A DNA stretch of 64,000 nucleotides, from contig JAKPQL010000065.1 in assembly GCA_029547045.1 (NCBI GenBank), positions 23,402 through 87,401 on the forward strand, given 5' to 3'. Source of the stretch: Deltaproteobacteria bacterium. Lineage in GTDB: Bacteria; Desulfobacterota; Desulfomonilia; UBA1062. The notes beneath the pieces were generated by a model. The model did not search any database. It saw nothing but the letters and a program-made list of their open reading frames with translations, and was not told the origin of the DNA. Shown here piece by piece: positions 1-64,000 of this stretch; within the stretch, counting starts at the first letter, position 1; each line of letters starts with the position of its first letter. The position numbers and the translations under genes are program-made.

Positions 1-28
1 CCGAACGAGGGGCTCGAACCCTCCCTCT

Positions 29-1420
29 TTAAGCCGGGACCGGCTGAAGGCGATAGTGCGCGATCATCCTCGCATACGCCTTGAGCGCCCTCTCCGGGGT
101 GGGGAAGACCGCCATGCCGCTGTCGTGCAGGGGCTTCAGGAGGTGCGCCTGGTCGATCTGGACGAACCCGGGGTACGCGATGGCAATGATGTGCTTGTCC
201 GTGCCTCGCTGTGCGCGTATGAGGTCCTGGACATAGACCGCGCTCATGTCCTCGGACGCCCCGCCGCCCAGCATGAGAACGGCATCCACACCCGGGTCGG
301 CAAGCACGATGGCCAGGGCCTCCCGGTACAGCCCCACCTCGAAGGCTGCGCCGAGCCCCACGTCCACGGGGTTGGCGGGGGACGTCCCGGTGGGCGGGAT
401 CACCTTCCTCAGGGCAGCCACGGTCTCACCGGATAGCTCTGCCATGCTCAGGCCGCACCGCTCCACCGCATCGGAGGCCGACACCGCGGGCCCGCCCGGG
501 CCCGAGATGATCGCCACCCGGCCCGTGCCCTGCGGGGCCATGCACGAGAAGGCCATGGCCAGGTCGCACATCTCCTCGATGTCGTACACGTCCATGATGT
601 GGAACTGCCGGAACAGGCTCCTCCACAGCCTCTCCTCCCCGGTGAGCGCGCCGGTGTGGGATGCGGCTGCCCTGGCGCCCGAGGCCGTGAGCCCCACCTT
701 CCACATGATCACGGGCTTGTCCCTCGTGGTCTCCCGCAGGGCGGCGATGAGGCCGGCCGGGTCCCGCACGCCCTCGCAGTAGGTGCAGATGAGCCGGGTT
801 TTCTCGTCGCGGCCCATCCACGCGAGGAGGTCGGCCAGCTCGAGGTCCGCGCCGTTGCCCGTGCTGAGGACGTGGCTGAAGGCAAGCCCCTTGGCCGAGC
901 AGAGGTTCACGAACAGGTTCACGAGCGACCCGCTCTGGCTGATGAACCCGAGGCTGCCGGGCGTCTTGGGCATGCCCGGAAACGGTGCGATGCGGGAACC
1001 CGGCGAGAACACGCCCATGCAGTTGGGCCCCAGGATACGGAACCCCCCCTCCCGGGCCATGGCCTTCATGCGTTCCTCGTCGGCGCGGCCTGAATCACCC
1101 CCCAGCTCGGAGAACCCCGAGGTGTAGAGGATCACCGCCTTCACCCGCTTCCGGGCGCACTCGGCGAGCGCCGAAAAGACCGTTTCCTTCGGCGACATGA
1201 CGATGACCAGGTCCACCCCGTTGGGCACCGCATCGAGGTCCTTATAGGTGCTATGGCCGTCGATCTCCTTCGCAGAGGGGTGGATGAGGTGGATGGGTCC
1301 CTCGAAGCCCTGGTCCAGGAGCCCCAGGAGAAAGACCTTGCCCGGTTTGAGCCCCCGGGGTATGCCGTAGAGCGCCACTGACTGCGGGGAGAACAGGCCC
1401 TGGAGATCGTCGCGCACCGT
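29..1420 (-). CDS. Acetate--CoA ligase (ADP-forming) alpha-like / CoA-binding domain protein (succinyl-CoA synthetase-like fold)
   Basis: The 486-aa ORF has the N-terminal motif 'LFSPQSVALYGIP...KPGKV' typical of NDP-forming acyl-CoA synthetase alpha subunits, followed by 'ILGPNCMG' and a C-terminal ligase-CoA domain. I prefer a GTG start at 1420 because AGGAGG sits 6 nt upstream; the ORF finder used TTG at 1489. Confidence 0.7.
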   Translation of the reverse strand, partial: TVRDDLQGLFSPQSVALYGIPRGLKPGKVFLLGLLDQGFEGPIHLIHPSAKEIDGHSTYKDLDAVPNGVDLVIVMSPKETVFSALAECARKRVKAVILYTSGFSELGGDSGRADEERMKAMAREGGFRILGPNCMGVFSPGSRIAPFPGMPKTPGSLGFISQSGSLVNLFVNLCSAKGLAFSHVLSTGNGADLELADLLAWMGRDEKTRLICTYCEGVRDPAGLIAALRETTRDKPVIMWKVGLTASGARAAASHTGALTGEERLWRSLFRQFHIMDVYDIEEMCDLAMAFSCMAPQGTGRVAIISGPGGPAVSASDAVERCGLSMAELSGETVAALRKVIPPTGTSPANPVDVGLGAAFEVGLYREALAIVLADPGVDAVLMLGGGASEDMSAVYVQDLIRAQRGTDKHIIAIAYPGFVQIDQAHLLKPLHDSGMAVFPTPERALKAYARMIAHYRLQPVPA

Positions 1421-1588
1421 GTCACCTCCTGCCACACACATTCGCCGCGCTGACAACGCACTGCACCGCCATAGTACCACCCCTTGCAAAGAACAGAAAG
1501 GGGCATGCCCAGCGCAGGGCTATCCCTTGAAAATCTCCTTTCCTCTCATATCATGGATTGAAAGAACGATTCCACGAGGGACCGGGCC

Positions 1589-2791
1589 ATGCTGAACAGG
1601 GTTATCCTCCCCATTACAGCGGCGCTGCTGCTCTCCGGCCTCTTTCTGCTCTTCCTCAGCTACCGGACCGTGGAAGACAGGACCATAGAGCAGCTCAATG
1701 CCCGCCAGGCCATCCACGCCGAGCAGGCCATCCTGACCATTCGAGAATCCTTCGAGCATGACCTGCGGTTCCTGTCATCCCTGGCGGGGAACGCCCACAT
1801 CAGGGAGCTGGACGCCCAGGGCAGGGACCTGATGGACCAGTTCTTCAACGCGCACCGGGAGAACATATCCGCCGTCACCCGCATCGGCAAGGATGGCGAC
1901 ATCACCTACACCTCCCCCCTGGTGCAGGGGGTCATCGGCAGAAATGTCCTGCACCAGAAGCACAATGCGCCGGAGGTCTTCCGGTCGGACAGGCGGGTGA
2001 TCAGCGATGTCTTCAGGGCCGTGCAGGGATACGATGCAGTGGCGGTCCACGTCCCGGTGACCCATGACGGCGTCTTTTTGGGGCGCCTGTCCATCCTGCT
2101 CCCCTTCCAGACCATCTCGAGACGATTCCTGACCACCATCAGGGTGGGCGAAACCGGTCATGCATGGATGGTGGGCAGGGACGGCACCATCCTCTACCAC
2201 CCCGTTCAGGCGTATGTGGGAAGGCCAGCCCGGGAGGTCTTCAGCGAATCCCCGGAGCTCGTCGCAGTGATCGACGCCATGACCGCCGGCGCAAGCGGCA
2301 CTGCAGAGCATCTCTCCCACGGCCAGGTGATGGAAACGGTCTACCGCCCCATCGACCTGGGCACGACCCTGTGGTCCCTGGCGGTTTCCACCCCCCGGAA
2401 AGAGGCCCTGGCCATCATCGCGGGGTTCAGGAACCAGTGGCTGCTCATCATGGCCATCCTGGTGGCGACCTTCCTCCTGTACGGGTACGGCATGGCGCGG
2501 GGACGCCGCGCCCTCGCCAGGCGGGCAGCCGAGCTTGCCGAGGCCAACGAGAGTCTCCAGAAGGCCCTGGCAGAGGTGAAGACGCTCAGCGGCCTGCTGC
2601 CCATCTGCGTGAACTGCCACAAGATCAGGGACGACTCCGGCTACTGGAGCCAGGTGGAGTCCTACGTGGAAAAGCACTCCGATGCCCAGTTCAGCCACAG
2701 TCTCTGCCCGGAGTGCGAGGGGAAGCTCTACGGCGGCGAGGACTGGTACCGGTCCCTGAAAAAGGGGAAGGGTGAGCGCGAAGAAGGCTGA
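1589..2791 (+). CDS. Membrane sensor protein: periplasmic Cache-like domain, TM helix, coiled-coil, and a C-terminal Cys/His zinc-ribbon-like module. It has no kinase, GGDEF or MCP domain.
   Basis: Two TM segments lie at about aa 8-30 and 272-296, flanking a periplasmic domain of about 245 aa. The C-terminus reads 'LAEANESLQKALAEVKTLSGLLPICVNCHKIRDDSGYWSQVESYVEKHSDAQFSHSLCPECEGK'. Confidence 0.6.
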   Translation: MLNRVILPITAALLLSGLFLLFLSYRTVEDRTIEQLNARQAIHAEQAILTIRESFEHDLRFLSSLAGNAHIRELDAQGRDLMDQFFNAHRENISAVTRIGKDGDITYTSPLVQGVIGRNVLHQKHNAPEVFRSDRRVISDVFRAVQGYDAVAVHVPVTHDGVFLGRLSILLPFQTISRRFLTTIRVGETGHAWMVGRDGTILYHPVQAYVGRPAREVFSESPELVAVIDAMTAGASGTAEHLSHGQVMETVYRPIDLGTTLWSLAVSTPRKEALAIIAGFRNQWLLIMAILVATFLLYGYGMARGRRALARRAAELAEANESLQKALAEVKTLSGLLPICVNCHKIRDDSGYWSQVESYVEKHSDAQFSHSLCPECEGKLYGGEDWYRSLKKGKGEREEG

Positions 2792-3134
2792 GCCCGCAAC
2801 AACAGGACCTGCCCCCCTTATCGCCAGTCCTCCAGATCGTACCTTTCCGCCCCCCCCTCACCTCGCCGGACGCGCGCGACATCCACTCCTTGGAGGCGCC
2901 CACGACCCCTGTCGCCCTGCCCCTCCGGCATTCCTGAACGGCCCGCTCCCAGGGCATGGTCACGTACTTCACCGTATGCGAGGCACGGATGAATGAAGGA
3001 ATCATGTATCAAGAACCCGGGGACCCCCTTCTTTCATAGATTGGTCCTTCACCACGTCGAATGTCATTCCGCCAGGGGCCGGCCGGAGCGTCCTCAACGC
3101 GGGACGAGGGCACGGAAGGAGGGCGTACCCTTCG

Positions 3135-3665
3135 TCAACCCTCAGCCGCAGCGAGCACGGCGTTAAGGTCCGCATGGTCCCCGGCAGAGGTGTTGCGGTG
3201 CTGGAACAGGAGTGTCTCTCCCGGGCCCAGGACAAAGACGCCGCCCTGCTGCCACAGGTCGCCGTCTGGCCGGCCCTGGCGGAAACCCTGCATCATGGCC
3301 CTGATGCCGCGGACGAGGGAGGCTGGGCCCAGGGTCTTCCAGATGCCCCGTTCGAGCCGGAAGGCCCGGTACGCGCTGAGGTCCGGGTTCACGTACATGT
3401 CAGCTGAGAACCCGAGCGTATCCATGAACCGCCTCGCGCCCTCGGGGCTGCCGCTGCCGATGGCGATCAGAGCGACCCCTGAAGCCTCCAGCCTTCCTTT
3501 GATAACCATGAGGGCAGCAGCCTGCTGCCTGGCGAACATTCAGCCGAAGTGGCGGAGAAAGACAAGCACGACCCTCCTGCCCTGCCACAGCGACTCCAGC
3601 GCCACATCCTTCCCGTCGATGCCTGTCACGGAAATGCCCGCAATGCGAGTCTTCAGTTCGTCATA
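3135..3665 (-). CDS. AhpC/TSA (peroxiredoxin-like, thioredoxin fold) protein with an in-frame TGA at 3540-3542, read as a putative selenocysteine
   Basis: The upstream part MTELKTRIAGISVTGIDGKDVALESLWQGRRVVLVFLRHFG-[TGA]-MFARQQAAALMVIKGRLEASGVALIAIGSGSPEGARRF... lies in the same frame as the 134-aa ORF at 3135..3539. The TGA falls exactly where Prx-like proteins carry the redox Cys ('FLRHFGC'). Confidence 0.55.
3513..3529 (-). promoter_or_regulatory. SECIS-like hairpin (GGCAGCA-GGC-UGCUGCC) starting 11 nt 3' of the in-frame UGA
   Basis: The mRNA-sense sequence is UGA AUG UUC GCC A GGCAGCAGGCUGCUGCC. It forms a 7-bp perfect stem with a G-rich apical loop. Its spacing from UGA matches bacterial SECIS elements such as the one in fdhF. 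Confidence 0.35.
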
Positions 3666-3694
3666 GGTCATGGACCCCTCCTCCGAGTGTTTCA

Positions 3695-3707
3695 TTCAAT
3701 TTGAATC
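3695..3707. promoter_or_regulatory. Perfect palindrome ATTCAA-T-TTGAAT in the prx-like/marR intergenic region; candidate MarR operator
   Basis: The 13-bp inverted repeat sits about 30 nt upstream of the start of the Prx-like gene. Confidence 0.35.
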
Positions 3708-3817
3708 TCATGTCTTCTGTAGTAATGAGTCCTTTCTGTTTATCAAGGTGCAGGGGATCAGTGAACAAGGATCTTCCTGCCCGGGGGTCCAGTACCGGGA
3801 ATCGGCTCTTGTCTTTT

Positions 3818-3831
3818 GTTTGACATCAAAC
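3818..3831. promoter_or_regulatory. Palindrome GTTTGA-CA-TCAAAC overlapping a TTGACA -35-like hexamer just upstream of marR
   Basis: The 14-bp inverted repeat lies 13 nt upstream of the marR ATG. This is the usual position for a MarR autoregulatory operator. Confidence 0.4.
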
Positions 3832-3843
3832 TATTCTGGCCCC

Positions 3844-4266
3844 ATGAAACCCGAGCTCATCATGCTCCAGATCAGCAGGATCCGGGACAAGGGACACGCC
3901 TTCCTCGCCCGGGAGCTTGCCGCCAGGAACCTCAAGGGCATCGCTCCCACCCATGGCGACATCCTCTGGGCGCTCTTCACCCACGGCGACCTGCCCATGA
4001 AGAGGATCGCCGAGCTCATCAACCGGGACAAATCCACCGTCACCGCGCTGGTGGCCAAACTCATCGACGGCGGGTACGTGGCGCGCACGGCCCATGACTC
4101 GGACCTCCGCAGCACCGTGGTGTCACTCACCGAGAAAGGCCGTGCCATGCAGAAGGACTTCTGGCAGGTGTCCGAACGCCTGCGGGAAAAGGCATACCGG
4201 GGGCTGTCCGATGAGGAAAAGCACACCCTCGTGAACCTCCTCACGAAGATACATGACAATTTCTAA
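3844..4266 (+). CDS. MarR family transcriptional regulator
   Basis: The 140-aa product has a winged-helix MarR signature ('KRIAELINRDKSTVTALVAKLIDGGYVAR...DLRSTVVSLTEKG'). Its start is taken at the internal ATG (MKPELIM...). Confidence 0.8.
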   Translation: MKPELIMLQISRIRDKGHAFLARELAARNLKGIAPTHGDILWALFTHGDLPMKRIAELINRDKSTVTALVAKLIDGGYVARTAHDSDLRSTVVSLTEKGRAMQKDFWQVSERLREKAYRGLSDEEKHTLVNLLTKIHDNF

Positions 4267-4316
4267 ATTTTTTTCTGCATAAAGTTGGACATCAAACCAA
4301 TGGAGGGGTTCTGAAC

Positions 4317-4743
4317 ATGGACAAGAAGACACAGGATATGATCCAGGCACACCTGGGCTACACGGATGAGGAGATGGCGATCTTCATGGAAAACCCCCGC
4401 AACCTCGATGTCATCGCAAAGGCACCGGCGCTCCAAGGCAAGACCATCATCGCCGAGGTGGTGGAGGCGTCCGGGTGCAACTCGGGGCACAGGAAGGGCG
4501 ACCGGTTCGTGTTCGACGGCGCAGGGGAACCTGATCACCGCGCTGAACCCAAAAAGGGTCTGCTGCTTCGCCCTGAGCCCTCTCCTGCCGCTCATCCACG
4601 CGGCTGACGAACTCCTCTATGCGGGCATCGACCCCAACGCCATGCGCTTCAGGCGCACCGGGTGCTTCGACACCGGCATACAGTGCGGCGGATGGGGCCA
4701 CATCGTGATGGAGATAAGGGTGGAAGACCGCGCAAAGACATGA
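4317..4743 (+). pseudogene. Small Cys-rich conserved protein (TIGR04076-like) split by a +1 frameshift in a GGGG run near 4524-4527
   Basis: Frame 0 ends ...HRKGDRFVFDGAG and frame +1 continues NLITALNPKRVCCFALSPLLPLIHAADELLYAGIDPNAMRFRRTGCFDTGIQCGGWGHIVMEIRV. Removing one G from 'gcaggggaac' joins them into a single ~135-aa protein. A sequencing error is possible. Confidence 0.5.
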
Positions 4744-4759
4744 ATGAAGGGAGATCCAT

Positions 4760-5158
4760 ATGATGAACAGAGAGCAAGCCAGAGAATTCGCGTCGAGGTG
4801 GCTGCCGGCGTGGACCGGGAACGATCCTGAGCGGCTTGCCGCCTTCTATTCCGATGACGTCTTGTATATCGACCCGGCCATACCGGACGGGGTGAGGGGC
4901 AAGGATGCGCTGCTGAGGTATTTCCGGAAACTCCTCGCTGCCAATCCGGAATGGGTCTGGACGCAGATCGAGCCCATTCCCATGGAAGGAGGGTTCGTGA
5001 ACAAGTGGCACGCACGGATCCCGGTGGGACCCAAGGTCCTCGAATGCATCGGCGTCTGCTTCGTGCAGTTCGACGATGACGGGAAGATCAGGCGCAACGA
5101 GGTCTATTTCGACCGGCACGAGCTCATCACCGAGATCATGGCTCTCCAGAAGAAATGA
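4760..5158 (+). CDS. SnoaL-like / NTF2-like domain protein
   Basis: The 132-aa product has the N-terminus 'EFASRWLPAWTGNDPERLAAFYSDDVLYIDPA' and a C-terminal 'IRRNEVYFD' typical of SnoaL/DUF4440 folds. Confidence 0.65.
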   Translation: MMNREQAREFASRWLPAWTGNDPERLAAFYSDDVLYIDPAIPDGVRGKDALLRYFRKLLAANPEWVWTQIEPIPMEGGFVNKWHARIPVGPKVLECIGVCFVQFDDDGKIRRNEVYFDRHELITEIMALQKK

Positions 5159-5234
5159 ATCGCATCCTGTGTCACACTCCGCTTCTCACATGCGTATAAG
5201 GGGCAGGCAGGCAACAAAACACGGGAGGTCAGCG

Positions 5235-6116
5235 GTGCACAACCCCTTCATGGAAAGACAGGGTACGGACCGGAAGGACCAGGAGCTCATCGAGCTGGCC
5301 CTCGCGGGCAGTGGCGCCGACCTCGAGGCACTCATCCTCAGGCACCAGGCCTGGATCTACAACATCGCACTGGGCATGACCTGCGACCCCCACGGAGCCC
5401 AGGACATCACCCAGGAGATCCTGGTGAAGGCGATCACCGCGCTCGCCACCTTTGACAGGGCAAAGGCGTCGTTCAGGACATGGCTCTACCGGATCGTGGC
5501 GAACCACGTGCTGTCGCTCAGACGCATGAAAAGGGAAGAGACCTTTTCCTCCCTCGTCACCCCTGAAGCGTATCACGAGTACGTGGAGTCCATCCCGGAC
5601 GAGAAACCGGGCAACGGGCCCGAGCACAAGGCCCTGACGCGAGAGGCGAGGAACACCTGCATCGCGGGCATGCTCCTGTGCCTGGACCACCGGCAGCGCC
5701 TGGTCTTCATCCTGGGCGCCATCTTCGGGGTGAGCGACGCCGTGGGCAGCGAGATCCTCGAGATGTCCCGGCCGAACTTCCGCAAGATCCTCTCCCGGTC
5801 GCGGAGCAGGCTGGCGAATTTCTTCACCGGCACGTGCAGCCTCGTAAACGAGAACAACCCCTGCAGGTGCGACAGGTGGATCGAACCCATGCAAAGGCTC
5901 GAGCTCATCGGGAGAGATGATGCGTCCGGACAGACCCGTTTCCGGCGTATCGCCGAGGTCGTGGAGGGTCGGGCCAGGGAGTTCCGCGACTTCTATGACC
6001 GTGAGGTGGTGGGCCTCTACCGGGAGCTGCCCTTCGCGGATCCGCCGGACATGGTGTCCTGGATCAGGAGGGCAATAACCACCGAGGAGTTCAAGGGTTT
6101 CATGGACCTGCACTAG
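5235..6116 (+). CDS. ECF (sigma-70 family) RNA polymerase sigma factor with a ~100-aa C-terminal extension
   Basis: Region 2 reads 'AQDITQEILVKAITALATFDRAKASFRTWLYRIVANHVLSLRR' and region 4 reads 'VFILGAIFGVSDAVGSEILEMSRPNFRKILSRSRSRLANF'. An extra C-terminal region contains 'CSLVNENNPCRC'. The GTG start at 5235 has GGAGG 5 nt upstream. Confidence 0.75.
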   Translation: MHNPFMERQGTDRKDQELIELALAGSGADLEALILRHQAWIYNIALGMTCDPHGAQDITQEILVKAITALATFDRAKASFRTWLYRIVANHVLSLRRMKREETFSSLVTPEAYHEYVESIPDEKPGNGPEHKALTREARNTCIAGMLLCLDHRQRLVFILGAIFGVSDAVGSEILEMSRPNFRKILSRSRSRLANFFTGTCSLVNENNPCRCDRWIEPMQRLELIGRDDASGQTRFRRIAEVVEGRAREFRDFYDREVVGLYRELPFADPPDMVSWIRRAITTEEFKGFMDLH

Positions 6117-6229
6117 CGTCCGCGGAGCCGGGGCAGCAGGTCGAATCAGGTGCTTTCCATGCGCGGGGATATCCCTGCGCGCATGATGGAGGATCCGTTT
6201 CCAAACAGAATAGACAAAGGAGAAGGACG

Positions 6230-6592
6230 ATGAATGCCAGACTTTCATATTGCGGTATCGACTGCAGCGCCTGCCCGACTTACCGGGCCACCCAGGCGGA
6301 CGACGACGCGAAGCGGGCCAAGGTGGCGGCCTTCTGGTCCAGGATGTTCGGCACAGAGATCGCACCCTCGGACATCAACTGCGACGGGTGCAGGAAGGAC
6401 GGCGGCAGGCTCTTCGGCCACTGCCGAACCTGCGCGGTCAGGCTGTGCGCCAGGGACAGGGCGCTCGCATCATGCGGCCGCTGCGGGGAGTACTCCTGCG
6501 ACAAGCTCGACGGCCTGCTCGCCCTCCTGCCCATGGAGGAGCCGCGGAAGAACCTTGATGCCATCCGGCAGGGGAGCATGGACCCTCTCTGA
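6230..6592 (+). CDS. DUF3795 family Cys-rich protein
   Basis: The protein begins 'LSYCGIDCSACPTY' and has further CxxC pairs at CDGC and CGRC. An AAGGAGAAGGA RBS lies upstream. Confidence 0.7.
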   Translation: MNARLSYCGIDCSACPTYRATQADDDAKRAKVAAFWSRMFGTEIAPSDINCDGCRKDGGRLFGHCRTCAVRLCARDRALASCGRCGEYSCDKLDGLLALLPMEEPRKNLDAIRQGSMDPL

Positions 6593-6745
6593 GAACCACG
6601 ACGACGCGTGTTCGGCCATGCACGGACATTGCCCGGGGAAAGAAGAGGCGTCCTTCATAGAACGATCGCTCGCTTTTCGACATTGACACGGCCGTCCTCC
6701 ACTCTTAGAATGCGTGCCATCACCAGGCCCGAAGGGAGGGTGACC

Positions 6746-7837
6746 ATGGAACGTGACATCTACCAGGAGCTCCGGGAGCGCATCGACCAGTACTCCGTGG
6801 GCATGAGCGCCTCGGGTAGCGGCAAGGAGATCGCCATCCTGAGGCGCCTGTTCAGCGAGGAGGAGGCCCTCGTGTACCTTGCGCTCAGCCGCAGGCTCGA
6901 ACCGGTGCGGTCCGTGGCGGCGAAGACCGGCATGTCAGAGAAGGAAGCGGCCCGCATCCTTGAGCGCATGAAAGAGAAGGGGCTGGTCTTCCCGAAGACC
7001 TCCCGGGGCGAGAAGTACTACGCCGCAGCCCCCTTCATGCACGGCTTCTTCGAGCACCAGCTCTACCGGAAGGACCCGGACCCGGAGCTCCCGCGGCTCA
7101 TCGAGGACTACCTCACCGGCGGTTTCTTCCCCCGGACCCGGACGCTCCGCACCATACCCATCCGCGCCGAGCTGCCCGACCACAAGAAGGTGCTCCCCTT
7201 TGACGACGTGCGGGAGATCATCAGGAGCAAGGACCGTATCGGCCTGTTCGAATGCGCCTGCGGCCACCACCTGAAGACCCTGGGCCTGCGCAGGTGCACC
7301 CACTCTGGCGAGGTGTGCATCGCCTTTGACTTCTATGCAGAATACCCCATCGAGGAGGCCGGGGTGGGTCGCTGGATCAGCCAGGCCGAGGCCCTGAACG
7401 TTGTAGAGTACGCAGAGGAGCAGGGACTGGTCCACCAGGTTGGCGGGGATGCGCGCAACGTGGAGTGCGTCTGCAACTGCTGCCCCGACTGCTGCACCAT
7501 CCTGCGCTTCCTCAAGCTCCTGCCCAACCCGGGCAGGGTGCTCTCGTCCAACTATACGCCGGGGTTCGACGGGGAGAAGTGCACTGCCTGCGGCGCATGC
7601 GTGAAGATCTGCCCCATGAAGGCGCTGCGCCTCGATGGCGAGACCATGGTGACCGAGACCGAGCGCTGCATCGGCTGCGGGCTCTGCGTGAGCGCCTGCA
7701 CCCACGGGGCACGCACGGTTCTCCTCAAGCCCGATGGAGTCATCAGAAGGCCGCCATCCCCGGAGAAGTACACCTTCATGCGCTCCTCCGTGGATTTCTG
7801 GGCAGACCTCGCCGTGGATGGAACGGACCGGCGATAA
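6746..7837 (+). CDS. Fe-S protein with an N-terminal winged-helix-like domain, a central Cys cluster and a C-terminal 2x[4Fe-4S] ferredoxin domain
   Basis: The ferredoxin motifs are 'CTACGACVKICP' and 'CIGCGLCVSAC'. The central Cys-rich stretch is 'CACGHH...CTHSGEVC...CVCNCCPDCC'. A GGGAGGG RBS lies 5 nt upstream of the ATG. Confidence 0.7.
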   Translation: MERDIYQELRERIDQYSVGMSASGSGKEIAILRRLFSEEEALVYLALSRRLEPVRSVAAKTGMSEKEAARILERMKEKGLVFPKTSRGEKYYAAAPFMHGFFEHQLYRKDPDPELPRLIEDYLTGGFFPRTRTLRTIPIRAELPDHKKVLPFDDVREIIRSKDRIGLFECACGHHLKTLGLRRCTHSGEVCIAFDFYAEYPIEEAGVGRWISQAEALNVVEYAEEQGLVHQVGGDARNVECVCNCCPDCCTILRFLKLLPNPGRVLSSNYTPGFDGEKCTACGACVKICPMKALRLDGETMVTETERCIGCGLCVSACTHGARTVLLKPDGVIRRPPSPEKYTFMRSSVDFWADLAVDGTDRR

Positions 7838-7966
7838 TATATCCGGGCAGGGATTTTTCATGCCGGATGACGCGTTCGAGCGGCTGGCCGTCATCCTCGA
7901 CCACTCCTGCAGGGCATCCTGGTTCAGTCGCCCGCTGCCTGGTACGTTCTGGGAAAGGAGGTTTTC

Positions 7967-9166
7967 ATGGACCGCAGAACATTCCTGAAACTCGCTGCGG
8001 GTGCCGCCGCAATGGCGGCCTGCCCGATGGGAGGAGGCGCACATGCATCCCCCGGCGGACAGCGTGCACGCACTCCCCTCGTCCCGGGTCCGGGCGCGAA
8101 GGTGTTCCTCGCCGGGTTGAAGAAGGGCGCCGGCGGAGAGGACATCAGGCGCGCGGTCCGTTCCTGCGCAGAAGCGGCCACCGACTTCTCCTGGCTCTGT
8201 CGGGGCGACGCCGTGTTCATCAAGCCGGTCATCAACTCGGGCAACCCGTACCCCGCCACCACCAGCCCCGCCGCCGTTGCTGCCATGGTGGGGCTCCTCA
8301 GGGAAAGGGGGGCGGGCAGGATCATCGTGGGTGACATGTCAGGGGTGGAGCACGTGCGGTTCTCGGCCGACGCATGCAGGGGAAGCACCCGCAGCCTCAT
8401 GGAGTCTTCGGGCCTGGCCCAGGCTGTGAAGGCCTCCGGCGCCGAGCTGCACTGCTTCGAGGAGGCGGGGTGGGACGCATTTCATGAAGAGGCACCAATG
8501 GCCGGCTCCCACTGGAAGAAGCCCCTCATGATGCCAGCCATCCTGAAACAGGTCCAGCACATCGTCCTCATGCCCCGCTGCGGCCGGCACGTGCTGGCGG
8601 GGAGCACGCTCGGGCTGAAGGCCGCCGTGGGGTACTGGCGGCACGACACCCGCCTGGAGTACCACCGGGATGCGTCATCGTTCCACGAGAAGACCGCGGA
8701 AGGCAACACCGTGGAGACCCTGAGGTTGAAGCAGCGCCTCGTGGTCACCGCAGCCCACAAGGTGCTCACCACCTTCGGCCCGGACCGGGGGCATGTATAC
8801 GAACCGGAAACGGGCCTCATCATCGCATCGGACTCGGTTCTCGCCCACGACATGGTTTCACTGGCCTGGCTTTTGGAGAACAGGCGGGCAATGCCGGATG
8901 GGGCCAAGGGCGACTACATGGATACCAGCACGATCGTGCCCAGGGTCGGCAACCACCTGGTGGTGAGCTGGCTGAGCGGATGGGGACAGGCCCTTGCCTC
9001 CGAGGGCCTGGCCAAGAACCCCCTGAACGCCGTCTGGGACGACCGGGTGATCACCCGCGCCTGCGAGGTCATGGGCGGCGTGCCCGGCGTGGTCCTGGAG
9101 GCTCTCGACAAAACGGTGGGCGAGACGCTGAAGGCACGGCTCGAAGGGATGCTCGTCCCCGCGTGA
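7967..9166 (+). CDS. Tat-signal DUF362 domain protein
   Basis: The product carries the twin-arginine signal 'MDRRTFLKLAAGAAAMAA' and the DUF362 core 'VFIKPVINSGNPYP'. An AGGAGG RBS precedes the start. Confidence 0.75.
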   Translation: MDRRTFLKLAAGAAAMAACPMGGGAHASPGGQRARTPLVPGPGAKVFLAGLKKGAGGEDIRRAVRSCAEAATDFSWLCRGDAVFIKPVINSGNPYPATTSPAAVAAMVGLLRERGAGRIIVGDMSGVEHVRFSADACRGSTRSLMESSGLAQAVKASGAELHCFEEAGWDAFHEEAPMAGSHWKKPLMMPAILKQVQHIVLMPRCGRHVLAGSTLGLKAAVGYWRHDTRLEYHRDASSFHEKTAEGNTVETLRLKQRLVVTAAHKVLTTFGPDRGHVYEPETGLIIASDSVLAHDMVSLAWLLENRRAMPDGAKGDYMDTSTIVPRVGNHLVVSWLSGWGQALASEGLAKNPLNAVWDDRVITRACEVMGGVPGVVLEALDKTVGETLKARLEGMLVPA

Positions 9167-9260
9167 GGTCAACGACCCATGCGGAGACGGAAGGATACCG
9201 GTTCAGGGACGGACCGTTTCCTTTCCGCGTCTGCCCTCGGTCGTCGCTGCCCCGTGCCCC

Positions 9261-11222
9261 TCATACCTCGATGCCATCGCCTCCCATGAGCTCCTCCGCC
9301 GTGATGGCCTCGGCCATGACCGCACCGACGGTCCTCGAGAACCGCGCCGGGTCTTCCACCTTGCCGCCCTCGGCGATGAGGGCCAGGTCGTACAGCAGGC
9401 CCGCATAGTCCGCAAGGAGCGGGTCCTTGCCGTTCTTCTCGAACAGGAAGCGGATGTTGGCGACGGCCGGGTGGTCGATGTTGATTTCCAGGATCCTCTT
9501 TGCGGGCTCGGTCTTCTGGCCGGTGGCCTTCATGATGCGCTCCAGGTAGGGGCTCATGTCGTAGGTCTCGCCTGACAGGCAGGACAGCGAGTCCTTCAGG
9601 TGCGTGGAGGCCTTCACGTCCTTCACGTGGTCCTTGAGCTCCTCTTTGAGGAAGGCGAAGAAGCCGTCGAACTCGTGCCTCTTCTTCTCGTCAACCGTGG
9701 TGATGCCGAGGTCGCCCTTTTCCGCGCTCACGAACTTCTTGGTGTCGAAGACCCGCAGGACCTGCACGATGAACTCGTCGATGGGGTCGGTCATGAGCAC
9801 CACCTCGAGGCCCTTCTCCTTGAGCCGCTCCAGGTGGGGACTGTTCAGGAGCGTGGCCGCGTTCTCTCCCGTGATGTAGTAGATGGCGTCCTGGCCCTCC
9901 TGCATGCGGCTCACGTAATCGGCCAACGACACGAGTTTCCCTTCCGAGGCTGTGGTCTGGTACCGAAGGAGTTTGGCGATCCGGTCCCTGTTCTCGTGAT
10001 CCGTGGGGATGCCGATCTTGAGGATGGGGCCGAACTCGGCGAAGAACTTCGCGTACTTCTCGGTGTCCATGCCCTCCAGGAGGTCGAAGAGCCTTTTCAC
10101 GAGGTTCTTGCGGATGTTCCGCACCAGGCCGTCCTGCTGGAGGATCTCGCGGCTGATGTTGAGGTTCAGGTCCGGGGCGTCCACCACGCCCTGCACGAAG
10201 CTGAAGTACTCGGGCAGGAGCTCCCTGCAGTCGTCCATGATGAACACGCGCTTGCAGTAGAGGTGGATGCCGTGCCTGCGCTCGCGCATGGTGAAGTCGA
10301 GGGGCAGCCTCGAGGGTATGTACAGCAGCGCGTTGTACTCGGTGGTGCCCTCGAACCTGATATGCACGTGCTCCAGTGGTTCGGACCAGTCGTGGCTGAT
10401 GTGCTTGTAGAACTCCGAGTACTCCTCGTCCGTGACCTCCGACTTGTTCCTCGTCCAGATGGCCTTCATGGAGTTGAGGGTCTCTTCCCGCTTCACCTTT
10501 CTGGTCGTTTCACCGATGGGCTTGCCGTCGGCGTCCTTGAGGATCTCTGCCTCGGCCAGGGGTTCCTGGCGCTCCACGTCCATGACGATGGGGTAGCTCA
10601 CGAAGTCCGAGTGGCGTTTCACCACGCCCCGGATTGTCCACTCGTCCGTGTAGTCGGGTTCGCCCTCGGAGGGCTCCTTGAGGTGGAGGGTCACGGAGGT
10701 TCCCCTGCCCTTCTTCTTGGTCTCCTCGATGGTGTAGGTCCCGTCGCCCGTGGACTCCCACTTCGTCGCTGTCCTGGCGCCCGGCGCCTTCGTGACGAGG
10801 GTGACCTTGTCCGCCACGATGAAGGAGCTGTAGAACCCCACGCCGAACTGGCCGATGAGCTCGGGTGCGATGGTGTCCTTCTTCATGGCCTCCACCGCCT
10901 CCAGAAAGGCCTTCGTGCCGCTCTGGGCGATGGTGCCGATGTTCTCCACCACCTCCTCGTGTGTCATGCCGATGCCGTTGTCCTCGATGGTGATGGTCCG
11001 GTTCTTCCGGTCGGGGATGATCCTGATCTTGAACTCTCCGTCACCGGCCAGGATGTCGGGGTCGGTCTGGGACTTGAACCTGATCTTGTCAATGGCGTCA
11101 GAGGCGTTCGAGATGAGCTCCCGCAGGAAGATCTCCGGGTGCGAGTACAGGGAGTTGATGATGAGTTTGAGGACCTTCTGGACCTCGGCCTTGAACTGGT
11201 GTGTCTCCTTCTTGTGCTCCAT
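9261..11222 (-). CDS. htpG: Molecular chaperone HtpG (Hsp90)
   Basis: The 653-aa product contains '[14 protein letters not shown]', '[10 protein letters not shown]' and a full-length Hsp90 architecture. Confidence 0.95.
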
Positions 11223-11273
11223 GGGCTCTCTCCGTGTCGTGAGAAGTATGAATGATATCGGATGTCATGGATT

Positions 11274-11303
11274 TACATAGGTATTCCAGCGCGAAAAATC
11301 AAG
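11274..11303 (-). promoter_or_regulatory. Possible sigma-32-type heat-shock promoter upstream of htpG
   Basis: The minus-strand sense reads CTTGATTT-N14-CCTATGTA, which resembles CTTGAA...CCCCATNT. Confidence 0.25.
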
Positions 11304-11379
11304 ACCGGGCTCAGCATGACAGACACACCCCGTCATGGTCATGCCGTGACCATACGGGCGTTCCCGCCTTCTGCCTGGT

Positions 11380-12309
11380 TCATTCACCCGCCACCGGTAT
11401 GTCCACATCCCGTCCGGTCTCTGTCCTGGCGGCGATGACGCCGGCGATGAACACGAGGACCGAACCGGCGATGCTCAGGCCGTCCAGCGACTCGTCGAAG
11501 AACACCCACCCGATGACGGACGCGAATACCACGGAGCAGTACACGAAGGGGCCCACCTGTGCCGCAGGGGCGAGGCCGTACCCCTTGGTCATGAGGAGCT
11601 GCCCCGCCGTGGCGGCGAGGCCCAGGAAGAACAGGGTCACCCACACCCCGCGGCCAGGGGTCTGCCATGCCCAGGCCAGCGGGACCGCCGATATGACCGT
11701 GGAGAGCAGGGTGTAGGAAAAGACAATGGTCTCGGGCCGCTCGGTATCGGACATGCAGCGGATGGAAACCATGGCCAGCGAGGCGAACAGGGCCGCGGTC
11801 AGGGCGAGCAGTGCGATGGGCTGAAAGATGGACAGCCCCGGCTTGAGCAGCAGGAGCACCCCCGCGAAGCCTATCACGATGGCCGTACGTACGCGCCTGC
11901 CCATGGGCTCGTGCAGCCATACGAGGGCGATCACGGGGATGATGAGCGGGCTCGTGTACGAGAGCAGCACCGCCTCGGCGAGCTTCATGTGGGCGAGCGT
12001 GTAGAAGTAGCAGTACATGGCGACGAGTCCAGCCAGTGCCCGCAGGACGTGGAGATGCATCCTGCCGGTGGTGACCACGGGGAGCGACCGCCTCACCGCA
12101 AACACCGGCAGGAGGAAGACCAGGACGAAGGCGTTACGGAAGAAGACCACCACCTCGTTGGGCAGCGATGCCGAGGAGACCCTCACCAGTGCCCCGAGGA
12201 CCGCGAACATGAACGAGGCCCCCAGGATGCAGAGCGCCCCCTTCACGGGCTCGTCGGTGGTCCTGTATGATCGGGGCCGGGTCTTCAGGGCTGCTCCTCC
12301 GGGTGGCAT
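11380..12309 (-). CDS. DMT superfamily (EamA-like) transporter
   Basis: The product has ten predicted TM helices and duplicated EamA-like halves. The start is uncertain; 12363 and 12393 are alternatives. Confidence 0.7.
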   Translation of the reverse strand: MPPGGAALKTRPRSYRTTDEPVKGALCILGASFMFAVLGALVRVSSASLPNEVVVFFRNAFVLVFLLPVFAVRRSLPVVTTGRMHLHVLRALAGLVAMYCYFYTLAHMKLAEAVLLSYTSPLIIPVIALVWLHEPMGRRVRTAIVIGFAGVLLLLKPGLSIFQPIALLALTAALFASLAMVSIRCMSDTERPETIVFSYTLLSTVISAVPLAWAWQTPGRGVWVTLFFLGLAATAGQLLMTKGYGLAPAAQVGPFVYCSVVFASVIGWVFFDESLDGLSIAGSVLVFIAGVIAARTETGRDVDIPVAGE

Positions 12310-12470
12310 GACCACACCATACCCGTTTTTCCCACCGGAGAGAACGTGGTTTTCTCCTGTCATTACTCCCTGATTCTGGTGTATACAATTCTGCATTGTC
12401 CTGGCCCGCGTGGGGCCGGTTCTCTGAAGGAGGTGTGCGGGGGCCGAGGCTTTTCCCGAAGAATACAGCC

Positions 12471-14741
12471 ATGGAACGATTCGCCCATCTCCTGTTCCGC
12501 CTCCGGTACGCACTGTTCGGCCTGATCCTGGCCGTAACCGTGTTCTTCGGCCTGTCCATCCGGGTGGAGATGGACAACACCATCAGCTCGTGGTTCTCCC
12601 CCACAGACCCGGTCTCGGTGAGCTACCGGACCTTCCGGGACACCTTCGAGGGGAGCAGATACCTCATCGTTGCGGTGCGATCAGAGGACCTCTTCACCAC
12701 GCCGGTTCTCACATATCTCAAGCGCAAGACCCAGGATCTCAAAGAGATGACCCTGGTGAAGCACGCCTACAGCATGGCCAATGCCAACAAGATCCTGGGC
12801 ACTGAAGCGGGCATCGAGGTGAACCCCCTCCTGAAGGACGTGGACACCGCGGACGCCCGCACCATCAGGGAGCAGGCGCTCACCGACGAGCTCTTCGTGG
12901 GCAACCTGGTCTCGGAGAACGGGACGCTCGCCACCATCGTCCTGGTATTCGACGACATGAACGCCAGGACCACCACGGAGACCATCGCCCGGATCGAAGA
13001 CGTCATGGGCCAAGGCAGACCGGACGGCGTGCAGACCTTCCTGTCCGGCGACATCATGGTGAACAACGAGTTCAACAAGGTATCGGAGCAGAACGGGACC
13101 GTGCTCCCCATCATCGGCCTGCTGGTGGTCGTCGCCATCATCTTCTCCCTGTTCCGATCCGCGTGGAAGATCGCCATCGCGGTCTCGGTCATCGCGCTCA
13201 GCCTGTGCTGGACCATGGGGCTCTACTCCCTGCTGGGCTACACCTTCAACGCGCTCAGCGGCATGATCATGCCGCTCATCATCATCCTGTCGGTGTCCAA
13301 CACCATCCACATGATGGAGTACTACGACGAGGTGAGGGAGTCCTCCGGCAGGAGACGGGCCTACATCAACACGCTCACGTACATCACCGTGCCCTGTTTC
13401 AATACCGCCATCACCACGGCGTTCGGCCTCCTGTCCCTCACCACGAGCTCCATAAGCACGGTGCGGCACTTCGGGCTCGTGTCCGCGGCAGGGATCCTGT
13501 TCGCCTTCTTCATCTCGGTGTGCACCGTGCCCCTGCTCCTCACCTTCTCCCGCGCCACCCGGAGGGTCCCCCACCCGTTCTGGGGCCACCTCCTGGCCCT
13601 GGTGAACCGGGTGAATGAGCGGCACACCACGCTCATCCTCTTCATCACAGCCCTGGCGGTTGCCGTGGCCATCGGGGGCATCACCAGGCTCACCATCGAG
13701 ACGAACGAGCTCGAGTGGTTCCCGGACGACAGCGAGATGAATGTCAACGCCGAGATCCTGGACAAGGAGCTCTCGGGCATCGGCACCATGGAGGTCATCG
13801 TCGAGGGGGAACCGGAGGCCATGAAGCAGCCGGAGATCCTGGCACGCATGGACACGCTCAGCCGGGACATCCGGACCCTGCCACAGGTGAGGAAGGTCAT
13901 CTCGCTCGCCGATTACGTGAAGGCCCTGAACCGGGCCCTGAACGGCGGCGACCCGGAGGCCTACCGGGTCCCTGACTCAAGGGAGCTTATCGCCCAGGAG
14001 CTGCTGCTCTTCAGCTTCTCCGAGACCGGGACCGAGGAGCTGGAACGGATATCGAACAACGACTTCTCCAGGGCGAGGGTCTCGGTGAAGCTCTCCTACA
14101 GCAGCTCCGAGGAGGGAAGGAGGATCTCGGGCATCATCATGGACAAGGCCCGCAATGCCTATGCCGGCGTGGAAGGGGTGAAGCTGTCCATCACCGGGTC
14201 GTCGTACCTGCTGAGCATGCTGGACAAGTACATCGTGGAGAGCCAGATCCGGTCCATCACGCTCTCCTTCATCCTGGTCTTCGGCATCCTCTTCCTCATC
14301 CTGTGGTCAGTGAAGTTCGGCCTTCTCTCCATGCTCCCGAACATCATCCCCATCGTGCTCATCCTGGGCATCATGGGGTGGATGGGGATCCACCTGAACG
14401 TGGGCACCGTGATGATCTCCTCCATCGCCCTGGGCATCGCGGTGGACGACACCATCCACATGATATCGCGCTTCCGGAAGGAGCACGCGGATGGGACCCA
14501 CACGGTGCACAGCGCCATGCGCCGCGCCACCATCATGGTGGGCAAGGCGGTCATCTTCACCTCGCTCATCAACATGGCCGGGTTCTCGGTGGTGGTGTTT
14601 TCCGACTTCCAGCCGTCCCGGGACTTCGGGTTCCTGCTGGCCGTGACCATGTTCATCGCCCTGCTCTGCGACCTGTTCTTCCTCACGTCGTGCATCCTGA
14701 AGGCCAGTCGCTTCATCGAGAAGACGCCGGCGCAGGGCTGA
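12471..14741 (+). CDS. MMPL/RND-superfamily (sterol-sensing domain, HpnN-like) exporter
   Basis: The 757-aa product has two 6-TM bundles, each preceded by a large periplasmic loop, in the usual MMPL topology. Confidence 0.8.
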   Translation: MERFAHLLFRLRYALFGLILAVTVFFGLSIRVEMDNTISSWFSPTDPVSVSYRTFRDTFEGSRYLIVAVRSEDLFTTPVLTYLKRKTQDLKEMTLVKHAYSMANANKILGTEAGIEVNPLLKDVDTADARTIREQALTDELFVGNLVSENGTLATIVLVFDDMNARTTTETIARIEDVMGQGRPDGVQTFLSGDIMVNNEFNKVSEQNGTVLPIIGLLVVVAIIFSLFRSAWKIAIAVSVIALSLCWTMGLYSLLGYTFNALSGMIMPLIIILSVSNTIHMMEYYDEVRESSGRRRAYINTLTYITVPCFNTAITTAFGLLSLTTSSISTVRHFGLVSAAGILFAFFISVCTVPLLLTFSRATRRVPHPFWGHLLALVNRVNERHTTLILFITALAVAVAIGGITRLTIETNELEWFPDDSEMNVNAEILDKELSGIGTMEVIVEGEPEAMKQPEILARMDTLSRDIRTLPQVRKVISLADYVKALNRALNGGDPEAYRVPDSRELIAQELLLFSFSETGTEELERISNNDFSRARVSVKLSYSSSEEGRRISGIIMDKARNAYAGVEGVKLSITGSSYLLSMLDKYIVESQIRSITLSFILVFGILFLILWSVKFGLLSMLPNIIPIVLILGIMGWMGIHLNVGTVMISSIALGIAVDDTIHMISRFRKEHADGTHTVHSAMRRATIMVGKAVIFTSLINMAGFSVVVFSDFQPSRDFGFLLAVTMFIALLCDLFFLTSCILKASRFIEKTPAQG

Positions 14742-14750
14742 AAAATCCCT

Positions 14751-16048
14751 CTAGAAAGGCCTCCCCGTGGCCATGTCTGCTTCAGCAGAAGCCTGGTGGG
14801 CCATGTCGATGGAACGCCCCAGGGTGTTCATGACCTGGGACGGGTTGTGGAAGCCCATGCCGTTCTCTGCGGCCACCACGTCCCAGAACCACTGGGCCCT
14901 GCGGATCAGTTCCCTGGCCTTCTCGAGGCGGGTCTTGTCCGCCGTCTGGATCGCAGCCGCCCTGGAGATGGTCTCGTGGGCCCTGGCCACGGTCTGACCG
15001 GCGATATGCTGGAGCTGCCAGCAGTTGTCCTGCACGGTCTTGACACGGTCCAGCAGCCACTTCTCGTCCTGGGTGTGGCAGGTCATGCAGGATGCCTGCA
15101 CATGCTTCAGCGGGCTCGTCACCCAGTGGGAGGAGTACTTCTGGCCCTTGTCCCGCATGAAGGGCATGTGGCAGTCGGCACATGCCACGCCGGATCTCGC
15201 GTGCACACCACCCGTGAAGGTCTCGAAGTCCGGGTGCTGGGCCTTGAGCATCCTGGCCCCGGAGTCGGGGTGGACCCAGTCCTGCTCGAAGCCGGCGGGC
15301 TTCTGTGCATAGTAGGAGTACATCTCTTCCGGCAGGTATCCCTTGTCCCAGGGAAACACCACTTTCTTGGAGGCGGGTTCGAAGTAGTACTCGCTGTGGC
15401 ACTGGCCGCAGACATAGCTGCGCATGTCCTGCCGTGAGGCCTTGCTCACGTCTATGCCCAGGCGCTCCATGGCCTCGATGAATGCCGGGTTCACCACGGT
15501 GAGCTTCATGGTCACCGGGTCGTGGCAGTTGGCGCAGGTGACGGGGTGCTTCACGCCAAGGAGGATGTCGGCCAGGGGCAGTTTCGCATATTCCCACCCC
15601 TTGTCCCTGTAGATGTCGGATCGGCTGTCTTGCAGGTCATGCACGCGCCGACGCTGGCTGGCGTGACCCTCCTGGTCTCCTTGAGGTCCTCCAGGGCATA
15701 GGGATGACCCCGGTCTTCGGCGTAATCCTTGCTGAAGGGCATGCCCTTGAAGTTCATGAGGATCTCCGGTTCCTTCACGGACTTCTGCACCTTCTCGCTG
15801 CCGCCGAAGCCCGTGGGTGACAGGGCCATGCCGCGGTTCTTCAGGTAGCTTGCGTATTGCAGCGTGTAGTGCTGACCCCACACGGCCGGGTCATGCTCAC
15901 CTGCCGGGATCCTTGCCAGCTTGATGGTGGTCTCGGGTCGAAGGAAGAAGGCCTGCGCCATGATGGCGGCAAAGAGAAAGGCAGCGAGCACTGCGACGGC
16001 CAGGACGATCTTTGTGTTCCTATTCAACGCTGATCCCTCCTTGTACAA
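14751..16048 (-). pseudogene. nrfA: Cytochrome c nitrite reductase NrfA (pentahaem), interrupted by a -1 frameshift near 15617
   Basis: The N-terminal frame (16048..15551) has a signal peptide and haem 1 'CMTCK'. The C-terminal frame (15881..14751) has CANCH, CGQCH, CADCH and CMTCH. One G missing in 'gtcggatc' separates ...CKTAD from DIYRDKGWEY; the native sequence was likely ...ADPDIYRDKGW. A sequencing error is possible. Confidence 0.8.
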
Positions 16049-16493
16049 GGCCGGTGCCGTGGATGAGGGCCCGGTGACAGTTCAGGCACGCGGTTCCCGG
16101 TGAAGCCATGAACGTGTTCTGCACGGTGGAGAAGTGGCACCGCAGGCAGTTTCCCTCCACGATGCCGCGCCCCTCATCGGAGAGCCGCAGGGAGGCGGGA
16201 TAGGATCTCAGGGTCTCGTGGTACAGGTCGTTGAGGCCGGCCCTTGTCTTGTAAGCGGCCTGCGCCACGAGATTGGAATCGGGCAGGTGGCATTCGATGC
16301 ACGCATACTGCTTGTGAAGGGACCGGCCCCATGTGTCTCCCACGTCCTTCATGCTGTGGCAGGCCGTGCAGAAGGCGGGATTGCCCGATGCGTGGTAGCC
16401 CGAGACCACCGCAGCACAGAAGACGACACCCACGACTACCCCTGCAGCGAGAATCCTGAGGGCCGGCGCTCGAAGTATATCACGATAGCCCAC
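16020..16493 (-). CDS. nrfH: NrfH, a tetrahaem NapC/NirT-family membrane quinol dehydrogenase
   Basis: The product has an N-terminal TM helix and four CxxCH motifs (CTACH, CIECH, CLRCH, CLNCH). Its 3' end overlaps the nrfA start by 29 nt. GGAGG lies 10 nt upstream of the GTG start. Confidence 0.85.
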   Translation of the reverse strand: MGYRDILRAPALRILAAGVVVGVVFCAAVVSGYHASGNPAFCTACHSMKDVGDTWGRSLHKQYACIECHLPDSNLVAQAAYKTRAGLNDLYHETLRSYPASLRLSDEGRGIVEGNCLRCHFSTVQNTFMASPGTACLNCHRALIHGTGLVQGGISVE

Positions 16494-16516
16494 GACTGAA
16501 GCCCCTCCTGCCTGAA

Positions 16517-16534
16517 CGAATGCTCACCATGCCA
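16517..16534 (-). promoter_or_regulatory. Possible sigma-54 promoter (TGGCAT-N5-GAGCAT) upstream of nrfHA
   Basis: On the minus strand the sequence reads cTGGCATggtgaGCATtc. GG and GC are spaced as in -24/-12 promoters, about 24 nt upstream of the nrfH start. Confidence 0.3.
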
Positions 16535-16584
16535 GAGAAACAGCGCACAGATGGAACCACCCTTTGGATATCAATATACCGTCC

Positions 16585-16596
16585 AGGGGGGGGGGG
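16585..16596. repeat. G12 (C12 on the minus strand) homopolymer tract about 90 nt upstream of nrfH
   Basis: Twelve consecutive G residues were read directly from the sequence. Confidence 0.9.
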
Positions 16597-16804
16597 GACT
16601 TTCAAGCTGTGCCTTGTCTGCTCATTATCCAGGACAGCGCGAATGTCCATGGTATACCCCCCTCCAGAGCCTTCTCAACTGCATGTTCTGTATTGGTTTT
16701 ATCGGAAAGTCATGCTATCTGGGTTCCAGTGGATTGAGCGTGCATCGATGATTCTCTCCGAGATGCAGCACGCCTTTGGCGGCCATGCAGGAAGGGGGCA
16801 TGGA

Positions 16805-17194
16805 GTGGAAAGCGGGGGAGGGAATAAGCAGGAGAAGATCTTCTACAGCAAGGGCAACGTCACGGTGACGAACGCCCGCTTCATCGTGTCGAAGCAGGTC
16901 TTTGCCATGAGAAACATCACCTCCATCAAGCTCGACGAAGACAAGCCCTCGCGCACCGTCCCGGCCTTCCTCATCCTCACGGGCATCGTCGGCCTGTTCT
17001 TCGGCAGGACCGTGGCGCCCTATGCCGCGTCGTGCATCGCCCTGGGCGCCGCCTGGTATGCCCTGCAGAAATCACAGTATCATGTGCTGATCACCTCGTC
17101 GTCCGGCGAGTCGAGGCCCCTGTCCAGCAAGAACAAGAAGTGGATCAAGAGCGTGGTGGCGGCCCTGAACGAATCCATCGTCCACCGGGGCTGA
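16805..17194 (+). CDS. Hypothetical small membrane protein with a PH-like N-terminus and one TM helix
   Basis: The sequence reads 'KIFYSKGNVTVTNARFIVSKQVFAMRNITSIKL...AFLILTGIVGLFFG...YHVLITSSSGE'. The GTG start has AGGAAGGGGG upstream, and the start is uncertain. The long ORF-finder extension back to 16520 looks spurious. Confidence 0.4.
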   Translation: MESGGGNKQEKIFYSKGNVTVTNARFIVSKQVFAMRNITSIKLDEDKPSRTVPAFLILTGIVGLFFGRTVAPYAASCIALGAAWYALQKSQYHVLITSSSGESRPLSSKNKKWIKSVVAALNESIVHRG

Positions 17195-17305
17195 GGAAGC
17201 AGGCAGATCCCCACGGGTTCAGGGCAGGCATACTGCCACTGCAGAAGGCCGGAGGAATCTCCGCAGAGACCCTCCGACCCGATACCCCAGGAAGACCTGT
17301 GCCCC

Positions 17306-17956
17306 TCAGTACCTCCAGCCCGAGGCGTAGGCGATCACGTTCATGACGACGGGCACCGCATAGAAGAAGAGCAGCAGAGAGATCTTGGCCTGCATGGTCT
17401 TGCGCGTGATCACCCAGATGGCGGCGCAGAAGAAGTGGAAGTACCCGATGAGGAAGATGAGCGGGATGCCCTTGGGCGAGAGGTACCAGTAGGGGTACTC
17501 CCAGACCAGGTGTCCACCGATGTTCAGCAGGCACTCCACGAACACGCAGAAGGCAGAGTACCCGATGGCCCAGAACCACATCTCCGGCAGGCCCAGGATC
17601 TTCACCTTCCTGCCCTCGGTGAGCGTGTGGTAGAAGATGATTCCCAGGATGGCGAACATGAACATGATCTCTATGTTCCAGCCAACCATGGTGCGCAGCG
17701 CCGTGTCCCCCGGCGTGGTCCAGAACGCGCTGCGCTGGGAGAAGTGCAGCACCCAGCCGTTCCAGGTCTCGTTGAAGAAGTCCACCCCGAAGATGGCAGC
17801 CCCGGAGAAGACAGCATCCCAGTTCCCGTTCTCCTTTGCCAGCTTGATCTCCTTGGTGTAGATGTAGAACACGATGGCCAGCAGCGGAATAACGTACCAC
17901 TTCACCATGCTCAGATCCCTGAGCCCGCTCAATGCCTGAACCGTTGCCTCTGTCAT
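17306..17956 (-). CDS. Integral membrane protein (uncharacterised, ~6 TM)
   Basis: The 216-aa product is hydrophobic and Trp/Phe-rich, with a GAGGGGG RBS. It lies immediately downstream of tetR. Confidence 0.6.
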   Translation of the reverse strand: MTEATVQALSGLRDLSMVKWYVIPLLAIVFYIYTKEIKLAKENGNWDAVFSGAAIFGVDFFNETWNGWVLHFSQRSAFWTTPGDTALRTMVGWNIEIMFMFAILGIIFYHTLTEGRKVKILGLPEMWFWAIGYSAFCVFVECLLNIGGHLVWEYPYWYLSPKGIPLIFLIGYFHFFCAAIWVITRKTMQAKISLLLFFYAVPVVMNVIAYASGWRY

Positions 17957-18006
17957 AACCGAACCCCCTCTCTTGTATGGTGGTATTCCATGCCTTTTTC
18001 AGGCAG

Positions 18007-18585
18007 TCATGCCTGCAGACCCCGCAGGACGAGCCTGACGGCCTCGTCGTACATGCGCGAGGCGCTCACGCCCTCGGACTTCACGTACCGCTTGATGAGG
18101 AACATGATGTAGATGGAGAAGAAGAGCTCCGCGGCGTGGTCCACGTCCACCTCCACGAAGCGGCCCTCGTCGATGCCCTGAGCGATGATGTCCTTGATGA
18201 GCTGCATGGCGCCCAGATTGATCTCGTAGAAGCGGTCCTCCCGGGGGGTGAGGCTGAAGATGCTCGGGTCCTTCATGAGCACGGCCCTCAGATCCTCGTG
18301 GTCCACCAGATACTCGAAGGACAGCCTCGCCATGACGGAGAACTTCTCCACAACATCCTCCGAGCGGGCCACGGCAGCGCCCACGGCGTCGCGCCACTCC
18401 TGCAGGGCGCTGCTCACGGTCTTCTCGTACAGGTCGCGCTTGCTGGAAACGTAGAAATAGATGTTGCCCTTGGACATGCCCATGGCGGCGGCCACGTCGT
18501 CCACCGTGGTCTTCTGGTACCCGAACCTGGCGAACAGCTTCAGTGCCGCGTTCAGAATGTCCTTCCTCTTCTGCTCCTTGTCCAT
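18007..18585 (-). CDS. TetR/AcrR family transcriptional regulator
   Basis: The N-terminal HTH reads 'ILNAALKLFARFGYQKTTVDDVAAAMGMSKGNIYFYVSSKRDLY'. Confidence 0.85.
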   Translation of the reverse strand: MDKEQKRKDILNAALKLFARFGYQKTTVDDVAAAMGMSKGNIYFYVSSKRDLYEKTVSSALQEWRDAVGAAVARSEDVVEKFSVMARLSFEYLVDHEDLRAVLMKDPSIFSLTPREDRFYEINLGAMQLIKDIIAQGIDEGRFVEVDVDHAAELFFSIYIMFLIKRYVKSEGVSASRMYDEAVRLVLRGLQA

Positions 18586-18599
18586 GGCCGTAATGAATA

Positions 18600-18626
18600 A
18601 TTGACCATTTGATTATTTCGGTCAAT
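18600..18626. promoter_or_regulatory. Inverted repeat ATTGACC-N13-GGTCAAT upstream of tetR; candidate operator
   Basis: The two 7-bp arms are perfect and lie 15-40 nt upstream of the tetR start. Confidence 0.4.
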
Positions 18627-18907
18627 CGGTATACTAGCCGAAGATGCTTTCCCTGTCAATCTGCGGGAACATGACGGCTCCCTCCTGTGACAATATCCAT
18701 GCTCTTCAGGTTGAACGATCCGATGATTCGGGTACTCCTGCCGGTCAGTCGCCACCCGGGCCTCTGCCGGCACAGGCGATAGTCCTCCGCGGCCGCGACC
18801 CTCAGGACGGCCTTGCAGTGTGACCGTCCATGGTATAGAAACTGAGGGGACCTCGTCGGCAGGTTGTGCCGGCCTGGCGAAGATCTCCCCAAAGGCGGGC
18901 ATGCTCC

Positions 18908-20305
18908 ATGGCACACGACCACGGCATCTTCCTCGACCACGCCGCCTCCACCCCCGTGCACCCGCAGGTCCTGGGCCTCATGCTCCCCTTCTTCGGCAAC
19001 CACTTCGCCCCGCCCTCGAGTCCATTCTCCGCCGGGGGAAAGCCCCGGGCGGCCCTGGAGCAGGCACGGCAGTGCGTTGCAGGGCTCATCGGGGCGGGTG
19101 CGTCAGAGATCGTCTTCACCGCTACGGGCACCGAGGCGAACAACCTGGCCCTGCTGGGCGTTGCCCAGGGCCGCAGGGGCCACGCCGTGGTGAGCGGCTT
19201 CGAGCACGCCTCGGTCCTGCACGCCATGGAGCATCTGCAGTCCGCTGGCATGGAGCTCACCGTGCTGGGCGCCGGTCCCGGCGGCATGGTGGACCCTGCG
19301 GAGGTCAGCGACGCCCTGCGGGACGACACGGTCATGATCAGCGTCATGCATGCGTGCAACGAGACCGGGGTGATCCAGCCCGTGGAGGAGATCGGCCGCA
19401 TGGCCAGGGAGCGCGGCATAACCTTCCACTGCGACTGCGTGGCCAGCGCGGGGAAGATCCCCGTGGACGCTGCCGCCCTGCACGCCGACCTCATCTCCCT
19501 CTCCTCCCACAAGCTCTACGGGCCCAAGGGCGCAGGCGCGCTCTACGTGCGCAGCGGCACCAGGATATCCCCCGTCCTCTTCGGCTCCGCCCAGGAGAGA
19601 GGGCTGCGGCCTGGCGCGCTCAACATGCCCGCCATTGTGGGTTTCGGCAGGGCCTGCGAGGAGGCGCGCTCCGCCCTGGTTTCAAACGCGGACCATACCC
19701 GGGGGCTGCGGGACCTGCTGGAGCGAGAGATCTCATCGCGCATCCCCGGCGTGACGATCAACGGCGCCGGCTGCTGCCGGGTCCCCCACATCTCGAGCAT
19801 CTCCTTTAGCGGTATCCAGGCCGATAACCTGGCGGCCTGGCTCGACCTGCACGACATCACCGTGTCCGGAAGGGGATCGCGCCTGTCGAGCGTCTCCCCC
19901 CGGCGCCTGGAGGCGCTGGGCATCGCCCAGGACCTCGCACCGGGCACGGTCCGGTTCAGCCCCGGGTGGGAGAACACCGAAGACGAGATGCGCGAGGTGG
20001 CCCATGCCGTTGAAAAGGCAGTCTCCGGGCTCAGGGAATTCGCCCTGCAGCTCCGGGACGCGCCCGTCTGCATCATGGCCCTCCTCTCCAGGAACCACGT
20101 GGAAAGGGCATGCGCCTACCTCTCTGGGGAAGGCATCCCCTGCGCTGTCACGGCCCGGCCCGAGGGGCTCTCCCATCTGCCGGGGCCCGAGGCGGCCATC
20201 GCTGTTCCATACGCCCGCCGGCAGGACGTGGAAAGGATCCTGGGCTCCCACAGGGTCACTGCCGCAGGCAGGCATTGTCTCTCCCGTTGGGGGCACAGGC
20301 CATGA
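18908..20305 (+). CDS. Cysteine desulfurase (NifS/IscS-like class V aminotransferase) with a ~90-aa C-terminal DUF3343-like extension
   Basis: The PLP lysine region is 'SLSSHKLYGPKGAGALYV'. The active-site loop is 'ACNETG...RSG'. The C-terminus 'VCIMALLSRNHVERACAYLSGEGIPCAVTARPEGLSHLPGPEAAIAVP' resembles the stand-alone DUF3343 protein at 34615..34863. Confidence 0.8.
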   Translation: MAHDHGIFLDHAASTPVHPQVLGLMLPFFGNHFAPPSSPFSAGGKPRAALEQARQCVAGLIGAGASEIVFTATGTEANNLALLGVAQGRRGHAVVSGFEHASVLHAMEHLQSAGMELTVLGAGPGGMVDPAEVSDALRDDTVMISVMHACNETGVIQPVEEIGRMARERGITFHCDCVASAGKIPVDAAALHADLISLSSHKLYGPKGAGALYVRSGTRISPVLFGSAQERGLRPGALNMPAIVGFGRACEEARSALVSNADHTRGLRDLLEREISSRIPGVTINGAGCCRVPHISSISFSGIQADNLAAWLDLHDITVSGRGSRLSSVSPRRLEALGIAQDLAPGTVRFSPGWENTEDEMREVAHAVEKAVSGLREFALQLRDAPVCIMALLSRNHVERACAYLSGEGIPCAVTARPEGLSHLPGPEAAIAVPYARRQDVERILGSHRVTAAGRHCLSRWGHRP

Positions 20306-20339
20306 CACGCATAGCCATCCTGTCCGTCAGGGGGTGCAG

Positions 20340-21254
20340 ATGAAGACCGTGGTGTTCGCCCAGGGCGGCATGGGCATCATGGGCATCAGGAGGCTGCTGC
20401 TCGACGGCTTCACCGTGGATCTCATCGTGTCAGACAGGGATCAGCCGGGCTGCTCAGTGGACATGGTATCGGTGGAGGACCTGGCCCGGGAGCTCTCGAT
20501 ACCGTGCGTCTTCCCCGCCAACCCGAACCAGTTCGGGTGGATGGAGAGGATCAGGGACCTCAAGCCGGACATGATCTTCTCGCTGGGATACCGCAGGGAG
20601 CTCAAAAGGCAGCTCCTGGCCATCCCTGCGCACGGAGCCTTTGCCGTGCACGAGTCGTACCTGCCCCTCTTCCGCGGCCCCTGCCCGGTGAACTGGGCCA
20701 TCATCAGGGGCGAGGCCTCCACCGGGGTGACGCTCTTCGAGATGACCGACCAGCCGTATGCCGGGCCCGTTCTCGTCCAGCGCCGGGTGGACATCGCCCC
20801 CCTGGAAACGGCCCGCACCCTCTCAGACAGACTCATGCACGAGGCCGACACGATGCTGGCAGGCATCCTGCCCCGCATGAAGTCCCTGGACATCCCCCGG
20901 ACCCCCCAGGACCCTTCCCAGGCCACCACCTTCGGGGAACTGACGCCCGAGGACGGCCGCATCACCTGGGAGAAGCCTGCCACCGAGCTCTTCAACCTCA
21001 TCAGGGCCTGCTCACCTCCCCACGCCGGCGCCTTCGGCCTGCTGGGGGACGACATGGTCTTCTTCCGGTGGGCACTGCCTGCCCAGGACGTGCATCACGA
21101 GCCGGGCGCCATCGTGACCTCGGGGGAAACGGTCCTTGTCGGGACCGGCTACGGGTGCCTGCGGCCCGAGGAGATCGAAGTGAACGGCAGGACCCTGAAG
21201 GGGAGCGCCCTGACCCGGTTCTTCCACGAACACCGGGGAGAATCCCTGCAGTGA
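20340..21254 (+). CDS. Formyltransferase family protein (Fmt-like N- and C-domains)
   Basis: The 'HESYLPLFRGPCPVNWAII' stretch corresponds to the Fmt 'HxSLLPxxRG' motif, and a C-terminal Fmt-type domain follows. AGGGGG lies 5 nt upstream. Confidence 0.7.
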   Translation: MKTVVFAQGGMGIMGIRRLLLDGFTVDLIVSDRDQPGCSVDMVSVEDLARELSIPCVFPANPNQFGWMERIRDLKPDMIFSLGYRRELKRQLLAIPAHGAFAVHESYLPLFRGPCPVNWAIIRGEASTGVTLFEMTDQPYAGPVLVQRRVDIAPLETARTLSDRLMHEADTMLAGILPRMKSLDIPRTPQDPSQATTFGELTPEDGRITWEKPATELFNLIRACSPPHAGAFGLLGDDMVFFRWALPAQDVHHEPGAIVTSGETVLVGTGYGCLRPEEIEVNGRTLKGSALTRFFHEHRGESLQ

Positions 21255-21300
21255 GGCGTACGTCTCTCGGGCAGAGCCCGCATACCGTGCGGCCCTCTCT

Positions 21301-21903
21301 CTACTCCTCTTTCCGGTGCATCCGGGAGATGAACCTCGTCCACCTGCGCGGCCCCGGGAGCCGGTACGGCGTGACCGCCTCGCTCACGAAGCGCACGTCC
21401 TCCACCGAGTAGAAGGCCTGGGGGTTGTGCTCCTTGATCATGTTGACAATGTGCTCGATGTTGGTGCGCTCAACGATGGTGAAGATGACCTTCACCGGGC
21501 CCGTCACCCCTGCGGCGTCGATGATGGTGAGCCCGAACCCTGCCTTGCGAAGCACGCCGATGAGCCCGTCCGCCTCCCTGCGGGTGATGATGCGCACGAT
21601 CACCTTGCCTATGGAGAGCCTGTTCTCGATGAGGATGCCCACGAAGTTCCCCGCGGCGAAGCCTGCCGCGTAGGCGATGAAGCAGACCGGGTTGTCCAGG
21701 TTCGCGAAGATCTGCCGGATGACCATGAGCCAGATAAGCACCTCGAAGAAGCCGATGAGTGCGGCATAGTACCTGAGGTTGCGGTTGATGAAGATGATCC
21801 GGACCGTGTCCAGGCTCACGTCCAGGATGCGGGCCGAGAAGATGAGCACAGGCAGGACCACCCATGTGTACGCCGCAGAATTGAAGAATTCCGGCATTGC
21901 CAT
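21301..21903 (-). CDS. DUF2179/YitT-family (UPF0316) membrane protein
   Basis: The N-terminus 'WVVLPVLIFSARILDVSLDTVRIIFINRN' and the C-terminal DUF2179 stretch 'VIVRIITRREADGLIGVLRKAGFGLTIIDAAG' are diagnostic. The start is uncertain. Confidence 0.7.
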   Translation of the reverse strand: MAMPEFFNSAAYTWVVLPVLIFSARILDVSLDTVRIIFINRNLRYYAALIGFFEVLIWLMVIRQIFANLDNPVCFIAYAAGFAAGNFVGILIENRLSIGKVIVRIITRREADGLIGVLRKAGFGLTIIDAAGVTGPVKVIFTIVERTNIEHIVNMIKEHNPQAFYSVEDVRFVSEAVTPYRLPGPRRWTRFISRMHRKEE

Positions 21904-21963
21904 GGTCTTTTCTATCATTTTTACGCTATATGATACAAGCAGCACGCGTATGGGGGGCCGGAC

Positions 21964-22851
21964 ATGGGCATGTTCGATTTCTTCAGGGGCAGGATCGGGT
22001 TCATCCGCGGCGGGAAATACCCGCACTGCCACACCGTGGTGGTCGACGACGACATGAGGGCGTTCATCGACGCCTCCAGCGACCGGGACAAGCTGCTGGC
22101 CTTAGACGGCGAGCGGGAGGCGGACATCATCCTCACCAGTCATGCCCACGAGGACCACATGCTCTACAACTCGCTGTTCCCCCGTGCACAGCTGTTCGTC
22201 CACGCCCTGGACGAGCTACCGTTCCGGGACATCCGGGCGCTGAACGCCCAGTACGGGCTCAGCCCCGAGGAGGAGCTCTTCTGGGAGGACTTCCTCGTGA
22301 AGGAGTGCAACTATGTGCCCCGGAGGCCCGACAGGCTTCTCGCAGACGGCAATACCGTGGACTTCGGCCGCACCCAGGCCCGGGTGATCCACACCCCGGG
22401 CCATACGCCCGGACACTGCTGCCTCCACTTCCCGAACGAAGGCCTGCTCTACCTGGCGGACTACGACCTCGCCAGGTCGGGCCCGTACTATGCCGATGTC
22501 TGCTCCAGCATCGAGGACACCCTGCGCTCCCTGGACCTGCTCGCAGCCATCGATGCCGACACCTTTCTCACTGCGCACGGCGAAGGCGTGTACAGTGCCT
22601 CCCCGGACCTCATCCGCGCCTACCGCGACACCATATACCAGCGCGAGGAGCGGCTGCTCGACCTGCTGGCGGACGGCGCCCGGACCATGGACGAGATCGC
22701 GGCGGCATGCATCGTGTATGGAAGGCCCAGGACAATGGGCGCCTGGGACCTGTCCCTGTCCGAGCGCATGATGATGAAGAAGCACCTCGAGCTGCTCATG
22801 GGACAGGGCAAGGTGACGTCCGAAGACGGCAGGTTCTCCCTGGCCGGGTGA
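21964..22851 (+). CDS. MBL-fold metallo-hydrolase
   Basis: The product carries the 'TSHAHEDH' zinc motif and downstream His/Asp ligands. Confidence 0.8.
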   Translation: MGMFDFFRGRIGFIRGGKYPHCHTVVVDDDMRAFIDASSDRDKLLALDGEREADIILTSHAHEDHMLYNSLFPRAQLFVHALDELPFRDIRALNAQYGLSPEEELFWEDFLVKECNYVPRRPDRLLADGNTVDFGRTQARVIHTPGHTPGHCCLHFPNEGLLYLADYDLARSGPYYADVCSSIEDTLRSLDLLAAIDADTFLTAHGEGVYSASPDLIRAYRDTIYQREERLLDLLADGARTMDEIAAACIVYGRPRTMGAWDLSLSERMMMKKHLELLMGQGKVTSEDGRFSLAG

Positions 22852-22869
22852 TCCCGCCTGCGCGGTCCG

Positions 22870-23550
22870 TCAGGAAAACGCGCTCACGTACTTGTATATG
22901 GTCCAGAAGTGCGCGAGCGTGCCCAGCATGACGAAGATGTGGAAGATCTCGTGGAAGCCGAACACCTCGGGGAAGGGGTCGGGCCTCTTGACGGCGTAGA
23001 TGAGGCCGCCAGCGGTGTAGAGGAGGCCCCCGGTCACGAGCCAGAAGAGCCCGCCCGGCTGCAGGGTCCTCACCAGGGGCACGATGCCCACGATGACGAT
23101 CCAGCCCATGCACACGTACATGGCCGCCGAGAGCCAGCGGGGGGCGTGGATCCAGAAGGCCTTGAACACGATGCCCATGAGTGCCACGGCCCACACCGTG
23201 CCGAAGATGCTCCACCCCCAGGCGCCCCGGAGCGGCACCAGGCAGAACGGGGTGTAGGTGGCGGCGATGAGCACGAAGATCATCATGTGGTCGAGCTTGC
23301 GCAGCCTCGACCTGCCGGTGCTCCCCAGGGGAAGCCAGTGGTACAGCGTGCTCGCCGTGTAGAGCAGGATCATGCCCGCGCCGAAGACGCAGTAGGTGGT
23401 GAGGTGCCAGGGCCTCAGCGGGTTCGATGCCTTGACGATGAGAGCCGCCAGACCGGCCACTGCCAGCAGCGCGCCGATGAAGTGGGTGAGCCCGCTCACC
23501 GGGTCGCGCAGACTCCTGGCGATCCGGGAGAAGAGGTTGTGTCCATGCAT
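22870..23550 (-). CDS. Hemolysin III / PAQR family membrane protein
   Basis: The product is a 7-TM HlyIII-like protein ('GNLFSRIARSLRDPVSGLTHFIGALLAV...'). GAGGA lies 8 nt upstream of the ATG at 23550. Confidence 0.8.
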   Translation of the reverse strand: MHGHNLFSRIARSLRDPVSGLTHFIGALLAVAGLAALIVKASNPLRPWHLTTYCVFGAGMILLYTASTLYHWLPLGSTGRSRLRKLDHMMIFVLIAATYTPFCLVPLRGAWGWSIFGTVWAVALMGIVFKAFWIHAPRWLSAAMYVCMGWIVIVGIVPLVRTLQPGGLFWLVTGGLLYTAGGLIYAVKRPDPFPEVFGFHEIFHIFVMLGTLAHFWTIYKYVSAFS

Positions 23551-23735
23551 GGGTGTCGTCCTCGTTTCGCTTCGCCTACCCCTGTACGCGTAAGGAACGC
23601 TCGGGTGCACTCACCATGTACCATGGGGAGGCCCATGGCTTGTGTCAAACAAGATCAAAGAAAATGTCACAGTTGTGCAAAGGGATGAGCCGGGCTGTCG
23701 ACGTGGTGCATGCCTTTGCAGTATCTGCGGAACCA

Positions 23736-24176
23736 TCAGTCCTTGGCTTCAACGCCCATCCCCCTGAGCCAGGCCAGGATGCGTTCCCTGATCTGGTCCC
23801 TGACCCTTCGGAACTCCTGGAGCCGCTCTTCTTCAGTCCCCTCGAAAGCCGCAGGGTCGTCGAACTCCCAGTGCATGCGCTTGCCCACGCCCGGGAACAC
23901 GGCAGGGCAGTTCGCGTCCGCGTGGCCGCACACCGTGATAAGGTAGCCGAACATGAGCCTGCCCATGTACTCGTCCACGGACTTGGAGCGCTGGCCGCTC
24001 ACGTCTATGCCCGCCTCGGCCATGACCTGCACGGTGAGGGGATGGATGCCTTTCGGTTCGAGCCCCGCGCTGTAGGGTTCGAACACATGCGGGGCATATC
24101 TCCGCAGAAACCCTTCCGCCATCTGGCTGCGGGCCGAATTACCGGTGCACAGAAAGAGTACGCGTGCCTTGTCCAT
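23736..24176 (-). CDS. arsC: Arsenate reductase ArsC (LMW-PTP / thioredoxin-coupled type)
   Basis: The P-loop is 'CTGNSARS' and the downstream Cys residues are in 'VCGHADANCP'. Confidence 0.85.
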   Translation of the reverse strand: MDKARVLFLCTGNSARSQMAEGFLRRYAPHVFEPYSAGLEPKGIHPLTVQVMAEAGIDVSGQRSKSVDEYMGRLMFGYLITVCGHADANCPAVFPGVGKRMHWEFDDPAAFEGTEEERLQEFRRVRDQIRERILAWLRGMGVEAKD

Positions 24177-24181
24177 GTTTA

Positions 24182-24190
24182 CCCCCCCCC
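24182..24190. repeat. C9 (G9 on the minus strand) homopolymer 5 nt upstream of the arsC start codon, acting as its SD-like sequence
   Basis: Nine consecutive C residues were read directly from the sequence. Confidence 0.9.
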
Positions 24191-24563
24191 ATGTAGAGAT
24201 AAACCTCTCACTACCGCCTGATTGTTAAGTTTTCATAAAGCTGCCCGAAAACCGACATTACCTCGGGAAAGGGGCTGAATGAAGTTCACCGAGAATTCAC
24301 GATCCGTTCACATGCCCTTCACCATACCCCCCTATCCTGGGAAAGAACAGGACAAGGAGCAGACGACCCGCATGATCGCACCTATCCATCAGACCCTCGG
24401 CATGAAAAGGAACCGTGATACGCTTACCCACACCGTACACAGGGAACACCCGGGCAACAGGATACAGGCGGTCGTCTTCGACTGGAACGGCACCCTGGTG
24501 ACTACGGATGCTTCGCGCCGGTGGACGCCCTGGTGAAGACATTCCTGTCACGGGGTACCCGCA

Positions 24564-24950
24564 TCAGGCATGATGAAGTTCGGTGTGCGTTGTCCGGGAT
24601 GGGAGGAGGCTGTTGCCCCCGCCCAGATCAAAGGAATAGGAACCGTAGAAGTGCCTGACCCCCACCGTGTTGTCCGTCTTCAACCCCATCTCCGCATACC
24701 CGGTCATGTTCTCGAAGACCGCCTTCAGCCTGACCCTGCTGTTCCCCGGATTCCTCAGGAAGTAATCGGTCCCCGAATCGAGCTTTCCATCGGCAACATC
24801 GCCGTAATCCGAGAACCGCCACCCGGCATCCACACGGGCACTGCCTCCAAGCGTTACATCCACGTCGCTCATCTTGAAATTCATTGTTTGCACGTACCCT
24901 TGAAGGGAAAGAAGCATGGCCCCTGCTGCGAATATAACCCTGTACCGCAT
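24564..24950 (-). CDS. Signal-peptide protein resembling the N-terminal part of an outer-membrane beta-barrel protein; possibly truncated
   Basis: The sequence 'MRYRVIFAAGAMLLSLQGYVQT' is followed by alternating-hydrophobic, beta-strand-like segments. It stops after 128 aa. GGAG lies 7 nt upstream. Confidence 0.35.
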   Translation of the reverse strand: MRYRVIFAAGAMLLSLQGYVQTMNFKMSDVDVTLGGSARVDAGWRFSDYGDVADGKLDSGTDYFLRNPGNSRVRLKAVFENMTGYAEMGLKTDNTVGVRHFYGSYSFDLGGGNSLLPSRTTHTELHHA

Positions 24951-25226
24951 GTCGTGACTCCTTTCTGGTTCTGATTCATTATCCAGAGGAGGTACCCAAG
25001 CACGGTGAAGGACGTATGAAGAACGTGATACTGTATGATGAAGACATCTTACTCGGGTTGTTATCTCGTTGCAGGCAAGAATCATGGGAAGAATGCCAGG
25101 AGCTCTATGCATGTCTGGAGAGATCACATCCCGGGGCTGACAACCCATTCCGAGGAACTCCTCATTGACCATGCATAGCCATCTCAGCTACACTTCTTGC
25201 CAATTCATCCTGTGGGGTGCAGGGCC

Positions 25227-25904
25227 ATGAACATCCATATCGCCGTGGTCGACGACGAGCCTGACATCATCCATTTGGTGAGCATCCACCTCAAGAAGGC
25301 GGGGTTCATGGTGGACGGGTACCATGACGGCGATTCGTTCATGAGGTCGCTGCAGCGCAGAACCCCGGGGCTCGTCATCCTCGACCTCATGCTCCCGGGC
25401 ATGGACGGCTTCGAGGTCTGCCGCATGCTCAAGCGCGACCCTGCCACCTCGTCCATCCCGGTGATCATGCTCACGGCCAAGGGCCACGAGGCGGACAAGG
25501 TGGACGGGCTGGAACTGGGAGCCGACGACTACGTGACCAAGCCCTTCTCGCCCAGGGAGCTCGTCGCGCGGGTGAAGGCGGTGCTCAGAAGGAGGGGCCG
25601 CACAGAGCCTGAGACGCTTGCACTGGGAGATCTCATCACCATCGACCCGGAGCGCTTCGAGGTGAAGGTGAACGGGGAGGTCGTGGTCCTCACCCCGGTG
25701 GAGTTCAAGATCCTGCACCTGCTGGCCAGGAACCAGGGCAAGGTCTTCACCCGAGACCGCATCCTCGACCACCTCTGGGGAAACGAGAAGGCGGTGCTGG
25801 ACCGGACCGTGGACGTCCACATCAAGAACCTGAGGGAGAAGCTCGGAGACGCGGGCGACATCATCAGGAACGTGCGCGGCGTGGGGTACAAGCTGCAGGT
25901 ATGA
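25227..25904 (+). CDS. phoB: Phosphate regulon response regulator PhoB (OmpR family)
   Basis: The receiver domain is 'IAVVDDEPDI...LDLMLPGMDG' and the winged helix is 'RVKAVLRR...VHIKNLREKLG'. The stop overlaps the phoR start (ATGA). Confidence 0.9.
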   Translation: MNIHIAVVDDEPDIIHLVSIHLKKAGFMVDGYHDGDSFMRSLQRRTPGLVILDLMLPGMDGFEVCRMLKRDPATSSIPVIMLTAKGHEADKVDGLELGADDYVTKPFSPRELVARVKAVLRRRGRTEPETLALGDLITIDPERFEVKVNGEVVVLTPVEFKILHLLARNQGKVFTRDRILDHLWGNEKAVLDRTVDVHIKNLREKLGDAGDIIRNVRGVGYKLQV

Positions 25905-27616
25905 AACGGCCCATCTTCCTCAAGATCTTTTCCGGCTTCCTGGTGGTGACGATCCTGCTCGCCTCTCTCATCCTGCTGGCCTTCTACAATGTCATCCAGA
26001 CCCATTACCTGCGGTTCACCGAGCAGAAGCTGGAGCGCATCGGAATCCCGCTCCGGCAGGTCATCGCCCCGCTGTTGCTGGGAAAGGATGCCGCCTCCCT
26101 GAACAGCATGGCCAGAGATTACGGGCCTCGGCTCGACCTGAGGATCACCGTCATCGACCCTTCCGGCACGGTGCTTGCCGATTCCGAGCGCGACCCGGCC
26201 ACCCTGGAGAACCACCTGCAGCGGCCCGAGGTGAAGGGAGCCCTCGAAGCGGCGGCAAGCAGTGCCATCCGCTACAGCAAGACCCTGGACGAGGACCTCC
26301 TCTACGTCGCCCTGCCCGTGGAAGACCGTGGCAGGATCATCGGCGTGCTGCGCCTGAGTATGTCGCTCAAGCACATCAGCGACCTGAACAAGGCGCTGCT
26401 GGTACGGCTCGTCGTGCTCAGCGCCGTGATCATCCTGGTCTCGCTCGTGCTGGCCGCGATCTTCTCCCACCTTCTGGCCACCCCCATCCGGGCCCTGAGC
26501 AAGGCTGCATCCCGCATCGCCGGTGGAGACTTCTCGGCGCGGGTAAGCCCTTCGACCACGGACGAAATCCAGGACCTCTCCAACGGCTTCAACACCATGG
26601 CAGGCAAGCTCGAGCAGTCATTCAGCGAGCTCAGCTCCCGCAAGGAGGAGCTGGAGGGGATCCTGGCATCCATCACCGGACCGCTGTTCGTGCTGGACGC
26701 GCAGGGCAGGGTGACGCTCTCCAATGCCGCCGCACGCAGGGTCATCGCCACCGAAACAGCCTCGGGCAGGTATTACTGGGAGCTCATACGATCCGCCAGG
26801 CTCAACGAGCTTATGGGCGAGGCCACGAAAGGAACGGCCTCGGGAGAGGTGGAGTTCGCCGGACTCACCTACCTGTGCAGCATCACGCCCCTGGCATCCC
26901 GCCAGGGCAACGTCATGCTGCTCCACGACATCACCCAGATGAAGGAGCTCGAGAGGATCAAGCAGGACCTGGCCGTGAATGTTTCCCACGAGCTGAGGAC
27001 CCCGCTGACCGCCATCAAGGGCTTCACCGAGACCCTCATGGAGGAGGCCTCCGAAGGCCAGGCCGAGTACCTCAGGATCATCCTTCGCCATACCGAGCGC
27101 CTCATCGCCATGGTGAACGACCTGCTCGTGCTGTCCGAGATGGAAGAGACGGCCAGGATCGACCGAGAAAGGGTTGATCTGCAGGACATTCTGTCATCCG
27201 TCCTTGTTGTCTATGAGCCCCGGATAAGGGCCAAGGGGATCGATCTCGTGGTGGACTGCCCCCATCTGGAAATCTCGGCCGATGCCTTCAGGCTGGAACA
27301 GCTCCTCACGAACCTGGTGGACAACGCGCTGAAGTACACGGACAAGGGGGCCATCCGCATACGGGCCGGGATCACAGGCGGTATGGTGACCATCGAGGTG
27401 CAGGATACCGGCCCGGGCATCCCCCGGGAGCACCTGAGCAGGATCTTCGAGCGGTTCTACGTAGCGGACAAGTCCAGGTCGCGGAGCATGGGCGGCACGG
27501 GCCTGGGTCTTTCCATTGCCAAGCACATCGCCACGCTCCACGGTGGCAGGATCGAGGTAATGAGCACACCCTACCAGGGTACCACTTTTTCCGTCATCCT
27601 CCCTGTCGGTCCCTGA
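25901..27616 (+). CDS. phoR: Phosphate regulon sensor histidine kinase PhoR-like (TM-HAMP-PAS-HisKA-HATPase)
   Basis: The H-box is 'NVSHELRTPLTAI'. The G-boxes are 'DTGPGIPREHLSRIFERFY' and 'GGTGLGLSI'. Confidence 0.9.
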   Translation: MKRPIFLKIFSGFLVVTILLASLILLAFYNVIQTHYLRFTEQKLERIGIPLRQVIAPLLLGKDAASLNSMARDYGPRLDLRITVIDPSGTVLADSERDPATLENHLQRPEVKGALEAAASSAIRYSKTLDEDLLYVALPVEDRGRIIGVLRLSMSLKHISDLNKALLVRLVVLSAVIILVSLVLAAIFSHLLATPIRALSKAASRIAGGDFSARVSPSTTDEIQDLSNGFNTMAGKLEQSFSELSSRKEELEGILASITGPLFVLDAQGRVTLSNAAARRVIATETASGRYYWELIRSARLNELMGEATKGTASGEVEFAGLTYLCSITPLASRQGNVMLLHDITQMKELERIKQDLAVNVSHELRTPLTAIKGFTETLMEEASEGQAEYLRIILRHTERLIAMVNDLLVLSEMEETARIDRERVDLQDILSSVLVVYEPRIRAKGIDLVVDCPHLEISADAFRLEQLLTNLVDNALKYTDKGAIRIRAGITGGMVTIEVQDTGPGIPREHLSRIFERFYVADKSRSRSMGGTGLGLSIAKHIATLHGGRIEVMSTPYQGTTFSVILPVGP

Positions 27617-27683
27617 TCCGCTCACGAATATCCCGTGTGAGCCCTTGCATCTCCTCACCCCGTCGATGCCCCTGACTCTCCCC

Positions 27684-27712
27684 TTGACTCATCCTCCCAA
27701 TACTTATACAAA
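27684..27712 (+). promoter_or_regulatory. Sigma-70-like promoter (TTGACT-N15/17-TATACA/TACAAA) upstream of the DUF47-pitA pair
   Basis: The hexamers were read directly from the sequence. No clear Pho-box was recognised. Confidence 0.25.
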
Positions 27713-27764
27713 ATCACAAGGCCATCGACGATGTTTCTCAAGCGAGTACAGGGGAGGGACGGAT

Positions 27765-28391
27765 ATGGGCTTCAGCTTCATCCCGAAAGATTCGAATTTC
27801 TTTGTCCTTTTCAATAAGCAGGCACAATTCGCGGTTACCGCTGCATCCATGTTCGCCCAACAGACCTCCCGGGGCCCCTTTGACGCCGAATCGGTCTCCA
27901 AGATGAGGGACATCGAGCACCAGGCGGACGAGGTGGCCCACGAGATCATGAACCGCCTGAACAAGACCTTCATCACCCCCTTTGACCGCGAGGACATCCA
28001 CTCCCTGGCATGCGCCATGGACGACGTCATCGACATGATCTACACCATCACCAACCGCATGTATGTCTACAAGATCAAGAACGTGGATCAGGACCTCATC
28101 GAGTTTGCGGTCATCATCGAGAAGTCTGTCCGTGCCCTGGCCAAGGCGATAGAAGGCCTGCAGAATACCAAAAATCCACAGTGCGCCCTGGACTCGTGCA
28201 TCGAGGTGAACCGGCTCGAGAACGTGGGTGACACCATGAGGGACAACATCCTGGGCAAGCTCTTCGAGACGTCCACCGACCCCATCCACCTGGTCAAGTG
28301 GAAGGAGATCTACCAGTTCGCCGAGACCGTCCTCGACATGTGCGAAGACGTGGCACACGTGGTGGAATCCATCTTCGTGAAACAGGCATGA
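27765..28391 (+). CDS. DUF47 / PhoU-like Pit accessory protein
   Basis: The product is a TIGR00153-like helical protein located immediately upstream of pitA. AGGGGAGGGA RBS is present. Confidence 0.85.
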   Translation: MGFSFIPKDSNFFVLFNKQAQFAVTAASMFAQQTSRGPFDAESVSKMRDIEHQADEVAHEIMNRLNKTFITPFDREDIHSLACAMDDVIDMIYTITNRMYVYKIKNVDQDLIEFAVIIEKSVRALAKAIEGLQNTKNPQCALDSCIEVNRLENVGDTMRDNILGKLFETSTDPIHLVKWKEIYQFAETVLDMCEDVAHVVESIFVKQA

Positions 28392-28395
28392 TCCA

Positions 28396-29376
28396 ATGAC
28401 GATCTACATCGTCCTTCTCATCCTGCTGGCACTCTTCTTCGATTTCCTGAACGGGTTTCACGACTCGGCCAATTCCATTGCCACCATTGTCTCCACGCGG
28501 GTCCTCTCACCGAAGTACGCGGTGATCTGGGCCGCCTTCTTCAACTTCATCGCCTTTCTGTTCCTGGGCCTGCACGTGGCCAACACCATCGGCAAGGGGA
28601 TCATCGACGTGGGCATCATCGATGCGCACGTCATCTTCGCCACCCTCGTGGGCGCATGCCTGTGGGACATCCTCACCTGGTACCTCGGCCTGCCCACGAG
28701 CTCGTCCCACGCACTGATCGGCGGCATGGTGGGAGCTGCGCTGGTCAAGGCGGGTCCAGACTCGCTGGTTGCAGCGGGGATCATCAAGACCGTGGCCTTC
28801 ATCTTCGTCTCCCCCACGGTGGGGCTCCTCCTCGGCCTGACCATCGGGATAGTCGTCTACTGGGCATTCAGGAAGGCCACCCCGCTGCACGTGGACCACA
28901 TCTTCCGCAAGGGGCAGCTCGTCTCCGCCGCCCTGTACAGCCTCGGCCACGGCGGAAACGACGCCCAGAAGACCATGGGCATCATCGCGGGCCTGCTGTT
29001 CAGCGCCGGGGCGCTTGGCGAAACCTTTCACATCCCCTTCTGGGTGGTCTTTTCCTGCCAGGCCTCCATCGCCCTGGGCACCCTGTTCGGCGGGTGGAGG
29101 ATCGTCAAGACCATGGGCCAGAAGATCGCCAAGCTCAGGCCCGTGGACGGCTTCTGCGCCGAGACCGGGGCGGCAGCGAGCCTGTTCATCTCCACCATGA
29201 TGGGAGTTCCGGTGAGCACCACCCACACCATCACGGGCGCCATCATGGGCGTGGGTTCTCTCAGGCGCCTGAGCGCGGTGCGCTGGGGCGTGGCGGGGCG
29301 CATCGTGTGGGCCTGGATCCTCACCATCCCGGGTGCTGCGATCATCTCGGCAATAACCTATACGATTACGCAATAA
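28396..29376 (+). CDS. pitA: Inorganic phosphate transporter, PiT family
   Basis: The conserved motifs are 'FLNGFHDSANSIAT' and 'GHGGNDAQKTMG'. Confidence 0.9.
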   Translation: MTIYIVLLILLALFFDFLNGFHDSANSIATIVSTRVLSPKYAVIWAAFFNFIAFLFLGLHVANTIGKGIIDVGIIDAHVIFATLVGACLWDILTWYLGLPTSSSHALIGGMVGAALVKAGPDSLVAAGIIKTVAFIFVSPTVGLLLGLTIGIVVYWAFRKATPLHVDHIFRKGQLVSAALYSLGHGGNDAQKTMGIIAGLLFSAGALGETFHIPFWVVFSCQASIALGTLFGGWRIVKTMGQKIAKLRPVDGFCAETGAAASLFISTMMGVPVSTTHTITGAIMGVGSLRRLSAVRWGVAGRIVWAWILTIPGAAIISAITYTITQ

Positions 29377-29450
29377 ACCAAGATTTCACGATATCTTCAT
29401 CCTTCCTTAACACTGTCGGGTGTAGTGTAACGGAAAAACAGTTCGGAGGA

Positions 29451-30296
29451 ATGAAGATGAATACACGGTTGTCTCTATCAGTGTTCCTGTGCATCCTGGC
29501 GGCGGGGCTTCTCATCCCTGTTGTCCCGGCTACCGGCCATGCGTCGGGTGGAGCCATCACCATCAAGGGATCCACCACGGTGCTCCCGATCGCCCAGGTG
29601 GCGGCCGAGGAATTCATGGACAGGAACCCGGGCATCAAGATCTCGGTGCAGGGCGGAGGATCAGGCGTGGGGATCTCCTCGCTCATCGACAAAACCACGG
29701 ACATCGCCACCTCGTCCCGCAGGATCAAACCCGAAGAGATCGAGAAGGCCAAGGCCAAGGGCGTGACACCCAGCGAGATCGTCATCGCCCTGGACGGTAT
29801 CGCGGTGATCGTGCACCCGGGCAACAAGGTGAGCGCGCTCACCAAGGCCCAGCTCAAGGACATCTACACCGGCAGGATCTCCAACTGGAAGGAACTCGGC
29901 GGAGCCGACGCCAAGATCGTCACGGTGAGCCGCGACACCTCGAGCGGAACCTACGAGGCCTTTGAGGCGCTGGCCATCAACAAGGAGAAGGTGAGGCCCG
30001 ATGCGCTGACCACGGCATCCAACCAGGCTGTGGCCCAGACCGTTGCCCAGACCCCGGGCGCCATCGGGTATGTGGGTCATGGCTACCTCACCGGCAAGGT
30101 GAAGGACGTGACCGTGGACGGCGTCAAGTGCACCAAACAGAACATCCAGTCCGGCAAGTACCCCCTTGCACGGGAGCTGTACATGTATACGAACGGCAAG
30201 CCGTCGGGCAACACGGCCCTGTTCGTACACTTCGTGCTCAGCAAGGACGGGCAGAAGCTGGTGGAAGACGAAGGTTTCGTGGACATCCTGAAATAG
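29451..30296 (+). CDS. pstS: Phosphate ABC transporter substrate-binding protein PstS
   Basis: The product has a signal peptide and the PstS motifs 'ITIKGSTTVLPIAQ' and 'GGGSGVG...SSR'. The start is 29451 or 29457. Confidence 0.9.
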   Translation: MKMNTRLSLSVFLCILAAGLLIPVVPATGHASGGAITIKGSTTVLPIAQVAAEEFMDRNPGIKISVQGGGSGVGISSLIDKTTDIATSSRRIKPEEIEKAKAKGVTPSEIVIALDGIAVIVHPGNKVSALTKAQLKDIYTGRISNWKELGGADAKIVTVSRDTSSGTYEAFEALAINKEKVRPDALTTASNQAVAQTVAQTPGAIGYVGHGYLTGKVKDVTVDGVKCTKQNIQSGKYPLARELYMYTNGKPSGNTALFVHFVLSKDGQKLVEDEGFVDILK

Positions 30297-30312
30297 CCTC
30301 TTTGAACGAACT

Positions 30313-30349
30313 GCCGGGGAGAAAGGTCTCCATGCCCTTTCTCCCCGGC
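30313..30349 (+). terminator. Perfect 14-bp stem / 9-nt loop hairpin (GCCGGGGAGAAAGG...CCTTTCTCCCCGGC) between pstS and pstC
   Basis: Both arms are exact reverse complements. A T/C-rich tract follows the hairpin. The position is typical of an intra-operon attenuator or stabiliser after pstS. Confidence 0.55.
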
Positions 30350-30440
30350 TCTCTTCCCTGTTCTCAGGCTCGAGAAAAAGAACGAAAACTTCACACAATC
30401 TTAACCAATCCCGACTATAGGTACAGACCGGGGAACAGCA

Positions 30441-31340
30441 ATGGATATCAGGAGATTCAGATCATTCAAAGAGGGCGTGTACAAGTACAGCTTCGCCATG
30501 CTCGCCTTTGCATCCCTGGTCTTCCTCTTGGGTATCATCCTCACCCTGTTCATGCAGTCATGGCAGGTCTTCTCCACCATCCCCCTGACCGACATGGTCT
30601 TCGGGAAACACTGGTACCCCACCCACGAAGATGCCGCGTTCGGCATGTGGCCGCTGATGGCGGGCACCGCCCTGGTAACGCTGGGCGCCATGTTCGTCTG
30701 CGTACCCATCGGCGTGGGGACCGCGCTCTACATCCACGAGCTGGCAGGCCAGCGGCAGAGGGCCTTCCTGAAGCCCCTCATCGAGGTGCTGGCCGGGGTC
30801 CCGTCCATCGTGTACGGCTTCTTCGGCATGGTCATCGTGGCGCCCTTCCTGCAGGACCTCCTGGATATCCCCACGGGCCTGTGCGCCTTCACCGCGAGCC
30901 TGATCCTCGGTATCATGGCCACCCCCACGGTGGCGAGCCTGTCCGAGGACGCGCTGAGCTTCGTCCCGCGGAGCTTCCGCGAGGCCTCGCTGGCGCTCGG
31001 GGCCAACCGGTGGCAGACCCTCACGAAGGTGGTGGTCCCGGCGGCCGGGTCCGGCATCTCCACGGCCATCATCCTGGGCCTCGGCAGGGCCGTGGGCGAG
31101 ACCATGACCGTGCTCATGGTGGCGGGCGGTGCAGCGGCCATACCGAAGGGCATCTTCGACCCGGTGCGCCCCATGACGTCCACCATCGCGGCCGAGATGG
31201 GAGAAGCGGTCATGGGGAGCCTCCATTTCAGCGCACTCTTCGCCATCGGGCTGATCCTGTTCCTCATCACGCTTGGTGTAAACGTCATCGCCGAGGTCGT
31301 CAGCAGGAGATTCCGGCTGAAGCTGGGGCTGGGCAGATGA
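30441..31340 (+). CDS. pstC: Phosphate ABC transporter permease PstC
   Basis: The product has 6 TM helices and the EAA-like loop 'ALGANRWQTLTKVVVP'. Confidence 0.9.
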   Translation: MDIRRFRSFKEGVYKYSFAMLAFASLVFLLGIILTLFMQSWQVFSTIPLTDMVFGKHWYPTHEDAAFGMWPLMAGTALVTLGAMFVCVPIGVGTALYIHELAGQRQRAFLKPLIEVLAGVPSIVYGFFGMVIVAPFLQDLLDIPTGLCAFTASLILGIMATPTVASLSEDALSFVPRSFREASLALGANRWQTLTKVVVPAAGSGISTAIILGLGRAVGETMTVLMVAGGAAAIPKGIFDPVRPMTSTIAAEMGEAVMGSLHFSALFAIGLILFLITLGVNVIAEVVSRRFRLKLGLGR

Positions 31341-32254
31341 ACATATCGGATACGGCGATCCAGACCACCGGGAAAGGCATGGGGCTTGTCGGGAAGCGCC
31401 TGCGCACGAGCGACCTGGTGCAGGCCCTGGGCTTTGCGTGCCTGATCCTGTGCGTCCTGTTCGCCCTGTTCTTCCTGGGGTCCCTCATATACTTCATCAC
31501 CGCCAAGGGCATATCCGTCATTTCCTGGGAATTCCTCACTTCGGTGCCGCGGCGCGCCATGACCAGAGGAGGCGTGGCGCCCGCCATCGTGGGCACCTTC
31601 TACCTCACCGTGGGGGCGCTCTCCTTCGCCCTGCCCCTGGGGCTGGCCTGCGCCATCTACCTGTGCGAGTACAGCCCTGGCACCACGGTGGTGAATATCA
31701 TCAGGCTCTCCATCAACAACCTCGCAGGGGTCCCGTCCGTGGTGTTCGGGCTCTTCGGGTTCGCGGTCTTCGTGAAAATGTTCGGCTTCGGCGTGTCCAT
31801 CCTCTCGGGCAGCCTGACGCTCGGCATCATGGCCCTGCCCGGCATCATCTCTGCCTCCCAGGAGGCCATCCTGGCCGTGCCGCAGTCGTACAAGGAGGCG
31901 TCCCTGGCGCTCGGGGCCACCCACTGGCAGACCATCAGGAAGGTGGTGCTGCCCACGGCCCTGCCGGGGATCCTCACCGGCGTGATACTGAACGTGGGCC
32001 GGGTGGCGGGCGAGACCGCGCCCATCCTGTTCACGGCCGCCACCTTCTACACCAGGGGATACCCGGACTCCGTCTTCTCCGAGGTCATGGCCCTGCCGTA
32101 CCACATCTATGCCCTCATGACCGAGGGGACCAGGCCCGAGGTGCAGACCGGCATCGCGTACGGCTGCGCGCTCATCCTGCTGGCCCTGGTGCTTGCCATA
32201 TCGGCCCTGGCCATTATCCTGAGACAGAGACAGAGGATCAACTATGGCTCCTGA
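31337..32254 (+). CDS. pstA: Phosphate ABC transporter permease PstA
   Basis: The conserved loop is '[18 protein letters not shown]'. The start overlaps the pstC stop (ATGA). Confidence 0.9.
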
Positions 32255-33005
32255 GACCAAGATCAGCGCGAGAGACGTCGATTTCTACTATGGCAGGACC
32301 AAGGCCCTGAAAGGCATCTCGCTGGACATCCACTCCAAGCAGGTCACCGCGCTCATCGGGCCTTCCGGGTGCGGCAAGTCCACCTTCATCCGGCTGTTGA
32401 ACCGCATGAACGACCTCATCCCTGGCTCGAAGGTTCAAGGCTCCATCCTCATGGACGGTCTCGACATCAACCACCCCAAGACCGACGTGGTGGAGCTCCG
32501 TCGCAGGGTGGGCATGGTCTTTCAGAAGCCCAACCCCTTTCCCAAGAGCATCTACGACAACATGGCCTACGGGCTCGTCATAGGCGGCATCAGGGACAGG
32601 GACATCATCGAGCAGCGGGTCGTCACCTCGCTCAAGAAGGCGGCCCTGTACGATGACGTGAAGGACCGCCTCCACGACAGCGCGCTCATGCTCTCGGGCG
32701 GCCAGCAGCAGCGGCTCTGCATCGCGCGGTGCCTCGTGGTGGAGCCCGAGGTGATCCTGTTCGACGAGCCCTGCGCGAGCCTGGACCCCATCTCCACCCG
32801 CAAGATCGAGGAGCTGATCCTGGAGCTCAAGCAGGACTACACCATCGCCATCGTCACCCACAACATGCAGCAGGCTGCCCGGGTCTCGGACTACACCGCC
32901 TTCATGTACCTGGGCGAGCTCGTCGAGTACGACCGCACGGAACGGATGTTCACCGTTCCCAAGGAGCGCATGACAGAGGAATACCTGAGCGGCAAGTTCG
33001 GATAA
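32244..33005 (+). CDS. pstB: Phosphate ABC transporter ATP-binding protein PstB
   Basis: Walker A is 'GPSGCGKST', the signature is 'LSGGQQQRL' and Walker B is 'ILFDEP'. Confidence 0.95.
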
Positions 33006-33014
33006 GGAGACACC

Positions 33015-33674
33015 ATGCTGGAAGAGTCGAAACTGGTACAGGTGAAGAGAGAGCTCATGGAGTTCGCCGCCCTGGTGGAGTCCATGGTGGACAAGAGCGT
33101 CACCGGGCTGAAGAACCGCACCGCGGATCTCCTCCACGAGGTGATCGAGACGGACGAGCCCAGGGCAAACAGCTTCGAGACGGACCTTGACGAGCGGTGC
33201 GTGTCCATCATCGCCCAGCACCAGCCCGCGGGCAAGTCGCTCCGCACCATCCTCATGGTGCTGCACATCAACTCCACCCTTGAGCGCATAGGCGACCACG
33301 CGGTGACCATCGCAGAGAGCTCGCTCTTCCTCATGGAAAGGGCGCCGGTGAAGCAGCTCATCGACATCCCCCACATGGCCGAGGTGGTCAAGACCATGAT
33401 CACGGACAGCATCGACTCCTTCATCAACGAAGACGCCGAGCTCGCAAGGGCCGTGTGCGAGCGGGACGACGTCGTGGACGGACTGCGCACCCAGATCCTG
33501 CGGGAACTCATCACCTTCATGACCTCGGACCCCACCACCATCGAACGGGCCCTGCAGATCATGAAGATCGCGAGCAACCTGGAGCGAGTGGCCGACCTCG
33601 CCACGAACATCTGCGAGGACGTCATCTACATGGTCAAGGGTAAGGTGATCAAGCACCACAAGGACAGCGAGTGA
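33015..33674 (+). CDS. phoU: Phosphate signalling complex protein PhoU
   Basis: The product is a duplicated PhoU domain with 'ERIGDHAVTIAE' and 'ERVADLATNICE'. Confidence 0.9.
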   Translation: MLEESKLVQVKRELMEFAALVESMVDKSVTGLKNRTADLLHEVIETDEPRANSFETDLDERCVSIIAQHQPAGKSLRTILMVLHINSTLERIGDHAVTIAESSLFLMERAPVKQLIDIPHMAEVVKTMITDSIDSFINEDAELARAVCERDDVVDGLRTQILRELITFMTSDPTTIERALQIMKIASNLERVADLATNICEDVIYMVKGKVIKHHKDSE

Positions 33675-33716
33675 ACTGGTTCTCCCCTGGCCGCGTCGCC
33701 CGGGAGAGGCCTCCTG

Positions 33717-34499
33717 TCAGAATGACCTGAAGACCTCGTACGAGACGAACATGACGATCTCGATGGCGATGAGCGCGATGATGATCCACTCGAGGCTGGC
33801 CGAGTGCTTGTGGTACTGCTCGGCGGCGAGCATGCTGAAGAGCTCATGGATGACCTCGAGCTTGTCGTTGAGCGTCTCGGCCCGCTGGGTCACTTCCAGG
33901 TAGCGGGCCATCATCACGTAGGTCTTCTCCCATTCCGGGTACTCCCAGAAGAACTCCGGCGTTTCGAGCAGGTTGTTGCGCAGGTTGATGTCGCTCTTCA
34001 CCAGGTAGAGCCTGCCCCGCATCATGGCGATCTCCTTCCGCTTCAGGCGGGTCTCTCCGGTGTGCGCGATGTTGATGGGGATCTGGGAGGTCTCCTCGAT
34101 GGTGTTCTGGGCCGCGATCTCGAACTCCTCGAGCTTCACCGACTGGGCGATGCCGTGCGACAGGGCGAGCTTTTCCAGGACCTCGTCCGTCTCCAGACTG
34201 ATGTGGTCATCCTTTACGCGGCTCGCACCGTCCACTGAGAAGCTGAACTCGTCCAGGATGTGCCGGGCAAAGGGCTCGATGCGGTATGCGTCCACGGCGG
34301 CGAGCACCCGGTCGAGATCGTTCTGGGGAAGGCCCCAGGCCACCAGTGCCCCGTAGGAGAAGAGGAACACGTCACCCGCCTTGAGCTTCAGGTGCAGCAC
34401 GTCGCGGTATGCAGTGCACTTGTGCTGGTCCTCCAGACCGGCCTTCAATGCCGGGAAGTCGAAATTCTTGGCCACGCACAGGGCGATGCAGGTTTCCAC
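33717..34499 (-). CDS. DUF155 / RMD1-family protein
   Basis: The product has a DUF155 core and a C-terminal TM helix. A GTG start is proposed at 34499 because GGGGAGGGAG sits 7 nt upstream. Confidence 0.65.
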   Translation of the reverse strand: METCIALCVAKNFDFPALKAGLEDQHKCTAYRDVLHLKLKAGDVFLFSYGALVAWGLPQNDLDRVLAAVDAYRIEPFARHILDEFSFSVDGASRVKDDHISLETDEVLEKLALSHGIAQSVKLEEFEIAAQNTIEETSQIPINIAHTGETRLKRKEIAMMRGRLYLVKSDINLRNNLLETPEFFWEYPEWEKTYVMMARYLEVTQRAETLNDKLEVIHELFSMLAAEQYHKHSASLEWIIIALIAIEIVMFVSYEVFRSF

Positions 34500-34614
34500 C
34501 GGGTCGCTCCCTCCCCTTGTCTCGCGGCGTCTGTCTGCCGCACAGTGCACAGTATACCAGAAAAACAAAAGGAGCAGGAGCTCCTTATCGGATCAGGGGG
34601 TCCCAGGCGGGCTG

Positions 34615-34863
34615 TCAGGACGGACGTGGCCGGGAATCGGGCAGCCTGTGGACGCCTGCCACCCTGACCCTGCCTGCCAGGACCTCCTCGGCGAGGGCCC
34701 GCTGGTGGGCGTCCACGCGGATGCAGACACCGCAGTCTGAGCTGATATGCCGGGGGATCGGCACGAGTTTGTAGGGTATGCCCTTCTCCTTCAATGCCTG
34801 CTCGGCGGCCAGGGTCGCGCTCACCGACTCGAAGACGAGCACCCAGCGTTCCACCGTGCTCAT
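34615..34863 (-). CDS. DUF3343 (putative Se/S carrier-like) small protein
   Basis: The 82-aa product carries 'VLVFESVSATLAAEQALKEKGIPYKLVPIPRHISSDCGVCIRV'. Its start overlaps the yedF stop (ATGA). Confidence 0.7.
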   Translation of the reverse strand: MSTVERWVLVFESVSATLAAEQALKEKGIPYKLVPIPRHISSDCGVCIRVDAHQRALAEEVLAGRVRVAGVHRLPDSRPRPS

Positions 34864-35441
34864 ACCCGCACGATCCGGCCCGCCTGGAGCATGGTCTGGG
34901 CGATGTCGTACATGTTGGACACCGATCCCACCGCGAGCCTGTCCTTGAGGTCGAAGAAGCCCAGGCAGGTCCCGCACACCAGTATGCGCGTCCCCTGGCC
35001 GGCCAGGGCCTGCAGGTCGTCCAGCACCTCGGATCCTGCCACGGCGAGCCTCACACCGGTGTTGAACAGGATGAGCACATCGGGTCGGGGGGACGTGTCC
35101 TGAAGCGTGTGGATGAAGCTCTTCATGAGGACCGACCCCAAGGTGTCGTCGCCGCTGCCCATGGTGTCGGAGCCGAGGACAGCCACCACCGGTCCCCCCT
35201 CCGCGATGATCTCCCCCGCCATGGGACATGCGACCTGCCGGGTTATGGTGAGCAGGGTGTCGAGACCCTGCTCCTGCTCGGAAACCGCACAGCCGAGACT
35301 GGTCGCGAGCTTCCTGACGTTCTCCCGGGCAATGGCGTCGTTCACTAGGACCACGACTTCGTCGTGATCAGCCAGGGCCTTCTTCGCCAGGATCACTGGC
35401 TGCGGGCATGCCAGCCCGCGGGCGTCAACGGTATGTGCCAT
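34860..35441 (-). CDS. yedF: YedF-type selenium-metabolism protein (TusA-like N-domain plus DsrE/DsrF-like C-domain)
   Basis: The TusA 'CPxP' motif is 'TVDARGLACPQPV'. The C-terminal half is DsrE-like ('VLILFNTGVRL...ILVCGTC'). GGAGGGAG RBS is present. Confidence 0.7.
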   Translation of the reverse strand: MAHTVDARGLACPQPVILAKKALADHDEVVVLVNDAIARENVRKLATSLGCAVSEQEQGLDTLLTITRQVACPMAGEIIAEGGPVVAVLGSDTMGSGDDTLGSVLMKSFIHTLQDTSPRPDVLILFNTGVRLAVAGSEVLDDLQALAGQGTRILVCGTCLGFFDLKDRLAVGSVSNMYDIAQTMLQAGRIVRV

Positions 35442-35475
35442 GGGTTCTCCCTCCTTGCGTTGTCCTGTTGCGCGC

Positions 35476-36639
35476 TCACCGATTGTATGCGATGGATGCA
35501 ACGGCATCAATGGTCTCGTCGATATCCCGGGCCGTGTTGAAGAACCCGATGCTCGCCCGTACGGTGCCCTGGGGGAAGGTCCCCAGCGCCCTGTGGGCCG
35601 AGGGCGCGCAATGCAGCCCGGACCGGATCATGATGCCGAACTCGTCGTCGAGCCTGAAGGCCACTTCGGAGGGCTCCACGCCCTCCAGGGTGAAGGACAC
35701 CACGGCGATCCTGTGATAAGGGTCCCGCGGGCCGATGACCCTTATGCCCTCGATGGCGGCGAGGCCCTCCATGAGTCTGCGGGCGAGCGTCATCTCGTGT
35801 TCCCTGATCCGCTCGACGCCCTGGGAGGCCACGAAGTCGATCCCGGCGAGCAGCCCAGCGATGCCGGGAGTGTTCGGGGTGCCGGACTCGTACTTGTCCG
35901 GCATGAAGAGCGGCTGCTCCTCGCGCTCCGAGGCGCTCCCCGTCCCGCCCATGGCCAGCGGCGAGATGCGTGCTTCGAGCCCTTCCCGGACATAGAGCCC
36001 CCCGGTTCCCTGGGGACCGTACAGGGACTTGTGCCCGGTGAAGGCGAGGAGGTCTATGCCGTCGCGTCCCACGTCGATGGGCAGGCACCCGGCGGTCTGG
36101 GAGGCATCCACGCACAGGGGGATGCCCCGCTCACTGGTGATGGCCCCCACCTGGGACACGGGCATGACGGTGCCGGACACGTTGGACGCATGGGTGAGCA
36201 CCACCAGCGCGGTCTGCCTTCTGATGGCCTTCCCCACGTCGTCCGGATCGAGGGTTCCGTCCGCGGAGCATGCCACCACGCTCACCTCGACGCCCCGCAG
36301 CTCCATGGCGCGCAGGGGCCGCATCACCGAGTTGTGCTCCATGGCGGAGGTGATGACGTGGTCCCCGGGCCCGAGCATGCCCTGGATGACTATGTTCAGC
36401 GCCCCGGTTGCGTTCCCGGTGAACACGAGCCGCAGGGGATCGGATATTCCGAACAGGGCCGCTGTTTGCCGTCGGGCCTCTGCGATGACGCGGGCCGCCT
36501 CTATGGACAGCGTGTGCCCGGACCTCCCGGGGTTCGCAGCTGCCTCCCTGATGATATGCTCCACGGCACGCGGCACGCATTCGGGCTTGGGCCAGGTGCT
36601 CGCGGCGTTGTCGAGATAGATGCGCAGCTTCTCTTCCAT
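35476..36639 (-). CDS. Cysteine desulfurase family protein (class V aminotransferase; possible selenocysteine lyase)
   Basis: The PLP lysine region is 'LAFTGHKSLYGPQGTGGLYV' and the catalytic Cys loop is 'RSGLHCAPSAH'. AAGGAAGA RBS is present. Confidence 0.85.
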   Translation of the reverse strand: MEEKLRIYLDNAASTWPKPECVPRAVEHIIREAAANPGRSGHTLSIEAARVIAEARRQTAALFGISDPLRLVFTGNATGALNIVIQGMLGPGDHVITSAMEHNSVMRPLRAMELRGVEVSVVACSADGTLDPDDVGKAIRRQTALVVLTHASNVSGTVMPVSQVGAITSERGIPLCVDASQTAGCLPIDVGRDGIDLLAFTGHKSLYGPQGTGGLYVREGLEARISPLAMGGTGSASEREEQPLFMPDKYESGTPNTPGIAGLLAGIDFVASQGVERIREHEMTLARRLMEGLAAIEGIRVIGPRDPYHRIAVVSFTLEGVEPSEVAFRLDDEFGIMIRSGLHCAPSAHRALGTFPQGTVRASIGFFNTARDIDETIDAVASIAYNR

Positions 36640-36873
36640 GTCTTCCTTGGCGAGTGGGGTTTGCGTGCAGAGGCTTGCTTGTTTGCCGGAGCAGGTACCT
36701 GCACGTGTTCCTGTGCCGAGCACTAGAGGATCAGGCCTGCCCTGTCAAATGCAGAAAATGCATACCGCGCACAGTCCGATGCGTAATGAGAATGCATCAA
36801 GACACAGATCCGAGGGTGAAGGCCCGGGCCGCCCATCGCGCCGGGGCCTTCTCCTCCATGCCTGGGGAAGATT

Positions 36874-37989
36874 CTAGATTCCGCCTGGAGACAACAGAAC
36901 TGCCAGAACGGTAAACTGGTCATCTCCGGTATCGTACCTGCCGATGATCTCCGCGTCGCTGCCGACGGCGATGTCGCTCATAAGGAGATCTTCGCCGCAG
37001 GGGGTCATGACAAGGCTCTGCGCCAGCAAGACCGCATCCACGTCCCCGGAGAGCTCTTCACCCGCACCGGGACTCAGCGTGAACTCACCTTCAGCGGGAA
37101 GCGCGGTCACCGAGCCTTCCACCACCAGCACATCCCCGATGACCACGAGCCGCGCCTGCAGGACCCCGTCCATGGTCAGATAGCCGTATACCACCACGGC
37201 CTGGTCCTCCTGCAGGGAGTCAGGGGTGACGTACTGGTTGTTTTCAGAAAAGGTCAGCATGTCATCGGCGAAGTGCACCCTCAGGTCGCCCAGCACCTCA
37301 AACTCCCGGCCCATGATGAACCCGTCTGGAGAGGCATCAAGGTCCGCGTCCAGCAGCGAATCGATGGCGCCCCTGAAGAGCATGGAGCACGGGGTCGAGG
37401 TCGATCCCCGGGCGATGACGTCGGCAAAGACCACGGGCCTGAAAACGCATTTTCCGGAATTGCCCGCTTCGTGCAGGTGAATGGACCTGTCGGCATCGAT
37501 ATCAAGGCGGAGATACAGGACCTGCCCTTCATCCACTGTGAAGGCGCCCTGGGGATTGATATCGATCCTGCCGCCGGGCAGGAAGAGGTCCATGCCCTCG
37601 CAGGGGCCGCCCACGGCGTGGAGACCGCTGATGGCGAGCCTGATCTTCTCGTATCTGCCCACCGGAACCTCCTCGTTCAGGATGAGCAGGAAGTCTTCGT
37701 CGCGCAGGTCAAGAAGATCGACGGTATACCCGTCGCTGGACGTGAAGACCACGACGGGATTGGATTCCTCCCCCTCCGGCAGCAGGGACACCCCGGTGAT
37801 GGTGATGTAGATGTGATCGAACCCATCCGTGGGCGCATCCGTGAGCAGGACACCCACGGATCCATAGGAACCTTCTGCTTCGGGATGAGACGATCCGCCG
37901 CTGCTGCATGCCGCAAGGTATACGCTGACGAGTGCTGCTGCACCAAGGACGAGGAGAAGCGCTGCACCGGTACGCAGATATCTGTTCAT
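36874..37989 (-). CDS. DUF4382-like lipoprotein
   Basis: The signal peptide carries the lipobox 'LAAC'. 'GVLLTDAPTDGFDHIYITITGVSLL' is characteristic of DUF4382. AGGAGG lies 5 nt upstream. Confidence 0.65.
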   Translation of the reverse strand: MNRYLRTGAALLLVLGAAALVSVYLAACSSGGSSHPEAEGSYGSVGVLLTDAPTDGFDHIYITITGVSLLPEGEESNPVVVFTSSDGYTVDLLDLRDEDFLLILNEEVPVGRYEKIRLAISGLHAVGGPCEGMDLFLPGGRIDINPQGAFTVDEGQVLYLRLDIDADRSIHLHEAGNSGKCVFRPVVFADVIARGSTSTPCSMLFRGAIDSLLDADLDASPDGFIMGREFEVLGDLRVHFADDMLTFSENNQYVTPDSLQEDQAVVVYGYLTMDGVLQARLVVIGDVLVVEGSVTALPAEGEFTLSPGAGEELSGDVDAVLLAQSLVMTPCGEDLLMSDIAVGSDAEIIGRYDTGDDQFTVLAVLLSPGGI

Positions 37990-38171
37990 GCCTGCCTCCT
38001 TTGAGGATCCTGCCATCCATGGCCCTGACACGGAGCGGTCAGGGAGGCGGAACACCCCTTTATACGCGCGGTGCTACCCATCGCACCGGGTCACATCGGC
38101 GACAATATACTGTGCCATAAATCCACCGGAATGTCCATCAGGAGGCAGGTGCGGGCCCGTATATCCCCCCC

Positions 38172-39044
38172 TCAGCGAAGGCCCGCAACCTCTGCGAAGG
38201 TTTCACCCAGAAGGCGCTTCTGCACGGACCGGTCCGGGAAGATCCGCTCGATGCGTCGCTTGATGAAGCCGTAGTCGTAGCGGCCGTCCGCGCCGTGGAA
38301 CCCGTAGGGACCGTCCGTGCCGTAGAAAAGGCGGTCGATCCCGATGGCCCGGGCAGCCCCCAGGGTGGCCCGCTCGCTCGTGTAGCTCGTCTGGGACACG
38401 TCCAGGTAGACGTTCTTCCGGCCCCTGATCCGCTCCCAGGTGTCCGCGTACCCCGGGAACCCCGCATGGGCGAGGATGAGCTTCAGGTCGGGCACGTTCT
38501 GTAGCAACGCTTCGAAGTCCCCCTCTTCGCCGAAGCCCGCGTGGATGAGGAGCGGCTTGCCGATCTTTGCCAGACGCTGCGCCACCTCCGTCAGCTCCAC
38601 GGGCCTGAAGTGGTGCCAGAACGGGTGTGCCTTCACTCCCACGAATCCCGGGCTGTCCCTGTACTTCTCCAGCTCGTCCACCGGGTTGAGCCTGCCCCGG
38701 GGGTTCACGAAGACCCAGCCGAGGAACCGGTCCGGGTGAGCGTGCACGGCGGAGAAGACCCGGGCGTTGTCCGGGTCCGGCTCGATGAAGTAGGGCAGGC
38801 CGAGGATCTTCACCTCGCCCCTGTCCGTGAAGTTGGAAACGAGCGCCTTGCCGATGCCCCTGAGTGAGCGGTTCTCCAGCAGCACCTGCAGGACCCAGAT
38901 GAGGAACCGGGGCGGCTCATGGAAGGGCGCCACCATGCTCCCCATGAGCGCCACCTTGTCCACGCCGCTGCGGTCCATCTCCTTGAGCAGACCGCCGGTG
39001 TCGAGCACCCTGTCCTCCAGGTGGTAATGACAGTCGATGACCAT
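38172..39044 (-). CDS. Amidohydrolase-2 family (TIM-barrel metal-dependent hydrolase)
   Basis: The product begins 'VIDCHYHL' and has 'LLIHAG' and 'ILAHAG' strands. Confidence 0.8.
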   Translation of the reverse strand: MVIDCHYHLEDRVLDTGGLLKEMDRSGVDKVALMGSMVAPFHEPPRFLIWVLQVLLENRSLRGIGKALVSNFTDRGEVKILGLPYFIEPDPDNARVFSAVHAHPDRFLGWVFVNPRGRLNPVDELEKYRDSPGFVGVKAHPFWHHFRPVELTEVAQRLAKIGKPLLIHAGFGEEGDFEALLQNVPDLKLILAHAGFPGYADTWERIRGRKNVYLDVSQTSYTSERATLGAARAIGIDRLFYGTDGPYGFHGADGRYDYGFIKRRIERIFPDRSVQKRLLGETFAEVAGLR

Positions 39045-39178
39045 AGTCCCTCCCCGTCATGTGACGTGCCTGCACAGGCACCACACCGGACGTACCCATG
39101 GCCCCGGAGAAGGTGCCTGCCGTATGCTTCATATTATAATGCCAGGGAGGGACTTCTCAAGATGCACGAGCGGCATGC

Positions 39179-41089
39179 TCAGCAGAACTGTCTGAGGAGG
39201 ATCTGTGTGGAGAGTACGCCCAGGAGCGCGCTGCTGTCCCGGAACCCGGCGCGCTCCGTACGGGAGCACTTGGCGATGAGCGCCTCCACCCGGTCCGCAT
39301 CGAAGACCCCGCCAGCGTTGACGGCGTCGCGCTCCAGGTAGGGCCTTACCTCGGGCCTGAGCGAGCCCGATGTGAAGAACGCCTCCTTGTTGGGCGCGCC
39401 GTAGGGCCGCTTCACCCGGGAGAAGATCTCTGGGGGCAGCTCGGCGCGGAAGGCCTTCTTGAGTATGTACTTCTCCCTGATCCCCCTCATCGTGAGGTGC
39501 GGGCTCAGGCGCGAGGCGTATTCGGCCACATGGTGGCTCAGGAAGGGGTAGCGCCCCTCCACCCCGTGGGCCAGTGCCATGCGCTCGCCCTGGGAGGAGA
39601 GCAGGTACCCTGCCAGCAGGAGCTTGATCTCCAGATACTGTGCCTGGTTCAGTGGGTGCCACTGCGGGAATTCCCCGGGGATCATGGCCGACAGGTCCTC
39701 CACCGGGTCATAGGCCCCCGCGGCGCCCCGGAACTCCTCGCTGAAGAACTGCTGGATGGCGGCGGTGGTGCGCCAGGTGGGCAGGTGGGAATAGGCGAAA
39801 TGCGCCGTGTCGAGAAGTCCCTCCCGGTAGAAGGACATGAGCATGCGGCCCGAGCGCCTCATCTGGACCTGGGAGTGGGGGTACAGGGCAAGGAGCAGCA
39901 GGGGGCGGAGCCTGGATTCGGGAACGCGCGACCAGAATCGCCGGATCAGGGCCTCCTTGAAGATGTCGTATCCGCCGAAGAGCTCGTCCGCCCCCTCCCC
40001 GGTGAGCACCACCTTGATGCCGCACTCCCGGGCGAGCCGTGAGAGGTGGAACATGGGTGCGGGCGCCGAGCGCAGCAGTGGCGTCTCTGCGTGCCAGACC
40101 ACCTGCTCGAAGGCGCTGCCGATGTCCTCGTAGGCGATCCTGCGCACGTGGTGGTGCGTGCCCAGGCTCCTCCCCATGGTCTCCTGGAACGCGGACTCGT
40201 CGAAGGCCGGGTCTGCGAAGCTCACCGAGAAGGTTTCCATGCCCGGGACATGCCGCTTCACCAGCGCGGAGATGACGCTCGAGTCGAGACCCCCGCTCAG
40301 GTAGGCGCCCACCGGCACGTCGGCGCGGAGTCTCAGCGAGGCAGCCTCGTCCAGGACACCCCGCAGTCCCTCCATGGCCTGATCCTCGTCCGTGACGTCA
40401 TGGTCACCCCTGGCGGGGAAGGTGACGTCCCAGTACTGGAACGATCTCATGGTGCCGTTCTCCAAGACCAGGCACTCGCCGGGTCTGAGCTGGAACACGC
40501 CGTCGAACACGGTCCTCGGCGCCACGGCTGCCCAGAAGGTGAAGACCTGGACGATGCCCGCGGGCGACAGCCTGAGCCTGCCCAGCAGCGGGAGCATGGC
40601 CTTGACCTCGGAGGCGAAGATGAGGCAGTCCCCCTGCACGGCATAGTGCAGGGGCGCGATGCCGAACCGGTCCCGGGCCAGCACGAGGCGGCCCTTGGGA
40701 ACGTCCCACAGGGCGAGGGCGAACTGTCCCTCCAGGCGGCTGAACAGCTCGAGCCCGTGCTCCTCGTAGAGGTGGAGAAGCACCTCGATGTCGCAGCTCG
40801 TCCGGAAGCGGTGACCCCGTCGCGTTAGGTCCGCGGTGAGCTCCTTGTAGTTGAAGATCTCGCCGTTGGCGCACACGTGGATGGTGCCGTCCTCGTTGGC
40901 CATGGGCTGCGCGCCCGAGGCCAGGTCGATGATGGAGAGCCTCCGGTGCCCCAGGACCACGGAGTCGTCCTGGAACACGCCCTGGCCGTCCGGGCCACGG
41001 TGGACCATGCCGGAGAGCATGGTCCTGATGGCACGGCTGCTGATGCCGCCCGCGTGGCGCGGGTGGTGGACACCCATGATACCGCACAT
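39179..41089 (-). CDS. asnB: Asparagine synthase (glutamine-hydrolysing)
   Basis: The product has an 'MCGI' Ntn-glutaminase N-terminus and the 'SGGLDSS' PP-loop. Confidence 0.85.
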   Translation of the reverse strand: MCGIMGVHHPRHAGGISSRAIRTMLSGMVHRGPDGQGVFQDDSVVLGHRRLSIIDLASGAQPMANEDGTIHVCANGEIFNYKELTADLTRRGHRFRTSCDIEVLLHLYEEHGLELFSRLEGQFALALWDVPKGRLVLARDRFGIAPLHYAVQGDCLIFASEVKAMLPLLGRLRLSPAGIVQVFTFWAAVAPRTVFDGVFQLRPGECLVLENGTMRSFQYWDVTFPARGDHDVTDEDQAMEGLRGVLDEAASLRLRADVPVGAYLSGGLDSSVISALVKRHVPGMETFSVSFADPAFDESAFQETMGRSLGTHHHVRRIAYEDIGSAFEQVVWHAETPLLRSAPAPMFHLSRLARECGIKVVLTGEGADELFGGYDIFKEALIRRFWSRVPESRLRPLLLLALYPHSQVQMRRSGRMLMSFYREGLLDTAHFAYSHLPTWRTTAAIQQFFSEEFRGAAGAYDPVEDLSAMIPGEFPQWHPLNQAQYLEIKLLLAGYLLSSQGERMALAHGVEGRYPFLSHHVAEYASRLSPHLTMRGIREKYILKKAFRAELPPEIFSRVKRPYGAPNKEAFFTSGSLRPEVRPYLERDAVNAGGVFDADRVEALIAKCSRTERAGFRDSSALLGVLSTQILLRQFC

Positions 41090-41411
41090 GCCTGTTCACC
41101 CTTTGTATGGTTTGAGAACGCAAGGACCGATCTTGCCAGAAGGGTGCCACCGAAGGGTTCACCATGGGCCCGGCGCTCCTCAGGCCCATGGTAAACCAAG
41201 GCCGGTACAGGTTCTGCTGGGATTCACACGCGGACAGGACAGGCATGGAACAGCAGGGGCAATTCCGCCACACAATGGTATCATGGTGAACCGTTCTGAA
41301 CGTTTTTGTGTCAGCCACCTTCCCGGACAGACCCTGGAACAAGAGGGCCAGAAGAGCTCCCGGCAAGGGCTTTCGAGCTGGGGCCGAGGAGCGCCTCTCC
41401 TGCGCCGGTGA

Positions 41412-41427
41412 TGGCACCCGGTTTGCT
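41412..41427 (+). promoter_or_regulatory. Sigma-54 promoter TGGCAC-N5-TTGCT upstream of amtB-glnK
   Basis: The sequence is an exact -24 GG / -12 GC consensus with correct spacing, about 45 nt upstream of the amtB ATG. Confidence 0.6.
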
Positions 41428-41471
41428 CTGTAGCCCTCAGTTCGATACCCATCTGCGAGGAGGCAGTCGCC

Positions 41472-43060
<1,589 letters not shown>

Positions 43061-43084
43061 GAGGACCTGCCCGTCCATCCCTGC

Positions 43085-44764
43085 CTAGGCTGCTCCCTCA
43101 CGCTTCTTCCGTTCCAGATCCCTGAGCTCCTTGCGCAGGATCTTGCCCACCGCGCTCTTGGGCAGCTCGTTCATGATCTCGATGTCCTTGGGCACCTTGT
43201 AGGCCGCAAGCCTCTCCTTGAGAAAGCGTATGAGCTCGTCTCTGTCGATGGTCTCTCCGGGCTTGGGCACCACGTACGCCTTGGGCGCCTCGCCCCTGTA
43301 CGCGTCGGGGATGCCGATGGTGCAGGCCTCAAGAACCTTGGGGTGCGTAAAGAGGATCTCGTCGATCTCCTGGGGGAAGATGTTGTAGCCGGCCGCCACG
43401 ATCATGTCCTTCTTGCGGTCCACGATGGTGAGGTAGCCGTCCTCGTCCAGGAAACCGATGTCGCCGGTGAAGAGCCACCCGTCCTTCAGGACGTTCGCCG
43501 TCTCCTCGGGCTTCTTGTAGTAGCCCTTCATGACCTGGGGGCCTCTGAAGCAGATCTCGCCGGAGGCCCCCTGCTTCATCTCCCTGGTCCCGGTTTCCAC
43601 GTCCACGATCTTCAGGTCGGTGCTCGGGAACGGCACGCCCACCGTGCCCGGCTTGATGTTCCCCCTCCAGGGGGAGGCCGTGCCCATGGGCGAGGTCTCG
43701 GTGAGTCCGTAGACGTTGATGAGGTCTCCCCCGGTGAGGTTCTTCAGGTCGTTGATGGTCTCCACGGAAAGCGGGGCCGCCCCGGCGATGAAGCCTTTGA
43801 TGAAGCGCAGGTCCATGCTCCTGAACTCCGGGGTGTTGAGCAGGCCGATGAAGATGGTGGGCACGCCGGGCATGAAATCGGGCCGGTACTTCCTGAGCAG
43901 TTCTATGATGACCGAGGGCTCGGGCCTCGGCACCAGCACGTCGGTCCAGCCCCCCCACACCGAGAAGTTCTGCATGCCCGTGAACCCTGCGGAGTGGAAG
44001 AACGGGAAGATGGCGAGGATGCTGGCGTTGCCGTCCTCGATGTCGTAGAACCAGCTCCTGAGCTGCTGCACGTTGCACGACATGTTGGCGTGCGTGAGCA
44101 TCACCCCTTTGCTCACCCCCGTGGTGCCGCCGGTGTAGATGAGCGTTCCCACGTCGTCCCAGCCAGCCTCGTTCGGAAGTGCTGACGAGTCCCTTCCCTC
44201 CATGAGGTCCAGGAACTCCGAGACGCCGTCCTGCCGTTCCACCTTCTTGTACATCTGCTTCTTTACGAAGGGGAAGAGCTGCTTCTTGGGGAACGGCAGG
44301 TAGTCGCTGATGTGGCAGGTCACGATATGCCGTACCTTGGTGTCCGCCCTGATCTTGAGCGCCCTGGGCAGGAGGAGGTCCAGGGTGACGAGCACCGTGG
44401 CGTCAGAGTCGTTCAGCTGGTAGGTGAGTTCGCGCTCGGTGTAGAGCGGGTTGTTCTGGGCCGCCACCGCCCCGATGCGCCAGGCGGCATAGTTGGCGAT
44501 GACCACCTGGGGGATGTTTGGCAGGAGCATGGCCACGGTGTCGCCCTTCTTCACGCCCATGCCCGTGAGCGCCCGTGCAAAGGCGTTCACCATGGCATCC
44601 AGCTTCTCATAACTGATGAATCTGCCCATGTAGTTGAGCGCGGCCCGGCGGGGGAAGCGCCTTGCTGTGCGGGTGAGCACCTCGGGCATGGTGATGCGGT
44701 CGAAGGCGATCTCTGTTGGTACCGCCGCGGGATAACTCCTGTGCCAGCTCCTCTCGAAGGACAT
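43085..44764 (-). CDS. fadD: Long-chain fatty-acid--CoA ligase (AMP-dependent synthetase)
   Basis: The AMP-binding motif is 'IYTGGTTGVSKG' and the conserved 'GYGLTE' and 'GEICFRGP...KGY' are present. Confidence 0.85.
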   Translation of the reverse strand: MSFERSWHRSYPAAVPTEIAFDRITMPEVLTRTARRFPRRAALNYMGRFISYEKLDAMVNAFARALTGMGVKKGDTVAMLLPNIPQVVIANYAAWRIGAVAAQNNPLYTERELTYQLNDSDATVLVTLDLLLPRALKIRADTKVRHIVTCHISDYLPFPKKQLFPFVKKQMYKKVERQDGVSEFLDLMEGRDSSALPNEAGWDDVGTLIYTGGTTGVSKGVMLTHANMSCNVQQLRSWFYDIEDGNASILAIFPFFHSAGFTGMQNFSVWGGWTDVLVPRPEPSVIIELLRKYRPDFMPGVPTIFIGLLNTPEFRSMDLRFIKGFIAGAAPLSVETINDLKNLTGGDLINVYGLTETSPMGTASPWRGNIKPGTVGVPFPSTDLKIVDVETGTREMKQGASGEICFRGPQVMKGYYKKPEETANVLKDGWLFTGDIGFLDEDGYLTIVDRKKDMIVAAGYNIFPQEIDEILFTHPKVLEACTIGIPDAYRGEAPKAYVVPKPGETIDRDELIRFLKERLAAYKVPKDIEIMNELPKSAVGKILRKELRDLERKKREGAA

Positions 44765-44886
44765 AACACCTCCTCTTTTCAATGGAAATCGACATGCCCT
44801 GCAGGACCGGGCGAATATGTAATATGGTATTACAATAATAGCATGGTGTTCACTGTCAATTCAAGGTGATTTTCCTGCTGGAGGAC

Positions 44887-44913
44887 CTGCCGCCGGCAAG
44901 GACCGGGCGGCAG
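44887..44913 (-). terminator. 8-bp palindromic hairpin (CTGCCGCC...GGCGGCAG) just downstream of typA; weak terminator candidate without a U-tract
   Basis: The inverted repeat was read directly from the sequence. Confidence 0.25.
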
Positions 44914-44931
44914 CATGGATGTGCGGATATG

Positions 44932-46773
44932 CTACCCGGCCGCCTTCTTCCGGGCAATGCTCAAGGTGTGCCTCTTGCCCGACGAGAGCTCGGCCTTGCG
45001 GAGCCTCACCGACCTCGGGGTCACCTCCACCAGCTCGTCGTCCCGGATGAACTGCAGGGCCCGCTCCAGGGTCATGGGCACCACCGGGGTGAGCAGGATG
45101 TTGTCGTCCCTGCCCGCTGCCCGCATGTTGGTGAGCTTCTTCATCTTGCAGGGGTTCACGTCGATGTCGTTCTCCCGGCTGTGCTCGCCCACGATCATGC
45201 CCTCGTACACCGGCTCCCCAGGGGTTATGAAGAGCCTGCCCCGGGGCTCCAGGCCGGAGATGCCGTAGGACACGGCCACGCCTCTCCGGTCGGCCACCTG
45301 CGAGCCGGTGAAGCGGGTCGGGAACTCGCCCCGGTGCTCCTCGTAGCCCAGGAGGTACGAGCTCATGATGCCCGTGCCCTTGGTGTCGGTGAGGAACTCG
45401 TCGCGGTAGCCGATGAGCCCGCGGGACGGGATGTTGAACTCGATCCTGACCCGGCCCGTGCCCTGGGACGCGTAGTTGATCATCCTGCCCTTGCGGATGG
45501 AGAGCTTCTGGGTGACCACGCCCAGGAACTCCTCGTCGCAGTCCACGTAGAGGTGCTCGACGGGCTCGAGCACGCGTCCGTTCCTGTACTCGCAGATGAC
45601 CTCGGGCCTGCCCACGCAGAGCTCGAAGCCCTCGCGCCGCATGGTCTCGATGAGGATGGCGAGCTGGAACTCCCCACGGCCCTTGATGACGAACCCCTCG
45701 GAGCCGGGCAGGACCTCCAGCCGTATGGCCACGTTGCGCAGGGTCTCCCGCTGGAGCCGCTCGTGGATCCTGGTGGACTGCACGTACGTGCCCTCGGTGC
45801 CCGCCAGGGGGGAGGTGTTGGGCATGATGCGCATGGACACGGTGGGCTCGTCCACGGTGATGCGCTTGAGCGCCCTGGGTCTTTCCTGCGTGCAGATGGT
45901 GTCGCCGATCTTCACGTCCTCGATGCCCGCAATGACCACGATGTCGCCGGGCTCTGCGCCCGGGGTCTCGCGGATGCTCACGCCGTCGTAGCACTGCAGC
46001 TTGGTGACCTTCAGCGGCAGGTGCCGGCCCTGGGCGTCGATGCAGAGCAGTGCGTCGCTTCCGGCCACATGCCCGTGGAACACCCGGCCGATGGCGAGCC
46101 TGCCCACGTAGTCTGAGTAGTCCAGGTCGGCCACCAGCATCTGGAAAGGCTCCGCGGGGTCGTGGGCCGGGCCCGGCACCTCGGCGAGGATGGCCTCGAA
46201 GAGGCAGGAGAGGTCAGTCCCCTGCTCATCCAAAGAGCGCATGGCCACCCCGTCGCGGCCCACTGCGTACAGGCAGGGAAATTCGATCTGGGAGTCGTCC
46301 GCGCCCAGGTCGATGAAGAGATCGTAGACCTCGTTGAGCACCTCCTGGGGTCTGGCGTCCCTGCGGTCGATCTTGTTGATGACCACGATGACCTTGAGCC
46401 CTGCTTCCAGGGTCTTCTTCAGGACGAATCGCGTCTGCGGCAGCGGGCCCTCGGAGGCGTCCACCAGGAGGATGGCGCCGTCGGCCATGGTAAGCGCCCG
46501 CTCCACCTCCCCTCCGAAGTCGGCATGGCCCGGGGTGTCGATGATGTTGATCTTCACGCCTTTCCACATGACGGAGCAGTTCTTGGCCGCGATGGTGATG
46601 CCGCGCTCGCGCTCCAGTTCCAGCCGGTCCATGACCCGTGCCTGCACCTCCTGTCCCTCCCGGAATACCCCGCCCTGGCGGAACATTGCGTCCACCAGCG
46701 TGGTCTTGCCGTGGTCGACATGGGCGATGATGGCGACGTTCCTGATGTTCTCATTGGTGTGGAGCATGCTCAT
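44932..46773 (-). CDS. typA: Translational GTPase TypA/BipA
   Basis: The conserved stretch is '[19 protein letters not shown]...DTPGHADF'. The product is an EF-G-like multidomain protein of about 610 aa. Confidence 0.95.
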
Positions 46774-47041
46774 GTTGTGTGGTCTCCCGGTGCTCTCGCG
46801 TATTTTCCGGCACAGAGCGCATATACCAGCTCATGCGCCTTGGCAACACAAATCTCATGCATCCGCCCGGCAGGACTGCCGCCGGGGAATGCCTGTGCGT
46901 TTCCGCCCTATGGTATTGAATATCAGACCACCGGGGCTATAATGTATGCATGTCAGCCGGGACACCGATACCGGATCTTCCCGCAGCGCCAGGCGCTTGC
47001 AGCTGATTGATATAATTGAGAAATAGGACAGAGGGGTGCAC

Positions 47042-47857
47042 ATGGAGAATCTCGTCGTCAAGGTCCAGGAGTGGATTGCCTTGTATGGGTTCAGGATCAT
47101 CGCCGCACTGGTCATCTTCATCGTGGGCCGCTGGGTCGCACAGGCCGTTCAGGGACTGATCGTGAGGATCCTTGCCAGGAAGAACGTGGACACAACCATC
47201 GTGTCCTTTGTGGGACACCTGTCCTACCTGGCGCTCCTCACCTTCGTTGTCATCGCTGCCCTGGCCCAGCTCGGCATCCAGACAACGTCGTTCATCGCGG
47301 TCATCGGCGCCGCGGGCCTGGCCATCGGCCTGGCATTACAGGGATCGCTCGCCAACTTCGCGGCCGGTTTCCTCATGATCATCTTCAAGCCCTTCAAGGC
47401 GGGTGACTACATCGACGGCGGCGGAGCGTCAGGCACGGTGGAGAAGATCGAGGTGTTCACCACCACGATCACCACGGTGGACAACAAGGTGGTCATCATC
47501 CCCAACGCCAAGATGATGGGCGACAACATCACAAACTATTCCACCAAGGAGCTCCGGAGGGTGGATCTGGACTTCTCCGTGAGTTACCGTGACAGCATCG
47601 ACGAGGTGCGTACGTGCATCCGGGACGTCATAAGCGGTGATGCACGGATCCTCAAGGATCCTGAACCGGCGATCCTCGTCAAGGAGCTCGCTGACAGCAG
47701 CGTGGTCTTCCAGGTCAGGTCATGGGTGAAGAGCGCCGATTACTGGGGGGTGTACTTCCATGCCATCGAGGCGGTGAAGAAACGGTTCGACGCCCAGGGC
47801 ATCACCATCCCGTTCCCGCAGCGGGACGTGCACATGTACGAGCACAAGACTGCGTGA
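47042..47857 (+). CDS. mscS: Mechanosensitive ion channel, MscS family
   Basis: The product has 3 TM helices and a conserved MscS beta-domain ('IIFKPFKAGDYI...GTVEKIEVFTTTI'). The ATG at 47042 has a GAGGGG RBS; a GTG at 47036 is an alternative start. Confidence 0.85.
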   Translation: MENLVVKVQEWIALYGFRIIAALVIFIVGRWVAQAVQGLIVRILARKNVDTTIVSFVGHLSYLALLTFVVIAALAQLGIQTTSFIAVIGAAGLAIGLALQGSLANFAAGFLMIIFKPFKAGDYIDGGGASGTVEKIEVFTTTITTVDNKVVIIPNAKMMGDNITNYSTKELRRVDLDFSVSYRDSIDEVRTCIRDVISGDARILKDPEPAILVKELADSSVVFQVRSWVKSADYWGVYFHAIEAVKKRFDAQGITIPFPQRDVHMYEHKTA

Positions 47858-47868
47858 GCGGTCCCCAT

Positions 47869-47902
47869 GACTGCCTGTGGAGGGATCCCTCCACGGACAG
47901 TC
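47869..47902 (+). terminator. Strong hairpin (GACTGcctGTGGAGGGA.TCCCTCCACggaCAGTC) after mscS
   Basis: The hairpin has a 9-bp perfect inner stem plus a 5-bp outer stem. No T-tract follows. Confidence 0.35.
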
Positions 47903-47972
47903 AGACGCCCTGTTCAACTATTCCCCGCCGGATGACGATGTACCCAGAAAGACCGGAATCCAAGGGCATGGC

Positions 47973-50483
47973 ATGAAGGGTTATGGCACACAGTCGCGGC
48001 TCACGGGGCACCTCGGGCTCCTGGGAGTGCTTGTCGGACTCCTCTTCTGGATCGCAGAGTCGCTGATCCATGTGATCGTCTCCCACGAACATACCCTCCT
48101 CGAGGAGATCCTGTCGCCGGACATCCACGAGGTCTCCGTCAGAACCGTCTTCCTGGTCGCGATCTGTGTCTTCGGGTTCCTGGCACAGAGCCTCGTTGTG
48201 AAAAGAAGGCGGGCCGAGGAGGCCCTGAAGGAGAGCGAGCGCAAGCACCGGCTCATCTTCGAGACGCTCACGGACGTGGTATTCTCCTTGGACACCCAGG
48301 GTCGGCTCACCTACCTCAATCCCCAGTTCGAGAAGATCACCGGGTACCGGCCCGAAGATCTCTACGGCCGTCCGTACACGGACATCATCGACCCCGCGTA
48401 CCACGCACTCACCCTGGACATGTTCCAAAAGGGTCTGTCCGGGCGGGAGAACCCCATGTACCAGATGGACCTCGTCGCCGCGGACGGCAGGAAGATCCCC
48501 ATCGAGATCAATGCCAGGACCGTGTGGGACAGATCGGGCAGGCCCGTCGGCAGGATCGGCGTCGCCCGGGACCTGACCCAGCGGCTGGAGGTGGAGGCTG
48601 CCCTCCGCGAGAGCGAGGAAAAATTCAGGGTCCTGGCGGACTCAACACCAACGGCCATCATGCTCTACCAGAACAACAAGTGGACGTACGCGAACCCGGC
48701 CGCCGAGAGGATCAGCGGATACAGCGCTCAAGAGCTCAGGGAAATGAACTTCTGGGACATCGTGCACCCCGACTACAAGCACCTGGTACAGCAGCGGGGC
48801 CAGAAACGCCAGCAGGGCGAAGACACCATACGGCGGTACGAGTTCAAGATCATCTCCAAACAGGGCAGGGAACTCTGGGTCGACCTCTCCGGCGCCTCGA
48901 CCATGCTGGGCGGGAGCCCGGCGGGAATCATTTCGGTCATGGACATCAACGACCGCAAGATCGCCGAGGAGGCGCTCAGGGAGAGCGAGGCCAAGTACCG
49001 GTCCATCCTCGAGAACATTCAGGAGGGGTATTTCGAGCTCGACCTGGCAGGCACCCTCACCTTCTTCAACGAGTCCCTGTGTGCGATATTCGCTTACCCG
49101 AAAGAGAGGCTCGTGGGGGCCGACGTCGGCAGTTTCATCCCCACGAAATCCAGAAGCCAGTTGGACCGAGTGATGGAGCAGATCAGGCGGACCGGCCTGT
49201 CTGAGGAGATCATCGACCTCGACATACTCAAGGGGGACGGGAATACAGGGGCCATCGCCATGACCATGTCTGCAATCCGTGATTCCTCCGGCTCAGTCAC
49301 CGGTTTCAGGGGGGTGGCCAGGGACGTGACGGAGCACAGGAGGCTCGAGGCCCAGCTCCTCCAGGCCCAGAAGATGGAGGCCATCGGGACCCTTGCGGGA
49401 GGCATCGCCCATGACTTCAACAACCTACTCATGGCCATCCAGGGGAACGTGTCCCTCCTCAGTCTCGACCTGCCGCAGTCTAGCCCCGACCGGAAGCGGA
49501 TCGAACACATCGAGCAGTGCATACGGAGCGGGTCCGACCTCACCCGGCAGCTCCTCGGCTTCGCAAGGGGCGGCAAGTACGAGGTGACGCCCACGGACCT
49601 GAACAGGCTCATCACGAAGACAGCGGACATGTTCGGCCATGCCAGGAAGGAGATCTCCATCCATACGGACCTCGATGAAGGTCTCTGGAGCGTGGAGGTG
49701 GACCAGGGACAGATCGAGCAGGTACTCCTCAACCTGTACGTAAACGCCTGGCACGCCATGCCCGGCGGTGGAGAGCTCTTCCTGAAATCAGACAATCTCA
49801 TCCCTGACGAGAGCTTTACCCAGGCCTACGAAGCAAGGCCCGGCAGGTTCGTGCGCGTCTCGGTCACCGACACCGGGGTGGGGATGGACGAGGCGACCCG
49901 CCAGCGTGTGTTCGAGCCCTTCTTCACCACCAGGGACAAGTCGCGGGGCTCGGGGCTCGGACTCGCCTCGGCCTACGGGATCGTCCGCAACCACGGCGGG
50001 TTCATCAGCGTGTACAGCGAGGTGGGCATGGGATCCACCTTCAACGTCTACCTCCCCGCATCGGACAAGGCCGCCAAGGAGCATGAAGACTCGAAACAAT
50101 CGGATGTCATCAGGGGCACGAAACGGGTGCTGCTCATCGACGACGAGGACATGGTCCTCACGATAGGCGGCGAAATCCTCGAGAAGCTCGGCTATACGGT
50201 CCTGAGGGCGGAAAGCGGCGAAGAGGCGCTGGAGCTGTTCCATGAGCACAAGGACGGGATCGACCTGGTGATTCTGGACATGATCATGCCAGGGATCGGC
50301 GGCTCCGAGGTCTTTGACCGGATCAGGGCAGAATCCCCCGAGGTCAAGGTCATCCTCTCCAGCGGCTACAGCATGAACGACGACACCGACCGGATCATGA
50401 AGCGCGGATGCAACGGGTTCATCCAGAAGCCCTTCGACATACAGACCCTGTCCAGGAAGATCCGCACGGTCCTCGATGTATAA
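47973..50483 (+). CDS. Hybrid sensor histidine kinase / response regulator with multiple PAS domains
   Basis: The product has an N-terminal TM segment and three or four PAS/PAC repeats. The HisKA box is 'GGIAHDFNNLL'. HATPase boxes are 'DTGVGMDE' and 'GSGLGLA'. A C-terminal receiver domain carries 'LLIDDE' and 'ILDMIMPG'. Confidence 0.85.
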   Translation: MKGYGTQSRLTGHLGLLGVLVGLLFWIAESLIHVIVSHEHTLLEEILSPDIHEVSVRTVFLVAICVFGFLAQSLVVKRRRAEEALKESERKHRLIFETLTDVVFSLDTQGRLTYLNPQFEKITGYRPEDLYGRPYTDIIDPAYHALTLDMFQKGLSGRENPMYQMDLVAADGRKIPIEINARTVWDRSGRPVGRIGVARDLTQRLEVEAALRESEEKFRVLADSTPTAIMLYQNNKWTYANPAAERISGYSAQELREMNFWDIVHPDYKHLVQQRGQKRQQGEDTIRRYEFKIISKQGRELWVDLSGASTMLGGSPAGIISVMDINDRKIAEEALRESEAKYRSILENIQEGYFELDLAGTLTFFNESLCAIFAYPKERLVGADVGSFIPTKSRSQLDRVMEQIRRTGLSEEIIDLDILKGDGNTGAIAMTMSAIRDSSGSVTGFRGVARDVTEHRRLEAQLLQAQKMEAIGTLAGGIAHDFNNLLMAIQGNVSLLSLDLPQSSPDRKRIEHIEQCIRSGSDLTRQLLGFARGGKYEVTPTDLNRLITKTADMFGHARKEISIHTDLDEGLWSVEVDQGQIEQVLLNLYVNAWHAMPGGGELFLKSDNLIPDESFTQAYEARPGRFVRVSVTDTGVGMDEATRQRVFEPFFTTRDKSRGSGLGLASAYGIVRNHGGFISVYSEVGMGSTFNVYLPASDKAAKEHEDSKQSDVIRGTKRVLLIDDEDMVLTIGGEILEKLGYTVLRAESGEEALELFHEHKDGIDLVILDMIMPGIGGSEVFDRIRAESPEVKVILSSGYSMNDDTDRIMKRGCNGFIQKPFDIQTLSRKIRTVLDV

Positions 50484-50487
50484 AAAA

Positions 50488-50519
50488 CGGGAGGGGAGCA
50501 TCGTTATCCCCCCCTCCCG
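50488..50519 (-). terminator. Rho-independent terminator hairpin (CGGGAGGGG...CCCCTCCCG) followed by a U-tract on the minus strand; bidirectional between the hybrid kinase and the acyl-CoA dehydrogenase
   Basis: The 9-bp GC stem is flanked by 'taaaaaac' on the plus strand, which reads as a U6 run after the hairpin on the minus strand. Confidence 0.5.
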
Positions 50520-50573
50520 GTTCATACGTGCCGGTGATCCGGCATGTGCTTACCGTTCTAGACCAGGCCTACC

Positions 50574-52289
50574 CTACTCGTTCATGGCGTACTCACCGTT
50601 GAGCACGGCCAGGTACTTCTCCCACACCTTGTTGTACTGCTCGGGGTTCGGGACCGCCTTGATGAGCATGATCTTGGTGCAGTACTCGCGCTGGGCGTCC
50701 GTGGAGCTGTGGTTGCCGTAGATCTGCAGGCCGAAGTGGGCGAAGTCGCGCACCATGAAGTCGAAGATCTGGTTGATGACGTCGTCGTCAACCTTGTCGA
50801 ACTTGGCCTGCTCGAGGATGAGCTGGCCGTAGACCACGATGGAGAACATCTCGCCCACGGGCAGCGACCACGAGGGGTCCATGTCCTGGGCCTTGCTGGG
50901 GCCGGCCTTTTCCAGCATCTCCTTGAAGATCTCTATCTGCTGCATGAAGGTGGCCACGTTCGGGAGCTTCTTGTTGGCCTCGAAGACCGGCTTGTAGTCG
51001 TGGAACTGGACCGAGCCCAGACCCTTCGTGGGTCCCTGGTTGAAGAGGAACTCGTCGTCCTTGAGCGAGAAGTCGGGAGAGACGGGCGCGTACTCGGCCG
51101 GGTTGAAGAAGTAGTTCTTCATGAACTTCCGGATGAGCTGCACGTTCACGTGCACCGTGCCCTCGAGCTTGGACGGGCCGCGCACGTCGGCGGCGGCCAT
51201 GTGGAAGTAGGTGTCCTTCTCGAAACCCTTGGCCGCGATGACATCCCAGAGCAGGTTGATGACGTCCTCGCTTTGCAGGGTCACCTTCATCTTGCTCGTG
51301 GGGTTGTAGAGGAGGTAGCGCCGGTCATTGGCGTTTGAGTTCCGGAAGTAATCCGTGGCTCGGCGCTGGTACATCTTCATGGCCACGAGCCTGAGCCATG
51401 CGTCCATGAAGTTCTTGCGCACGTGGGGCATGTCCGTGACCTTCATGCCGTAGAGGATGCGGTTGGAGGCGTGGGTGATGGCCTCGTAGAAGCAGTGCTC
51501 GGCCACGCCGATGGAGGCGGGCCCGATGTTGAACTTGCCGATGTTCACCGTGTTCAGCGCCGAGTCCCACGCGTGCGGGCCCCTCGAGAGGATGTCGTCG
51601 GCGGTGATGGGGTAGTCGTGGAGCGCGAAGTTGGACACGTACTCCTGGTGGCTGATGACGTTCTTCTTCAGCTCGTAGGCCTTGTGGCGGTAGTTGGTGA
51701 CGAAGAAGGTGTAGTCGTCCGTGCCGTCCTTGACCTTGCCCAGGGTGGAGACCATTTCGGCCTCGTTGCCATTGCCGATGTAGTACTTCTCGCCGTTGGC
51801 CACGAACGTGCCGTCGCCCTTGGGGGTCAGCGTGGTCTCGGTGGAGTAGATATCCGCGCCGTGGGTACGCTCGGACAGGCCGAAGGCGAAGATGGCCCCG
51901 CCCCGGAGCAGCTCTGCGGCCCTCTGCTTGGCCTTCTCGTTCGTGCCCATCCAGATGGGGCCCAGGCCCAGGATGGTCACCTGGAAGCAGTACCAGTAGC
52001 CCAGCCCGTAGAAGGCGAGCAGCTCGGAGTACTCGGAGTTGCGCGCCGTGTCCCAGCGGGCGTCCGGGTCGCCGCCCGCGTACTTCTTGGGCGTGAGCAG
52101 CTTGAAGAAGATCCGCTCGCGGGCGAGGAAGTCGATGAACTCACGGTACCATATCGTCCTGTGGTAGTCATCGAGGAGCCTCTGCTTTCCCATGTTCTCG
52201 AAGAAGGCTATGGTCTTGTCCATGATGGCCTTGGACCCTTCGTCGGCCATGAGGCTCTTGTACTTCTTTGGCTGGATCAGATAGTTCAT
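50574..52289 (-). CDS. Acyl-CoA dehydrogenase family protein (long N-terminal form)
   Basis: The 572-aa product shows ACAD N-, middle- and C-domains ('GLSERTHGADIYSTETTL', 'YYIGNGNEAEM'). AGGAGAG RBS is present. Confidence 0.85.
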   Translation of the reverse strand: MNYLIQPKKYKSLMADEGSKAIMDKTIAFFENMGKQRLLDDYHRTIWYREFIDFLARERIFFKLLTPKKYAGGDPDARWDTARNSEYSELLAFYGLGYWYCFQVTILGLGPIWMGTNEKAKQRAAELLRGGAIFAFGLSERTHGADIYSTETTLTPKGDGTFVANGEKYYIGNGNEAEMVSTLGKVKDGTDDYTFFVTNYRHKAYELKKNVISHQEYVSNFALHDYPITADDILSRGPHAWDSALNTVNIGKFNIGPASIGVAEHCFYEAITHASNRILYGMKVTDMPHVRKNFMDAWLRLVAMKMYQRRATDYFRNSNANDRRYLLYNPTSKMKVTLQSEDVINLLWDVIAAKGFEKDTYFHMAAADVRGPSKLEGTVHVNVQLIRKFMKNYFFNPAEYAPVSPDFSLKDDEFLFNQGPTKGLGSVQFHDYKPVFEANKKLPNVATFMQQIEIFKEMLEKAGPSKAQDMDPSWSLPVGEMFSIVVYGQLILEQAKFDKVDDDVINQIFDFMVRDFAHFGLQIYGNHSSTDAQREYCTKIMLIKAVPNPEQYNKVWEKYLAVLNGEYAMNE

Positions 52290-52458
52290 ATCACTCTCCT
52301 TTTCTCGGTTCTTGACGGATTCACGAAACCCTAGGGTGCCAGTTCTCCCCTGCGGGTACAGGGGGGAACGGAACCTTTTTTTCATACACGATCGTGCCGA
52401 AAAAGAAAACGTATTTTGTGAAACGATCGTTCACGGTTCTTTTACACGGCAAGCGTTC

Positions 52459-53817
52459 TCAGACGTTCACCGGCATTGTCGCAGGGATCAGGAGACCGGC
52501 CTCGAAGGCCTGCCTCTCCAGGTCCTCCCGGAAGTCCGGGTGCGCTATGGAGATCATGGACTTTACCCTGTCCGGGATGGACTTCATGTAGATGTCCGCC
52601 ACGCCGTACTCGGTGACTATGTACATGGCGTCGGACCGGGGCGTGGTCACCACGGTTCCCGGTGCGAAGTTCAGCACGATCCTGGACATGAGAGAACCGT
52701 CCTTGTTTTTACCCGTGGCCGGCAGGGCGATGAACGACTTGCCGCCCTTGGAGGCTATGGCACCGCGGACGAAGTCCGCCTGGCCGCCCGTGGCGCTGTA
52801 CTGCGTATGGCCGATGGTCTCGGACGCGATCTGTCCGGTAAGGTCCACGGTCAGCGCTGAATTGATGGAGCACAGGTTGTCGTGACGCCTGATGGTGTCG
52901 TAGTGGTTTGCGATCTGGATGGGCATGGCCAGGATGGTCGGGTTGTCGTCGCAGAAGTCCAGGAGTCTCTTGGTACCGATGATCAGTCCTCCCACCGCGA
53001 TCTTGTCACGGAAGATGGTCTTCTTCCTTCCGGTGATCACCCCGAGCTCGGCCAGCTCGGCCACAGCGTCGGAAAGAATCTCCGCATGGACTCCCAGATC
53101 CTTCTTCTCGTGGAGGAAGTAGGCAACGGCATTGGGAATGCCGCCGATGCCCAGCTGGATGGTGGATCCGTCCGGGATGCGTTCGGCAATGAACTCGCCG
53201 ATCCTCTTTTCCACATCCGTTATCTCGATCTCGGGCACGACAGGGAGATCATGGTCCTTTTCCACGATGAAGTCCACCTCGCTCACGTGGATCACATTCT
53301 CGATGCCATGGATCCACGGTGCCCTGCTGTTCACCTGGGCGATCACCTTTCTGCACCTCTTCGTTGCGTACCTCCCATAGACCACCCCGCAGGGGCCGAA
53401 GTTCATGTATCCGCGGTCATCCGGCGGGGTTACCTCTATCATGGCCACGTCGTGAGCCCGGGCCTGATCAAGGGCGATATAGGCCTTGGAGAGGTGCATG
53501 GGAAAGGGCACCACATTCCCCTGGGGCAGGAACATCCTCTCCAGTGGGCCGCAGTAGCCGCTGTAGTACGTGATCTTGCCGACATAATCGCCCCCCAGGA
53601 ACGCAAAGGGGTATATGAGAAGGTTGCTCGCGATCTTCACCTTCTGAAGCTCGTCCTTGCGCGCTGCCAGCGCGTTCAGGATGTCTATCGGTGCACTGTT
53701 GACCGGCGGCACGATGATCCAGTCGCCCGATTTGACCTGGGCTGCTGCCTCCTCGGCCGTCACGAGCTTGCCCTTGTAGTCTTCCCTCCATCTCCCCGGT
53801 ACTGCCTTTCCCGTCAT
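52459..53817 (-). CDS. Acetyl-CoA hydrolase/transferase family protein (4-hydroxybutyrate / succinyl-CoA:acetate CoA-transferase-like)
   Basis: The product has two CoA-transferase halves and a catalytic-Glu region 'GIGGIPNAV'. GGAGGACAC RBS is present. Confidence 0.85.
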   Translation of the reverse strand: MTGKAVPGRWREDYKGKLVTAEEAAAQVKSGDWIIVPPVNSAPIDILNALAARKDELQKVKIASNLLIYPFAFLGGDYVGKITYYSGYCGPLERMFLPQGNVVPFPMHLSKAYIALDQARAHDVAMIEVTPPDDRGYMNFGPCGVVYGRYATKRCRKVIAQVNSRAPWIHGIENVIHVSEVDFIVEKDHDLPVVPEIEITDVEKRIGEFIAERIPDGSTIQLGIGGIPNAVAYFLHEKKDLGVHAEILSDAVAELAELGVITGRKKTIFRDKIAVGGLIIGTKRLLDFCDDNPTILAMPIQIANHYDTIRRHDNLCSINSALTVDLTGQIASETIGHTQYSATGGQADFVRGAIASKGGKSFIALPATGKNKDGSLMSRIVLNFAPGTVVTTPRSDAMYIVTEYGVADIYMKSIPDRVKSMISIAHPDFREDLERQAFEAGLLIPATMPVNV

Positions 53818-53843
53818 GGTGTCCTCCTTGGATGCGTGAATGG

Positions 53844-53859
53844 CCTGCAGAGCAGCAGG
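53844..53859 (-). promoter_or_regulatory. Sigma-54 promoter (minus strand TGGCAC-agctc-cTGCT) upstream of the CoA-transferase / acyl-CoA dehydrogenase operon
   Basis: The spacing between GG and GC is correct. The site lies about 27 nt upstream of the start codon and is divergent from the sigma-54 activator gene. Confidence 0.5.
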
Positions 53860-54019
53860 AGCTGTGCCATACGTGACATTTCCACATCATTCCAACATTA
53901 TTGACGTTTTATTTCGCGATACCGACGACCTGCCCATATTTCGTCAGCATGTGCCCAAATGTTGTCTTGCCTCCGCGGAGGAAGGGGGTTATACCGGGAG
54001 AACGCCCGGGGGGTTCATC

Positions 54020-57000
54020 ATGGCAGACCTGAAGACCAGACACTGGGAGACCCTGGCACTGCTCAGGGCAGTCGGGGAACCTGCGGATTCAGACCTCGTG
54101 TCTGCCCTTGTCCCGCTGAGCCCCACAGAGCTGCAGGATTTTCTGCGCGCCGGGTTTGACGCTGGCCTCGTGCTCATCCATTCCGACGGCCGCATCGCAC
54201 TGACACGGGACCTGCCTCACGAGGTCATCCGGAAGCTGACCCGCATCACCACCAGGGAGCACCTCTCGGGGCTCATCGAGAGGATACGGCGGCTCGGGTT
54301 GCAGGAGAGCCTGCCCGGCCGCGCACTTGTCTCGCTCCTGGCGAAGGCTGGCCGCGACCACGAGGCCGCCGTGTTCGCCGGGGAATCGGCCCGGAGGTGC
54401 GTCCGCACCGGAGACAAGCAGGAGGCCCTGGACCTCCTGGAGACTGCCCTGGCGCTGGCAGGTCCGCATATCGGAAGGCCCGAGTGGGACCCGCTCTTTC
54501 TTGGCACGGCAAACGAGCTGTGCCGCCTGCGGCTCAACCTCACCCGGGACATCCACGGCATCCCCGCGATCCTCGAGCAGGCCTACCCTGTTGCCGAACG
54601 GCTCGGCGACCGCAGGACGCTCGCCCGCTGTGACCTTGTCATGGGACTGTACCGCTACATCATCGGCCGTACCGCCGAAGGACTCGGACTCATCGCCTCG
54701 GGGCTCGATCAGGCCCGGGCACTGGGAGACGATGACATCATGGCCGCCTCGGCCGAGTTCAGGGGCATCTACTACTACCTTCAGGGCATGTACAAGGAGG
54801 CCGTGGACAGCTTCGAGGCCGTGGTGCGCCTCGCCGGGAAGGCGCCCACCTTCCTCCCCGAGCACCTGGCGTCGTCTTCGGCCCTGGGCTACTGCTGCGC
54901 CCTGCTGGGACAGTACCACCGCGCCGTGGGCGTACTCGACTCCCACTGGCGCAGGTCAAAAATGACCGGGAACGACCGCAACACCTGCTTCTTCGAGGCC
55001 CTGCTCGGCATCGTGCTCATCATCATGGGGCGGAGGGAAGAGGCGCACGAGCACCTCCTCTGCGCCCTCAGGGAGGCCGAGGAAAACGGCAATGTCCCTG
55101 CCCTGCATGTGGTCCAGAAGGGGCTCGCCTACTACAGCTACTTCGAGGGCGACCTCGAGGAGGCATACCGGATCACCAGGGACACGGTCTACGCCGAGGC
55201 CATCGGACCCCAGTACAACTGGCCCGTCACCCTGGAGATGCTCCATGCCTTCCAGGCCAGGGGCCTTCCGCCCATCCCCTCCTTCGGCTTCGAGGAGGAG
55301 ATGGCGCGCGTCCTGTCCGGGCCCAACATCCACCTGCGGGGGGTGGCGCTTCGTCTGCGCGCCCTCCAGGCCCGCAGCAGGGACGAGGGCCCGGAGGTGG
55401 TGCTCCAGCTCCTGGAGGCCAGCGAGGCCGACCTGCTCAGGACCGGCGACACCATCGAGCTCGCCAAGACCCGCGCCGAGATGGCACGGGTTAAGCTCAC
55501 ACAGCGAGACCGCGCCGCTGCCCGCAACCTTGCCCTCATGGCATGGGAAGGACTGGGGGGATATGGCAGGGATTTCTTTCCGCACGATCTCACGTCCCTC
55601 CTGGGCACAGGCGCCACGAACAGGGTCCCGCCACGAAGGAAGGACCTCATGGACCGCTTCATGGATCTCCTGGACGAGTTTGTGCCCAGTACGGACCTCG
55701 ATGAGCTCCTCGCCCGCCTCGTATCGGCCGCGGGCAGGTTCTTCGGCGCCGAGCGCGGCGGTCTGTTCTGGTTTTCCGGTCCGAAGGAGACGGCCAGGCC
55801 GGTGCTGAGGGCCTCGTTCAACCTCGACAGGGCAGAGGTCTTCTCCGAAGATTTCCGTTCAACACTGGGGCTCATATTCAAGGTCTTCCGGAACGCCGAA
55901 CCGCTGGTGATCCGCCCGTCCGGCGACTCCCGCGGCGCCGTGAAGCACCAGACCCTGGCCGTCATCTGCCTGCCCGTGGTGGTCTCCAGCGAGGTGGCCG
56001 GGGTGCTGTACCTGGACAACACCTACCTCAACCCTGCGGGCGAAGTCATCGACCGGGACGTGGTGGTCAGGGTGGCCCGCCACATCAGCGTCTCCATCGA
56101 ACGTATCCTCCACTACACCGCCATGATGGACGCCCACACCTCTCGGTTCTCTTCAGCCCATGTCATGGAGGAGGGCGCGTCTGTGCCGGGAGATATCCTC
56201 GGGCACAGCCCGGTCATAACCGCGCTGCTCGCCCAGGCAGACCAGGCCGCCGGCACCGACGCCACTGTGCTCATCACCGGGGAGACGGGCTCAGGCAAGG
56301 AACTCCTGGCCCGCAGGATCCACGACATGGGGAAGCGCAAGGCCGGACCCTTCGTCGTGGTGGATCTGGCCGCAGTGCCTGAAGCGCTGGTGGAGAGCGA
56401 ACTCTTCGGCCACGAGAAAGGCGCCTTCACGGGCGCAGACCGCCAGAAGCAGGGCAGGGTCGAGCTGGCTCACACTGGAACGCTCTTCATCGACGAGATC
56501 GGCGACGTGCCCCCGTCGGTCCAGGTGAAGCTGCTGGGTGCTCCAGGAGAAGAGCTTCACCCGCGTGGGCGGAACCCGCGCCATGGTATCCGATTTCCGG
56601 CTCGTGGCCGCCACCAACCGCGACCTGAAAAAGGACATGGAAGACGGCCGCTTCCGTCAGGACCTCTACTTCAGGCTCAACGTGGTGCCGCTGGTTCTTC
56701 CTCCGCTGCGCGAACGCGGATCCGACGTGGTGCTCCTGGCGCGGGAGTTCCTTGGCCAGTATGCCAGGAAATACCACCGGTCCCTGCCCGACCTCTTGGA
56801 CGAGGACATCCGGGCGATCACGACCTACCCATGGCCTGGAAACGTGCGGGAGCTGAAAAATGTGATGGAGCGCGCCGCCATCCTCTCCTCACCGGAGAGG
56901 CTGCTGCTGAACCTGCCCCTTCCCCCGGCCAGTGGCCGGGAACCCCAGTTCACGGACAGGCCCACCATGGACGAGCTCCAGCGCCGGTACATCACCCATG

Positions 57001-57110
57001 TGCTCGGCATCACGGGTGGACGCATCGGCGGGCCCGGGGGCGCGGCCAGGATCCTGGGCATGAAACGCACCACGCTGCAGGCGCGGATGAGGAAACTCGG
57101 GATCACCTGA
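54020..57110 (+). pseudogene. Sigma-54-dependent transcriptional activator with a large N-terminal helical-repeat domain, GAF domain, AAA+ sigma-54 domain and Fis-type HTH; frame disrupted near 56538
   Basis: Frame A carries '...[15 protein letters not shown]...GAFTGA...[16 protein letters not shown]' and frame B continues '(R)[13 protein letters not shown]...[13 protein letters not shown]...[13 protein letters not shown]'. The conserved LLRVLQE motif is reduced to 'ctgctgg|gtgctc', which implies a net 2-nt loss. A sequencing error is possible. Confidence 0.8.
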
Positions 57111-57161
57111 GGGGCATCCGCAGGGCCCCCGAAGTCTCGACGCGGCTTTGTGCACGGATGG

Positions 57162-58652
57162 CTAGCGCACCTCCACCCGGATGTTGCCGGTCCGGCCGGT
57201 CCGGTGGTCCAGCGCCATGAGCGTCACCTTCTGGCCGGACTCCAGGACGCCGGCGCCCTGCACGAACTCCTCCACGCCTTCCACCGGCTGTCCCTCAATG
57301 CCTAAGATGACATCATTGAGTTCGAACCCCACCTTCGCCATGGGGCCCTTGGGGTCGAGCCACTTGATGGCCACGCCCTGGCCTTTCTCGAGGCCGTAGC
57401 GCTCCTGTTCTTTGTCGGAAAGCTCCCGCACGTCCACGCCCAGCTTTTCACGCAGGGACGATGCGATGAAACGGGCCGAGTCCTCGAGGTTTCCCACCTT
57501 CACTGAGATGGTGAGCCGCTTCCCGCCACGCATGATGCCGAGCTTCACATCCTTTCCCAGGGGCATGCCCGCGATGAGGTTGCGCAGCGTGCTGGAATCG
57601 GGGATGTCTTTCCCGTCCAGGGTCATGATCACGTCCTCCGGGAGGATCCCCGCAGCTGCGGCCGGGCCTCCCTTGACCACGTCCACCACGAAGGCGCCCC
57701 TGGGCGAATCCAGCTTCAGGGCCTTCATCTTGGCAAAGGGCACATCCTGTATGGTGATGCCGAGCCAGCCCCTGGTGACCTTGCCGGTTTTCATGAGCGA
57801 CCTGGCGATGTGCACGGCCATGTTGCTGGGTATGGCGAACCCCAGGCCCTCGGAGCCCCCGGACTGAGAGGCGATGACCGCGTTGACGCCGATGACCTGG
57901 CCGTCGAGGTTCAGCAGCGGCCCGCCGCTGTTGCCCGGGTTGATGGCCGCATCGGTCTGGAGGAAGTCCTGGTAGGTGTTGGGGTCTGTGATGCCCTTGC
58001 GGTGCTTGGCACTGATGATGCCCTGGGTCACGGTCTGGTCCAGACCCCTCGGGTGTCCGATGGCCACCACCCACTCCCCCACCTGCACCTTGTCGGAGTC
58101 GCCGAAGGTGACGAAGGGGAGTTTCGTTTCAGCCGCCACCTTGATCACGGCCAGGTCCGTCCTGGGGTCTGCACCGATGATCTTCGCCTTGTACTGGTTT
58201 CCGTCGGACAGGATCACCTGGATCTCGGTTGCGCCGTCCACCACGTGGTTGTTGGTGAGGATGTAGCCGTCGGTGCTCATGATCATGCCGGTGCCGATCC
58301 CCCTGAACTCGCGCTTGAACTGCCGCGGCCCCTGGGGAAAGTTGAAGAAGTGGCGGAAGAACGGGTCGCTCTCGAAGGGGGAAAAGGGATTCGCCACCTC
58401 CTGGCTCTGGGTCACCTCGATGTGCACCACCGCCGGGATGTTCTTCTGTGCCACCTGGACGATTATGGTCCTGAAGTCCTTCTCGCTCACAACGGTCTGT
58501 TTCGTTTCTTCCTGGGTGATGGAGTCGTCGATGGACTTGAACCTGGGGCTGTAGATGGACACCTTTTCGTCATCACCCCTGGTACATGAAGCCATGGACC
58601 ATACAACAATGACCAGGAGCACTGCAAGACAGCGGACACTGCTGCTCTTCAT
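57162..58652 (-). CDS. degP: Do/DegP/HtrA family periplasmic serine endopeptidase with two PDZ domains
   Basis: The product has a signal peptide and the catalytic triad motifs 'LTNNHVV', 'D...DLAV' and 'GNSGGPL'. Confidence 0.9.
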
Positions 58653-58780
58653 GGATCCCTCCCTTCACTGCGTTGGGGATATCATACCACCAGAAAGCAT
58701 TCAAGCAAGAGCCGTCTCTTTTGTGGATTGCCCTTGCCGGTACTTGGTGCTATAGACTGCCGACGGTTAGCGAGGCGGCC

Positions 58781-59866
58781 ATGAAGATCGGACTCATCGG
58801 ACTTAAGAAATCTGGCAAGACCACCATATTCAACGCGCTCACGGGCATGGACATCACCACTGACCAGTACTCGGCCTCCAAGGACGAGCCCAACATCGCG
58901 TCCGTGCGGGTGAGTGATCCCCGCATCACGGCGCTGAGCGAGATGTACCGGCCGAAGAAGACCACCTATGCCACGCTGGAGTGCATGGACTTCGGCGGGT
59001 TCAAGGACAGTCAGGGCGGCGAACGGAAGGAGATCTTCTCGGGCACGGAGCTGGGCCTCATCAAGACCGTGGACGCCCTGGGGCTGGTGGTGAGGAACTT
59101 CCACGACCAGTACATCGACAGCGTGCTCGGGGAGCCGGACCCCTTCTCGGACATCGACACCGTCCTGTCCGAGCTCATCCTGGCCGACCTCATCGTGGCC
59201 GAGACGAGGCTCGAGCGGATCAATCACCAGATCCAGCGTGGGACAAAGACACCCGCCCTGGAGCTCGAACGCGACGCCCTGGCCAGAATCCATGCCTTCC
59301 TCGAGCAGGGCGACGTCGCGGTCCCGCCCGAGCTCACCGCTGACGAGGACAAGGCCGTGCGCGGCTTCCGTTTCCTGACGCTCAAGCCCATAATCGTGAT
59401 CCTCAACTCCGACGAGTCCACCTTCGGCCGCAGCACCGAGCTCCTGGGCATGATCTGGAAGCGCTTCTGCGGCATCGAGTTCGCCGGCCAGTTCGAGATG
59501 GAGCTGAACCGGCTCGAGCGGGACGAGGCGAAGGCGTTCATGGACGACATGGGCATCGGCACGTCTGCCCGGGAACGCCTCACCATGGCCGCCTATGAAC
59601 TCCTTGGCTACATCTCCTTCTTCACCGTGGGCGCCGACGAGGTGCGGGCCTGGACCATCCGCAGGGGGGGGACGGCCGTGGACGCGGCCGGGGCAATCCA
59701 TTCAGACCTGGCCCGGGGGTTCATCCGGGCCGAGTGCTTCGCCTACGACGACCTCATGACCCATGGCTCGGAAAAGGCCCTCAGGGACAAGGGGCTGATC
59801 CGGCTCGAGGGCAAGACCTACCCGGTGAGGGACGGGGACATCCTGTCCATCCGCTTCAACACGTAG
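58781..59866 (+). CDS. ychF: Redox-regulated ATPase YchF (Obg-family GTPase fold)
   Basis: The G1 motif is 'IGLIGLKKSGKTTIFNALT' and the C-terminal TGS domain carries 'RAWTIRRG'. Confidence 0.9.
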   Translation: MKIGLIGLKKSGKTTIFNALTGMDITTDQYSASKDEPNIASVRVSDPRITALSEMYRPKKTTYATLECMDFGGFKDSQGGERKEIFSGTELGLIKTVDALGLVVRNFHDQYIDSVLGEPDPFSDIDTVLSELILADLIVAETRLERINHQIQRGTKTPALELERDALARIHAFLEQGDVAVPPELTADEDKAVRGFRFLTLKPIIVILNSDESTFGRSTELLGMIWKRFCGIEFAGQFEMELNRLERDEAKAFMDDMGIGTSARERLTMAAYELLGYISFFTVGADEVRAWTIRRGGTAVDAAGAIHSDLARGFIRAECFAYDDLMTHGSEKALRDKGLIRLEGKTYPVRDGDILSIRFNT

Positions 59867-59952
59867 GGACCGGCCGTTCGCTGCTGTCCGGGGCAACTGC
59901 TCCCGAGAATTTCCCTTGATGAAAACCCTTCGTCCGGATACATACACATCTC

Positions 59953-60820
59953 ATGAAACCCAGGATCACCCTGAGCCCTGCTGTGCCAGCAATCCTCACG
60001 GCCGCCCTGCTCCTCATCAACCAGGGGTGTTCCTCCGAGGACGGAGGCGGCACCAACACCGGCACGGGCGACCCCCTGGCACTGAGCCTTCCCTGGGTCT
60101 ACTCGTCCATGACCTCGCTGACCTTCACCGTGTCCTATGAACCGGACGCCGAGCCCCATATCGGAACCCTCTGGGACGGCACGCCGTACTGGTGCATCCT
60201 GCAGAACAACGTGGGTGCGCTGCTCCTGGGACGGGGCATCACGGTGAACGTCCCCTGGGACCTCGAGGACATGGATCCCATCGCCGACCAGGCTGAGGAA
60301 TCCTGGACGGGAACGGAGATCCTCGCCCTGGCGAGATCGCTGCACACCGCCTCCACGAGCGGGTCCACCGGATACATCCACGTGCTCTTCCTGAACGGCT
60401 CCTATGAAAAGGACAACGTGGTGATACCCGAGGTCACCGGTCTCGCCTTCAGTGGCATTCCTGTCTTGGCCATCTTCAAGGACGCCATCTTCTATCCCGG
60501 TCACTCCCCTGCCATCGCCCGATTCTCGTAACAGGCCACCCTGGTGCACGAGGCAGGGCATGTCCTGGGACTGGTGGACATCGGCCTGCCCATGGGGTCT
60601 GACCACCTGGATGCCGGGCACACTGCGCAAACCCCGGATGCGTCATGTTCTGGCAGAACGAAGGGGCGTCCGATCTCAGGGACTTCGTGCAACAGGTTAT
60701 CGCGGCGGACTCCCTGGTCCTGTTCTGCGACGATTGCCTGAACGACGCGTGGGGCTACACACCCAGCACGGCAAACGAATCCTCCATGGAACACGTTCCC
60801 ATGGATACTGGAGTCAACCC

Positions 60821-60823
<3 letters not shown>
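59953..60823 (+). pseudogene. Lipoprotein zinc-metallopeptidase-like gene (HEAGHVLGLVD motif) interrupted by an in-frame TAA (60529-60531) and a frameshift in a CCCC run (~60633-60636)
   Basis: The N-terminal ORF has a signal peptide and Cys lipobox ('LLINQGCSS'). The same frame resumes immediately after TAA with 'QATLVHEAGHVLGLVDIGLPMGSDHLDAGH'. The protein-like C-terminus 'FWQNEGASDLRDF...CDDCLNDAWGY' is in the -1 frame. Confidence 0.45.
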
Positions 60824-62506
<1,683 letters not shown>

Positions 62507-62526
62507 TGGAGCAAAGGGAGACGCGC

Positions 62527-63105
62527 ATGAAGGTGGTGGCATTCAACGGAAGCGCCCGCAGGGACGGCAACACGGCCATGCTCATCAGACAGGTGTTCGA
62601 ACCGCTTACGAGGCAGGGCATCGAAACCGAGCTCGTCCAGCTTGCCCGCAAGGACATCCGGGGCTGCATCGTGTGCTACAAGTGCTTCACCAACCAGGAC
62701 TCCCGGTGCTCGGTGAAGAACGACTCGGTGAACGAGTGCATCGCAAAGATGCAGGAGGCCGACGGCATCATCCTGGCCTCCCCCACCTACTTCTCGGACG
62801 TGACGAGCGAGATGAAGGCGCTCATCGACCGGGCCGGCATGGTGGCCAAGGCCAATTCGGACATGTTCAGGCGCAAGGTGGGCGCGGCGGTGGTGGCAGT
62901 GCGCCGCGGCGGGGCCATCCACACCTTCGACACGCTCAACCACTTCTTCCTCATCAGCCAGATGGTCGTGCCCGGATCGAACTACTGGAACGTGGGCCTC
63001 GGCATGGAGCCGGGCGAGGTGGAGAAGGACCAGGAGGGCATGCTCACCATGAAGGTGCTGGGCGAAAACATGGCCTGGCTCCTGAAGAAGATCTCGGGCT
63101 CCTGA
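62527..63105 (+). CDS. Iron-sulfur flavoprotein (Isf-like NADPH-dependent FMN reductase / flavodoxin fold)
   Basis: The FMN loop is 'VVAFNGSARRDGNT' and the compact Cys cluster is 'CIVCYKCFTNQDSRC'. Confidence 0.8.
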   Translation: MKVVAFNGSARRDGNTAMLIRQVFEPLTRQGIETELVQLARKDIRGCIVCYKCFTNQDSRCSVKNDSVNECIAKMQEADGIILASPTYFSDVTSEMKALIDRAGMVAKANSDMFRRKVGAAVVAVRRGGAIHTFDTLNHFFLISQMVVPGSNYWNVGLGMEPGEVEKDQEGMLTMKVLGENMAWLLKKISGS

Positions 63106-63117
63106 GAGTCGGAACCG

Positions 63118-63582
63118 CTACGATCCCATGCCGCACTGCTTGCCGGCGCAGACCTCCCGGATGAACCTGCCCACGAAGTAGTACCCCCCGGAGAGCGCCA
63201 CGATGACTGCGGCGATGCCGACGAGCGTCAGGCCGTCCAGATTCTTCACGTCAAGGATGATGACCTTGCGGGCCACGGCGATGAGCGCCATGGCGAAGAC
63301 CACCTCCACGTGCACCTCGCTGTCCGTGAGGTAGGCCCGCAACGTGTAGACCAGCTCGATGCCGATGAGCACCAGGAGGAACAGGCCGAAGATGTCCAGC
63401 AGCTCGTCGATCTCCAGCAGGAAGAGCGGGTAGGTGAAGACATCCTGGATGATGACCCAGCCGAGCTCCACGGTGGACAGGAGGATGACGAGGATCATCA
63501 TACAGATGAGCGCGGTGACGATGATGCGTTCGAAGCGTCCGAGAAAGGTCAGAAGCTTGTTGCTCGAATCGTTGGTATTCAT
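63118..63582 (-). CDS. psiE: PsiE family (phosphate-starvation-inducible) membrane protein
   Basis: The product is a 4-TM PsiE-like protein ('FERIIVTALICMMILVILLSTVEL...'). Confidence 0.75.
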   Translation of the reverse strand: MNTNDSSNKLLTFLGRFERIIVTALICMMILVILLSTVELGWVIIQDVFTYPLFLLEIDELLDIFGLFLLVLIGIELVYTLRAYLTDSEVHVEVVFAMALIAVARKVIILDVKNLDGLTLVGIAAVIVALSGGYYFVGRFIREVCAGKQCGMGS

Positions 63583-63758
63583 GGCATACCTTTACCGCAC
63601 CTGGGGCACTTCATCAAGGAGCGAACAGGCCGCCCCGGGTGCTCTGTGACGGATATGCGGCCCGTACAAACCCGGCACGAACACATCCCTTGACTTCTCC
63701 AAGGGCTTCACTTACCGATGCTTCAGTATTATCTGATGTATCAGGCCAGGAGGCATGC

Positions 63759-64000
63759 ATGCCAAAGAAGGCCACAGGTAAGAGCTGCTGCCTCACTGTC
63801 CAGGGCAGCTGCTGCAATGTAGAATCGCTCATCGGCATCGACGAGCGGGGTCAGATGGTCCTTCCTAAGGACCTGCGCGAACGGGCGAACATAGTGCCCG
63901 GCGACAAGCTGGCCGTGATCAGCTGGATAAGGGATGGAGAGGTCTGCTGTATCATCCTCATCAAGGCAGACCACCTGGCAGGCCGTGTTATGGACTTCAT
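63759..64000 (+). CDS. Partial (3'-truncated at the window edge) AbrB/MazE/SpoVT-type swapped-hairpin domain protein with N-terminal paired-Cys motifs
   Basis: The sequence reads 'KSCCLTVQGSCCNVESLIGIDERGQMVLPKDLRERANIVPGDKLAVISW...GEVCC'. AGGAGG lies 5 nt upstream. Confidence 0.5.
   Translation, partial: MPKKATGKSCCLTVQGSCCNVESLIGIDERGQMVLPKDLRERANIVPGDKLAVISWIRDGEVCCIILIKADHLAGRVMDF

Follow-up and report, generated by a model that had tools for sequence, protein, structure and literature searches.

A Conserved C-terminal Cys4 Module as a Candidate Output Domain of a dCache_1 Membrane Sensor

Can a membrane sensor that lacks the familiar signaling outputs transmit what it senses through a short cysteine-rich segment at its C terminus? 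The question is raised by a gene in a 64,000-nucleotide stretch of contig JAKPQL010000065.1 from a Deltaproteobacteria bacterium (the whole stretch analyzed is referred to here as the window), for which an initial annotation had proposed a Cache-like periplasmic sensor whose only output is a Cys/His zinc-ribbon-like module.

Gene and Domain Organization of the Sensor

The ORF (1589..2791, + strand, as are all features described below) is complete, running from an ATG start through the stop codon, and encodes 400 residues as had been described, with a dCache_1 domain and a C-terminal Cys4 module. A Shine-Dalgarno-like motif, GAGGGA, lies ~8 nt 5' of the ATG, and a putative σ70-like promoter, TTGAAA-16-TATCAT (1527..1554), lies ~35 nt 5' of it; the latter is a consensus match only, at 10 of 12 positions, with 0.3 comparable sites expected in shuffled sequences. 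The genes adjoining the sensor ORF are in divergent or convergent orientation, and an AhpC/TSA-type gene is located directly 3' of it. An Rfam scan of the whole window gave no match. The NCBI record that is 100% identical to the ORF product is entitled [quoted passage not shown]

The predicted topology comprises two transmembrane (TM) helices, at 1601..1663 (about residues 5–25; Kyte-Doolittle peak 2.59 in a 19-residue window) and 2438..2497 (about residues 284–303; peak 2.11), that flank a periplasmic domain (1691..2389, residues 35–267) predicted to bind a ligand. This domain matches Pfam dCache_1 (PF02743; E = 5.8e-17, 62.5 bits) above the curated cut-off of 45, and residues 79–171 also match HK-GC-Chemotax_sensor (PF22309; E = 3.4e-9), so that Pfam and hydropathy together bear out a Cache-like sensor between two TM helices. 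The sequence RGRRALARR directly follows TM2, in agreement with the positive-inside rule. The input design, TM1-double Cache-TM2-cytoplasmic helix-output, is that of dCache_1 histidine kinases and chemoreceptors, but in place of their DHp/HATPase_c or MCP domain the 400-residue protein has only a helix and the Cys4 module.

The lack of a familiar output was likewise upheld. No Pfam match to HisKA, HATPase_c, GGDEF, EAL, HD, MCPsignal, or STAS was found in the protein at E ≤ 1, and NCBIfam gave no match. Three assignments were rejected on these grounds: a sensor histidine kinase (no DHp or HATPase_c at E ≤ 1 and a cytoplasmic part of only ~97 residues), a methyl-accepting chemotaxis protein (no MCPsignal match and, again, too short a cytoplasmic part), and a c-di-GMP turnover protein (no GGDEF, EAL, or HD-GYP profile match). 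Cache sensors usually carry such outputs, and for this reason alone the possibility arises that the ORF is only the N-terminal part of a larger histidine kinase or chemoreceptor, cut short by a frameshift or an assembly error, a concern already voiced in the initial annotation; no support for it was found. Six independent contigs, from metagenomes or metagenome-assembled genomes, yield the identical 400-residue product, which excludes truncation by a sequencing error. Orthologues at 61–88% identity have the same length and the same end, all 386 family members examined have the module at the C terminus, and the next downstream genes are on the opposite strand or unrelated. The truncated-kinase reading is rejected, its probability being close to nil.

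Sequence and Predicted Fold of the Cys4 Module

The module (2600..2734, residues 338–382) comprises 45 residues with the pattern P-I-C340-x2-C343-HKIRDDSGYW-...-FSH-SL-C373-P-E-C376-...LY. The cysteine motif is C340-x2-C343-x29-C373-x2-C376, and His363 and His370 are also present. On this ORF the module profile scored 128.7 bits (E = 2e-39); nothing else in the window scored, and no second copy was found there by regular expression or HMM. The protein belongs to the module family by its 2/29/2 cysteine spacing, by the L-x-G-L-L-P-I sequence that precedes the module, and by the K-x-I-R-D-D-x-G-Y-W...E.Y motif within it. Every invariant family position is present, and the only departure from the usual residues is at position 7, with His here but Lys in 95% of the family. 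The C-terminal tail (2735..2788, residues 383–400) forms, with the preceding LYG, the "LYG..(D/E)WY" subfamily variant, which is seen in 23 of the 386 members examined and is conserved in the orthologues P0270–P0273. The last cysteine is followed by 24 residues, as compared with a family median of 15 (5–95% range, 10–26).

Conservation in the family is concentrated on the cysteines and on one loop. The four cysteines, Pro1, and Trp16 show 100% conservation, and 308 of 308 modules keep the spacing of 29 residues. The non-ligand residues Lys7, Arg10, Asp12, Gly14, Trp16, Glu20, and Tyr22 are 92–100% conserved, the basic residues next to the first knuckle are present in 95% (Lys7), 79% (Lys8), and 96% (Arg10) of sequences, and the KKIRDDxGYW..E.Y loop is nearly invariant. 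The histidines had been given as H-x5-H; the actual pattern is H-x6-H-x2-C-x2-C, with six residues between them. They are conserved in 82% and 89% of the family, respectively. Of the Cys/His module proposed earlier, the invariant cysteines stand and the histidine ligands probably do not: because His363 and His370 are replaceable, and a divergent REC-linked variant of the module lacks both, the four cysteines are the likely metal ligands. It is from their invariant pattern, with its fixed spacing of 29, that we infer metal binding.

In two AlphaFold models (pLDDT 73.6 and 68.2), the module has a β-hairpin knuckle, a helix, a short strand, and the second CxxC at the N terminus of a helix, with the first knuckle as the weakest part. 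The topology looks more like a treble clef than a zinc ribbon, at modest model confidence, and the label "zinc-ribbon-like" is thus not established. A search for solved folds similar to the model found no match, and the module profile had no significant match when run against all PDB sequences, the best (E = 0.047) being to an unrelated enzyme. With eight module sequences, Pfam returned only subthreshold matches to assorted CxxC zinc-knuckle families at E ≤ 10, and PADLOC and PHROGs yielded nothing meaningful, so the earlier view that the C terminus matches no known output family in Pfam or NCBIfam holds. No description was found in the full-text literature or signaling papers searched, where coverage of subscription journals is incomplete. 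The module family appears to be undescribed in Pfam, NCBIfam, solved structures, and the literature searched.

Small Cys4 zinc modules are known from the N-terminal zinc-binding domain of ClpX, the C4 finger of DksA/TraR, the zinc ribbon of HP0958 (COG1579), the Rad50 zinc hook, and the ZAS domain; these have paired CxxC knuckles adjacent to helices or coiled coils and serve in protein-protein or protein-RNA contacts. The spacing and the conserved loop of the present module differ from theirs. The Rad50 hook was not significant in the PDB profile search (E = 0.55–1.1). A ZAS anti-sigma factor (H-x3-C-x2-C) was rejected since the module has H-x2-C-x2-C, with a histidine that is 89% conserved, and no zf-HC2 match at E ≤ 10. 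The DksA/TraR finger (C-x2-C-x17-C-x2-C) was rejected since the spacing here is 29, with no zf-dskA_traR match at E ≤ 10 and no PDB sequence match. The CR3 region of E7 has a β-β-α-β-α topology like that of the AlphaFold model of the module. The CxxC-x29-CxxC spacing itself is identical in papillomavirus E6/E7 and in the CM domain of the secretion ATPases GspE/EpsE (PMC5061722). For HPV16 E7 the hhalign probability is 0.6%, and the CM domain of GspE has variable spacing and unconserved loops; neither is considered a relative, and the shared x29 spacing is taken as coincidence.

Distribution, Linker, and Genomic Setting

A profile search with the module at E ≤ 1e-10 retrieved 20,067 representatives of 50% identity clusters from more than 15 bacterial phyla, with carriers that include Thermodesulfobacteriota, Spirochaetota, Anaerolineae, Gemmatimonadota, Acidobacteriota, and Verrucomicrobiota; one cultured carrier is Desulfobulbus sp. 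Tol-SR. The recurrence of the module at the C termini of sensors was thus confirmed, but it is not restricted to anaerobic Proteobacteria and spirochaetes as had been stated. Anaerobic lineages, Thermodesulfobacteriota, Spirochaetota, and Anaerolineae among them, are nevertheless overrepresented in the family. This enrichment would suit a module with a sensing role of its own in place of an output role, either a thiol/zinc redox switch or a rubredoxin-like Fe(Cys)4 or Fe-S center reporting oxidants or metal status in anaerobes, as would the four invariant cysteines, which include a CPxC knuckle as in rubredoxins, and the AhpC/TSA-type gene just 3' of the sensor gene. We consider such a role very unlikely, since it leaves tens of thousands of proteins, canonical REC receivers among them, without an output, since a simple redox switch would need neither the conserved non-cysteine surface residues nor the conserved linker length, and since Gemmatimonadota, Acidobacteriota, and Verrucomicrobiota carry members of the family as well.

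The domains that precede the module are exclusively input or receiver domains: PAS, GAF, REC, HAMP, dCache, sCache, CHASE, and CHASE4, with MASE1/3/6, SBP_bac_3, 7TMR-DISM, HisKA_7TM, 4HB_MCP, TPR, and Reg_prop/Y_Y_Y as further partners. GGDEF, EAL, and HD-GYP are absent from the 25 most frequent of the 41 Pfam families found in 77 full-length members. The module is carried by 118 of 119 matches to the full-length query; the exception, P0275, is a dCache_1 protein with 34% identity over the sensor region that is fused instead to a histidine-kinase ATPase domain (HATPase_c) and lacks the module. Because the module is strictly C-terminal and has only input or receiver partners, an output role is proposed for it. 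A partial parallel is HalOD2, a halobacterial response-regulator output with a helical segment and two CXXC motifs that is predicted to form a zinc finger (Galperin et al. 2018; PMC5847659). Like the Cys4 module, HalOD2 is the sole output of REC proteins and has a helix followed by two CXXC motifs, but its CXXC pairs are 20–25 residues apart and it is confined to a few halobacteria, whereas the spacing of the Cys4 module is strictly 29 and its range covers many bacterial phyla; the two were compared by description.

Between TM2 and the module lies a cytoplasmic signaling helix (2498..2599, residues 304–337) of ~34 residues that ends in the conserved sequence AL.EVKTLSGLL and is helical in the AlphaFold model, with a pLDDT of 81–91. 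Across the family, large hydrophobic residues recur every 3–4 positions from -22 to -1 relative to the module. In 88 of 97 proteins exactly 33 residues separate the PAS "DIT" motif from the module, and in two others the separation is 40 residues (33 + 7). The fixed linker length, the hydrophobic periodicity, and the predicted helix together support helix-coupled signaling.

The gene neighborhoods carry no comparable regularity. The initial annotation had suggested a search for conserved neighbors, and none was found among 80 loci: blastp clustering of their 819 ORFs gave a largest non-module cluster of five loci, and a Pfam census of the 126 immediate neighbors gave 176 families, none of which occurred more than eight times. 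Two stand-alone modules and three REC-module genes also lacked a recurrent context. Two of these REC-module genes, of identical length and probably orthologues, have a YceI gene on their 5' side, and the third has an HD gene on its 3' side. The single match in a plasmid search was an IS-disrupted remnant in Dongshaea marina. Module genes are scattered and mostly stand-alone, and the gene at 1589..2791 is preceded by a promoter-like site of its own. Some genes encode just the helix and module, in 70–100 residues. HATPase_c ranks among the commonest neighbor domains (7 of 126), and at one Bacteroidota locus (L067), in a two-component cluster, the gene for a MASE1-module protein overlaps the beginning of one for a hybrid histidine kinase. 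Helix and module might on this evidence be a mere dimerization or stabilizing cap that acts indirectly, for example through mixed kinase complexes or ligand sequestration. The chance of this is small: 7 of 126 is a low count, to be expected in signaling-rich genomes, most loci have no kinase nearby, and an invariant exposed RDDxGYW loop would be superfluous in a mere cap. The 80 neighborhoods gave no clue to an interaction partner.

Proposed Mechanism and Implications

Our preferred reading, which we put forward tentatively, is that the module works as a helix-driven dimer with a Cys4 metal site and connects many different sensors to one shared target, probably a protein. The periplasmic dCache_1 domain would bind a small ligand, and the resulting conformational change would pass via TM2 and the continuous helix of ~34 residues into the 45 residues of the module, which a metal, most likely Zn(II), would hold together through the four invariant cysteines. 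Helix and module would thus form a self-contained output domain that takes the place of a kinase, cyclase, or MCP domain, most likely working in pairs carried by a parallel dimer of helices. The near-invariant exposed loop, CKKIRDDxGYW..E.Y, would bind a single cellular target, most probably a protein, and one downstream process would serve many sensors that differ in their inputs, much as CheA/CheW is the common partner of MCP tips. A shared target is proposed because the non-ligand residues are so highly conserved across unrelated sensors and phyla, with module identity of 50–75% between such sensors and across more than 15 phyla. Like metal binding, the dimer, the nature and identity of the target, and the cellular response are features that we infer.

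The initial annotation had named proteolytic release, partner switching, and direct DNA or RNA binding as conceivable mechanisms; partner binding fits best, nucleic acid binding less well, and proteolytic release is without support. As a zinc-finger nucleic acid binder, the module would make these proteins one-component or response regulators that act directly on DNA or on a conserved RNA, the geometry of two half-site readers being set by the helix. The basic cluster C-K-K-I-R adjoins the first knuckle, small Cys4 fingers are often nucleic acid binders, and REC-module proteins need some output. HalOD2, with its two CXXC motifs, is likewise a predicted DNA/RNA binder (PMC5847659). A protein target is nevertheless favored, because the net charge of the module core is negative (family mean -0.6, and -3 in the 400-residue protein), and the tail mean is -1.2. 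Moreover, the putative reading surface is near-identical across sensors and phyla, whereas paralogous transcription factors diversify; many members, including the 400-residue protein, are membrane-tethered ~34 residues from the module; and the loci examined have no conserved divergently transcribed target genes. Nucleic acid binding is therefore judged unlikely.

Scattered genes, a conserved C-terminal output, and a helical linker of fixed or heptad-incremented length below diverse sensors are also the design principle of MCP tips, GGDEF domains, and HisKA domains, to which the module has no sequence or fold relationship, being only ~45 residues long and presumably metal-stabilized. The invariant polar residues, the fixed linker, and the scattered genes would be just as compatible with a small domain that performs catalysis or binds a ligand. 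Paired modules might then form a small-molecule site, either a receptor for a nucleotide or second messenger or a minimal enzyme with a chemical output. The invariance of R-D-D-x-G-Y-W and Glu, as in enzymatic outputs, and the strictly fixed linker with its heptad increment point this way, as do the scattered genes with their very diverse inputs. We regard this possibility as quite unlikely, since there are only ~45 residues beyond the helix and the searches linked the module to no known family or fold with nucleotide-binding or catalytic function; we know of no catalytic domain as small as ~45 residues.

Whether helix and Cys4 module constitute a major unrecognized bacterial output channel, through which diverse sensors feed a single hub or a signal that is made or bound, is a more doubtful proposition than the dimeric coupling module itself, although a possible one. 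Signaling censuses sort proteins by output domain, and proteins that end in the module are in effect counted as output-less, under labels such as "PAS domain S-box protein," "response regulator," and "cache domain-containing protein." Should the module prove to be a true output, an unmapped pathway is fed by at least 20,000 sequence clusters from more than 15 phyla, with much of this diversity found among environmental anaerobes, sulfate reducers and syntrophs included. A module so small, joined to PAS/LOV-type sensors by a helix of fixed length, would then also be attractive for engineered switches. Identification of the target would open a new signaling route, and the module, if this reading is true, would stand as an output channel alongside histidine kinases, chemoreceptors, nucleotide cyclases, and DNA-binding one-component regulators.

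The sensor protein and its gene

The open reading frame at 1589–2791 on the + strand encodes a 400-residue protein with an ATG start, exactly as described in the initial annotation. A ribosome-binding-like GAGGGA motif lies a few bases upstream of the ATG and a sigma70-like promoter consensus match at 1527–1554 (+). Hydropathy places transmembrane segments at approximately residues 5–25 and 284–303, and the region between them (residues 35–267) matches the Pfam family dCache_1 (E = 5.8e-17; 62.5 bits as compared with a curated cut-off of 45), in agreement with the Cache-like periplasmic domain proposed earlier. The related model HK-GC-Chemotax_sensor also matches; the proposed lack of a known output domain holds, as there is no further Pfam match at E ≤ 1 and likewise nothing in NCBIfam. 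The cytoplasmic portion comprises only about 97 residues and includes neither HAMP nor PAS domain: the second transmembrane segment continues straight into a signaling helix (residues 304–337) that ends in ALAEVKTLSGLL and is followed by the module, P338-I-C340-VN-C343-HKIRDDSGYWSQVESYVEKH363SDAQFSH370SL-C373-PE-C376-EGKLY, and a short tail. The sensor part is an ordinary dCache_1 receptor; the unusual part is the output.

The possibility, raised initially, that the protein is a truncated kinase is excluded because the identical 400-residue product recurs in different assemblies, on six independent contigs (mostly from JGI/ENA metagenomes and one from an NCBI MAG), and orthologues at 61–88% identity have the same length and C terminus. 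The same observations make the chance that the finding is an artefact very small. The identical protein at NCBI belongs to the "Deltaproteobacteria bacterium" MAG GCA_035375005.1.

The sensor gene stands alone. An ADP-forming acyl-CoA synthetase-like gene (32–1489, −) is divergent to it, an AhpC/TSA_2 gene (3138–3539, −) is convergent after a gap of 340 nt, and beyond this lie, in order, MarR, SnoaL_2, sigma-70-family, DUF3795, 4Fe-4S/TrmB and DUF362 genes. The SnoaL_2 gene (4760–5158, +) overlaps a long open reading frame (5076–6116, +; 346 residues) whose sole Pfam match is Sigma70_r2 (residues 86–153); about 190 C-terminal residues form an extension that matches nothing in Pfam, and the product may be an extended sigma factor of the ECF type. 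The Cys-rich DUF3795 gene (6230–6592, +) is 3.4 kb downstream of the sensor gene, a second DUF3795 gene (L088:10535–10885) and a stand-alone module gene lie about 5 kb apart at another genome locus, and the tail of the tandem-module protein P0146 matches DUF3795 weakly (E = 0.037). DUF3795 genes are common in anaerobes, so the association is probably fortuitous. The whole 64-kb window has a G+C content of 62.8% and contains no match at or above the gathering score of any Rfam family.

Conservation and predicted fold of the module

Among 304–308 modules, the two CxxC pairs are separated by 29 residues without exception, and the four Cys, P1 (P338 in the window protein) and W16 are 100% conserved. 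Conservation extends to G14 (99%), G-2 (97%), R10, D12 and E20 (96% each), K7 and L-4 (95% each), Y22 (92%), D11 (89%) and Y15 (88%). Modules invariably lie at the very C terminus, with a median of 15 residues beyond the last Cys (5–95% range, 10–26). The window protein has His at position 7, where the family usually has Lys, and belongs to a minority (23 of 386 members) with the tail variant LYG..(D/E)WY.

The CxxC pairs had been read correctly from the sequence, but the two His are spaced as H-x6-H and not H-x5-H. They are conserved in 82% and 89% of modules, and neither is present in a divergent REC-linked variant (L013:2591–3166, +; profile E = 1e-11) that reads ILPLCCVCKSIRDDAGREPGTGKWMVLEEYVWQKAGLAPSSTYCPACAQK. 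This variant has an insertion before the Trp and retains P-L-C-x2-C-K-x-I-R-D-D, W, E-x-Y and C-P-x-C, so that the core pattern does not cover the whole superfamily. Because the His residues are replaceable, the metal ligands are most likely the four Cys and not a Cys/His set. The four Cys would hold a structural metal, probably Zn; that the module instead serves as a redox or metal sensor is improbable.

AlphaFold models were obtained for 90 residues (pLDDT 73.6) and for a 63-residue core from 121 sequences (pLDDT 68.2). Both place the first CxxC on a β-hairpin, which is followed by a helix (QIE.YI segment), a short strand (SHG-I) and a second helix whose N terminus bears the second CxxC. The fold predicted in this way appears, with modest confidence, to be treble-clef-like rather than the classical two-hairpin zinc ribbon to which the module had been likened. 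Foldseek gave no match for the module model in the PDB, the module profile gave nothing significant against all PDB sequences, and Pfam scans with modules alone returned only sub-threshold matches to unrelated CxxC knuckles.

The CxxC-x29-CxxC spacing was found in a literature search to occur also in papillomavirus E6/E7 and in the CM domain of GspE/EpsE. Kinship with E7 was rejected (hhalign probability of 0.6% against HPV16 E7), as was kinship with the GspE CM domain, in which the motif spacing is variable and the loops are unconserved; the shared spacing appears to be a coincidence. HalOD2, an output domain of halobacterial response regulators that PMC5847659 describes as having two CXXC motifs and a predicted Zn finger, is in concept among the nearest known outputs, but it is unlike the module in spacing and distribution and no similarity was detected. 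A description of the module was not found by full-text search with sequence strings included (subscription journals being outside its coverage), nor in the signaling census papers that were consulted.

Distribution, partner domains and linker

A query with the last 90 residues retrieved 278 proteins, 55–75% identical over about 60 residues. A profile (A1) built from 46 of these and scored against 1.84 billion cluster representatives matched 24,284 at E ≤ 1e-3, 20,067 at E ≤ 1e-10 and 4,853 at E ≤ 1e-30, counts that include metagenomic fragments and exceed the number of distinct genes. The family is clearly very large. When one genome per species was scanned, at least 588 module loci were confirmed, and the best 80 of these are from Thermodesulfobacteriota (many orders), Spirochaetota, Anaerolineae, Calditrichota, Bacteroidota, Ignavibacteriae, Lentisphaerae, KSB1, Sumerlaeota, Verrucomicrobiota, Gemmatimonadota, Acidobacteriota, Nitrospirota, Fidelibacterota, Latescibacterota, Hydrogenedentota and Aegiribacteria. 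Recurrence at sensor C termini is borne out, but over a far broader range than the anaerobic Proteobacteria and spirochaetes first suggested. The sole plasmid match is an unannotated module remnant in Dongshaea marina (NZ_CP028898.1, 36163–36303). An IS21 transposase lies between it and a GAF-domain gene, as if an insertion sequence had interrupted a sensor-module gene.

Among 77 full-length representatives, Pfam identified PAS (53), REC (6), HAMP (6), MASE6 (5) and GAF (4), with single cases of dCache, dCache_3, HisKA_7TM, 4HB_MCP and Reg_prop/Y_Y_Y; no Pfam family spans the module itself in these proteins. Precomputed Pfam lists for 119 matches to the full-length query add MASE3, SBP_bac_3, CHASE, CHASE4, 7TMR-DISM, sCache and many TPR, and a Bacteroidota locus (L067) encodes a MASE1-module protein. 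All partner domains seen are input or receiver domains, and the REC members bear canonical receiver motifs. The module is present in 118 of the 119 matches; the sole exception, P0275, combines a related dCache sensor with a histidine-kinase ATPase domain. The helix and module also occur alone, in stand-alone forms of 70–100 residues encoded by separate genes on long contigs. From these pairings, the module sits at the output-domain position and is the only candidate output there, although rare fusions to known outputs may be missed because the best 120–150 matches of each large search were inspected.

Two modules are present in 40 of 268 proteins (P0121–P0160, for example P0122 and P0123). Most are complete sensor and module units head to tail (MASE-like transmembrane region or REC, each with module, twice) and may reflect tandem paralogues or gene calls that were merged. 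P0146 differs in that its REC domain precedes two directly adjoining modules, of which the second has no helix before it. A Bacteroidota MAG (L027) has two adjacent paralogues of about 900 residues (465–3158 and 3466–6231, +), each with a big N-terminal region, one transmembrane segment and a module where Bacteroidota hybrid two-component sensors have kinase, receiver and AraC domains.

Of 97 proteins, 88 have a distance of exactly 33 residues from the PAS-closing DIT motif to the first module residue, and two have a distance of 40 (one heptad more). In the 22 residues before the module, large hydrophobic residues recur every 3–4 positions, the stretch is predicted by AlphaFold to be a helix (pLDDT 81–91), and its sequence is itself partly conserved (ERE.LI.EL..AL.EVKTLSGLL). 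Helix or coiled-coil transmission to a dimeric output is established in PAS-kinase and PAS-cyclase proteins, and the fixed linker, periodicity and predicted helix together bear the signature expected of such signaling. That the module is a mere dimerization cap, acting through other proteins, has a low likelihood.

Proposed mode of action

By analogy with these systems, module proteins would be parallel dimers in which a signal moves the helices and so changes how the two modules lie with respect to each other or how exposed they are. HisKA, GGDEF and the MCP tip are conceptually close, as helix-coupled outputs. Because sensors with unrelated inputs, and from different phyla, share an almost invariant non-ligand surface, all module proteins may address one common target; the MCP tip and enzymatic outputs follow the same logic. 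Sequence-specific transcription factors, by contrast, have reading residues that differ from one paralogue to the next. The core of the module is also slightly acidic (mean net charge −0.6; −3 in the window protein) and many family members are membrane-anchored near the module, so that a protein target is likelier than DNA or RNA. Binding of nucleic acid by the module is for these reasons unlikely, and a small-molecule or catalytic function is quite unlikely. Action through a shared protein partner is our tentative preference, with somewhat less than an even chance.

The target is not revealed by genome context. Conserved gene neighbors, which the initial annotation had proposed as a guide, were sought by blastp clustering across 80 loci, and no neighbor family occurred in more than five; five further contexts inspected singly contained nothing recurrent. 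A Pfam census of 126 adjoining genes gave 176 families, the commonest being PAS (8), HATPase_c (7) and REC (5), and at the one Bacteroidota locus L067 the MASE1-module gene lies within a two-component gene cluster. CDF (ZT_dimer) zinc-transporter-type genes are beside or near module genes in two unrelated genomes (L032:3938–4843 and L089:11733–12632), a proximity that is likely coincidental because it does not recur in the census.

There is a substantial chance, though less than even, that this family stands for a signaling route of a categorically new kind. The modular sensor architecture is a familiar one, but its output domain is very widespread and appears to be undescribed.

Follow-up and report, generated by a model that had tools for sequence, protein, structure and literature searches.

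Positions 3135 to 3671 on the minus strand of the window (the whole 64,000-nucleotide stretch of Deltaproteobacteria bacterium DNA that was analyzed) most probably form one gene, which encodes a 178-residue thioredoxin-fold selenoprotein of the PRXL2 / AhpC-TSA_2 (cd02970) family with a UGA decoded via a SECIS element. We put the probability of this reading at about 0.92. The CDD family cd02970 is taken here to be equivalent to Pfam PF13911. The features of the gene are as follows.

3135..3671, minus strand: predicted full selenoprotein CDS, 178 codons plus stop, with Sec as codon 44 (from the translation)
3540..3542, minus strand: in-frame UGA, read as Sec (U44), opposite the conserved Cys of homologues; TGA in 54 related loci
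3513..3529, minus strand: SECIS-type hairpin GGCAGCA-GGC-UGCUGCC, within the CDS, over codons R-Q-Q-A-A-A
3677..3684, minus strand: Shine-Dalgarno sequence GGAGGAGG, 5 nt 5' of the ATG at 3671 (read directly)

A frame split by a TGA reads as a single gene

The sequence of the minus strand was read directly. The frame is open from an ATG at 3671-3669 to a stop TGA at 3137-3135, and a single in-frame TGA at 3542-3540 splits it into 43 codons on the 5' side and 134 codons on the 3' side. With this UGA read as Sec, the product would be MTYDELKTRIAGISVTGIDGKDVALESLWQGRRVVLVFLRHFG-U-MFARQQAAAL..., which has the motif U-M-F-A and no Cys residue in its whole translation. The ORF list of the window gives the gene as two separate pieces, one of 51 or 43 aa and one of 134 aa, and metagenome gene callers do likewise. 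The gene was missed by the callers because an ATG happens to come right after the UGA; the 134-aa ORF is a gene-calling artifact.

The first-pass annotation of this DNA had already carried the frame across the TGA into 43 upstream codons, and this part holds. Its N terminus, given as MTELKTRI, had lost two residues and is corrected here to MTYDELKTRI, which moves the upper end of the gene from 3665 to 3671. It had also described the gene as hidden by ORF calling. This is true of the ORF list, but the gene is less hidden than was assumed: in GCA_035375005.1, an assembly of the same organism with identical DNA, a 186-residue call (DAOSPP010000248.1, 2615-3175) spans the TGA, and some pipeline has therefore already read through it. 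The start of that call is the ATG equivalent to 3695. This alternative in-frame ATG, which would yield 186 residues, has no Shine-Dalgarno site. The orthologues of the clade begin with M-T/R-Y-D/N-[DE]-L-K and have AGGA or GGAG upstream. Neither a sigma-70-like promoter nor a terminator was called for the gene in the region.

The split frame could also be taken at face value, with the TGA as a real stop. The locus would then be a decaying or split gene with two products, a peptide of 43 aa and a C-terminal fragment of 134 aa whose translation restarts at the ATG next to the stop. The ATG directly after the TGA in the window would suit such a restart, public gene calls are almost all in two fragments, and the window is without Sec machinery. 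However, neither the active-site strand nor the catalytic residue would be part of the 134-aa fragment, and the internal ATG has no Shine-Dalgarno site. The relatives described below argue further against a real stop, and we consider it very improbable.

The codon is TGA, and never TAA or TAG, in related loci

About 105 close homologues, with 53 to 100% identity, were found in a collection of 5.8 billion proteins. They were 105 to 147 residues long, except for one 170-residue protein with a C-terminal extension, and covered only the part after the UGA. Where they had public names, these were "AhpC/TSA family protein" or "peroxiredoxin-like family protein." Full-length protein matches were limited to sequences of 173 to 190 aa that were 36 to 39% identical and carried FLRHFG-C-xx-C-RE. 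Alignment to the 134-aa part only had been named beforehand as evidence against a selenoprotein, and it is indeed the pattern in protein records, yet at the DNA level the extension is open and conserved. The protein homologues cover only the part after the UGA because the same ORF-calling artifact affects them. In nine Desulfobacterota-type genome loci, the DNA reads FLRHFG-TGA-[ML]FA[RKQ]QQ, and the open, conserved N-terminal extension has its own ATG and ribosome-binding site in each. A metagenome scan contributed 80 further loci. The related sequences fall into the following groups.

Clade 1: U-[MLI]-F-A-RQQ[AV]AAL; 26 loci, window included; genome loci from Desulfobacterota, bar one bin labeled Bacteriovoracaceae
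Clade 2: U-[IL]-F-C-REQVAQ; 4 loci, three of them fused with a dehydrogenase-like domain
Clade 3: U-x-T-C-RERAGQVR; 24 loci, one from an Actinobacteria MAG
Cys forms: CxxC (a few CxxA, CxxL, or CxxS); 36 loci and proteins, without a conserved hairpin

Cys or Sec had been expected in homologues at the position of the U, and both were found, with Cys in the FLRHFG-C-xx-C forms and TGA in the Sec clades. Codon 44 is TGA in all 54 loci of the three Sec clades (26 + 4 + 24, genomes and metagenomes together). Neither TAA nor TAG occurs there, which speaks against a real stop; both are common as genuine stops of the long ORFs of the window. A conserved stop in close relatives had been listed as a further adverse outcome. 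The stop is in fact conserved, but it is always TGA and always accompanied by the hairpin, a pairing that, on the aligned sequences, is taken to mark Sec and not termination.

Over the 40 codons upstream of the TGA, pairwise differences at codon positions 1, 2, and 3 were 0.38, 0.24, and 0.56, respectively, so these codons evolve as protein-coding sequence. With a real stop, the upstream 43 codons would not be expected to stay open and evolve in this way. The codon right after the UGA is CTT, ATC, CTG, ACG, or another codon in many orthologues, and a restart at that codon is thus not conserved; CTT, ATC, and ACG are non-start codons. The nucleotide-level constraint on the hairpin (see below) is likewise against a real stop. 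Clade 1 orthologues share no conserved Cys.

An error of sequencing or assembly in a Cys codon (TGC or TGT) would produce the same TGA. MAGs do carry single-base errors, and a probable 1-nt indel lies 1 kb away, at 4524-4527. The same TGA is nevertheless found in six independent assemblies of the organism and in about 50 loci from unrelated samples. The independent assemblies refute an error at this codon, and we give that explanation practically no weight.

The hairpin behind the TGA is constrained at the nucleotide level

The hairpin consists of GGCAGCA (3529-3523), a loop GGC (3522-3520), and UGCUGCC (3519-3513), which form a 7-bp stem. There are 10 nt between the UGA and the stem, which begins at the 11th nucleotide, and 17 nt between the UGA and the loop. 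A model of bacterial SECIS elements (bSECIS) specifies an apical loop of 3 to 9 nt, an upper stem of 4 to 16 bp, a G within the first two loop positions, a UGA-to-loop distance of 16 to 37 nt, and a minimum free energy of -7.5 kcal/mol or lower (PMC13188914). The hairpin of the window lies inside all of these limits: its loop GGC has 3 nt and its stem 7 bp, the loop is 17 nt from the UGA, and the energy is at most -11.6 kcal/mol. The earlier description of a 7-bp hairpin 11 nt 3' of the UGA, at a SECIS-like spacing, is therefore borne out by direct reading and by the published model (PMC13188914).

We then asked how often a comparable hairpin follows a TGA, defined as a 7-bp Watson-Crick stem 8 to 13 nt after the triplet with a loop of 3 to 5 nt and a G in the first two loop positions. 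On both strands of the window, this was found after 4 of 2064 TGA triplets, one of the four being the same palindrome on the opposite strand. The fold of the whole 71-nt stretch was unexceptional (z = -0.82). Since the folding energy is unremarkable, the case for the hairpin rests on comparison with relatives.

Among 19 distinct clade 1 orthologues, the seven stem pairs were 94% formed when counted as cells. Two pairs showed double-sided changes, the outer G-C becoming A-U in one orthologue (L006) and the second G-C becoming U-A in another (L027). A G-U pair occurred in two of the 19 sequences, and four stem pairs were invariant. The covariation is modest, with two independent double changes and with slid-register controls that are similar on the covariation measure alone; it is limited to these two changes because most stem positions never vary.

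Synonymous diversity, measured as codon difference among sequence pairs sharing the amino acid, was 0.10 in codons 4 to 9 after the UGA, compared with 0.48 in codons 10 to 100 and 0.52 in the 40 upstream codons. In the hairpin region, every Gln codon is CAG, and GCU is the sole codon for the middle Ala. As judged from these alignments, synonymous constraint is stronger evidence for the hairpin than covariation. The invariant hairpin is specific to each Sec clade: that of clade 3 is different but equally frozen (CGGGCC-GGUCA-GGUCCG), with flanks that vary freely. Over the same 36 nt, folding was better in the Sec forms, with a median z of -1.38, than in the Cys forms, with -0.13 (Mann-Whitney p = 1.4e-7; the sequences are related and the p value is indicative only). 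The invariant peptide R-Q-Q-A/V-A-A-L after the Sec of clade 1 may be set by the SECIS RNA and not by protein function.

The hairpin was also compared with the fdhF element of E. coli, which is UGA + 11 nt + GGUUGCA-GGUC-UGCACC (confirmed in 5419 E. coli genomes). Both are 17-nt minimal hairpins with a GCAGG(U)C core and a loop that opens with G-G, and several orthologues of the window gene have exactly GCAGGUC. In fdhF, the first nucleotide of the hairpin is the 12th after the UGA, whereas in the window it is the 11th, and the window hairpin has neither a bulged U in the stem nor an extended lower helix. The loops differ too, with GGC or AGGYN in the window clade and GGUC in fdhF.

A lower-stem extension (GCCA/UGGU) suggested by the single-sequence fold was dropped, as the alignment showed no conservation of it. 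An Rfam scan of 2800-4400 at a permissive threshold found no SECIS family and gave chance matches only. Such silence is expected for bacterial SECIS elements and lends no support in itself.

Sec machinery and selenium-free read-through

No tRNA gene was found in the 64-kb window, and a scan of 20 of its large ORFs showed no selA, selB, or selD, in keeping with what had been noted before. The sole EF-Tu-like GTPase among the scanned ORFs was BipA/TypA. Other split ORFs joined by a TGA were sought with a GC3-based scan, which returned only antisense frames of real genes and missed the target gene too.

Downstream RNA structures can stimulate read-through in general. The UGA could accordingly be read without selenium, by a near-cognate Trp or Cys tRNA or by a suppressor tRNA, with a hairpin that merely slows the ribosome or release factor 2. 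That general property of downstream structures and the lack of visible Sec genes in the 64-kb window are in line with such read-through. On the other side, the position is that of the nucleophilic Cys of a redox motif, at which Trp would give no activity, and an ordinary Cys codon, as the Cys homologues have, would be simpler. The size of the hairpin, its GG/GGU loop, and its UGA-to-loop spacing are those of SelB-binding SECIS elements, including that of E. coli fdhF. Moreover, all clade 1 genome loci but one are from Desulfobacterota, the lineage richest in selenoproteins (PMC1794560; PMC13326102). Selenium-free read-through is thus given a small probability, and from the sequence we infer Sec decoding in this Deltaproteobacteria bacterium.

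A predicted PRXL2-type thioredoxin fold

Profile and structure-library matches of the window protein were computed with Cys in place of U.

Pfam AhpC-TSA_2 (PF13911): 6.7e-23, 81.7 bits against a cut-off of 27
Pfam AhpC-TSA: 5.8e-8, 33 bits (weak)
NCBIfam NF040769, SelL-related redox protein (SelL_rel_redox): full length, 121.4 bits against a curated cut-off of 120
PDB 9us9, human prostamide/prostaglandin F synthase (PGFS) PRXL2B: residues 16-172, E = 1.8e-15, closest solved structure

In the alignment with PGFS, U44 lies opposite the catalytic Cys44 and A47 lies opposite Cys47; a companion PDB entry is the C44S/C47S mutant. The proposal that the UGA occupies the catalytic Cys position is thus upheld, the codon being opposite both the first Cys of the FLRHFG-C-xx-C homologues and Cys44 of PGFS. 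In an AlphaFold model of a Cys homologue (P0106, 38% identical to the window protein; pLDDT 92.9), C42 of the CxxC caps the N terminus of helix 43-54, straight after strand 31-36. The model superposed best on PGFS (TM 0.81-0.86), with Bcp/PrxQ, ResA, and Prx5 behind. Judging from this homologue model and from the alignment, Sec44 is predicted to cap the N terminus of the first active-site helix and to stand in for the first, nucleophilic Cys of the CxxC motif of the family.

By these matches, the window protein is assigned to the PRXL2-type thioredoxin-fold proteins and not to the classical peroxiredoxins. Of the earlier label, a peroxiredoxin-like thioredoxin-fold gene, the predicted thioredoxin fold and the Prx-like character in the PRXL2 sense (AhpC-TSA_2 / PRXL2) stand, and true peroxiredoxin does not. 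A typical peroxiredoxin (AhpC/Prx/BCP) was rejected: R-H-F-G precedes the Sec, no Thr or Ser is found at position -3, and the T/S-x-x-C context is thus absent; Prx structures fit the P0106 model less well than PGFS does, and the Pfam AhpC-TSA match is weak. A CxxC or UxxC redox pair was rejected as well. The motif is UxxA, not UxxC, in the window and its clade, with Ala in fourth place in 26 of 26 clade 1 loci.

Proposed mechanism and comparison with known systems

We propose that the UGA at codon 44 would be translated as selenocysteine, with the in-CDS hairpin 17 nt downstream acting as a bacterial SECIS element. With the UGA in the A site, this element would bring SelB and its Sec-tRNA(Sec) to the ribosome. 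In the finished protein, the Sec44 selenolate most likely attacks an oxidized substrate, either the O-O bond of a peroxide or endoperoxide or a disulfide. A thiol from outside the protein, for example thioredoxin, glutaredoxin, or one of low molecular weight, would then resolve the selenenic acid or selenenylsulfide so formed. An external reductant must recycle the Sec because the second Cys is replaced by Ala and the window protein is Cys-free.

By analogy with glutathione peroxidase and the 1-Cys peroxiredoxins, the most likely scheme is selenolate chemistry in which the resolving thiol comes from outside. The likeness to glutathione peroxidase and to the 1-Cys peroxiredoxin Prdx6 is one of mechanism only and consists of a single redox chalcogen and the lack of an intramolecular resolving Cys; these enzymes belong to different families, and the Prx triad context (T/S-x-x-C plus Arg) is absent here. 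A more tentative idea, to which we give somewhat less than even odds, is that the U-x-x-A clade of Desulfobacterota, in which no Cys is conserved, represents a "one-selenium" enzyme with a function of its own. This would be a PRXL2-fold protein with selenium as its sole redox atom, and it would either depend on a partner thiol or act on another substrate than its UxxC and CxxC relatives do.

Human PRXL2B (9us9/9usa) shares with the window protein the match over residues 16-172, the placement of U44 at Cys44, and, through the homologue model, a TM of 0.81-0.86. The window protein differs in being bacterial, only about 25% identical, and Cys-free, with Ala for the resolving Cys47. In PGFS, Cys47 resolves the intermediate internally, whereas the window clade has no such Cys. 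A prostaglandin substrate is implausible in a lineage of sulfate reducers. Eukaryotic SelU members of the PRXL2 family also carry Sec.

The SelL-related family (NF040769), with the selenoprotein L of fish and invertebrates, has the same fold and active-site position. SelL carries a UxxU diselenide motif, whereas the window protein has one Sec and no partner. It only just passes the cut-off of NF040769, and two clade orthologues scored 109.7 and 113.6, both under the 120-bit cut-off; from these scores, the window clade appears to sit at the edge of the family.

The "peroxiredoxin-like/AhpC-TSA family protein" entry of cd02970, a catalogued selenoprotein family, was compared by description only. 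The superfamily is the same, and the public names of the shortened homologues are identical to that of the entry. They share the Sec in first place of the motif, the replacement of the second Cys by a small residue, and the deltaproteobacterial origin; the entry (representative MDX2448127.1) has UxxS where the window protein has UxxA.

Prior knowledge and public annotation

Thioredoxin-fold and Prx-like selenoproteins with UxxC, UxxS, and UxxU have been catalogued since 2004-2008 (PMC2398784; PMC1794560). The gene is an ordinary member of an already catalogued selenoprotein family, its detection is correct and well supported, and current understanding of selenoproteins is unchanged by the locus. 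Two points are mildly new: how broad the Cys-free UxxA clade is, and that the constraint at the RNA level has been quantified. Our literature search found no work joining the SelL-related family or PF13911 with selenoproteins.

The practical consequence lies in the databases, where the roughly 105 homologues are stored only as fragments of 105 to 147 residues without the active site, under the NCBI name "AhpC/TSA family protein." The orthologues probably stay shortened in public records because their NCBIfam scores are below the cut-off. Since the homologues are stored as fragments, selenoproteome counts for Desulfobacterota miss the clade wherever the curated model falls below its cut-off. 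The locus is also a clean worked example of how a bacterial SECIS element within a CDS freezes synonymous sites and the local peptide, and a Cys-free thioredoxin-fold protein with a single Sec is a simple system for the role of Sec without a resolving partner.

The divergent MarR neighbor and its palindromes

Upstream of the selenoprotein gene, the following features were found.

3844..4266, plus strand: MarR-family regulator, 140 aa, 0 Cys, divergent from the selenoprotein gene; Pfam MarR 1e-11
3818..3831, no strand: palindromic box GTTTGA-TG-TCAAAC, candidate MarR operator, 13 nt upstream of the marR start
3694..3706, no strand: ATTCAA-A-TTGAAT, a perfect palindrome of 13 nt that lies in the 5' leader of the selenoprotein gene or in its promoter

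The divergent pairing with a MarR gene, pointed out in the first-pass annotation, is present, but it is not conserved: the contigs that show it all belong to this organism, and the orthologous loci lack it. The neighbors of the orthologues differ, being HtpG, TetR-like, and CoA ligase genes in one lineage and DUF362-ferredoxin in another, and because it varies in this way between lineages, the neighborhood is uninformative on function. The best NCBIfam matches of the MarR protein were far under their cut-offs. Since it is Cys-free, it is not a peroxide sensor of the OhrR type; an OhrR/MarR peroxide-stress pair was rejected on this ground and on its absence from the orthologous loci. A regulatory link between the MarR protein and the selenoprotein is possible but unsupported.

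The perfect palindromes announced for the shared promoter region are both there, ATTCAA-A-TTGAAT and GTTTGA-TG-TCAAAC. They were established by sequence reading and a pattern search; an inverted-repeat search called none, because the arms are only 6 to 7 nt long. A second copy of GTTTGA-TG-TCAAAC, with one mismatch, lies at 4284-4297, before the next gene. As the pattern has 3 matches where 0.17 would be expected by chance, the box at 3818-3831 is probably the operator of the window's MarR protein.

Gene calls across the in-frame TGA

We compared the public gene calls for the selenoprotein gene. Locus L105, whose DNA is identical to that of the window, carries an NCBI-sourced call of 186 residues with the in-frame TGA inside it.

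L105 2615-3175, NCBI-sourced call across the in-frame TGA (GCA_035375005.1, DAOSPP010000248.1)

On the 102,921-nt contig and on all ENA, JGI and Logan contigs, the gene is called as two pieces, one of 43 or 51 aa and one of 134 aa.

Fusions in the second Sec clade

Three Sec homologues of the second clade (U-[IL]-F-C-REQVAQ) bear a fused C-terminal domain of about 300 residues.

L032 18-1676, Sec homologue with C-terminal fusion
L035 207-1823, Sec homologue with C-terminal fusion
L042 1495-3042, Sec homologue with C-terminal fusion

Judged by its TGANSGIG motif, this domain looks like a short-chain dehydrogenase, and such a fusion suggests that a reductase partner is built into these proteins. 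On a single metagenome contig, L042, a Cys form (C-MF-C) and a Sec form (U-LF-C) occur together as paralogues at positions 291 and 1618, separated by about 1.3 kb.

Neighborhood of the selenoprotein gene

The window and L097 (1-3476), a Desulfomonilia-like relative, have two genes in common close to the selenoprotein gene.

9261-11222, minus strand, HtpG gene
29-1489, minus strand, CoA-binding/succinyl-CoA-ligase-like gene

HtpG adjoins the selenoprotein gene on its upstream side in L097, with nothing between them; in the window, the two are separated by a block of about 5.6 kb containing marR, a TIGR04076-like gene, SnoaL, a sigma factor, DUF3795, ferredoxin and DUF362.

The gene next after marR is broken across two frames, and a MarR-box-like site (4284-4297) lies directly upstream of it.

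4317-4743, plus strand, split gene

The frame of 4317 encodes one part (MDKK...FVFDGAG), whereas the other (NLITALNPKRVCCF...EDRAKT) is read in the next frame and ends at 4743; the divide is an extra single G in gcaGGGGaac (G-run 4524-4527). The break comes either from an indel introduced in assembly or from a true frameshift. The mended protein of 141 aa matched TIGR04076 weakly (22.8 bits versus a cutoff of 33).

Farther along the window, a profile match identified a cytochrome c552 ORF, which is adjoined by a 157-aa ORF (16020-16493).

14751-15881, minus strand, cytochrome c552 (NrfA-like) ORF, 376 aa

Since the match covers only profile positions 104 to 380 of 438, the ends of this ORF may be miscalled.

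Follow-up and report, generated by a model that had tools for sequence, protein, structure and literature searches.

Within the 64,000-nt stretch of DNA analyzed here, which we call the window, the locus at 14751-16596 is an nrfHA operon, as judged from the agreement of Pfam profiles, solved-structure matches, and heme motifs. In its intact ancestral form, such an operon would encode a membrane quinol dehydrogenase, NrfH, and a periplasmic pentaheme nitrite reductase, NrfA. In the window, nrfH is whole and nrfA is divided between two reading frames. The neighbors of nrfHA encode DUF6232, AF_1327, TetR, and MMPL proteins, and an Rfam search of 14600-17300 returned no match. The genes and elements of the locus are as follows:

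14751-15617, minus strand: C-terminal part of nrfA, in the -1 frame, 288 codons plus stop, with four CxxCH motifs
15551-16027, minus strand: N-terminal fragment of nrfA, with a TTG start, a signal-peptide-like segment ending in AQA, and CMTCK (heme 1)
15615-15622, minus strand: site of the 4-nt deletion in nrfA, reading GATC joined to CGAC at 15619/15618
16020-16493, minus strand: nrfH, intact, encoding a tetraheme NapC/NirT-type quinol dehydrogenase subunit of 157 aa, with a GTG start
16509-16504, minus strand: AGGAGG, ribosome-binding site of nrfH
16520-16534, minus strand: TGGCATGGTGAGCAT, TGGCAT-N3-GAGCAT, an element in the conserved 5′ leader, initially annotated as "sigma-54-like"
16573-16578, minus strand: TATATT, -10-like hexamer of the predicted nrfH promoter
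16586-16597: G12 on the plus strand, equivalent to C12 on the nrf sense strand, inside the promoter spacer
16600-16605, minus strand: TTGAAA, -35-like hexamer of the predicted sigma-70-type nrfH promoter
16748-17194, plus strand: divergent neighbor encoding a DUF6232 protein (PF19744, 63 bits, residues 114-220 of the 16520-17194 ORF)

The host is an uncultured Thermodesulfobacteriota-type (deltaproteobacterium-like) anaerobe, an assignment that rests on its relatives and on the NCBI label "Deltaproteobacteria bacterium." In the genome collection that we scanned, the nearest genomic relatives of this NrfA come from MAGs of uncultured Thermodesulfobacteriota, Syntrophales, and Syntrophorhabdaceae, with identities of 75% or less. 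No genome of the same species was present in that collection, where the best NrfA is 75% identical. Relatives in these other groups rule out Desulfovibrio as the host organism.

The nrfH product exhibits the hallmarks of its family, namely, an N-terminal membrane helix, a location directly upstream of nrfA, profile matches, and the four CxxCH motifs that the initial annotation had recognized (CTACH, CIECH, CLRCH, and CLNCH). It scores 52 bits against PF03264 and 106 bits against TIGR03153, the latter under the model's cut-off of 134, and its sole PDB match is the NrfH subunit 2J7A_C (E 5.6e-20). The domain content ascribed to nrfA is likewise borne out, with a signal-peptide-like N-terminus, CMTCK, and four CxxCH motifs (CANCH, CGQCH, CADCH, and CMTCH). 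Once repaired, NrfA reaches 399 bits against PF02335 (cut-off 24) and finds its best PDB matches in 1OAH, 2VR0, and the NrfA of 2J7A (E 5e-74 to 5e-71). It misses the equivalog cut-offs of two NCBIfam models built on the longer enterobacterial NrfA type, NF008339 (301 vs. 595) and TIGR03152 (231 vs. 692.5); intact orthologues of its clade are nevertheless named NrfA by NCBI.

Among known systems, the NrfHA complexes of Desulfovibrio vulgaris and D. desulfuricans (2J7A, 2VR0, 1OAH) share with this locus the two-gene nrfH-nrfA operon, the sets of heme motifs, and the N-terminal membrane helix of NrfH. Desulfovibrio NrfA spans 500-524 aa, compared to about 426 aa for the shorter Syntrophales-type clade represented here. 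Unlike its Desulfovibrio counterpart, the present nrfA is cut by a 4-nt deletion, and the operon has neither an adjacent nrfSR pair nor a recognizable sigma-54 promoter.

The two nrfA frames part at plus-strand GTCGGATC (15615-15622). Past this point, the N-terminal fragment continues through 21 out-of-frame codons to a TGA stop, and gene calls in independent assemblies treat it as a gene of its own, of 158 aa. The C-terminal part retains all conserved NrfA residues and is without a signal peptide of its own. The initial annotation attributed the break to a single missing G, to be repaired by reading gtcgggatc. Two comparisons identify a larger loss. Five residues separate CxxCK from D[IV][YF] in every one of the 99 orthologues that matched our motif search, whereas a 1-nt repair would leave four. 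Furthermore, a sister lineage of 92.7% nucleotide identity aligns with the window over 1848 nt with one gap only, of 4 nt, precisely at the lesion (GCC AAT CTC ATC GAC in the sister, GCC GAT C----C GAC in the window). Because the orthologous loop is one residue longer and the sister alignment opens a 4-nt gap, the nrfA lesion is a genuine 4-nt deletion (TCAT) rather than a 1-nt deficit, situated three codons past the CxxCK active-site heme motif; in the comparison with close relatives that the annotation had proposed, the sister lineage carries four nucleotides more, not one. The deletion cuts the exported N-terminal part, of 137 residues, off from the 288 that follow, which comprise the catalytic and Ca-site residues together with four hemes. 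With the remainder lacking a signal peptide, no functional nitrite reductase would be expected to mature. In place of one uninterrupted exported polypeptide, the locus gives one fragment of 158 aa and another of 267 aa or more, and by its sequence nrfA is here a pseudogene of the NrfA family.

Comparison of upstream regions predicts a promoter of the sigma-70 type for nrfH. The best predicted site is TTGAAA-21-TATATT, whose spacer, GT-C12-TGGACGG, measures 21 nt, or 20 nt with C11. The aligned promoters of two sisters read TTGCAT-17-TATATT (L093) and TTGAAT-17-TATACT (L095), their 17-nt spacers, GTCCCTCCCACGGACAG and GTGCCCTTTATGGACAG, are non-homopolymeric, and the 4-nt alignment gap relative to these sisters falls exactly at the tract. 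In eleven more distant orthologues, TTGAC[TAC] occupies the equivalent place, at a distance of 65-107 nt from the start codon, and is followed in most cases after 16-17 nt by a TA-rich hexamer, with a poorer fit in L015 (19 nt) and L035 (TAGTCT). Upstream of nrfH in L003, the closest genomic relative, a clear consensus promoter was not found. The simulated probability that both sigma-70 hexamers, each at a 5/6 match, flank the G12 run is about 0.0016; for the run itself, base composition alone predicts about 0.08 occurrences per 64 kb, which is not decisive. The G12 tract of the initial annotation is real in kind and slightly misplaced in extent, as its coordinates, 16586-16597, reach one base beyond the end given to the locus.

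Two other candidate sites were considered and rejected. A distal sigma-70-like site, TTGAGA-18-TACCAT at 16678-16649, is weaker than the proximal one and off the promoter position of the orthologues, and a site of the FNR/CRP/HcpR type around TTGATATCCAA, downstream of the -10 hexamer, has a noncanonical half-site spacing that also lacks conservation.

A C-rich spacer like the CCCTCCCAC of a sister was probably the origin of the tract, first turning into a pure run and then growing by slippage. C12 stretches the predicted spacer from the sisters' 17 nt to 21 nt (20 nt in two assemblies), and, going by the general behavior of sigma-70 promoters, the longer spacer would weaken or silence nrfHA transcription. 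Either lesion, in the promoter or in nrfA, would relax selection on the other.

The tract might instead be a working contingency switch, in which slipped-strand changes in length tune nrfHA and possibly the divergent gene as well; a slippage-prone regulatory tract of this sort had been raised in the initial annotation. Its placement is suggestive, as it lies exactly within the promoter spacer, where the repeats of phase-variable promoters occur between -35 and -10 (TTGAAA-GT-C12-TGGACGG-TATATT, with hexamers conserved in the sisters). It also reads differently among assemblies: the window, L002/L082, and L101 give 12 units, whereas L001 and L083 give 11. The tract is the only difference that L083 displays over about 2 kb, and several contigs end at or near it. 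However, the optimal sigma-70 spacer is 16-18 nt, which would require C7-C9, and the contigs read contain spacers of 20 and 21 nt only, with none near the optimum that would represent an ON state. The gene downstream is frameshifted, leaving nothing useful to control, and the sister lineages are without the homopolymer. Because four X-to-G miscalls sit beside the tract at the end of contig L101, the 11/12 difference may be sequencing error. A metagenome scan for the tract with its flanks yielded no matches, though the same pattern matches the window and four loci; a second, degenerate metagenome scan yielded three unrelated chance matches only, and look-ups of tract-spanning contigs through the DUF6232 and AF_1327 proteins added L101 alone. 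We regard a functioning switch as unlikely. What stands of the earlier suggestion is a tract of 11 or 12 units, depending on the assembly, in a predicted sigma-70 spacer; its supposed relation to the frameshift does not. As for the divergent gene, its start is uncertain: the DUF6232 Pfam domain begins near 16859, and a 5-nt indel at 16818-16822 in L099 and L100 argues for a true start downstream of it.

In Neisseria meningitidis, a poly-G tract lies between the -35 and -10 of porA and opc carries a poly-C tract, and in Haemophilus influenzae TA repeats reside in the divergent promoter of hifA/hifB. The present tract resembles these in being a long G/C homopolymer that separates -35 and -10 hexamers, within an intergenic region flanked by divergent genes. 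Its length reads one unit apart in independent samples, a difference that may be sequencing error. Unlike porA, opc, and hifA/hifB, it occurs in a free-living anaerobe rather than a host-adapted pathogen, exhibits only over-long spacers of 20-21 nt, precedes an operon that already reads as a pseudogene, and is missing from sister lineages. Titles on the phase variation of porA, opc, and hifA/hifB appear in the reference list of PMC5084427.

It is highly improbable that nrfHA is driven by a sigma-54 promoter with an NrfS/NrfR-type activator, as the initial annotation proposed from a TGGCAT-N5-GAGCAT element and by analogy with Desulfovibrio. In sigma-54 promoters, the GG of the -24 and the GC of the -12 element are exactly 10 nt apart (TGGCAC-N5-TTGCW). 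A TGGCA motif does occur 35 nt upstream of the start codon, but the annotated N5 spacing is not in the sequence; TGGCATGGTGAGCAT reads TGGCAT-N3-GAGCAT, or GG-N8-GC, and is missed by a strict scan for GG-N10-GC, which does recover a true site, TGGCACCCGGTTTGCT, before amtB at 41412. Neither is the motif kept, as L094 and L095 read CGGCGTGGTGAGCAT at the same position. A sigma-54-like site with the correct spacing and at least 9 of 12 matches is absent from 28 of 30 orthologous upstream regions, and the weak 9-of-12 matches in the other two, distant Veillonellaceae-type loci (L032 and L020), are not convincing. The genome does use sigma-54, with the consensus site before amtB and an activator gene. 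Yet this activator, the only one in the window, is of the TPR-GAF type and lies at about 54-57 kb, 40 kb off, with its gene broken in the window's assembly by a 2-nt deletion at 56535. No response-regulator-type activator is adjacent: an NrfS/NrfR pair does not adjoin nrfHA, and the divergent gene encodes the DUF6232 protein. Both tests that the annotation had set for its promoter, a conserved -12 element and a linked activator, thus went against it. In Desulfovibrio, nrfHA is under sigma-54/NrfSR control, with nrfSR divergent from nrfHA (PMC5701242; table in PMC12285233). The operon type and the existence of sigma-54-dependent promoters in the genome are common to both, whereas here the -24/-12 elements are wrongly spaced, no adjacent pair is found, and the orthologous promoters appear to be of the sigma-70 type.

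The nrfA frameshift could also be an artefact of sequencing or assembly in a gene that is intact in the cell, a read error for which sequence of the G12 kind had been suggested as the cause. The source assembly is not error-free, because its frameshift at 56535 is absent from other assemblies. However, the nrfA lesion is identical in nine locus records of the lineage, representing eight further distinct contigs (L001, L002/L082, L079, L080, L081, L083, L084, and L085, where L002 and L082 are the same contig), derived from at least five JGI samples and four ENA assemblies and built with SPAdes and MEGAHIT. In samples ERZ773284 and ERZ27257440, the nrfA lesion is present (L079 and L080) and the second frameshift of the window is absent (L089 and L091). 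The lesion does not fall on a homopolymer, and the G12 tract is unrelated to it. Among about 15 billion proteins, we found no intact allele of the lineage and no full-length NrfA above 76% identity, only fragments. Because the identical lesion recurs in further contigs from two assemblers and no intact allele surfaces, the read-error reading is refuted and retains next to no credibility; the other branch of the initial annotation, a truly frameshifted nrfA, holds in every independent contig of the lineage.

The lineage contigs are 99.8-100% identical, and several of the samples apparently come from one study series. Contig L084 might be taken for a diverged strain, 96.7% identical, that shares the frameshift; this was rejected, as all of its differences fall within the final 220 nt, a pattern that marks L084 as a chimera fused to the nrfA of another species, and the contig was set aside. 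The "fixed" lesion may be that of one clone in related reactors. A minority intact nrfA allele behind the assembled contigs of the source samples is possible, as is a further nrfA, divergent in sequence, in another part of the genome.

The least credible reading of all is that programmed -1 ribosomal frameshifting, or another recoding event at the break, yields a single NrfA protein. In its favor, both frames are open across the junction and the rest of the gene is undamaged (dN/dS 0.15-0.21). Against it, no X XXY YYZ slippery heptamer was found between CMTCK and DIYRDKGW, the 120-nt stretch that surrounds the site and extends downstream folds less well than shuffled sequences (z = +1.7), Rfam offers no match, the gene is uninterrupted in the sister lineage and in all 116 orthologues, and a -1 slip would leave the loop one residue shorter than that of every orthologue.

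The pseudogene reading is accompanied by signs of youth. Relative to sister lineages, dN/dS is 0.15 for the N-terminal fragment of nrfA and 0.21 for its C-terminal part, compared to 0.21 for nrfH and 0.09-0.34 for neighboring genes. At conserved sites, nrfA carries four private substitutions, where 116 orthologues average 2.2 and reach 11 at most. We take the break to be recent because these dN/dS values match those of neighboring genes and private substitutions are few; on these measures, the locus is at an early stage of gene loss, its coding sequence otherwise pristine. Considered as a whole, the locus is likely to be an nrfHA operon recently inactivated by two lesions, neither of them present in its closest relatives. 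In sister lineage L093, an 18-nt deletion removes the first CxxCH motif of nrfH, which may constitute an independent lesion parallel to those described here.

The nrfHA operon itself is ordinary, and the result is of modest interest. Sister-lineage contigs retrieved from protein clusters, without recourse to reads, served to separate a real lesion from read error and to reveal the ancestral sequence. A wider reading, to which we attach a low probability, is that a hypermutable contingency C tract tunes a respiratory operon in a free-living, non-pathogenic anaerobe, and that the clade repeatedly sheds nitrite ammonification via small independent lesions; these would comprise the promoter expansion and nrfA deletion in the present lineage and the nrfH heme-motif deletion in its sister. 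Both nrfA fragments are deposited as "ammonia-forming cytochrome c nitrite reductase subunit c552" (HOS96237.1 and HOS96238.1), and their names as displayed include no pseudogene flag. Because the fragments carry the name of functional NrfA, gene-centric surveys would score this population as nitrite-ammonifying; as predicted from its broken nrfA, the population is almost certainly incapable of nitrite ammonification.

The locus was initially annotated as an nrfHA operon, and its Pfam matches, heme motifs, and matches to solved NrfH and NrfA structures bear this out. The features on which the analysis draws are as follows.

16493-16020, minus strand: nrfH, 157 aa, with four CxxCH motifs
16027 (TTG), minus strand: start of nrfA, overlapping the nrfH stop, with a signal-peptide-like N-terminus followed by CMTCK
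ending at 14751, minus strand: C-terminal part of nrfA, in a frame other than that of CMTCK, with the remaining four CxxCH motifs
16586-16597: homopolymer upstream of nrfH, G12 on the plus strand and C12 on the nrf strand
41412-41427, plus strand: consensus sigma-54 promoter TGGCACCCGGTTTGCT, 45 nt upstream of the amtB ATG (41472)
41472-43060, plus strand: amtB-glnK (P-II) pair, downstream of that promoter
about 54000-57110, plus strand: sigma-54 enhancer-binding activator gene (TPR, GAF, Sigma54_activat, and AAA_lid)

NrfH matches PF03264 (NapC/NirT family) at 52 bits and the TIGR03153 NrfH profile at 106 bits, under the cut-off of 134; the only solved structure it matches is 2J7A_C, the Desulfovibrio vulgaris NrfH (E 5.6e-20). 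NrfA translated with its frame restored across the break ("repaired NrfA") reaches 399 bits against PF02335, has structural matches in NrfA of 1OAH, 2VR0, and 2J7A (E values of 5e-74 to 5e-71), and falls short of the NCBIfam equivalog cut-offs. At 75% identity or less, the closest genomic relatives of NrfA are found in MAGs of uncultured Thermodesulfobacteriota, Syntrophales, and Syntrophorhabdaceae, and NCBI labels exact NrfA fragments "Deltaproteobacteria bacterium", which together indicate that the host is not a Desulfovibrio.

The frameshift in nrfA, initially ascribed to either mutation or read error, is evidently real, judging from its recurrence. Exact-sequence look-up of NrfH and the N-terminal NrfA fragment gathered contigs from ERZ761562, ERZ27257438, ERZ773284, and ERZ27257440 and from JGI 3300010342, 3300009689, 3300010345, 3300009769, and 3300025720. 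TGCAAGACAGCCGATCCGACATC stands at the lesion in all nine locus records, or eight distinct contigs (L002 and L082 are clearly one), although some sources may be re-assemblies of identical data. Both SPAdes and MEGAHIT assemblies carry the lesion, and gene callers split nrfA into 158 and 267 aa in all four records long enough for both fragments. Among approximately 15 billion proteins, no full-length protein exceeds 76% identity to repaired NrfA; only fragments of the broken allele were found. Read error is further contradicted by the site, which is no homopolymer, and by a second frameshift in the window, at 56535 in the activator gene. In ERZ773284 and ERZ27257440 this gene is intact (CTGCTGCGGGTG versus CTGCT--GGGTG in the window), but the nrfA lesion is present (contigs L079 and L080); thus, errors or variants private to the window are not shared, whereas the nrfA lesion is.

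The activator frameshift itself stems from a 2-nt deletion at 56530-56540 and reflects either strain variation or a mistake in the assembly from which the window was taken; the gene is intact (KLLRVLQE) in two independent assemblies, L089/L090 (GCA_035419925.1) and L091. Elsewhere, L084 (JGI 3300009769) matches the window identically and then at ~78% identity from about 1260-1483 (window 15234-15017), and is a chimeric assembly joining nrfA of two species in a conserved stretch. In L001, five substitutions relative to the window crowd into 12 nt at 17642-17653, within an AF_1327-family gene and between identical flanks; a small recombination patch or local misassembly may account for them.

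Comparison with close relatives, as initially recommended, finds nrfA unbroken in its orthologues and contradicts the single-base deficit first described. The orthologue consensus at the site is CMTCKTAN[LMI]IDIY, with five residues separating CxxCK from D[IV][YF] in 99/99 orthologues matching the motif search; a one-base repair leaves four. P0121, a 297-aa sister-lineage member of the NrfA protein cluster, is encoded on contig L092, which aligns with the window over 1848 nt at 92.7% identity. The single gap between them is 4 nt at the lesion (GCC AAT CTC ATC GAC ATC TAC vs GCC GAT C----C GAC ATC TAC), and thus the lesion is a 4-nt deletion. Compared with the sister contigs, nrfA has a dN/dS of 0.15 in its N-terminal part and 0.21 in its C-terminal part, alongside 0.21 for nrfH, 0.24 for MMPL, 0.34 for DUF6232, 0.09 for AF_1327, and 0.16 for TetR. 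Where conservation among 116 orthologues reaches 95% or more, the window NrfA departs privately at four positions (orthologues: mean 2.2, maximum 11), and its gene has no additional stops or indels. These values point to a break that is recent relative to the split from the sister lineages.

Programmed recoding at the break was considered and rejected as unlikely on sequence grounds. The frame could be regained only by a -1 slip somewhere from CMTCK to DIYRDKGW, a stretch that holds no X XXY YYZ heptamer. The 121 nt around the break are less stably folded than shuffled sequences (z = +1.7) and have no Rfam match, no NrfA orthologue shares a frameshift, and the loop of a -1 slip product would still be one residue short. 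The C-terminal fragment lacks a signal peptide, and a fragment of this kind could not receive hemes during c-type cytochrome maturation.

The sigma-54-like promoter proposed for nrfH likewise falls away. In the candidate element, TGGCATGGTGAGCAT (16534-16520, minus strand), GG and GC lie 8 nt apart, not 10, and a sigma-54 scan of the window with strict spacing passes over it. No correctly spaced site of at least 9 of 12 matches occurs in 28 of 30 orthologous nrfH upstream regions, weak 9-of-12 matches being confined to two distant loci, and the sister-lineage contigs L094 and L095 read CGGCGTGGTGAGCAT at the element's position. In Desulfovibrio, nrfHA induction is the task of the sigma-54-dependent pair NrfS-NrfR, whose genes lie divergent to the operon (PMC5701242; PMC12285233), whereas a DUF6232 gene, followed by AF_1327 and TetR genes, occupies the divergent position here. 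Wrong spacing, the want of orthologue support, and the lack of nrfSR in that position led us to reject NrfR-type control. The same scan did find TGGCACCCGGTTTGCT, an example of a genuine -24/-12 site in this genome. Contigs L099 and L100 show a 5-nt indel polymorphism (GGGAG, in a G-rich stretch) at 16818-16822, within the 5′ part of the DUF6232 ORF as annotated, and gene callers give the protein 129, 134, 148, 160, or 183 aa. Its actual start is probably further downstream, close to where the Pfam domain begins (about 16859), and therefore the nrfH-DUF6232 intergenic region may span about 340 nt.

The 12-G homopolymer is present, reaching one base beyond the end coordinate first given, within a predicted sigma-70-type promoter. 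The nrf strand reads TTGAAA-GT-C12-TGGACGG-TATATT, each hexamer matching at 5/6 positions and the two lying 21 nt apart; such hexamers on both sides of the tract have a simulated chance probability of ~0.0016. Upstream of nrfH, at 65-107 nt from its start, eleven orthologous loci have TTGAC[TAC], followed after 16-17 nt by a TA-rich hexamer in most (two fit less well). Spacers measure 17 nt in sister contigs L093 (TTGCAT-GTCCCTCCCACGGACAG-TATATT) and L095 (TTGAAT-GTGCCCTTTATGGACAG-TATACT), and when the window is aligned pairwise with the sister lineages, a 4-nt gap falls precisely on the tract, which argues that in this lineage alone a C-rich promoter spacer turned into a homopolymer and expanded. 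L001 and L083 have a tract of 11, against 12 for the window, L002/L082, and L101; L083 differs from the window in nothing else over about 2 kb. The variation in tract length may be technical, because L101 has four X-to-G mismatches beside the tract, of the kind that poly-G sequencing artefacts typically produce, and several contigs break around it: L081 starts at 16568, L101 ends at 16553, and L099 and L100 stop next to a G6 run, at 16641 and 16657. Other homopolymers in the window are an intergenic C8 (2850-2857), a G8 within ychF (59664-59671), and a C9 (24182-24190), or G9 if read on the minus strand, which lies between divergent genes, 5 nt upstream of the ATG and in the Shine-Dalgarno position of a low-molecular-weight phosphatase/ArsC-like gene (MDKARVLFLCTG...).

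Taken together, the sequence comparisons make a well-documented case for a recently pseudogenised nrfHA operon with a homopolymer-expanded sigma-70-type promoter, a new example of already known phenomena. The initial account is thereby borne out in part, both as an observation and in its interpretation. The derived lesions are two: the 4-nt deletion, which would stop mature enzyme from forming whatever the promoter strength, and a promoter spacer lengthened by 4 (or 3) nt. Spacing beyond 18-19 nt generally costs a sigma-70 promoter most of its activity, and by this rule transcription of nrfHA from the predicted promoter is probably weak. Less probably, the tract could be a functional switch for phase variation like those of porA, opc, and hif, a form of promoter control named in titles in the reference list of PMC5084427; however, over-long spacers are the only ones seen, and the downstream gene, nrfA, is dead.

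The main practical lesson of this pseudogenised operon concerns annotation, in that broken nrfA fragments are deposited as functional NrfA. The two halves, HOS96237.1 (window 14751-15644) and HOS96238.1 (15551-16027), are both named "ammonia-forming cytochrome c nitrite reductase subunit c552", a name that gives no hint of a pseudogene. Within the sister clade, L093 (GCA_025490975.1, JAOQIB010109140.1) carries in nrfH (2261-2701) an 18-nt in-frame deletion, aligned to about 16350-16367 of the window, by which TACHSM, with the first CxxCH heme motif of the protein, is lost; it is seen in a single contig, and nrfH is intact in L094 and L095 of the same clade. This deletion may represent an independent inactivation and, if real, would mean that the operon is being lost independently within the clade.

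Follow-up and report, generated by a model that had tools for sequence, protein, structure and literature searches.

Two adjoining genes in the 64-kb stretch of DNA that was analyzed here (the window) are probably what is left of an arn-type locus, of the kind used for modification of lipid A with 4-amino-4-deoxy-L-arabinose, in an uncultured lineage of the Desulfobacterota. The first of these, gene A, encodes a protein with the fold of a NifS-type cysteine desulfurase and a fused C-terminal DUF3343 domain, and the second, gene B, encodes a homolog of the ArnA formyltransferase (FT). Their public labels are “cysteine desulfurase” and “methionyl-tRNA formyltransferase”, respectively, neither of which, judging by the residues that have been lost, can be correct for activity. 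The features discussed below are as follows, in coordinates of the window:

18007..18585, reverse strand: divergent gene for a TetR-family regulator (open reading frame; TetR_N at the equivalent place in the related loci L001, L003, and L006)
18908..20305, forward strand: gene A, a class-V PLP protein (465 aa) derived from NifS/IscS, with a C-terminal DUF3343-like fusion
18926..19990, forward strand: PLP-dependent core of gene A, residues 7-361 (Pfam Aminotran_5)
19862..19909, forward strand: degenerate catalytic loop of gene A, residues 319-334, VSGRGSRLSSVSPRRL (phmmer alignment to PDB 9wep, and family alignment)
20057..20287, forward strand: DUF3343/PF11823-like domain of gene A, approximately residues 384-460, with Pro in place of the carrier Cys in “SHLPGPE”
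20330..20334, forward strand: GGGGG Shine-Dalgarno sequence of gene B, in the 34-nt intergenic spacer (from the sequence)
20340..21254, forward strand: gene B, an ArnA-type formyltransferase homolog (304 aa; ATG at 20340)
21301..22032, reverse strand: convergent DUF2179/DUF5698 gene (20 loci mapped with tblastn; labeled by Pfam in L001, L003, and L007)

Two adjoining proteins that lack catalytic residues

The open reading frame of gene A and its PLP-lysine motif “SSHKLYGPKG” are both present as initially annotated, and the ATG at 18908 agrees with the database protein P0001, which has equal length and approximately 100% identity. The Aminotran_5 domain (PF00266, E 3e-62) covers the core, which matches solved desulfurases in the PDB at up to E 8e-82 and 36-39% identity. 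The AlphaFold2 (AF2) model of the protein (pLDDT 91.3, pTM 0.90) had NFS1, IscS, and NifS as its top Foldseek matches (E 1e-45; target TM-score 0.9). Every NCBIfam desulfurase model scored gene A below its cut-off, with 360 bits for TIGR03402 NifS (cut-off 531), 303-308 bits for IscS (548-643), and 288 bits for DndA (480). The residues that bind PLP and the amino acid are retained: Lys202 (codon at 19511-19513), His100, Asp176, His201, and Arg349, which are equivalent to Lys206, His104, Asp180, His205, and Arg354 of IscS, along with Thr75. In a family alignment, Lys202, His201, Asp176, His100, and Thr75 were found in all 32 members of the clade to which gene A belongs (the arn-linked clade), and Arg349 in 31. 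Gln179 (Gln183 in IscS), a contact of the PLP O3', was kept in 28 of the 32; it is Ala only in the lineage of the window and invariant elsewhere. The same lineage has a deletion of the conserved C-terminal helix, and together these changes hint at some extra relaxation there.

In desulfurases, the Cys that forms the persulfide sits in an SSGSAC(T/S)S loop (Cys328 in IscS; PMC8300815). Gene A was initially thought to carry this catalytic Cys loop, but its loop reads VSGRGSRLSS, which is 2 residues shorter than that of NifS and contains no Cys, and the Cys is likewise missing from all 32 of its closest relatives (0/32 at the catalytic column, versus 65/66 for ordinary NifS proteins). The His of the PSHVL motif, which follows the loop, is lost as well, and residues 325-328 of the loop were modeled with a pLDDT below 50. 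A Ser nucleophile substituting for the Cys was considered and rejected, as the aligned position is not conserved within the clade (Phe, Leu, or Arg).

The C-terminal approximately 80 residues of gene A are a fused DUF3343 (Se_S_carrier) domain. In the scan against PF11823 that had been proposed, the tail alone scored 14.9 bits (E 0.019, model positions 2-64 of 69), which is below the gathering score of 25 bits; homology was established through profiles and family members. Of the 51 family members, 40 matched PF11823 at E ≤ 0.1, with 4e-12 as the best value, and the tail profile of the clade recovered the stand-alone DUF3343 proteins P0212 and P0216 among 1.84 billion representatives. In addition, hhalign aligned this profile with the window's own DUF3343 protein at E 8e-5 over 71 columns, which bears out a resemblance first judged by eye; that protein, encoded at 34615-34860 on the reverse strand, itself matches PF11823 strongly (E 3e-19). 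The AF2 model of the tail is confident and has the beta-alpha-beta-beta-alpha-beta layout of DUF3343. DUF3343 proteins are putative selenium/sulfur carriers with a highly conserved Cys in the loop between beta2 and beta3 (Lin et al. 2015, PMC5322559). The tail was correctly noted to lack this Cys: the Cys of SSDCG aligns with the Pro of HLPGPE, the position being Pro or Gly, and the Cys is absent from 32 of 32 clade members. Two other cysteines of the tail are conserved, Cys388 in 31 and Cys412 in 28 of the 32. Because both sulfur-handling cysteines are gone, gene A cannot run the canonical persulfide relay from desulfurase to carrier, and the earlier proposal of a fusion that hard-wires a carrier to its donor of persulfide or perselenide is not supported.

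The search of other genomes suggested along with that proposal yielded approximately 50 independent full-length NifS-DUF3343 fusions of 460-492 aa in public assemblies; the wider family includes both domain orders. Their number and the constant domain boundary led us to reject an assembly artefact or a missed stop codon as the origin of the fusion. Across this family, the loop and tail cysteines are distributed almost complementarily. Only the loop Cys is found in P0044 and P0046-48, while 10 of the 12 proteins P0032-43 have the tail Cys without the canonical loop Cys (in 3 of these 10, the loop has a different Cys, 2 positions before the canonical one); P0049 and P0090 have both, and the arn-linked clade has neither. 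These Rosetta-stone fusions and their Cys pattern provide independent genomic support for the hypothesis of DUF3343 as an acceptor of sulfur or selenium supplied by desulfurases, although this support for NifS-DUF3343 cooperation comes from the more distant, Cys-retaining fusions rather than from the arn-linked clade. One outgroup fusion (L022) adjoins YedE-like Sulf_transp genes. A literature search found no papers on NifS-DUF3343 fusions, Cys-less NifS-like clades, or a link between desulfurases and arn genes.

As initially described, gene A is directly followed by a co-directional gene with both formyltransferase domains (Formyl_trans_N and Formyl_trans_C in Pfam). That this is not the housekeeping fmt could be confirmed, and fmt was rejected as an identity for gene B: the ArnA models outscored the Fmt model TIGR00460 by approximately 100 bits, and among PDB matches, ArnA (2bln, E 2e-56) ranked far above Fmt (E 1e-26). 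All of the NCBIfam scores were below their cut-offs, with 234 bits for NF005414 (PRK06988, 2e-69; cut-off 316), 229 bits for NF005998 (ArnA, 1e-67; 777), and 125 bits for TIGR00460 (fmt, 4e-36; 201.5). The catalytic triad of ArnA is reportedly Asn102-His104-Asp140. Gene B has Ala102 (20643-20645), His104 (20649-20651), and Tyr140 (20757-20759) at these positions, so that two of the three catalytic residues are replaced (N102A and D140Y) and His104 is kept, an assignment that rests on the mechanism described for ArnA and on invariance among FT homologs. Asp140 was retained by 77 of 83 FT homologs, and at least 4 of the 6 exceptions (P0121, P0122, P0127, and P0128) adjoin the Cys-less fusion without any other arn gene. 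With Asn102 and Asp140 lost, formyl transfer by gene B has very probably been lost too.

Genomic context and conservation of the gene pair

Related loci were retrieved with an alignment of 147 aa that covers loop, PGWEN motif, and tail. In sister lineages, the gene for the Cys-less fusion is immediately followed by a full arnT-arnB-arnC-FT-DH-arnD operon whose FT is intact (L003/L004, L005=L015, L006, L017, L018, and L020), and the flanking genes on either side of the operon correspond to those in the window. In the window and in 9-11 other loci (L001/L002, L010, L007=L019, L011-L014, and L023), the FT is the sole arn gene left; within the 64 kb of the window, no arnT, arnB, arnC, DH, or arnD was found elsewhere. 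Gene B is approximately 51% identical to the FTs within the complete operons. An ArnA-derived FT that belongs to complete arn operons in sister lineages speaks against the initial suggestion that desulfurase and formyltransferase are paired in a cofactor- or tRNA-modification pathway.

Asp140 is replaced throughout the loci in which the FT stands alone, by Tyr, His, or Gln in 9 of the 9 that were mapped. In L011 and L023, Asn102 is kept while Asp140 is His or Gln. The main clade of such FTs has Tyr140 and Pro114 in 7 of 7 members each, at just 46-61% identity, which looks like a new constraint rather than decay. The reading frames of genes A and B are intact in approximately 10 species-level lineages at 46-64% identity, and purifying selection acts on the two: dN/dS was 0.25 for gene A (versus L001) and 0.28 for gene B, with 0.12-0.27 for three neighboring genes and 0.50 for the tail of gene A.

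Bootstrapped trees of the Cys-less fusion and of the FT were built with a distance method. In the tree of the fusion, L011 and L023, in which the FT stands alone, were nested within lineages that carry the operon in every bootstrap replicate (100%), and all FT-only loci formed one group in 0%. In the FT tree, all FT-only copies were grouped in 87% of bootstraps, which would allow a single reduction of the arn operon. Long-branch attraction may, however, have drawn these fast-evolving copies together.

The gap between genes A and B in the window is approximately 34 nt. Stop and start codons overlap in L001, L007, and L010, while in several other loci 100-200 bp separate the fusion gene from the next gene, so co-transcription of the two is not universal. 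The convergent DUF2179/DUF5698 gene closes every locus, forming a conserved downstream boundary of either the two-gene module or the arn operon in all relatives; only L023 has a small toxin-antitoxin insertion before it. The upstream neighbors of the fusion gene vary, whereas its downstream partner is constant. All loci combining the fusion with arn genes come from one lineage of metagenome-assembled genomes, in which the downstream DUF2179, MBL, and HlyIII genes are also common. In addition, arn operons of the same gene order without the fusion exist (L024 and the P0134 locus), showing that the fusion is not a general arn component.

No terminator-like site was found in 18400-21500, either between or after genes A and B, nor was a sigma-70-like promoter found upstream of gene A, and neither Rfam nor tRNA scans of the window gave a hit. 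A palindrome, ATTGACC-N12-GGTCAAT, is present at 18601-18626, and the divergent TetR gene is a possible regulator of the module. The GC content of genes A and B is slightly above that of their flanks.

Origin of the pair and alternative explanations

Under the explanation that we lean towards, a NifS/IscS cysteine desulfurase ancestor of gene A would have gained a C-terminal DUF3343 carrier domain, after which the arn-linked clade would have lost the Cys of the loop and that of DUF3343, keeping the binding site for PLP and the amino acid. Gene A would then most likely still bind both, either for Cys-independent chemistry or as a ligand-binding partner. The ancestor of gene B would have been the ArnA-type UDP-Ara4N N-formyltransferase of an arn operon, the rest of which was presumably lost while genes A and B were retained side by side, twice according to the tree of the fusion. 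The pair is often apparently coupled in translation and is under purifying selection. We infer that the two proteins now cooperate, probably within one complex, in a task that is neither sulfur mobilization nor formylation. Their function could be inherited from, or related to, modification of the envelope with aminosugars or its control. A bolder version seems doubtful to us, namely that the Cys-less NifS-DUF3343 protein and the ArnA-type FT lacking Asn and Asp are dedicated partners in a complex of novel activity, which evolved from enzymes of a sulfur relay and of lipid A modification and was kept independently at least twice after loss of arn. Candidate activities would be chemistry on an amino acid or aminosugar that depends on both PLP and folate, or a switch that senses a ligand and controls envelope modification.

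The adjacency of the fusion and the FT could instead be inherited synteny within one lineage: an arn operon would once have been inserted between the fusion gene and DUF2179, the fusion having an unrelated role and the FT being repurposed independently. We consider this rather unlikely. The operons without the fusion, the confinement of the fusion-arn loci to one lineage with common downstream genes, the gaps of 100-200 bp, and an FT tree compatible with a single origin of the degenerate FT are all in line with it. However, leaving the FT alone would require two separate deletions (arnT-B-C and DH-arnD), and these twice by the tree of the fusion; moreover, it does not sit well with the stop/start overlap in three FT-only loci or with an invariable downstream partner beside variable upstream neighbors. 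That the genes are functionless relics awaiting deletion is very improbable. The loss of catalytic residues from both proteins would fit, as would the Ala at position 179 and the truncated C-terminus in the lineage of the window, the dN/dS of the tail, and the slightly raised GC content, but decay is hard to reconcile with frames left intact across so many diverged lineages, with dN/dS values similar to those of neighboring genes, or with invariant PLP-site residues and a conserved Tyr140 and Pro114.

Two further explanations assign gene A to sulfur or selenium metabolism. It could be a Cys-independent selenocysteine lyase or cysteine-sulfinate desulfinase, with Cys388 and Cys412 of the tail or another protein capturing the product, and with a functionally unrelated FT. 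In such reactions, no nucleophile of the enzyme is needed for the release of selenide or sulfite from the PLP adduct. Cys-to-Ala variants of the E. coli NifS homologs are said to lose desulfurase activity and to keep selenocysteine lyase and sulfinate desulfinase activity, behavior that would suit a clade with conserved residues for PLP and substrate binding and with two well-conserved tail cysteines. Selenium-trafficking genes (YedF, DUF3343, and SclA-like) are present in the organism, and the outgroup fusion beside Sulf_transp genes points in the same direction. Yet the clade has no selenium-related neighbor, its constant neighbors being arn genes or the degenerate FT; a complete SclA-like/DUF3343/YedF set already exists in the window, at 34.6-36.6 kb and 15 kb from gene A; Gln179 is lost in the window's own lineage; and the retention of the FT would go unexplained. 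We therefore regard this explanation as unlikely. The original one, a desulfurase or selenocysteine lyase hard-wired to a DUF3343 persulfide or perselenide carrier and feeding a formyltransferase-dependent cofactor- or tRNA-modification pathway, appears scarcely tenable. In its favor are an intact NifS fold and PLP site, genuine homology to DUF3343, and the retention of cysteines by other fusions (P0049, P0090, and the P0032-43 group). However, both relay cysteines are missing from gene A as from all 32 members of the clade, the FT is ArnA-derived and lacks Asn102 and Asp140, and the neighbors in relatives are lipid A arn genes instead of genes for tRNA or cofactors.

As a remnant of an arn-type locus, the pair offers a traceable case in which two adjoining enzymes have shed catalytic residues yet stay under selection. 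The intermediates in L011 and L023 make the role of such pairs experimentally approachable.

Comparison with known systems

Gene A shares its fold with the class I desulfurases (NifS, IscS, and NFS1), along with the PLP Lys, His100, Asp176, His201, Thr75, and Arg349. Whereas those enzymes keep the loop Cys and have no DUF3343 tail, gene A has lost the Cys and gained the C-terminal domain. A precedent for a NifS fold that is retained despite the loss of a key catalytic residue is IscS of Archaeoglobus fulgidus (PDB 4hvk and 4eb5), which was among both the structural and the sequence matches of gene A. This protein is naturally inactive and serves as a scaffold partner. The two cases mirror each other: A. 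fulgidus IscS has lost the PLP lysine and kept the Cys, while gene A has kept the lysine and lost the Cys. In addition, the partner of the former is IscU, while the neighbor of gene A encodes a formyltransferase-like protein.

Similarly, the tail of gene A is homologous to DUF3343 proteins, such as the one encoded at 34615-34860, across the whole domain of approximately 70 residues, with the same layout of secondary structure. These proteins stand alone and carry the Cys, whereas the tail is fused to a NifS core and has its Cys replaced. The linkage of DUF3343 to YedF, selenocysteine lyase, or SelD is missing at gene A, where the neighbors are the TetR gene, the degenerate FT, and DUF2179.

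Gene B, finally, aligns end to end with the N-terminal domain of ArnA (PDB 2bln; residues 1-293, 38% identity), and the two have the MKTVVFA start, His104, the SLLP..RG folate loop, and both subdomains in common. Where ArnA has Asn102, Asp140, and Arg114, gene B has Ala, Tyr, and Pro, and its SHEDDP motif is degenerate. It is also a separate protein, with no dehydrogenase domain fused to it.

Gene A and its surroundings

Gene A encodes a NifS/IscS-derived PLP protein with a fused C-terminal tail (NifS*) and is followed by gene B, encoding a formyltransferase homolog (FT). The ATG of gene A at 18908 is matched by a public protein, P0001, of equal length and ~100% identity, and all peptide strings quoted in the initial annotation were found in the translation of the window. 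The 34-nt spacer between the two genes contains a GGGGG Shine-Dalgarno sequence and no terminator-like site.

Features of the window
18007-18585, minus strand: TetR gene, upstream of gene A and divergent from it
18908-20305, plus strand: gene A, 465 aa
20340-21254, plus strand: gene B, ATG at 20340, 304 aa
34615-34860, minus strand: stand-alone DUF3343 gene (PF11823, E 3e-19)
34615-36645, minus strand: intact selenium/sulfur trafficking cluster (DUF3343, YedF, and an EF2568/SclA-type enzyme)

The divergent region shared by the TetR gene and gene A contains a palindrome (ATTGACC-N12-GGTCAAT, 18601-18626), which overlaps a pair of minus-strand sigma-70-like promoters (18597-18659) just upstream of the TetR gene and is likely the TetR operator. 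In L001, a relative with 89% identity (L-numbers denote loci in other genomes, P-numbers database proteins), TetR and NifS* are separated by a 950-bp segment with a BtrH_N/DUF4872 gene (6893-7842). The window lacks this segment at 18753-18762, where the junction is clean with an overlap of ~10 bp. The same gene is found upstream in L007/L019, L012, and L017. GC content across both genes (18900-21300) is 0.65-0.70, versus 0.58-0.62 in the immediate flanks.

A NifS-DUF3343 fusion lacking both sulfur-handling cysteines

Residues 7-361 of gene A match Aminotran_5 (Pfam, E 3e-62), and among solved structures the protein is closest to NifS/IscS/NFS1-class cysteine desulfurases (up to E 8e-82). An AlphaFold model built from 51 family sequences was confident (pLDDT 91.3, pTM 0.90) and superposed on NFS1, IscS, and NifS (Foldseek E 1e-45). 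The PLP lysine K202 (SSHKLYGPKG), H201, D176, H100, T75, and the substrate-carboxylate Arg349 are all present, and conserved in 31-32 of the 32 closest relatives (the arn-linked clade). Gln179, invariant elsewhere, is replaced by Ala in the window's lineage only.

In class I desulfurases, the signature SSGSAC(T/S)S holds the persulfide-forming cysteine, Cys328 in IscS (review PMC8300815). The loop of gene A, in contrast, is VSGRGSRLSS, shorter by two residues and devoid of any Cys, including the catalytic one that the initial annotation had placed there. In the model, low confidence is confined internally to this loop (residues 325-328). Across 121 aligned sequences, the catalytic position was Cys in 65/66 ordinary NifS proteins and 5/5 distant fusions, whereas it was Cys in 0/32 clade members (Phe, Leu, or Arg instead) and in 0/12 members of the clade branching next outside it. 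Gene A also scored far under the cut-offs of all NCBIfam desulfurase models. The NifS scaffold of gene A retains its PLP and amino-acid site intact but carries no nucleophile.

The tail had been likened to DUF3343 by eye, and profile methods bear this out. Alone, it scores 14.9 bits (E 0.019) against PF11823 (Se_S_carrier, formerly DUF3343), under the cut-off of 25 bits, though positions 2-64 of the 69 in the model are covered. Of 51 full-length relatives, 40 match at E <= 0.1 (best 4e-12). A profile of the clade tails aligns with the stand-alone DUF3343 protein at 34615-34860 over 71 columns (E 8e-5). Searched against 1.84 billion representatives, this profile returned fusion proteins or their fragments, two stand-alone DUF3343 proteins, and a few spurious repeat proteins. 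On these comparisons, homology of the tail to DUF3343 is secure; the model shows a confident beta-alpha-beta-beta-alpha-beta domain, and the fusion is genuine rather than an artefact. The highly conserved DUF3343 cysteine underlies the Se/S-chaperone hypothesis (Lin et al. 2015, PMC5322559), still a hypothesis in later papers. This cysteine aligns with the Pro of 'SHLPGPE' in gene A, whose lack of the SSDCG Cys had been recognized, and it is missing in 32/32 clade members. Both the 'donor' and the 'carrier' of gene A therefore lack their sulfur-handling cysteine, which removes the basis for the hard-wired relay proposed for this protein.

A C-terminal basic helix, 'KGLCR...E..FWEKV..IKK', is present in most of the family and missing in the window (20270-20305) and P0001-P0003, and its loss puts gene B within 34 nt. 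This apparently amphipathic motif might bind a membrane or partner protein.

Among the fusions, the loop and tail cysteines show a nearly complementary distribution.

Loop and tail cysteines in NifS-DUF3343 fusions (n = 52)
Arn-linked clade (32): canonical loop Cys, none; tail Cys, none
P0032-P0043: canonical loop Cys, none (three have a different loop Cys, two residues earlier); tail Cys, 10/12
P0044, P0046-P0048: canonical loop Cys, yes; tail Cys, none
P0049: canonical loop Cys, yes; tail Cys, yes
P0090 (DUF3343 N-terminal to a normal NifS): canonical loop Cys, yes; tail Cys, yes

Fusions outside the arn-linked clade have no adjoining arn genes; their neighbors are flavodoxin, DJ-1, or YedE-like Sulf_transp genes together with AFOR. 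It is these fusions that fit the relay idea, and NifS-DUF3343 fusions provide Rosetta-stone support for a partnership of the two proteins. In P0032-P0043 (e.g., L008, L021, L022), the fused-domain Cys may have taken over as nucleophile or acceptor; flavodoxin is immediately upstream in two loci of this sister clade, and YedE-like Sulf_transp downstream in one.

Gene B and the arn locus

Gene B contains the Formyl_trans_N and Formyl_trans_C domains that had led to its description as Fmt-like. However, ArnA models outscore fmt (NCBIfam: PRK06988 2e-69, ArnA 1e-67 vs. fmt 4e-36; PDB: ArnA transformylase domain 2bln E 2e-56, residues 1-293 aligned, vs. Fmt E 1e-26), and by these matches gene B is ArnA-like, not Fmt-like. 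At the positions of the reported ArnA catalytic triad, Asn102-His104-Asp140, gene B has Ala102, His104, and Tyr140, and so on alignment lacks two of the three catalytic residues (FT*). Of 83 homologs, 77 keep Asp140; among the six that do not, at least four are paired with a Cys-less NifS and no further arn gene.

Twenty-odd loci, all from Desulfobacterota, 'Deltaproteobacteria', or Desulfomonilia MAGs, were gathered by looking up exact proteins and scanning species-representative genomes once, and mapped by tblastn. Downstream of each NifS* lacking the loop and tail Cys, on the same strand, was either FT alone or a complete operon for lipid A 4-amino-4-deoxy-L-arabinose modification (arn), ordered arnT - arnB - (LPG_synthase_TM) - arnC - FT - UDP-GlcA dehydrogenase/decarboxylase - arnD.

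Genomic contexts of NifS*
NifS* with complete arn operon: L003/L004, L005 (= L015), L006, L017, L018, L020
NifS* with FT alone: window, L001/L002, L010, L007 (= L019), L011, L012, L013, L014, L023

Contigs of equal length within the pairs P0004/P0130 and P0006/P0122 suggest two more FT-only loci. A convergent DUF2179 gene lies downstream in both arrangements; in L023, a HepT/MNT (nucleotidyltransferase) toxin-antitoxin pair (6867-7521) is inserted between it and FT*. The arn operon occupies the same position in sister lineages, and no other arn gene is present within the 64-kb window. Since relatives carry either FT alone or the full operon, the NifS*-FT pairing is the remnant of an arn locus; the cofactor- or tRNA-modification pathway that its unusual composition was said to possibly indicate is not supported.

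The Asn-His-Asp triad is kept in every intact operon FT (L003, L006, L017, L018, L020); that of L005 is frameshifted. None of the nine FT-only loci that were mapped keeps Asp140 (Tyr in seven, His in L011, Gln in L023), and in seven of them Asn102 is replaced. Tyr140 and Pro114 are common to the main FT-only clade despite only 46-61% identity, which looks like new constraint rather than decay. Frameshifts in two long-read MAGs, in arnB, FT, and dehydrogenase of L005 (11195-15316) and in NifS* itself in L020 (9121-10498), could be sequencing errors or early locus decay.

In comparison with L001, gene A has a dN/dS of 0.25 (0.19 in the core, 0.50 in the tail) and gene B one of 0.28; three neighboring genes gave 0.12-0.27. 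Both genes are under purifying selection, and neither is a pseudogene. In distance trees of NifS*, 100% of bootstrap replicates nested FT-only L011 and L023 within operon-bearing lineages, and 0% recovered a single group of all FT-only loci. This topology implies at least two independent reductions, each of which would have kept exactly NifS* and FT. The two substitution patterns (N102 lost with D140Y; N102 kept with D140H or D140Q) agree with two such events. The FT tree conflicts, however, placing all FT-only copies together in 87% of bootstraps; a single reduction is thus possible, although this grouping may reflect attraction between fast-evolving copies. The stop and start codons of NifS* and FT overlap in L001, L010, and L007. 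Against coupling, several loci have a gap of 100-200 bp after NifS*, and arn operons with genes in the same order (arnT-arnB-arnC-FT-DH-arnD) lack NifS* in L024 (5343-11790) and at the P0134 locus. In L024, an upstream, divergent two-component system is found where the other lineage has NifS*.

Possible role of the pair

We propose that gene A has lost sulfur mobilization by persulfide formation and gene B formyl transfer, and that the pair would now serve a joint role that either derives from envelope aminosugar modification or regulates it. As the leading alternative, gene A would be a Cys-independent Sec-lyase or sulfinate-desulfinase; this is chemically possible because E. coli NifS homologs with a Cys-to-Ala mutation reportedly keep these activities. 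However, no selenium genes were linked to the arn-linked clade, and a complete set is already encoded elsewhere in the window, 15 kb from gene A (34615-36645). In this set, the stand-alone DUF3343 keeps its SSDCG Cys, YedF matches TIGR03527 (2e-60), and the EF2568/SclA-type class II desulfurase (TIGR01977, 1e-142) retains the catalytic Cys in 'SGLHCAP'. This arrangement has been tied to selenium use (Lin et al. 2015, PMC5322559).

The initial observation of a fusion beside a formyltransferase is thus partly confirmed, and its interpretation partly supported. The finding corrects public annotations and offers a traceable case of two neighboring enzymes whose catalytic residues were lost together; every carrier is uncultured. 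The NifS*-FT* pair amounts to a variation on kinds already known and does not constitute a new system.
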